Of a stretch of 20,000 bases of DNA, positions 1 through 20,000 are shown piece after piece. Within the stretch, counting starts at the first letter, position 1, and each line of letters opens with the position of its first letter. The stretch lies in NCBI RefSeq assembly GCF_001186125.1, contig NW_014040525.1:57238-77237 (forward strand). Reading direction: 5' to 3'. The translations under genes were made by a program, and so were the position numbers. The notes below the pieces were generated by a model, which was not told the origin of the DNA, did not search any database, and saw only the letters and a program-made list of their open reading frames with translations. The stretch is from Sphaeroforma arctica JP610 (taxonomy: Eukaryota).

Positions 1-1050
1 CTATCAACAAATCTATAGCGTTTTATTACTCTTTGGGTTGTCGACGATCTCTCATATGTCACTTGTGCACCATCCATACATTATGCAGTACGTTACAAGG
101 TGCATGATGTCTGGCATAAATCGGTTAAATTTTTAATTTAATTCACGGTCTCTGCATGACGTGCCACAGCAAGAGACGATCGCACCTTTGTCAAGCCGCA
201 TATTGCAATTCACCCCTTCTACTGCAAACTTTGGTATGTTACAAGCGGTTGTTTTATTTTTACATTTTGAGACGCGAAGACTTCAACACCAAGCCACATA
301 TGTGCTAGCGAGATATAGCATATTATCTATAGCCGGTGTCTCACTATCACGCCCATCCCATACTTCTAATATCAAATCAATTTTCAGTCGGTACTATCAG
401 GCTAGTTGCTTACCAATTCTCGCCATGTTATGCACCGACTGTGTTGATTAGCCGTCGAGGCTTTTTCAAAGTCTACCTCACAGCACATTCACAATATATT
501 GTTGTGACGCATTATTATAAAGATACCATATATCGCCATCATTTGCTAGTTACGGTGTAATTCCATGTCGTATGGTAGACGAGAATACTCGCCTGAAATT
601 TTTATCGGAATTGTTCAGTTGTTCAATAGTATTTTTATACCCATCTAAAAACGCCTGCCTGGTCTGGAAATACAAACGAACAACTGCAAGATACTTCCCG
701 CTCACAACCTAAACAACAACTCGTACCCCAAGTCCATATCAGAGCCCAACCCAAGCGGATGATGGCGGAAATATTCTTGCAGCCTCCTTCAAATCGGACC
801 AGCATTGCAAAGATTCAAAAGCATAGCAATAACCATAAACATTCAACGCATCGGTCCGCTTGGAGAACTCGCTACCCGGAAAAATCTAGTTTAAATCATA
901 GAGGGCACCTCTAGACGCACGTGTTCGGTACCACAAGGATGTGCCGTGTACTTCAGAACAAAGCCAATGGGCCGAAAACGCCAAGTTGATACAATAGTTC
1001 GCCTTTACTCTAATACTCCTGAAGCGTTGCACTTTGCCTCTCATGACTTC

Positions 1051-1346
1051 AGCGAGTGGGCCGGACGCGAATAAGCACGCGCGATCGTATTTACATGCCT
1101 TGAAAAATAGGCTCGCAAAATATCAGCGAGTGGGCCAAACGCGAATAAGCACGCGCGATCGTATTAATATGCCTTGAAAGATAGGCTCGCAAAATATCAG
1201 CGAGTGGGCCGAACGCGAAAAAGCACGCGCGATTATGTTTATATGCCTCGAAAGATAGGCTTGCAAAATATCAGCGAGTGGGCCGAACGCGAATAAGCAC
1301 GTGCGATCGTATTTATATGCCTTGAAACATAGGCTTGCAAAATATC
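1051..1346. repeat. Tandem minisatellite, 4 copies of a 74-bp unit
   Basis: Unit AGCGAGTGGGCCGAACGCGAATAAGCACGCGCGATCGTATTTATATGCCTTGAAAGATAGGCTCGCAAAATATC starts at 1051, 1125, 1199 and 1273; a few substitutions per copy, no spacers. Confidence 0.95.
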
Positions 1347-2154
1347 GTATACCAACAGCCTTTGGTGATCCTCCTACGTGCTGCCATCGCTACCAATACC
1401 ATAACCACCCAAGCCTGACAGTATCAATATCAACACCGACGTCTGTGAAGCAGGTTCGTGTATGATGGTGACGTACCCTGATATGTGCTATGATCGCACA
1501 GCCGCCTAACCCACTGCGGACTAGCGCATGGCATTTAAGAAAATAATACTACGAAAGTCGCATCCCTGTGCTGCGATCGCTACCACTACTAAATACACCC
1601 AACCATGTTCACGTCAATGTAAATACCGCCTGCTATGAAACATGCTGGATTTGTATCAGATGTCAATATAAGACCTTCCCGCGTGCTATGTTCGCACAAT
1701 TCCGTTGCCACCCAAGCCTGAAGCCTGCCAGCCTCGAAGCAAGATCCGTGGCATGTCAAGCAGCTTGCGCGAGTCATACATCAATGTCTTGCAAGCAAGT
1801 TCGGGCCAAGTAATATATTTGTGATCAAGAACTCCTCCTTTAAACTAACAATCGCCGCAACCAGAGCCATTTTTCTCTCTCTAATTGTTGAACATGTTAT
1901 GGGAAGGGGCTCGGGCAGAACAACACTGATAGTGCAAAATCTTCTCATATGCTGTCACCTAGTGTACCCAACCTCTCCAAAGTCACTTGTAATACCCTAC
2001 TTCACGAGAAGAAAGCGAGTGCGAATGCCCATCAGTGATGATAGGGATCTAATAAGCGCTGACATTGCTACTACTACCGTGGCCACCACAGAACCCAAAC
2101 ATGTAAAATTCAATGGGGAGAAGCATAGTGGAGGTAATACTAATAGAACCCCAC

Positions 2155-2655
2155 TCATGAGCTATCTTCGCTGCTGCTGCCATACCCACCCAACCCAGCC
2201 AATACATTACTGACTGCCGCCTCCGGTTTTTCAGACTTCTTCACAACTGCCGCCTCCGGTTTCTCAGACTTCCTCACAATACCCAACATAGCCCCTAAGT
2301 TAAACTTTTTCTTCATCACACTCTCCTTAGAACGAGGCGCATTGGTGCTCGCACTTACTGTAACAATCTCAGGTATTATGTCAAGCTCGCTGTGATCCGT
2401 AATAGTATGTATTGCCAACCCGGGTTTAGCCTTTTTGGTCTTCGGGTTATCTGATTGGCCAAAAACAGGCCTTTTCCGAACATTTGATTGGCCCTCGTCC
2501 GAGTCGGATTCTGCCAATCTCTTGACTTTAACAGGTACAGCTGGTACCACAATATTATCGGCGGCACCGTCTGTGGCGGAAGTGTCATCCCCGGCACCTG
2601 TACTGTTGAAGATCTTGGCAATCTCCTCTTCGTCCCTCTTTTCCTGGTCTTGCAA
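2155..2655 (-). CDS. YJU2: YJU2 last exon
   Basis: CATAG|TTG acceptor in phase 0; LQDQEKRDEEEIAKIF...LAGLGGYGSSSEDSS*; the LgxYxxSxxD tail is typical of the family. Confidence 0.82.
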   Translation of the reverse strand: MQDQEKRDEEEIAKIFNSTGAGDDTSATDGAADNIVVPAVPVKVKRLAESDSDEGQSNVRKRPVFGQSDNPKTKKAKPGLAIHTITDHSELDIIPEIVTVSASTNAPRSKESVMKKKFNLGAMLGIVRKSEKPEAAVVKKSEKPEAAVSNVLAGLGGYGSSSEDSS

Positions 2656-4567
2656 CTATGTGCGTGTGTGTGAAGGAGGGGGGAGAGACAAAGCCATAAG
2701 TCACAAGAGCATCGATTCAGCAACGGTACAATCATATCAAAGTATAGTATGCCCTCGCAAGCGTGAGATCATAAAGCAGGTACGAGTGTGTACTGCCAGT
2801 AAATGGTACAGCTTGTTTCATCACAATACAGTAAAAAAAGGGGCGAAGACTAAGGTACACCTTTAATCGCCTTCACCACACACACACGCGAGCGCATATA
2901 TTCAATATACGCAATCAAAACACAAACGTTAGCCTGCACATACCTCTTTGACCAGTGCATCGTTCTTCTGCTGAATCAATTCGTTGACATCTACGGCCGC
3001 ATTCCTGTCGTTCATGTCTCGGATCTCCTCGAGAGTATCCAGCATGTCCATCTCTTTCTTCGATTGCTTCGTTCTGTTCTCTAAGGCCTGCAAAATTTAT
3101 TATAACGGATAAATATTACTGTAAGTGGAAGATTATCATACCCAACATGTGCATCTCTTTCTTCGTTTGCTTCGTTCTGCTATCTAATGCCTCGGGATAC
3201 GTCAGTACAAATACCTGCTATCCAGAGTGTGATTTTTTTAATTAAATATCCTACTGTAATTCTGAAATTCGACCTTGGTATGCTTAGGTATATGTAAATA
3301 TGCATTAGTGTCATTTGTATATCACATTTACAACTGGTGTTCTCAGTAATGTGTCCTTACGCCTTTAACCTCACCGATATGCACGGTGACCACAAATATA
3401 CTACTGGAGTTGGTAGCGAAGTATGAACTCGATACAATTATCACTAAGGTCACTGTAAGCACAACTACAAAAAGAGAGGTGCAATAACACACAAAATATA
3501 GAGACAAGTTTTAATTGAAGTATGCAACCACGCACTTCTATCAACGTAATGTGCCATGCCCAATCTTGGGCGCACGATATACCTTCATTGCATTATTCTC
3601 CTCTTCATCTTCTTTCTTCTTCTTCTTAGCCTCCACTTCATCTTCAACTTCACGCCAGAGCTCGAAATTACCTAAATCGTGTAGAAGCGAGTAACCCAAT
3701 ATACAATTGAGTATGTAAGATTCTTGAATGGAAGGTATCAAAAGATTCAGTGCTATAAACATTTCGGAGCCTGAAGTCAATGCAGAGATCGACAACCAAA
3801 AGTCCATTGGCGGCCCCATCGAAGTGACTGCTAGGGATATAACTGAGTATAAAATCCAGGATGCAACGCACAACCACATTCATCAAACAAACTTCATAAC
3901 TACTTGAGGATGTGATATTTGTACTGTCATCAAATAAAAGACAAACAACTGTATACATAACACCAGAATATGCAATATACTAGTGTCGATGCATATAAAT
4001 ACACGCATACATAGATACCACTGTGGCTAGTAGTCTCCCAGAGGACAGCACATGTACATACAAACTGAAAAACGTACAAATATGATACATTATTCAAATG
4101 CAACTCATACATAAGTCGAGATTAATATATACACACACATACAGATGAAATGTAAGTATGTTTGTATGTATGTATGTATGCATGTATATACATATAANNN
4201 NNNNNNNNNNNNNNNNNNNNNNNNNNNNNNNNNNNNNNNNNNNNNNNNNNNNNNNNNNNNNNNNNNNNNNNNNNNNNNNNNNNNNNNNNNNNNNNNNNNN
4301 NNNNNNNNNNNNNNNNNNNNNNNNNNNNNNNNNNNNNNNNNNNNNNNNNNNNNNNNNNNNNNNNNNNNNNNNNNNNNNNNNNNNNNNNNNNNNNNNNNTA
4401 TATATATATATATCGCAGCTGAATTTGAATATACATTTCGTTCCAGATGCGAAAACGTTATCAACATTCGAACATACCTGGTCATTCTTCGGTTTCTTCT
4501 GACGAGGGATGATTGAAGGATCAAAATCCGGGGGGAAATACTTGTTCAGGACTTTACGTTCAGACAT
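2155..4567 (-). CDS. YJU2: Splicing factor YJU2/CCDC94 (CWC16 family), spliced gene; visible exons 4478-4567, 3583-3671, 2944-3087, 2155-2655
   Basis: N-terminus MSERKVLNKYFPPDFDPSIIPR is the family hallmark. Later exons give (R)NFELWRE...EEENNAMK | ALENRTKQSKKEMDMLDTLEEIRDMN, matching the conserved NPMKxLENRTxDSKxEM block. Visible junctions are GT-AG and in phase. Confidence 0.93.
2213..2278. repeat. 33-bp in-frame tandem duplication in the YJU2 last exon
   Basis: ACTGCCGCCTCCGGTTT(T/C)TCAGACTTC(T/C)TCACA x2, giving KSEKPEAAV twice. Confidence 0.9.
2944..3087 (-). CDS. YJU2: YJU2 internal exon (144 nt)
   Basis: TTTTGCAG|GCC; ALENRTKQSKKEMDMLDTLEEIRDMNDRNAAVDVNELIQQKNDALVKE; GAG|GTATGT. Not in the ORF track. 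Confidence 0.9.
3583..3671 (-). CDS. YJU2: YJU2 internal exon (89 nt)
   Basis: Acceptor TTAG|GT AAT TTC; encodes NFELWREVEDEVEAKKKKKEDEEENNAMK; donor AAG|GTATAT. Confidence 0.85.
4198..4398. other. Assembly gap (201 N) flanked by (TGTA)n and (TA)n microsatellites
   Basis: N run seen directly; simple repeats on both sides. Confidence 0.99.
4478..4567 (-). CDS. YJU2: YJU2 exon 1 (30 codons)
   Basis: ATG at 4567; MSERKVLNKYFPPDFDPSIIPRQKKPKNDQ followed by donor CAG|GTATGT at 4477. Confidence 0.92.
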
Positions 4568-4736
4568 ATTGCTAAGTCGGCTATGGTGATTTCTTGGAGA
4601 GAGTGGACTGAAAAAGTTGCCGTTGTGATTGCTACTCTACAATATATAGTCTATGCAACGTGGTCGAGAGTGCCCCGTGTGATCGTATGCAAATGTATGA
4701 AGTATGAGTATATGTATGTGTATTTACTACATTTAT

Positions 4737-4775
4737 AATATATATACATATATAAATATATATATATAGATATAA
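4737..4775. repeat. Imperfect (TA)n microsatellite upstream of YJU2
   Basis: Interrupted TATATA run seen directly. Confidence 0.8.
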
Positions 4776-5262
4776 TAACCTCAAATGGCTTGGGTCTCTT
4801 GACCTCAATATACACTTCAAATGTATATATCCCCAAAATATGGCCTTTAAATAAATACACCTGTAAAAAATAAGGGCCGCGTCGTAACATGAAACACATA
4901 TTATAAGAGTATTTTTTTCAAACAAAATGTAGGAGCTTCGGGACTCCTAATGAATTTTTGAGACTCTTCGGTACCCTGAATTTTGGCGGGTCCCGATGAT
5001 AGAGTCGTGATTCCAGAAATTCATATTGGGTTTTATTTCAGGGCCCAAGCCAGTGTTAATCGTATATAACCAGGCCCTGATGATTTTTGAGCGTCATTAT
5101 ACATGGGTCATAATAAAATTGTCTCGTAATAAAATTGTCTATGTATATTCACGAACAGAGCAAAGTGTTTACGAATATACATAGACGATGACGCCATGAG
5201 AAAGTTCGAGAACATCGTAACAGAAGGTTTTCTGGGTCCGTGCCTTTCCCTCTCACTACGAG

Positions 5263-5659
5263 TGTTATAGTTATAGTTAATAGCCTAGGATGTTAGTAGT
5301 ACAAGTTCGTTCGGGAATAGATAGAGATAGGTCCCGGCGGACTATAAAAACAGTCCACGTCCAGCGTCAGAGTTCAGACTTTCACTAAGAACATAAGGAA
5401 CACAAGGACGACGAGGACTAAAGACTGCTTATATCGTAAACCTAAGAATAAAGCTACTACTACCGAATTTGGGAATTTGGAATTTTTAGCGTCAAAACTG
5501 TGATAATCATTTTTGGGCCGATTTTTGGGATTTGGAGAAGAAGGACCGAACTCTAGGAAATTCGAGGGACCTTATAATATAAGCTGCTGAAGGGGCTCTT
5601 CAAGGATAGTCTCGACGAACATCGCTCAGCAACAAGGAAGTGTGATAACGGCTGTAACT
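5263..5659 (+). mobile_element. Putative 5' LTR of gypsy element V
   Basis: Starts TGTTATAG and ends CTGTAACT (imperfect terminal inverted repeat). TATAAAAA at 5343, AATAAA at 5447, PBS-like TGGTAGGACCAGG at 5661, and a gag relic downstream. No partner LTR in the window. Confidence 0.5.
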
Positions 5660-6514
5660 TTGGTAGGACCAGGTACCCCGCTATCAGTATGACTTTGTAG
5701 TACAGTCCTAGGATTAAAAGGACTTGGGCTCAGAAGACGTGCGGACGTGCTAACGTGGGATTTATCCCAGTGGATCAAACGGCGTTTGGAACGGGTTATT
5801 TAGTAGAAACTCACTTTGTGGGAAAATTAAGGGCCTTTTTTTTTTAAAAGCCCAGGGTTGCTTGTGGCTCCGCTTTTGAACCTTCGCAAACGTTAGGGAT
5901 AATATTATTTATTTCAAAAATGGCAAGTATATGTTATGGCTCTCATAGTCGCTGTAGTGGTTCAGGAAATATTGATGGGAAGAAGTGGTCAGTAAATTCC
6001 CGTTTGAAGCTTGGGCCAAGTGAGTTGACAATGGAAGATATGTGCTGAGTCAATTTGGGCCGGTGTTGACAAAACACTGTTACTATCGAATGTTCCATAT
6101 ATTCGCTTGCTGACCTACTAAGTAGAGTACCCACCTCTGTGGTACGGATCGGGTCTGCGCCGTGTAGTGCCGCGAAATGGGTTAGTGCAGAGTACGAAAT
6201 ACCGAGAAGGACCAGGTTATCCGTCATAGCAAGGATGGAGGTAAGCCAATGCCGCACCAGACCACGGATGAGTTCGGTATGTGTTGGCTAGCCTGGATCA
6301 GAAGTATCATAGTCGGAACCAACAAGCGCGATGATTTGGTTTGAGCCGATATTTGGAAGTAGTACTTCAACAGCGTGATTAGCCGAAGTATGGGGAACAT
6401 CTGTTGATGTGTCAGCTACGGGTGAGGGTACGGTGGTTCTTCGACATGCTGGAGAAAAGATCCAAGGTGTTCGTGGAGGGTCCAGATACCGTGGAAGTCG
6501 TGGCACTCCTGTAA

Positions 6515-7527
6515 TTGCTGAAGGAGGTCAGAGCCAATGGGCGGCAGTTTCGGGCCTACCAGGATGCGTCGAATCAGTTGTTGGATGCAGGTAAAGTGGC
6601 TGGTAGTGAACTTGTGGCTACCGGGGCAGACAGGGCAGAGACAGCCGTCGGTGCGGTAGTCGAGCAATGTGAACATGTACGTATTCGTTACAATCATAGC
6701 ACAGAGCCGGATTGGTGTAGACTCGAAGCAGCGATTGAAGCTGTCGTGTCTGGCTGTGTCTCGGTTTGAGGTTGGCGGTTTACCCATAACCAGTTGGTAG
6801 TAGTATTAGCGCCGGGCCATTGCCGCGATCTCCTTGTTGGACCAACGTTTTGTTGAGTTCTTCCTGATGTCGTCACAGCGTTGGCGGAGGGCTACATGGT
6901 CGGGTGTACGCCCGCCCGTGGCTTTGTGTACAGTTTTCAGATGAGCATAGGTACTGTACGGGAGGCACAGTGATGGTTTATCGTGGGCCCAGGCGGGTTG
7001 CGTCAGAGGGGTAAGTGGATTTGTGCTGTCCATTGAGTCGAGTTGTATTCCCAGGCAACCTCCGATGACCTCTGAGTTAGTTACGTCTCGGACACGTTGG
7101 GGTACGCCCAAGCTGCCACAGCTGAGGATCACTAAGAGAGCATAAATTAATATATGTCGGGTCAGGGACACAGTACGCCAAACCAGCCGGCCCAATCGGC
7201 TGAGCAGGGGTGGGTCCATAACATGGAGGCCGATTTGGTACAAATTAGGGAGAATTTGGCCGGCCAGGCTCAATATCAACAATAAGTTGCTAACTTACAG
7301 CAACAAGTGGAGGGTGCCAACATGGCACAATATCAACAACAGGTTGCTGAGCTACAGCAACAGATACAGTAACTGTTAGGTCGACCGCAACGAGCTGCAG
7401 TCGGGAGGACCACATTAAAGCTCAATAAAACTGATGTCTATGAAGGCAAGGCAGATGTATCTGCAGTGCGGGAATGGGTTTATCGTATGGAGCAGATGTT
7501 TGCCGCGGAAGAAGTGAATCATGGGTA
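6515..7527 (+). pseudogene. Degenerate gag N-terminal part of element V, cut off by X1
   Basis: One frame with several stops. Q-rich repeats (AQYQQQVAELQQQ) lead into KLNKTDVYEGKADVSAVREWVYRMEQMF (~7417-7502), resembling the Ty3/gypsy capsid-start motif (KPxxFxG...vxxWlxxmExyF). The upstream extent is uncertain. Confidence 0.65.
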
Positions 7528-7633
7528 TGTAGAAAAACGGCCTCCGGTCAGTCTAAAATATCAGGATCAAATGAGATAACACGTTGGTTAAGAAGATTGC
7601 AAGGACATACCGGACGTCCAAGTTAAGCACTGA

Positions 7634-9510
7634 AAGTTCCATATGTGTGCACTAGAGCAAGATTACGAGAAAAGGTTTGATAAAATCTATACCAAAGGAG
7701 ATGAACGTATATTTCAAACTGTTTATGTAAATGGATAAAAAGTTATAGCACCTATTGATCCGGGGGCTGATGTCTCTGCTGTCTCACGCCGAGTAGCCTA
7801 CGCTACAGGTATGGCTATCCATAACGAAACAACTAATTTAATCTTGGGAAATGGCAAAGTTACCACTTGCGAAGAAGCCATTGACTATGCACACATAATG
7901 TTGTCAGATAGAAGAGAAGTAAAGACTCACCTAATCGTTACTGACATGTATCAGAAATACGGTTTGATTATTGGTATGACTAATCTGCTCAGTTTAGATA
8001 TAACTCTCACTGGTCTGCCTAATGGGCTAGACCCAAATAAAGATCAGTCAGATGATAACATGTTAAAGATACCTAAACCTCCGAAAGGTGAAGCAAATGA
8101 TATGATTCTGTACTTTACCGATATAATTATGGACTTAATTATACAAAACAGAAAGATTGCAATAACCGACTGGTGTATGTCTAAGTTCTCTAGCGGGTAC
8201 GTTAAGCTTGACTTGACAAACGTCGACTTCTCTAAGTTAAAGTGTCCTTCACATAACTACGTGAGTTGGAGACACAAAGACGTTGTCAAACCCCAAATTG
8301 AAGATTGGTTAAAACAGGGTCTAATTGAAATCAATTATGATGCAACCCCAGTTAACTTAGCTCTCTTATCGGTCGATCAATATAGAGCTGATGGAACGTG
8401 TAGTAAAACAAGAGTAGTATTAAACCTGTCGCCAATCAATAAACTACTTCTGCAACATAGTTTTCCCTTACCAAAGATAAGCGAGATACTACGCAAAATG
8501 GAAGGTGCGACTATCTTTTCCAAAGTAGACTTAAAAGCTGCATTTCATCAATTACAAATTTTTGAGCCGCATAGGAAATACTTTTCCTTTACTTGGTAAG
8601 GTAAGAAGTACCACTTTAAAGGTGCACCTGAAGGCTTTCACATGTTACCTTCTTTCTTCCAATAAGTTATGATGGAACTATTTGCAGACCTGTCGGATAA
8701 CGTATCAGTATATCTAGATGATATAGTTATCTTTATAAAGACAGCACATGAACATGCTAAACTCGTTAAAAAAAGTCTTAAAGCGACTAACCCATGCCAA
8801 ACTTAAGATTAACGAGGACAAGTGTTCTTTTGCTAAAGATACTATACACTTACTTGGTTACGAGGTATCTGCAGCAGGGGTACAAATTGATCCTGGCAAG
8901 AAACAATTTCTGTTGGATTTATCAACACCGATTTCTGAAAGAGATGTGAACTCTGTGTGTGGGTTTGTTAACTTCTTCTCGGATTCGGTACCTCATCATT
9001 CTCATTACTTAAAGCCTTTCAGTCACCTACGGCTGCACAAAGGACCTTTGGGAAAGCTTTGGACTACGGAATGTGATGATGCATTCAAGCTAGTCAAAAA
9101 TAAAGTAGTGGACGCACCCATCATGCAATACCCTGTGGATGGCGTCCCATTCCGAGTAGCAACCAACGCTTCGGGTCGAGCGGTAGGTGGAGTGCTATAC
9201 CAAACGATCAATGGAAACCGCGCTACATACAATTCTTCAGCAAGAGTTATACTAAGAGTCAACGGAATTACCCTATCGTTAAACACGAGCTCCTTGCTTT
9301 AGTTACTGCGCTAAGACAGTTTAAAGACTACCTTTATGGAAGTTACTTCAGTGTCGCCTGTGATCAAAAGTATTTAACATATTTAAAGGACATGAACCCT
9401 GATTCACAGTTGGTGAGCCGCTGGCATGACATTATTGCTAAGTTCGCTTTTAGCATTACACACATACCAGGAATACATAATCATCTACCTGACATGCTCT
9501 CTTGACTTGT
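7634..9510 (+). pseudogene. X1 protease, reverse transcriptase and RNase H
   Basis: PR IDPGADVS (~7754); RT SKVDLKAAFHQ and YLDD at 8711; RH TNAS (D>N), HELLAL, CDQK, NHLPDMLS*. Stops at ~7736, 8597 and 9503; frameshifts at ~8770 and ~9218. Confidence 0.92.
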
Positions 9511-9547
9511 CCCTGACTACCAGAAAACAGTTAAAGGGTTATTAGCA

Positions 9548-9960
9548 ACCGATTGGATGCTTAATAAGAAATGGTTTAATCTCGCTCAATCAAGATGGGG
9601 TTCATTTACTATTGATATGTTCGCCGCAGAACATAACAAACAGGTTTCTGACTATAGGTCGTTGACTCATCCTAAAGGTGATGCTTTTCAACTTGACTTA
9701 TCAAAGCATAATGCGTGGGCTAGCCCACCTTGGCAACTTATCGCACAGTTGTTGAACTATGTTAATATTACTAAATCTACCAATACGCTGTGTTGTCCCT
9801 TACGTAGCTCCGACCCATGGATACGTGATTAAATTAATATGATACAAGATGAGTCTATCTATGTCGACCGTGAAACCGACACGTTCTTGTATCAGGGATC
9901 CTATTCTATTAAGAAGATACCTTGGAAACATACCATCGTTTGTCGCATCGGTCCTGCAGG
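9548..9960 (+). pseudogene. X1 Dam-like DNA amino-methyltransferase domain (N6-adenine type; DIRS MT-like)
   Basis: TDWMLNKKWF...WGSFTIDMFAAEHN...DAFQLDLS...WASPPWQLI...LCCP...W; DMFA at 9614, SPPW at 9722-9733. Same frame as the RH C-terminus and the IN Zn finger; one internal TAA at 9830. Confidence 0.82.
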
Positions 9961-10379
9961 TACCACTAAGTGGAACCCCTCAACCGAGCTCTTACCTAAA
10001 CTAGAGGAGTCTAAGGAGTTTGAACAAAAGCTCAAGACTCGTACAACACATGCACCCAACAGGAATACAGTCGAGACAATGCCAATTGAGACGGCATTAG
10101 ATCGTAAAAACATGGAACTAGTTAAGACCATGGATCAAAGACTCAAAGCTCTAAGAGAACCTGAAGCTCGCACTCAACTAATCGAAGCGCTGCTTAAAGA
10201 ACAGCCAGGAGTTGCGAAACAGCTGAAGAAGATACTTCAACAATCTAATGTTGTTAATTACGTATCTCAGGAGTCTACCCCTCCTGATACTGAAGTTGCC
10301 CTATCTAACGGGACTATGGTTCATTCAGCCAACGTTACACAGAATCTGACTGACTTAGAAGAGCTCGAGAGTCGAGTTA

Positions 10380-11340
10380 AAATAATACATAATTTAACTC
10401 ATCGAGCATATGAGCATACTTATAAGATGGCTATTCGTGCAGGGCTTGATCACCCGGCACTGAAAGAAACCATACTCGAAGTATACCGACGCTGTACTGA
10501 TTGTGAAAAGAACCAGATCAAGCGCTACAGTTAGGCACCCCTAAAAGGTGCGACAGAAGACCAACCGATGCGCCGAGTCAAAGTCGTTTTGATTACACTC
10601 CCGCGATGTATATATCTGTCATTTCTTATGTGTGGCTTCGGGCTATAACTTGCTTTATACAATACCGAACAACCGCCCGCAAACAGTGGCAGAGTTATGC
10701 AATCACGTCTTTAATGACTTCGTTTCCCCCCGAGTACTATGTTCTGATAACGGTAGTGAGATTTGTACAGACGTAATGGAGGTACTTATACTCGTATCAG
10801 GCATGACCCATAGGCGTGGTGTTCCTTATAAACCTCAAACGCAGGGTGCAAATGAGATACGTCATAGAGAACTAAAGAAGCTATTGCGTACCGCACTAGA
10901 TGACGTTGAGGATATGTGGCCTTATCATTTGAAATGGGTTCAGACTCAAATGAATAACTGCATGAATCCTCAGACTGGAACACTCTCGTTTCACTATTTC
11001 TTTGGCCGCTATAGTGAATTACAAGCAACGTTTGACAAAACTGCGCCCGAGAAACACGTTACTCCGTGGCTACAACAGATCAAGCATATGCAGAACGTTG
11101 TTTACCCATGTTTACTCGAGCACAAAAATCGTGTCCTACTTAAAGCGTATGCCCGAAGGAATAACACTAAAAACATTGTCCAGTTTAAAGTTGGCGATTA
11201 TGATAATATTATAAATCGCAATGCCAACGTTACCGAACATTCTTCTGAGACAATTGGACCTTTTGTTATTTCCTACCATGATGAGAAGAGTGACACTTAC
11301 GAAGTGAATAACATAGATGGTACTAGTGCAACTAATCTAG
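10380..11340 (+). pseudogene. X1 DDE integrase
   Basis: HNLTH...CTDC Zn finger; core PRVLCSDNGSEI...PYKPQTQGANEIRH; GPY/F module FKVGD...IGPFVI. Stop at 10532 and frameshift at ~10610-10630. Confidence 0.9.
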
Positions 11341-11341
11341 G

Positions 11342-11364
11342 TAGGGTTTAGGGTTTCAGGGTTT
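11342..11364 (+). repeat. Short telomere-like tract TAGGG TTTAGGG TTTCAGGG TTT at the X1/W junction
   Basis: Seen directly; only about 3 units. Confidence 0.5.
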
Positions 11365-12900
11365 TATTTGAACTTATGAACCTACCGGATAACATTGATA
11401 TAATATTGGGAATGTATATTATGGGTGAGTTGGGATTAGGCTTAACCGGATTAGTATCTCCATTTCCAGAGATTAATCGTAATGTTATGAATGGACTACT
11501 GGAACCAATCAATATTCGAATGGCCCCAGACTTGTCCGAGCCAGGTGATAAACGCGCACGCCTATGCCAATACCTGAATGCTAATGACACTATTCTGGAT
11601 GGAGCTCGCTGCACACTCCCGGGTAGTGAGGTGTCACTCCCTATTCCTCGGGATAAACTCCTGGGCCTACGTCGGCAGACAAGAAATTTTGTATCTGACA
11701 AATACAAACCACATGTAACGAAACAAGTAGACAAATGGGGACACGAACTGGTCACCAATCGTCGAACATCGGCGTCGATCGTTAACCTTCCTTTGTTGGC
11801 AGTATCATCATTCACACCGTCGGGTGAACTTATTAAGGTGCGCGTGTGCTTGGACCTGCGGCAGATTAACGCTCTTATTCCGGGCGATCAGTTTATGCTT
11901 CCGAAGGTCAACGAAATCATCAGCAACTTGAAGGGCAAGCGTTACTACACCACGTTGGACTTATCGGCCGCGTACCATCGGTTACCGGTGCACGTCGATT
12001 CGCAGCACATGTTTTCGTTTACATGGAACAGTCAGCAGTACTCGTTTACGTCGGCTCCCTTTGTATTGACGACACTTACGTCACAATTTCAACGGACAAT
12101 TGGTAGTTTGATGGCAGGACTGGACGTGCAATGCTATGTTGATGATCTAATTATTGCATCGGACGATTACGAGGAGCACATTGCTATGGTTCAAGAGGTC
12201 ATTCGACGCTTGACGGAGAATAACTTCAAACTTAATCAGAAGAAATGTCACTTTGCGGTACGAGAGGTGATGATCCTGGGCAAGAAGATATCAGCTAAAG
12301 GCATTGACGTGGATCATGAGAAGCAGCAACGTTTAATTGACTGGCCAGTTCCAAGATGTCAAAGGAATATTGCCTCTGCGTTAGGATTAGCAAACTTTCT
12401 ACATGAGCATCTACCGAACATTGCACACAAGGTAGCTCCACTCCGAACCTTTTCTAAACTTAAGCCAAGGGAGTCCAGTGGGGATCGCTGGAAGCCAGAA
12501 CATCAATTGGCGTGGGACCAGATGAAAGCGGCTATCGTGTCGGTAGTCAGGTTGAACTTTCCTGTTGATGGTGTACCACTTGAGTTAGAGACTGATGCAA
12601 GCGATTATGGAATTGGTGGCGCATTGTTTCGATTGATTGACGGGCGCAAACATTACCTGATGTTCTTCTCGAAAACTCTCAACAAGGCACAACAGACATA
12701 TGCAACCCCGATGAAAGAAATATTAGCACTTACCTATGCTTTGGTCCACTTGCATGATCATATCATTGGACAGCGGTTTATTGTACACACCGACCATAAG
12801 GCTCTCATATACATGAACACTCAGCTGAAGCTGAATAGTATATTGCAGCGATGGCATCATATTATTGCACAATTCAATTTTACTATTACACATATACCTG
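11365..12900 (+). mobile_element. Gypsy element W: uninterrupted pol fragment (PR C-terminus, RT, RNase H), truncated at both ends
   Basis: 509-aa ORF: DIILGM, RVCLDLRQIN, TTLDLSAAYH, YVDD, ETDASDYGIG, KEILAL, HTDHKAL, FTITHIP; it ends exactly where the X2 LTR begins. Confidence 0.93.
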
Positions 12901-13502
12901 TGTAGAAATACGGCCTCCGGTCAGTCTAAGATATCAAGATCAAATGAGATAACGCATTGGTTTTTATTTGTATTTAAAATAATTTAATACAAGTTCTTTT
13001 TCAAATATTTACAAAGTGTTCTAAATTCACTTTGATGGCTCCAATAGCCTGAGTATTTGGTATGACTCATTTACTTGGACCTATTTGAGACGATAGTAGA
13101 TGCAAGATATCATAAACTAAATTTTATAATCTCTGAACTACTACTTACAGGTTTTGGTCTTCCCGCCAATATCCAAAATCCAATAAGTCTTTTTCTTTTT
13201 TTAACTTTTCTTCAGATGGAACTTTATTTATATTAGCTAATGTATTAACTTGACTTATGTTCTTAGGTGTCTAACTACAAATTAGACATGTGGTCATGAA
13301 CACTTAGTACTTCTAGTGAAAATTATTCAATAAAGATCAGCTAGAGGTACGTCCTGTGTGATCGAGGATATTAAGGCTCTTACCAAGAGGCAGTCCCGAT
13401 CATTCTTACACAAGCTACCACTGCTAAATCCTAACTGACTTAAATTGTATCTTAGTTTATATAACATAGTTTAAAACATAGAAATATACGTCGAAGCTTA
13501 CA
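12901..13502 (+). mobile_element. 5' LTR of element X2 (602 bp)
   Basis: TGTA...TACA termini. The left edge is confirmed by the copy starting at 7528 and the right edge by the inverted copy ending at 19927. AATAAA at 13329. Confidence 0.85.
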
Positions 13503-13600
13503 TATTTTTCAGTTATTTAGTAGTACCGTAGTGTACTGCTTCTAGACTGTCTAACAATTGCTTACTATCCAGCGACAGGACTGTAAGTATTCTATACTAC

Positions 13601-13756
13601 CTCATAGTGGCTAATGCTACCCTAAATTTAGCTACACGCTAGTTACTATACCTAGACTTTATTAATATTCCTATTCTTCTCATAGTGGCTAATACTACCC
13701 TAAAGTTAGCTACACGCTAGTTACTATACCTAGACTTTATTAATATTCCTATTCTT
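13601..13756. repeat. 2 x 78-bp direct tandem repeat in the X2 leader, just upstream of the gag ATG
   Basis: CTCATAGTGGCTAAT...CCTATTCTT at 13601 and 13679, two mismatches. Confidence 0.95.
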
Positions 13757-13767
13757 GAGCTATTACT

Positions 13768-15767
13768 ATGATTAAAGGAAATTCTAAAGGCAAGGGAGCC
13801 GCCAGCTCTAAGCCTGCTAAGCCTGTTGAGGTTCCTGAGGTTACTGGGGACGTTGGTCCGTCTGGTACTGAGCCTGCCGTTGAAGCTGTAGAGGAAGCCG
13901 TTTCTGAGCTTGGTTCTGAGGAAAACTCTGAGGATGATTCGTCGGACCCTAAAGCCTTGGAAGTGGAGGTCTCAACTGCCGCGGAAAGGCTCGCCAGCGT
14001 CCGTGTGTCTCCTAGTAGTGCAGCCCGGGGCCTCAGCTCGCAATCTGACCGCGAAAAGTCAGATATTGGAATGGCTATATCTTCTGAACAAGTGGAGGAA
14101 TCGTCTCGAGATCGACGGTTTATTACTACTAAAAGTCGGCCTAATCCGCCAACTAACAATTATGGTGGCGTTCCATTTCGTGAAATTTCATTGAATACCT
14201 CGCCACTGAACGTTGGGGCAGAAGACGCAAATGTTGGGGACGCCATAACTTGACAACGAGTGGTTGGATCTTCTCAATCTCGACGCCATTTGAACCGTAA
14301 AGATAAGCTTTTAAAGGAGCTAGCCGCTGCCACAGCTTCTGACCCTTCGATCATATCCCACGTGGCCGATATTCTTCGTACCGACGAAAAAATTTCGAGC
14401 CGGGTTTCAATTCTGAGACCCACTGGTTTACCAGCCAGCAGGGTTACTGCCGAGCCAATTACCGCTGGTGAAGTGGGTAAAAGCTCAAGATTTAATCTCT
14501 ATAGCATGGAAGCTACAATCGACCATCCTCTCGACAAACCTAACCCTGTCAGAGGCTATGATCGTATGGAAATCGAAGAGGCTTACCACCCTCATAACAT
14601 CGATCTTCATTTACCATCTAACCCTGGTAATCACGACTTTGGTAATCGTTATACCAGTACCGCACTAGAGAGTACCCACTCTAGCTCTGAAGACGAGGAA
14701 GTGAGAACCAGACACCATCGTCTCAGGCTATTACGTTCTGGTATGCAAGTCCTTGAGGATTGTCTATTGAATGACTCTGACCTTGACGATAAGGAAGCGG
14801 ATAACATTCGCTATCTAATCGATAACAAGAAAAAGGAGATAGACTCCATCTTGGCACTAGCTGCCCGTAGCACTGAACGTGAGCCTCGTGAACGCTTCAA
14901 ACCAAGCTTATAAAGCAGCTAGGTAACGCGAAGGCTGAGGTCGATTTCTCTACTAATTAGAGTACAGTGGAGACACTGAAGGCTTTTGACCAACTTAAGG
15001 AGTCTGCCAGCCTTAAGGATAAGCAGATGATGAATGCCTTTATTCATTTCTGTGAGTCAGAAGAATGGAAAACTATCTTGAAGGCCCACGAGCCCAACTG
15101 GAAAGCCCTACCTTGGCGCCAGTTGCGTGAGAATATACTTAACGCCTTCTTTGAAAATGCACGTGACCGTGACCTTCTAGAGTCTCGCAAGTCCGTTGCG
15201 ACCGATACTACTATTCGAGGTGCTCTAGCTCATATGACACATATGAACACTCGGATGGGAGGTTGTACCTATACTGGCGAATATTTATTAATTTGTCAGA
15301 TGATGGAGACTCTGGGGGCTAACTTTTTTAAAAAGGTCAATGATGATATCATCGCCTATGGTGATTTGCGATATATGCCTTGGTCTGTCTTTGAAAAGAT
15401 AGTTCAAAAGCATACCAATCCATCTACTAGAGTACTTAGTACCGCGAGCTTTACCCAGCCCGCTAAGCGTACCGCGATAGAGAATAACACTGCGCGTAAT
15501 ACTAAAAAACCTTGCACTACTGCCGGAGGTGGTAAAGGCTCTACTTCTACTGAACCAAAGGGTGAAAGGAAGGAGAGATTACCTTGCAAGAAGTGTGGTT
15601 ACAACCTCACTAAACTTGATGACAAGTGGAATGGTAAGCACGACTCTGTTAAGTGTGCACCAGGCAAGCCAAACTTTGGACACTATATGAAAGAGTGTAC
15701 TACTTGCAAACGTACTAACGGTTGGCACAAAGATGATTGCAAGGACATACCGGACGTTCAAGTTTAA
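13768..15767 (+). pseudogene. X2 gag (about 660 codons; 2 stops and 1 frameshift)
   Basis: ORFs 13768-14253 and 14260-14913 share a frame, then 14967-15767 follows. Lies between the LTR and protease; ends in two Cys/His knuckles. Confidence 0.8.
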
Positions 15768-16124
15768 GCACTATCAGTTCCATATGTGTGCACTAGAGCA
15801 AGATTATGAGAAAAAGTTTAATAAAATCTATACCAAAGGAGATGAACGTATATTTCAAATCGTTTATGTAAATGGATAAAAAGTTATAGCACCTATTGAC
15901 CCAGGGGCTGAAGTCTCTGATATCTCACGCCGAGTAGTTTACGCTACAGATATGGCTATCCATAACGAAACAATTAATTTAATCTTGGGAAATGGCAAAG
16001 TTACCACTTGCGAAGAAGCCATTGACTATGCACACATAATGTTGTCAGATAGAAGAGAAGTAAAGACTCACCTAATCGTTTCTGACATGTATCAGAAATA
16101 CGATTTAATTATTGGTATGACTAA
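15766..16124 (+). pseudogene. X2 protease, truncated
   Basis: VYVNG*KVIAPIDPGAEVS...YDLIIGMT; about 94% identical to X1 by manual count (22 substitutions and 1 indel over ~394 nt). Confidence 0.88.
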
Positions 16125-17969
16125 GGGTTTGGTACGAAGCGTGATAACATATTCGGTAAATGGTTATGTATCCCTGGTAGATGTTTGATATCGAAATGAA
16201 ACTTTAATATCGTATCATACCATTGGCTCAGTAATTGAGAGTCTGGCTTCATCTCTTTCATATATTGAAGGGACTTCTGATCACACATCAGCGTAAAAGC
16301 TGTTCCATATAGGTAATCGCGGAAGTGTGTTAAAGCTGCTACTATGACTAGTAGCTCTTGCTTCACAGTTGGATAATTCAATTGTGATGCATTCATTGCT
16401 CGGCTAAAGAATTATATATACCTAGGTTTATTATCTATAACCTGATATAATACTCCTCCTAAGGCTAAGTCGGAGGCGTCCGTTGCTATTTCAAACGACA
16501 CGCCATCGACTGGTCCTTGTACAACTGGGGCTTGTTGGACTGGGTGTTTGAGCGCTTTAAATGCGTCATCACACTCTTTAATCCACAAGTCTCCTAGTTT
16601 GTCTTTATGACATATTAAGTGTCCAAAGGTTCAGGTGTTCCAGCTTACCGGGGTCGATTTTATTACTTTCCCCAGATATACGATAGCCTAAGAGCTGTAT
16701 TTCGCTCATGGCGAAGTGACATTTCTTCTCGTTCATCTTGAAGTTTTGTTCGTTGAGTCTCTGAAGGACTCGCCTGACTAATGCGGTATGTTCGCCCTTA
16801 GTTTTAGAAAAGATGACTATGTCATCTATATAGACTTGCACGTTCGGCATGTCAGCAAACATTTCCTCCATTACTTGTTGGAAGAATGCTGGTAAGGAGT
16901 GCAACCCGAAAGGTGCACCTCTAAACCTGTATTGTTTACCTTTCCAGGTAAAACCAAAGTACTTACACTGGGGTTCGTAAATTTGCATTTGATGATACCC
17001 CTTTGTTAGGTCTATGAATGTAAACACCGTAGCACCTTCCATTCGTCTCAGTAACTCGTTTATACGAGGGAGATGGAAACTATGAGTCGGCAATAACTTA
17101 TTTATTGGATTCATATACTGACATACTCTGACTTTCTTAAATGTTCCGTCAGAGTTGTGTTGATCAACTGCCAATAATGCTAAGGTAACTGAGGGCTGTT
17201 GGTAATTGATTTCGATTACCCTATCGGATATCCATTTATCGACTTGTTCTTTAACTACAGCTTTGTGTCTCCAAGAAACATAGTTTCTTGAAGGACATTT
17301 GAGCTTAGTAAAGTCTACCTTGGTTAAGTCAAGGCTGACGTGTCCGTCGTTGAAGCAGAATATCGCCCAGTCGGTTATTTTTATCTTCTTATTTACTAAT
17401 ATACGATCCATTATCTTATCGGCAAAGCCAGGAATTAATTCCTCGACTATGTCCGATGGTGGTGTATATGGTTTTAGACAATTATCGTCTGACTGATCCT
17501 TTAATGGATCTATGTTGTTGGGTAAGCCTGTTACGGTTATCCCTCACGTGAGCAAATCGCTCATTCCGACTATAATGTCGTACTTCTGTGACATCTTAAC
17601 GATCCCAGCTTGAGTCGTGATATTTCTATCATCGGCCAGGGAGATATTAACATCTGTGGCCATGGTATCACACTTAGAAGTTTTGTCAACTGCTAAAATT
17701 AGGTGAGGGGTTTGAGTTCGCCTTTCAATGTCTATCATTAATGCAAAGCGGTCGGATATACATGAAATTTCTGAACCAGGATCAATCAATGCAAGTGCTT
17801 TATTTCCGTTGCAATATATAGGGATTTTTACACGCTCATCTAAGGAGTCGCTGTATTTTCTTTGTAACGATTGTACCTGGTAGTACTTTCACTCTAACTT
17901 AATGTCGGGCTTATTGTCGCAAGACTTGGCGTGATAGCCATTGGTCTTCTCACACTTGTCACACTTAGT
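16125..17969 (-). mobile_element. Gypsy element Z (diverged relative of X): gag knuckle, PR, RT, RNase H; truncated at both ends
   Basis: CDKCEKTNGYHAKSC; LIDPGSEIS; IDLTKGYHQ; YIDD; ATDASDLALGG; KQELLV; NHLPNMLSR. Shares LKCPSxNYVSWRHK with X1. Stops, plus a deletion/frameshift near 16610. Confidence 0.92.
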
Positions 17970-18008
17970 AAGAAAGCGTCGTTGTCGTCGACTCTCACGT
18001 GTTTGAAT

Positions 18009-18152
18009 CCGTTTGCGATATGCGGGCACGACGTTGTGGTCGTCAAAGGCATCGGCTGTCACCCATGTAGGAGATCCTTCCAACCAACGTACCAAATATT
18101 CCGACTGTTGAGTCGCCTCATTATGACGGTGCGATATGATATGTCGAAATGT
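18009..18152 (-). other. Chromodomain at the integrase C-terminus of Y
   Basis: FRHIISHR...EYLVRWLEGSPTWVTADAFDDHNVVPAYRK matches chromodomain motifs (IlxHR, eYLVkW, TWxxxxxf, vxxY). Confidence 0.85.
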
Positions 18153-19449
18153 CGACCCGCCCTCTCTCCATAGAGATTCATCAAGTGGTGGTTCCGTAAC
18201 CAGATGTACAAGCCGAATAATCTCCACATTCTCGGGTCGGTCTCTGAGCTCAGGCGGCTTGCTGCCATCCTTTGCTCGTAGATGGTAACTCTAATTTTCC
18301 CGACTATGAATCACGTACGGACCAAGCAGTGGTTTCATGGCTTTGGTCGTTGCTCCCTGAGCGAGTATCATGACGACGTCCCCCGTCTTAAATTCGATCA
18401 AATCAAATTTACGCATTTGATCCGAAGCCTCTGCCATGGCATCAGTATACTTAATCGGTTTCTGATGAAGTTTTGGTAGGATAGTCTTCTCCAAATCATC
18501 CAGCCTCTTTAACCATGCATCATTCGTGGTAGGAATATGACCAGGTAAGTCATCAGTCATGATTGCAAACGGGACATGTCGCCGACCAAAATAAACGCTG
18601 AATGGTGCTGACTTGTGACGTCGTGATATCCGAAGGTTCTGGTATAACATAGTAAACGGCGGACGTTCATCCCACAACTCCGGACAACCAACACACAATG
18701 CGCGCACGCATTTGTGGATTTCCTTATGTCGGCGCTCCGCCGCGCCCAACGTCTGCGGGTGGTATGGTTGGGATGTCTTGTGCATAATGCCCAACGCTCG
18801 TGTGATGGATTTGACAATATTGTTTACAAATTTGGTGCCCTCGTCACTCTGAATCTTACGAGGAATTCTATGCTCACCAAACACTGACACAAACTCTGCC
18901 ACCACCTGTCTTTGCATCCTTCGCAGGTATCGCCCGTAGAATAGAGTAGCCCGACGCCACATCAAGCACATGTAAAATAAATTTGGTTCCTTTAGTGGAT
19001 GTGACCACCATAGAAATGAGATCCATTTGTATGTGATCCCAGGGATATCAAGCGGTAATATTCATTAAAGGATGAAAACCTTTCTTCATTGTATCGTTGC
19101 CCAAGCATGTGCGACATAACTTGCGGACTTCTTCTGTGAATGGAAGCATCTGGTCCCAGCTATGTCCATCGTCGCGCATCTGTTGTACTGTCACTGCTGG
19201 AGCCGGATGTCCTTGTTCGTGAAATTGACATGTCAACTGTACACGACGGTTCGCTTCCTCGTGCCCTGGATGATTCATCACTGTAGCACCCGCACATATC
19301 TCAGGAATTTGTACAGCGGTCTGTCGCGTTCGTTACGTCATAACCGGTTGTGCCCAATCTTCCTGATAACGTGTACCAGCGTCTTCACATACAGGTACCT
19401 CCAAGCCTACGTCACACCAAAATGATGGATTGACTTTGTACCCAGATGG

Positions 19450-19855
19450 AGGGCCAATACGTACCACGATGGTATGCTCCCACGGGTATTTACCACAAGC
19501 TTGTGAGCCGTGATTCAAGAATGCGTGAGCCGTACGTGGGATAAGTAGCGGGTCTGCTTGCATCATCGATAGAAGTAAAGGGAACCATGGCGCACGTGTG
19601 TTCAACGGTAAACATATTGTTGCCGACGCCTTGTCCTTCAACACATTACGCAACACCTTACGTATATGACGCCAAGGTGGGCTCATCCATGCGTTGTATT
19701 TACTCCAGTCAAACTTAAACGCCCCGCCATCCTTGCCGTACGACCAGTATTGGCGAAGCTGAGCGTTATGACTCGAGGCAAAAGCGTCGACGTCGTTTAG
19801 TCCAAAGTGCTTCTGGATCTGGTCAAAGAAATCCGGAAACAACTTCCAACATGAC
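19450..19855 (-). CDS. Y Dam-like DNA amino-methyltransferase domain (no internal stop)
   Basis: WKLFPDFF...FGLNDVDAFASSHNAQL...GAFKFDWS...WMSPPWRHIRKVL...ATICLP...PWF; SPPW at 19672-19683. Confidence 0.85.
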
Positions 19856-19926
19856 GTATAGAACACCACGGGGTAATTGATATCCGCCGTACCCTCATAA
19901 ACACGACTCCACATGTCTGGCAACTG

Positions 19927-20000
19927 TGTAAACTTCGATGGATATTTCTGTGTTTTAAATTATGTTATATAAAGTAAGATACAATTTAAGTCAGTTAGGG
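19927..20000 (-). mobile_element. 3' end of an X-family LTR, continuing beyond the window
   Basis: The reverse complement matches 13430-13502 and ends ...GTTTACA adjacent to Y coding sequence. Confidence 0.9.

What the first reader, a model, noticed from the sequence alone, without database searches (positions are those of the whole stretch)
9548..9960. Ty3/gypsy LTR retrotransposon with a Dam-like DNA methyltransferase built into pol, between RNase H and the DDE integrase
Seen: RH C-terminus, a domain with DMFA and SPPW motifs, and the HHCC integrase finger all lie in one frame (apart from point stops), in an element with a TG..CA LTR and PR-RT-RH-IN order. Known: this motif pattern (WG..IDlFA..N, DAF..W, xPP[FW]xlI, LvxPxW) is the phage-Dam-like MT domain that follows RH in DIRS tyrosine-recombinase elements; canonical gypsy pol lacks it. 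Inference: the element may methylate its own cDNA (6mA or 4mC) before integration, to mimic an active host mark or evade silencing. I cannot confirm novelty; similar elements may already be reported in unicellular eukaryotes.
Basis: partly seen in the sequence, partly recalled or inferred. Interest (0 to 1): 0.88.

Follow-up and report, generated by a model that had tools for sequence, protein, structure and literature searches.

The report
Gypsy retrotransposon carrying adenine methyltransferase domain
This is a broken copy of a gypsy-type jumping gene whose enzyme chain holds, between RNase H and integrase, a well-conserved domain with a predicted adenine-methyltransferase fold that likely marks the element's own copying intermediates, a design that a 2026 preprint has already described in what is likely the same group of single-celled hosts.

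Summary
Window 9518-9979 encodes a Dam-like (PF05869) domain in frame between RNase H and the integrase zinc finger. The two stops flanking or inside it are private decay; other copies lack them and read NPPW instead of this copy's SPPW. Two uninterrupted relatives hold PR-RT-RH-Dam-IN in one ORF. A second, 40%-identical family in the window has the same order. The RT groups with gypsy, not DIRS, and the domain is as conserved as RT. The model (pLDDT 92) best matches the cap adenosine methyltransferase PCIF1. The design is known: DAM-LTRs, bioRxiv 10.64898/2026.05.21.726589, including a Sphaeroforma lineage, the genus of the nearest named protein. This scan has also reported such elements on other DNA. 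Small additions: a PCIF1-like fold that points to RNA or RNA/DNA-hybrid substrates, a cryptic chromodomain-like tail where the preprint reports none, and a copia polyprotein with the same domain. Catalysis is unproven; the preprint's E. coli assay was negative.

The parts
7528..7589 (+). First 62 bp of the family A 5' LTR, joined to the last codons of gag (internal deletion)
   Evidence: 92% identical to 12901-12962; 7590-7983 is 94% identical to 15730-16124
7643..7990 (+). Aspartyl protease of family A copy 1
   Evidence: Pfam gag-asp_proteas E 0.0048; collinear with P0004
8258..8900 (+). Reverse transcriptase (YLDD), two stops and a frameshift
9147..9505 (+). RNase H, frameshift near 9214, stop at 9503
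   Evidence: PF17917 E 9.4e-19
9518..9979 (+). Dam-like / PCIF1-like N6-adenine methyltransferase domain (the finding); DMFA 9614-9625, xPPW 9722-9733, stop at 9830
   Evidence: PF05869; model pLDDT 92; fold matches
9980..10360 (+). Poorly conserved linker
   Evidence: 15% mean identity among 8 relatives
10361..11342 (+). Integrase: HHCC finger 10388-10504 and DDE core, frameshift near 10600, cut off before the C-terminal tail
   Evidence: PF17921 weak, rve E 3.9e-06; 77-89% identical to P0004
11400..12900 (+). RT-RNase H of a more distant family (D) of the same RT clade, interrupted by the family A LTR
12901..13502 (+). Whole family A LTR, 602 bp, TG..CA
   Evidence: its 3' end is confirmed by varied flanks at the matching LTR end at 19927
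13759..16124 (+). gag and protease of family A copy 2, cut off
16125..17976 (-). gag end, PR, RT and RNase H of related family C, cut off where the Dam domain would begin
   Evidence: 51-63% aa identity to family A; the junction at 17976 is local
17977..19925 (-). Family B: RNase H end, Dam-like domain (19863-19432), integrase, chromodomain-like tail (18152-17982)
   Evidence: PF05869 above cut-off, rve; Chromo E 0.007; other copies bridge Dam-IN and IN-tail

Best explanation
The stretch is the Dam-like domain of a decayed Ty3/gypsy DAM-LTR retrotransposon, whose intact relatives encode PR-RT-RNase H-Dam-integrase as one protein; the domain is predicted to be a SAM-dependent N6-adenine methyltransferase that likely travels in the particle with RT and would methylate the element's RNA/DNA-hybrid or single-stranded cDNA intermediates, so that host AMT1 would keep the new insertion 6mA-marked and transcribed. 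Shown: the architecture, its conservation, the gypsy RT, the retained motifs. Predicted: the fold. Inferred: packaging, catalysis, substrate, hand-over to AMT1. This window copy is itself dead.
For: Single-ORF relatives P0004 (1400 aa, 77-89% identical to this copy) and P0005 (1376 aa, about 50%) carry the domain at the same place. In 4 of 4 laid runs nearly all depth lacks the two stops and gives NPPW. The RT sits in a 12-row clade (SH-aLRT 99) whose 9 non-window members all have Dam between RNase H and integrase, apart from 31 DIRS-like RTs (100); the same 9 group with both window domains in the Dam tree (94). Mean identity among 8 full-length members: Dam 41%, RT 44%, RNase H 42%, integrase core 36%, linker 15%. 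NPP[W/F] is kept in 16 of 18 close relatives listed. The model has pLDDT 92 and matches PCIF1 best (Foldseek E 9e-05, TM 0.65; VIA Z 10.7, rmsd 3.2, 144 aligned), T4 Dam at Z 8.0. [quoted passage not shown] The preprint reports more 6mA and more transcription on DAM-LTRs than on other LTRs in Sphaeroforma arctica and Abeoforma whisleri.
Against: No activity has been shown: eukaryotic DAMs gave no 6mA gain in Dam-deficient E. coli (preprint). Iyer et al. judged DIRS1 MTase domains likely inactive (PMC4738411 passage). The closest intact relative P0004 reads CPPW, as does P0024 (2 of 18), and the window's family B copy reads SPPW. The 6mA enrichment in the preprint is a correlation and could follow from transcription. 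The nearest folds are RNA enzymes, which favours an RNA substrate as much as a DNA one. Host AMT1 was not tested here (no genome held).
Confidence: 0.5

Rival explanations
1. The domain is an active PCIF1-like RNA methyltransferase that marks the element's own transcript (cap-proximal or internal adenosine) and leaves DNA alone; 6mA on insertions is laid by host AMT1 because they are transcribed.
For: Best fold match is PCIF1, followed by KsgA, DIMT1, Erm and RlmJ, in two aligners; weak Pfam PCIF1_WW hits on the family B domain (E 0.05) and on P0149 and P0058 (E 5e-05, 8e-05). Iyer et al. put the DIRS1 MTase in the PCIF1 clade. The negative E. coli DNA assay and the retention in DIRS of hosts without 6mA fit this.
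Against: Sequence identity to PCIF1 is 13-15% and T4 Dam is only 2.7 Z units lower; a shared fold shows no substrate. The preprint's tree roots these domains among prokaryotic DNA methyltransferases and finds DAM-LTRs mostly in AMT1 hosts, 9 of 13.
Confidence: 0.22
2. The domain is kept as a non-catalytic SAM- or nucleic-acid-binding module that helps reverse transcription or integration.
For: Iyer et al. 'likely inactive'; negative E. coli assay; CPPW in P0004 and P0024; FPPF in 42 of 151 related domains, mostly the more distant ones.
Against: In this clade NPP[W/F] is kept in 16 of 18 relatives and in nearly all depth of family A, across RTs that are only 37-61% identical.
Confidence: 0.22
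3. The domain is an N4-cytosine methyltransferase, as SPPW would suggest.
For: SPPW in both window copies.
Against: Family A copies in 4 of 4 runs read NPPW and none of 18 close relatives has S. The family B position was not among the rows shown.
Confidence: 0.04
4. The arrangement is a chance junction of a DIRS pol end with a gypsy integrase in a nest of broken elements.
For: The window is a nest with several local junctions (7589/7590, 11342, 12900, 16124, 17976, 19926).
Against: Uninterrupted ORFs with the same order, gypsy RT, contigs of other copies that bridge RNase H to Dam and Dam to integrase, and a second family in the window with the same order.
Confidence: 0.02

Closest known systems
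DAM-LTR retrotransposons, ichthyosporean lineage (Fernandez-Moreno et al., bioRxiv 10.64898/2026.05.21.726589; whole main text read, figures and supplements not seen)
   Same: Ty3/gypsy RT, DDE integrase, PF05869 domain inside pol, NPP catalytic triplet; the nearest named protein is from Sphaeroforma arctica, one of the lineage's three hosts.
   Different: The preprint says this lineage lacks chromodomains; family B and most clade members tested have a divergent chromodomain-like tail below Pfam's cut-off. The preprint compares the domain with T4 and E. coli Dam; the best fold match here is PCIF1. Whether these very families are in its set could not be checked.
MT domain of DIRS1-group tyrosine-recombinase retrotransposons (Iyer et al., PMC4738411, passages seen; Poulter and Goodwin 2005 only as cited there)
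   Same: Homologous domain directly after RNase H; hundreds of such proteins are hit by the window profile.
   Different: Here the domain is followed by a DDE integrase in the same ORF, a protease precedes RT, and RT and Dam both branch apart from the DIRS-like set.
PCIF1/CAPAM cap-specific adenosine N6-methyltransferase (PDB 6irx)
   Same: Best structural match, Z 10.7 over 144 residues.
   Different: 13-15% identity; only the catalytic core; no WW domain; part of a retrotransposon polyprotein.
Retrotransposons with cytosine methyltransferases (de Mendoza et al., PMC5890265; search listing and start of abstract only)
   Same: A DNA-modifying enzyme domain captured in a retrotransposon.
   Different: C5-cytosine enzymes, another family; not what is here.

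Membership tests
DAM-LTR retrotransposon | Dam domain PF05869 | tested here: met
   E 4.2e-06 for the finding (27.0 bits, cut-off 28.1); family B 35.2 bits; P0005 E 7.4e-06, P0004 E 7.6e-05
DAM-LTR retrotransposon | RT of Ty3/gypsy type, not DIRS | tested here: met
   Quick tree, 21 integrase-side rows against 31 DIRS-like rows, support 100; best PDB match of the related family C RT is Ty3 RT, E 1.5e-30
DAM-LTR retrotransposon | DDE integrase and protease in pol | tested here: met
DAM-LTR retrotransposon | Direct TG..CA LTRs | tested here: inconclusive
   One whole 602-bp LTR and two partial copies; no copy with both LTRs or a target-site duplication in the window
DAM-LTR retrotransposon | NPP catalytic triplet | tested here: met
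   Family level. This copy reads SPPW; P0004 reads CPPW
DAM-LTR retrotransposon | 6mA enrichment on insertions; methyltransferase activity | not testable with these tools
   Needs modified-base calls and enzyme assays
Ichthyosporean DAM-LTR lineage | Host is an ichthyosporean | tested here: inconclusive
   Only named relative is SARC_02989 of S. arctica, 67-73% identical to family B; a mobile sequence does not fix the host, and no host gene was placed
Ichthyosporean DAM-LTR lineage | Lacks a chromodomain | tested here: inconclusive
   True at Pfam's cut-off; not true by a more sensitive profile for family B and 5 of 8 full-length clade members; family A tails match only indirectly
Ichthyosporean DAM-LTR lineage | Dam groups with the published Pirum/Abeoforma/Sphaeroforma sequences | not testable with these tools
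DIRS1-group element | DIRS-type RT | tested here: not met
DIRS1-group element | Tyrosine recombinase instead of DDE integrase, no protease | tested here: not met
   Protease and rve integrase are present in one ORF

The most novel reading that the evidence does not exclude
These DAM-LTRs are a cryptic chromovirus-like, possibly self-priming clade whose captured domain is an active PCIF1-type enzyme that methylates the element's RNA or RNA/DNA hybrid inside the particle rather than double-stranded DNA. That would explain the failed E. coli assay, and would make one polyprotein both write an adenine mark on its genome and read chromatin at the target.
Probability: 0.25. Interest if true: 0.6.

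Novelty: already known. Interest (0 to 1): 0.2.

Why it matters
As an architecture it is already in print, likely in the same host group, so this copy adds little. What it offers is a test: intact NPPW polyproteins (P0005 and others) and a PCIF1-like fold point to RNA, hybrid and single-stranded substrates that the published assay did not try. A positive result would settle what the methyltransferase domain of DIRS and DAM-LTR elements does, a question open since the domain was first noted.

Tried and rejected
No genome is held for the window, so no genome-wide copy search, dN/dS on intact copies or AMT1 search was possible. A single-sequence fold of the family B domain failed (pLDDT 38). The search for longer relatives of the family B domain found none among 77 candidates. 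A profile search of PDB sequences found nothing below E 0.78. PHROGs gave no hit for the finding's own domain and phrog_111 DNA methyltransferase (E 7.7e-07) for family B. The scan of metagenome contigs with P0004 found no locus, so no whole element with both LTRs was seen. The cluster look-up for names could not be made. No RNA holder on record was listed; runs guessed to be RNA carry contigs over the domain but show no expression. Dinucleotide counts gave no signal: ApT observed/expected 0.85-1.18 over nine regions, host flank 1.09. The RT A-versus-C row was read out of frame and is discarded; one search gives that comparison. The careful RT tree did not finish and the quick tree was used. 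A six-term paper search on the DIRS MT domain found nothing. Rejected: chance junction, DIRS identity, 4mC.

Full report
Observation. The frame that starts in the RNase H C-terminus runs through the candidate domain and the integrase zinc finger with point stops at 9503, 9830 and 10532. Pfam finds RNase H before the domain, Dam PF05869 on it (E 4.2e-06, 27.0 bits, cut-off 28.1) and the integrase core after it. The copy is dead: frameshifts in RT, RNase H and integrase, only 62 bp of its 5' LTR joined to the end of gag, and a cut at about 11342. The whole 602-bp TG..CA LTR of the family lies at 12901-13502 in front of a second copy's gag.

Surroundings. From about 7100 to 20000 the window is a nest of related elements. 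Family B on the minus strand (19925-17977) has the end of RNase H, an unbroken Dam domain above Pfam's cut-off (35.2 bits), integrase and a chromodomain-like tail. Its Dam is 40.6% identical to the finding over 133 aa (best of 500 shuffles 51 against 270), with codon-position identities 53/64/35%, while the integrase cores are 27% identical. Families C (16125-17976) and D (11400-12900) are PR/RT/RNase H pieces cut off before the place where Dam would stand.

Other copies. 20 of 24 listed runs hold part of the stretch, none half of it. I laid 4 of them on 9000-11300. In all four, over 99% of summed contig depth differs from the window at 9503 and 9831, so that both stops are absent, and at 9723, which turns SPPW into NPPW. 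Contigs bridge RNase H to Dam (X14 record 8, X16 record 16). For family B, contigs bridge Dam to the integrase finger and the integrase core to the tail; the junction at 17976 is local (4 runs laid). Depth is no copy number, and the runs guessed to be RNA show no expression.

Intact relatives. The PR-RT query returned 7 proteins. P0004 (1400 aa, 77-89% identical to the copy) and P0005 (1376 aa, about 50%) hold PR-RT-RNase H-Dam-integrase in one ORF. A profile of the two window domains hit 4145 cluster representatives at E up to 0.001, of which 150 are listed. I scanned 28 of the 150 with Pfam, chosen as the best-scoring and the longest. From all fetched proteins, 49 gave an RT stretch long enough for a tree: 13 with Dam and integrase, 31 with Dam at the C-terminus and no integrase (called DIRS-like; their recombinase ORFs were not checked), 5 without Dam. 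In the quick RT tree the three window RTs lie in a 12-row clade (SH-aLRT 99) whose 9 other members are all Dam-plus-integrase proteins; the DIRS-like rows are one side of a branch with support 100. In the Dam tree the same 9 and both window domains form a group with support 94. This fits one old capture inherited with RT. Among 8 full-length members (P0017, cut in integrase, left out) mean identity is RT 44%, RNase H 42%, Dam 41%, integrase core 36%, linker 15%; NPP[W/F] is kept in 16 of 18 close relatives listed and two, among them P0004, read CPPW.

Fold. With a 58-row alignment the finding's domain (X at the stop) folds at pLDDT 92, pTM 0.87. Foldseek's four matches at E up to 0.001 are all PCIF1/CAPAM (best E 9e-05, TM 0.65), followed by KsgA and RlmJ. 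VIA-align against 48,161 chains also ranks PCIF1 first (Z 10.7, rmsd 3.2, 144 aligned), then KsgA 8.7, DIMT1 8.6, ErmE 8.4, T4 Dam 8.0, E. coli Dam 7.4. So it is an N6-adenine-type Rossmann methyltransferase core; the fold does not tell the substrate. The Atlas gives only unnamed eukaryotic clusters, one with 11% PF05869.

Host. The window has intron-bearing genes (Yju2 N-terminus). The only named relative of the Dam region is SARC_02989 of Sphaeroforma arctica, 67-73% identical to family B. An ichthyosporean host is therefore likely but rests on a mobile sequence.

What is known. The first paper search found bioRxiv 10.64898/2026.05.21.726589; I read its whole main text, not its figures or supplements, which hold the sequences and could change the membership and chromodomain points. 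It names DAM-LTRs, five lineages, one of them in Pirum, Abeoforma and S. arctica. Iyer et al. (PMC4738411, passages) place the DIRS1 MTase in the PCIF1 clade and call it likely inactive. PCIF1 prefers ssRNA over hybrid, ssDNA and dsDNA (PMC9178792, abstract only). The scan's own notes hold 23 similar findings in at least 3 other genomes; I had the preprint before reading them.

Mechanism. Most likely the domain is made as part of Pol, enters the particle with RT, and methylates adenines on hybrid or single-stranded intermediates, seeding a mark that host AMT1 keeps after integration (0.5). Architecture, conservation and motifs are shown, the fold is predicted, every later step is inferred. An RNA-only enzyme (0.22) and a non-catalytic module (0.22) remain open; 4mC and a chance junction are all but excluded.

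Small additions. First, the preprint says the ichthyosporean lineage lacks chromodomains. A profile from five Pfam-called chromodomains scores family B's tail at 16.9 bits and 5 of 8 full-length clade members above all 200 shuffles (P0013, P0015, P0016, P0018, P0026); P0030, P0004 and P0005 are not detected. A profile of the B, P0004 and P0005 tails, which matches those three by construction, picks up P0018, P0020, P0026 and P0030 at 17-28 bits. The only PDB matches of the B tail are stretches of cpSRP43, best E 0.004 (that these are chromodomains is recalled). For the finding's own family the call is thus indirect, and the hosts of the unnamed proteins are unknown. Second, no tRNA-type TGG primer site follows the LTR; 13509-13524 can pair with 13420-13438 in the LTR, but the region folds no better than 22 of 200 shuffles, so self-priming as in Tf1 (PMC4600332, passages) is only a lead. 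Third, P0101 is a copia-type polyprotein with the same domain; 'copia' does not occur in the preprint's main text, and one paper search and one look-up in the scan's notes showed no such report by title, start of abstract or note.

Verdict. Real, correctly read, and already described. Interest 0.2.

Noticed in passing
P0101: A Ty1/copia-type polyprotein (integrase, SH3, then RVT_2) carries the same Dam-like domain with NPPF between integrase and RT. 'Copia' is absent from the preprint's main text. One unnamed protein; it could be a chimera.
   Followed up: partly
P0043, P0056: Long polyproteins with an apurinic-type endonuclease domain, then Dam, RT, RNase H and an integrase zinc finger (P0056 also a protease): a LINE/LTR mosaic, perhaps the mixed Euglena group of the preprint.
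   Followed up: no
window 17982-18152 (-): Divergent chromodomain-like tail on family B integrase, below Pfam's cut-off; similar tails across the clade.
   Followed up: partly
window 13420-13438 and 13509-13524: No TGG primer site after the 5' LTR; a 16-pair stem between LTR and leader suggests self-priming, but z is only -1.4.
   Followed up: partly
window 7146-7527: Start of another gag-like frame with stops, into which family A copy 1 is inserted.
   Followed up: no
window 2155-4564 (-): Host coding pieces: the N-terminus of a Yju2/Saf4 splicing factor near 4400-4564 and an unassigned 166-aa exon-like frame at 2155-2655; an assembly gap of 201 N at 4198-4398.
   Followed up: no
window 1038-1346 and 13601-13756: Tandem repeats: 74-nt units at 1038-1346, and two 78-nt units in the family A leader before gag.
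   Followed up: no
P0003 (SARC_02989): An annotated S. arctica 'hypothetical protein' is a gene model over a family B-like Dam-linker-integrase stretch, with the Dam core missing.
   Followed up: partly

What the first reader, a model, noticed from the sequence alone, without database searches (positions are those of the whole stretch)
17970..19926. Second, diverged element with the same MTase plus a chromodomain (writer and reader in one polyprotein)
Seen: Y has RH tail-MTase-IN-chromodomain order. Its MTase is open and aligns with X1 (DAFA/DMFA, NAWMSPPW/NAWASPPW, KYPWEHTIVVRIGP/KIPWKHTIVCRIGP), while linkers and integrase are highly diverged. Inference: retention of motifs across two distant families implies an old, selected architecture, i.e. 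a clade of MTase-carrying chromoviruses that may couple chromatin-targeted integration with self-methylation.
Basis: partly seen in the sequence, partly recalled or inferred. Interest (0 to 1): 0.85.

Follow-up and report, generated by a model that had tools for sequence, protein, structure and literature searches.

The report
Dam-carrying retrotransposon with hidden chromodomain
This is a broken back half of a gypsy-type jumping gene that carries a phage-like adenine-methylase domain and an atypical chromodomain. The kind was described in a 2026 preprint, which reports no chromodomain in the lineage this copy likely belongs to, and the domain likely cannot read methylated histones in the usual way.

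Summary
Minus strand 19926-17977 encodes RNase H tail, Dam methylase (Pfam E 1e-8), H2C2, integrase core and a chromodomain. The chromodomain is below Pfam's cut-off but is confirmed by profile, PDB and fold tests. The copy is dead (3 stops, 1 frameshift) and is cut at both ends. Its RT-RNase H half is most likely element W at 11352-12900. Intact single-ORF relatives have the same order, and RT and Dam trees agree, so the architecture is old and conserved. The methylase is more conserved than the integrase (40% vs 29% against X1).

The open methylase frame is expected by chance (p about 0.24-0.30). The shared SPPW is not the family state, because other Y-family contigs read NPPW. The 'reader' keeps only 1 of 3 methyl-lysine cage residues.

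Dam-bearing LTR elements, including chromodomain-bearing ones and a Sphaeroforma lineage, were described in a May 2026 preprint. That preprint says the ichthyosporean lineage lacks chromodomains; here 10 of 10 tested tails of the clade are chromodomain-like, 2 of them weakly. Verdict: a variant of a known kind that offers a modest correction to the literature.

The parts
19903..19926 (-). Last 8 codons of RNase H of element Y; 5' break point
   Evidence: Aligns with the RNase H tail of X1 and P0002; P0128 and contig loose ends carry the upstream RNase H
19447..19851 (-). Dam-like (PF05869) adenine methyltransferase domain; catalytic motif at 19683-19672 reads SPPW here, NPPW in most other family contigs
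   Evidence: Pfam E 1.1e-8; 45% to P0002 and 40% to X1; family letter at 19682
19333..19335 (-). Premature TAA in the methylase-integrase linker
   Evidence: sense codon in all X1 depth and 89% of X11 depth
19105..19221 (-). Integrase H2C2 zinc finger
   Evidence: Aligned with the Pfam-annotated H2C2 of relatives, z 25 to P0002
18570..19050 (-). Integrase catalytic core, with a TGA at 19050-19048 and a frameshift near 18905
   Evidence: Pfam rve E 8.6e-6; one-base indel in other contigs
18156..18569 (-). Integrase C-terminal region (GPY/SH3-like), with a TAG at 18293-18291
   Evidence: 39/115 identical to P0002, z 33; sense codon in all laid contigs covering 18293
18009..18155 (-). Divergent chromodomain; keeps the W45-equivalent (18086-18084), has Ser at the Y24 position and a shortened loop without Y48
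17977..18008 (-). Arg-rich tail; 3' break point, a few codons before the family's stop
   Evidence: Sequence; loose ends at 17977 in 5 and 3 contigs
19927..19999 (-). 3' end of an LTR of family Z abutting Y
   Evidence: 92% match to 13430-13502 in reverse; ends in TACA
11352..12900 (+). Element W: protease end, RT and RNase H; most likely the front half of the Y family, cut in the RNase H tail
   Evidence: Pfam; contig joint 12856/19920 in 3 of 4 runs and similar depth; P0128 bridges W tail and Y start; trees
12901..13502 (+). LTR of family Z (TGTA...TACA) abutting W
16125..17976 (-). Element V: gag zinc knuckle, protease, RT and RNase H of the X1-related high-copy group, joined to Y's 3' end; not part of Y
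   Evidence: Pfam; loose ends at 17976 in 41 contigs; groups with X1 at 100/99
9551..9958 (+). Dam-like domain of element X1, the comparison copy (one internal stop)
   Evidence: Pfam E 4.2e-6 for its first part; alignments

Best explanation
Y is a decayed, doubly truncated 3' half of a Ty3/gypsy retrotransposon with a Dam methylase between RNase H and integrase and a divergent chromodomain at the integrase end; intact relatives likely methylate adenines in their own new DNA and likely use the chromodomain for chromatin tethering without the usual methyl-lysine cage. Shown: the domains and their order, the lesions, intact single-ORF relatives, the RT clade, and the loss of two cage residues. 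Inferred: W is the front half of the same family; one family-Z insertion in the RNase H tail plus an inversion put the halves on opposite strands; the host is Sphaeroforma or a close relative. Inferred mechanism, following the preprint's model: the polyprotein is packaged and cleaved, the Dam domain puts 6mA on the reverse-transcribed DNA, and host AMT1 keeps the mark after integration so the new copy stays transcribable. The chromodomain and its Arg-rich tail would bind chromatin or nucleic acid rather than H3K9me. Writer and reader would be two separate functions, not a mark and its reader.
For: Dam above the Pfam cut-off. P0002 and P0003, the top 2 of 154 hits for W, are intact PR-RT-RH-Dam(NPPW)-H2C2-rve polyproteins with the same kind of tail. 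W groups with them at 100/97 and Y's integrase at 89/79. A 13-row clade of the window's three RTs and ten Dam-bearing polyproteins has 99/96 support, and its subgroups recur in the Dam tree. Chromodomain: a profile of six independent retrotransposon chromodomains scores Y's tail 25.2 bits against 11.5 for the best of 900 shuffles; hhalign 95.9% and 98.6%; all 35 PDB hits at E<=1 are chromodomain proteins; predicted three strands plus helix, pLDDT 75; best VIA match is a chromodomain at Z 8.3, rmsd 1.7 over 57 residues. Decay: 33 of the 40 listed differences from other contigs change the protein, against 72% expected without selection. Host: the only near-length homolog is a Sphaeroforma arctica protein, 73% and 67% identical over two segments. 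The preprint (whole text read) reports more 6mA and expression at DAM-LTRs in S. arctica.
Against: No methylase activity is shown; the preprint's expression of eukaryotic Dam domains in dam-minus E. coli did not raise 6mA. No LTR, primer site or target-site duplication of the Y family is in the window, and the W and Y flanks show no clean duplication. The integrase tree support for Y with P0002 is not starred (89/79), nor is the Dam clade (92/90). Foldseek gave no match at E<=0.001 and Pfam Chromo is below cut-off. The laid runs lack the window's own letter at many sites, so they may come from another strain or species, and 'private to this copy' could mean 'private to this strain'. Only 40 of 178 differences were shown.
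Confidence: 0.72

Rival explanations
1. The Dam domain is conserved for a job other than methylating the element's DNA, such as binding or modifying the RNA genome or an RNA-DNA hybrid inside the particle. The 6mA on these elements is written by the host enzyme because they are transcribed.
For: Negative E. coli assay in the preprint. Degenerate motifs persist in relatives: P0010 lacks the PP motif yet aligns at z 22, and 39 of 151 hits read FPPF. A faint PCIF1-family score, E 0.046, is only a hint.
Against: NPPW or NPPF in 87 of 151 relatives, including the Y family contigs and X1's closest intact relative P0125. The preprint finds the 6mA enrichment specific to Dam-bearing LTRs regardless of age or length.
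Confidence: 0.2
2. One reading: the chromodomain is a classical methyl-lysine reader that steers integration to heterochromatin, coupled to self-methylation.
For: The fold and the central Trp are kept. Five of 10 clade tails keep an aromatic at the first cage position. Four Dam-bearing relatives outside the 13-row clade have chromodomains above the Pfam cut-off. MAGGY's chromodomain binds H3K9me2/3 (PMC3350952, passages).
Against: Y and P0002/P0003 have Ser at the Y24 position, and all 10 clade tails lack the Y48 equivalent and have a shorter loop. The same paper calls these residues essential for the pocket. The best PDB sequence matches are cpSRP43 chromodomains.
Confidence: 0.1
3. The arrangement is an artefact of nesting or assembly: methylase, integrase and chromodomain come from different elements.
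For: The window is a patchwork with several junctions and an N gap. No listed contig spans the Y-V junction or the whole stretch.
Against: P0001 runs from methylase into H2C2; contigs span integrase to chromodomain, e.g. 18101-18446; intact single-ORF relatives have the same order. Only the outer junctions at 19927 and 17976 remain unverified.
Confidence: 0.03
4. The SPPW motif marks a switch to N4-cytosine methylation.
For: Both window copies read SPPW. SPPY is typical of N4C methylases (PMC8885841, passages).
Against: Y-family contigs read Asn. X1's nearest intact relative reads NPPW. Only 1 of 151 relatives has SPPW. The X1 family's own letter was not tested with reads.
Confidence: 0.03

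Closest known systems
Ichthyosporean DAM-LTR lineage (Fernandez-Moreno et al., bioRxiv 10.64898/2026.05.21.726589; whole main text read, figures and supplements not seen)
   Same: Ty3/gypsy pol with a PF05869 Dam domain; the lineage is reported in Sphaeroforma arctica, where a copy of the Y family is annotated (P0001); NPP motif in the family.
   Different: The preprint says this lineage lacks chromodomains. Here Y and nine relatives have a chromodomain-like tail, and none of them reaches Pfam's cut-off. I could not see the preprint's sequences, so identity of the two sets is inferred.
Chlorophyta DAM-chromovirus-like clade and EpiLTRs (same preprint)
   Same: Dam and chromodomain in one LTR polyprotein, that is the 'writer plus reader' idea.
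   Different: Different hosts and, per the preprint, separate Dam captures. EpiLTRs also carry a cytosine methylase, for which no Pfam match was seen in Y or P0002/P0003.
Group II chromodomains of plant chromoviruses (PMC3350952, passages)
   Same: Loss of Y24 and usually Y48 with W45 kept; partner unknown.
   Different: That paper reports group II only in plant gypsy elements. Here the same loss occurs in a separate RT clade, most likely convergently (inference).
DIRS retrotransposons with a methyltransferase domain (preprint introduction; PMC3783388, search listing only)
   Same: Same Dam family placed after RNase H.
   Different: DIRS use a tyrosine recombinase; Y has a DDE integrase, and W has a gypsy-type RT and RNase H.

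Membership tests
DAM-LTR retrotransposon | PF05869 Dam domain in pol | tested here: met
   35.4 bits against a cut-off of 28.1
DAM-LTR retrotransposon | DDE integrase rather than tyrosine recombinase | tested here: met
   rve E 8.6e-6; 64/158 identical to the integrase core of P0002
DAM-LTR retrotransposon | Ty3/gypsy-type RT linked to the Dam domain | tested here: met
   W RT and RNase H, linked to Y by P0128 and contig joints; intact relatives. The link within this locus is inferred.
DAM-LTR retrotransposon | Asn-Pro-Pro catalytic motif | tested here: met
   Met for the family and for P0002/P0003; this copy itself has Ser
DAM-LTR retrotransposon | Own LTRs and target-site duplication | not testable with these tools
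   Both ends of the family are missing from the window and no genome is held
DAM-LTR retrotransposon | Raised 6mA on insertions; methylase activity | not testable with these tools
   Needs modified-base long reads or an assay
Ichthyosporean DAM-LTR lineage | Ichthyosporean host | tested here: inconclusive
   Closest named homolog is from Sphaeroforma arctica; no host gene was tested
Ichthyosporean DAM-LTR lineage | Dam groups with the preprint's Pirum, Abeoforma and Sphaeroforma sequences | not testable with these tools
   The preprint's sequences are in supplements that are closed
Ichthyosporean DAM-LTR lineage | Lacks a chromodomain (as described in the preprint) | tested here: not met
   Chromodomain present. 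Either the description missed it or Y is a variant.
Chromovirus | Chromodomain at the integrase C-terminus (definition in PMC3248453, passages) | tested here: met
Chromovirus | RT falls in the classical chromovirus clade | tested here: inconclusive
   The clade lies in a separate 26-row group (100/100), apart from the Cryptococcus, Trichosporon and Batrachochytrium rows. No curated reference set was available, and treating those rows as classical chromoviruses is recalled.
Group I (classical) chromodomain | Aromatic cage Y24, W45, Y48 | tested here: not met
   1 of 3 kept in Y; positions as defined in PMC3350952
DIRS retrotransposon | Tyrosine recombinase as the integrating enzyme | tested here: not met
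   A DDE integrase follows the methylase; no recombinase match among 14 element ORFs scanned

The most novel reading that the evidence does not exclude
The ichthyosporean DAM-LTRs are a clade of chromodomain-bearing gypsy elements whose chromodomain lost its methyl-lysine cage as the Dam domain was gained. It now steers integration away from heterochromatin toward active, 6mA-rich chromatin, where the self-written adenine mark is kept by host AMT1, so targeting and self-methylation form one strategy.
Probability: 0.15. Interest if true: 0.65.

Novelty: new variant of a known kind. Interest (0 to 1): 0.33.

Why it matters
The class is in print, so the element itself is not a discovery. What is added is small and testable. 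A lineage described as chromodomain-free likely has a chromodomain that standard Pfam thresholds miss, and its cage is remodelled like plant group II domains. That makes Dam plus chromodomain the likely usual state of these elements. It also raises a concrete question in a culturable animal relative with 6mA maps: where do these elements insert, and what does the cage-less domain bind?

Tried and rejected
No whole genome is held, so copy number and LTRs could not be counted directly. Word-based search for longer homologs of the methylase: 0 of 170 candidates. PDB sequence searches with the methylase alone (13 hits, all E>=0.72 and unrelated) and with a 4-sequence profile (0 hits at E<=1) found nothing. 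A single-sequence fold of the methylase was poor (pLDDT 41) and was not searched. A single-sequence PDB search with the chromodomain gave only E 0.16. Metagenome scan: 1 of 242 candidate stretches passed, and it is a GC-rich locus with unrelated bacterial-looking ORFs; I rejected it as chance. Viral contigs: 0 of 52. No RNA holder was listed on record, which says nothing on expression. Source names for P0001-P0010 could not be looked up. The AU test did not reject a single clade including P0010 (p 0.23), so one versus several Dam captures is open. Rejected: the open methylase frame as evidence of selection (chance 0.24-0.30); V as Y's own RT (different depth class, loose ends at the junction and different tree position); the N4-cytosine reading of SPPW. 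Earlier-findings look-ups by place and by sequence were empty. A Pfam scan of the other window ORFs was not obtained.

Full report
Observation. The minus strand from 19926 to 17977 reads, in order, eight codons of RNase H tail, a methylase, an H2C2 finger, an integrase core, an integrase C-terminal region, a chromodomain-like stretch and an Arg-rich tail. Pfam gives Dam at 35.4 bits (cut-off 28.1), rve at E 8.6e-6 and Chromo at only 14.7 bits (cut-off 25.1). Against X1 the methylase core is 54/134 identical, the integrase core 43/147 and H2C2 13/59, and both linkers score like shuffles.

State of this copy. It has three stops (19335, 19050, 18293) and a frameshift near 18905. With four lesions in about 650 codons, a 197-codon frame stays open by chance with p 0.24-0.30. 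Contigs of two public runs show sense codons at 18293 (all depth in both) and 19335 (100% and 89%), a one-base indel at 18905 in 1 and 2 contigs, and Asn instead of Ser in the catalytic motif (94% and 100% of depth; 12 and 9 contigs). The 19050 stop was not among the 40 of 178 differences shown. Of those 40, 31 are missense, 2 are stops and 7 are silent, against 72% protein-changing expected without selection; all 7 in the methylase are missense. This copy is decaying neutrally. At many sites no contig carries the window's letter, so the runs may be another strain or species.

Anatomy of the locus. Y's 5' side is the end of an LTR of another family, Z (92% to 13430-13502; the LTR is 12901-13502, TGTA...TACA). 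At 17976 Y is joined to V, a gag-knuckle, protease, RT and RNase H fragment with much higher summed contig depth; contigs of both families run on differently at that point. Y's missing front half is most likely W (11352-12900, plus strand), which is cut in the RNase H tail by the start of LTR Z. W and Y have similar depth, one contig in each of 3 of 4 runs joins 12856 to 19920 on opposite strands, and P0128 (82% to Y) begins with a W-like RNase H tail and continues into Y's first residues. The simplest history (inferred) is one Z insertion into the RNase H tail followed by an inversion. No clean target-site duplication is seen.

Relatives and host. The only near-length homolog of the methylase among 13 candidates is a Sphaeroforma arctica protein that runs from the methylase start into H2C2, so the host is likely Sphaeroforma or close to it. 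The top 2 of 154 hits for W are intact 1288-residue polyproteins, PR-RT-RH-Dam(NPPW)-H2C2-rve, with a tail like Y's. An unfiltered search found 2322 relatives of the methylase at E<=0.001 and listed 150. I scanned 27 of these, chosen mainly for length: 12 have RT-RH-Dam-integrase order and 4 have a chromodomain above cut-off. Motifs among 151 of 152 proteins with a Dam hit: NPPW 47, NPPF 40, FPPF 39, none found 12, SPPW 1, others 12.

Trees. In an RT-RNase H tree of 36 selected rows, W pairs with P0002 (99/96) inside a 13-row clade (99/96) that also holds V, X1 and nine more Dam-bearing polyproteins. It lies within a 26-row group (100/100) with chromodomain-bearing elements, with and without Dam (earlier trees). 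Y's integrase groups with P0002/P0003 at 89/79. The Dam tree of 51 rows recovers the same subgroups, at 92/90 for the clade. The architecture is therefore inherited as a unit. One versus several Dam captures in the wider group is open (p-AU 0.23).

The chromodomain. A profile of six independent retrotransposon chromodomains scores Y's tail at 25.2 bits; the best of 900 shuffles scores 11.5. Profile-profile probabilities are 95.9% for three tails and 98.6% for ten. All 35 PDB hits at E<=1 for the three-sequence profile are chromodomain proteins. The Atlas lists Chromo for 24 of 30 hits, with a recognition score just under its guide value. The model has three strands and a helix at pLDDT 75. Foldseek's rows are chromo or chromoshadow domains but none reaches E 0.001. 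VIA's best match is a chromodomain at Z 8.3, rmsd 1.7 over 57 residues. In a leave-one-out test on ten tails that I picked by alignment (eight from the RT clade, two without RT), all ten beat 300 shuffles, eight clearly and two weakly; five clade rows are cut before this region. None of the ten reaches Pfam's cut-off. Of the cage residues Y24, W45 and Y48 (PMC3350952, passages), Y keeps only the Trp. All ten lack the Y48 equivalent, and five of ten lack an aromatic at Y24. A methyl-lysine reader role is therefore doubtful (inference).

What is known. bioRxiv 10.64898/2026.05.21.726589 (whole main text read; figures and supplements not seen, and they bear on lineage membership) describes Dam in LTR retrotransposons. 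It reports that 30.9% of Dam-bearing elements are chromodomain LTRs, a chlorophyte DAM-chromovirus clade, and an ichthyosporean lineage in Pirum, Abeoforma and S. arctica that 'lacks chromodomains'. It finds more 6mA and expression at these elements in S. arctica, and no activity in E. coli. Its domain calls used E 1e-5, which Y's chromodomain (E 0.029) would fail. Six literature searches listed no paper whose title or abstract reports a chromodomain in this lineage. In PMC4007536 (passages) 'methyl' does not occur, and in PMC3248453 (passages) 'methyltransferase' does not occur.

Mechanism. Shown: domains, order, conservation, intact relatives, loss of the cage. Inferred, following the preprint's model: the methylase rides in the particle and marks the new DNA with 6mA, which host AMT1 maintains, and the chromodomain with its basic tail tethers integrase to chromatin by another surface. 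I put the identity of the element at about 0.9 and the self-methylation step at about 0.6-0.7. The main rival is a non-DNA or non-catalytic role for the Dam domain.

Verdict. Real, and a variant of a described kind. The added value is the overlooked, cage-less chromodomain in what is likely the ichthyosporean DAM-LTR lineage. Interest 0.33.

Noticed in passing
Proteins P0151 and P0231 (hits, not in the window): Ty1/copia-type polyproteins with a Dam domain (NPPF) between integrase and RT. 'copia' and 'Ty1' occur 0 times in the preprint's main text, though its Chloro-Ochrophyta clade is described as Dam flanked by integrase and RT. In the Dam tree they nest among gypsy Dam domains. One search listed no paper on this.
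   Followed up: partly
window 9599-9727 (X1 methylase): X1 also reads SPPW with the same AGC codon as Y, although its nearest intact relative P0125 has NPPW.
   Followed up: partly
window 11342-11364: About three copies of TAGGGTT, telomere-like, at the junction between X1's truncated integrase and W.
   Followed up: no
window 12900, 16125, 19926: W, V and Y all break within a few codons of the RNase H tail, W and Y against LTR Z ends; this may be one insertion plus an inversion, or a preferred break site.
   Followed up: partly
window 7528-7589 and 7590-7983: The start of LTR Z is joined directly to the gag end (92% and 94% to 12901-12962 and 15730-16124): X1 is an internally deleted copy of family Z.
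   Followed up: partly
window 12901-17976: Families Z and V have roughly 10 to 50 times the summed contig depth of W and Y, so they are likely the dominant Dam-bearing families; P0125, their intact relative, has a very degenerate chromodomain-like tail.
   Followed up: partly
Protein P0010: A gypsy polyprotein with a degenerate Dam (no PP motif) and a canonical chromodomain, outside the 13-row clade.
   Followed up: partly
Proteins P0157 and P0160: Gypsy polyproteins with an endonuclease/phosphatase domain and Dam placed before the RT.
   Followed up: no
window 2155-4570, minus strand: An intron-rich host gene whose first exon looks like the splicing factor Yju2/CCDC94 (name recalled, not tested), with an N gap at about 4198-4398.
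   Followed up: no
window 1049-1346 and 13601-13756: Tandem arrays of 4 x 74 nt and 2 x 78 nt, the latter in the leader of element Z.
   Followed up: no
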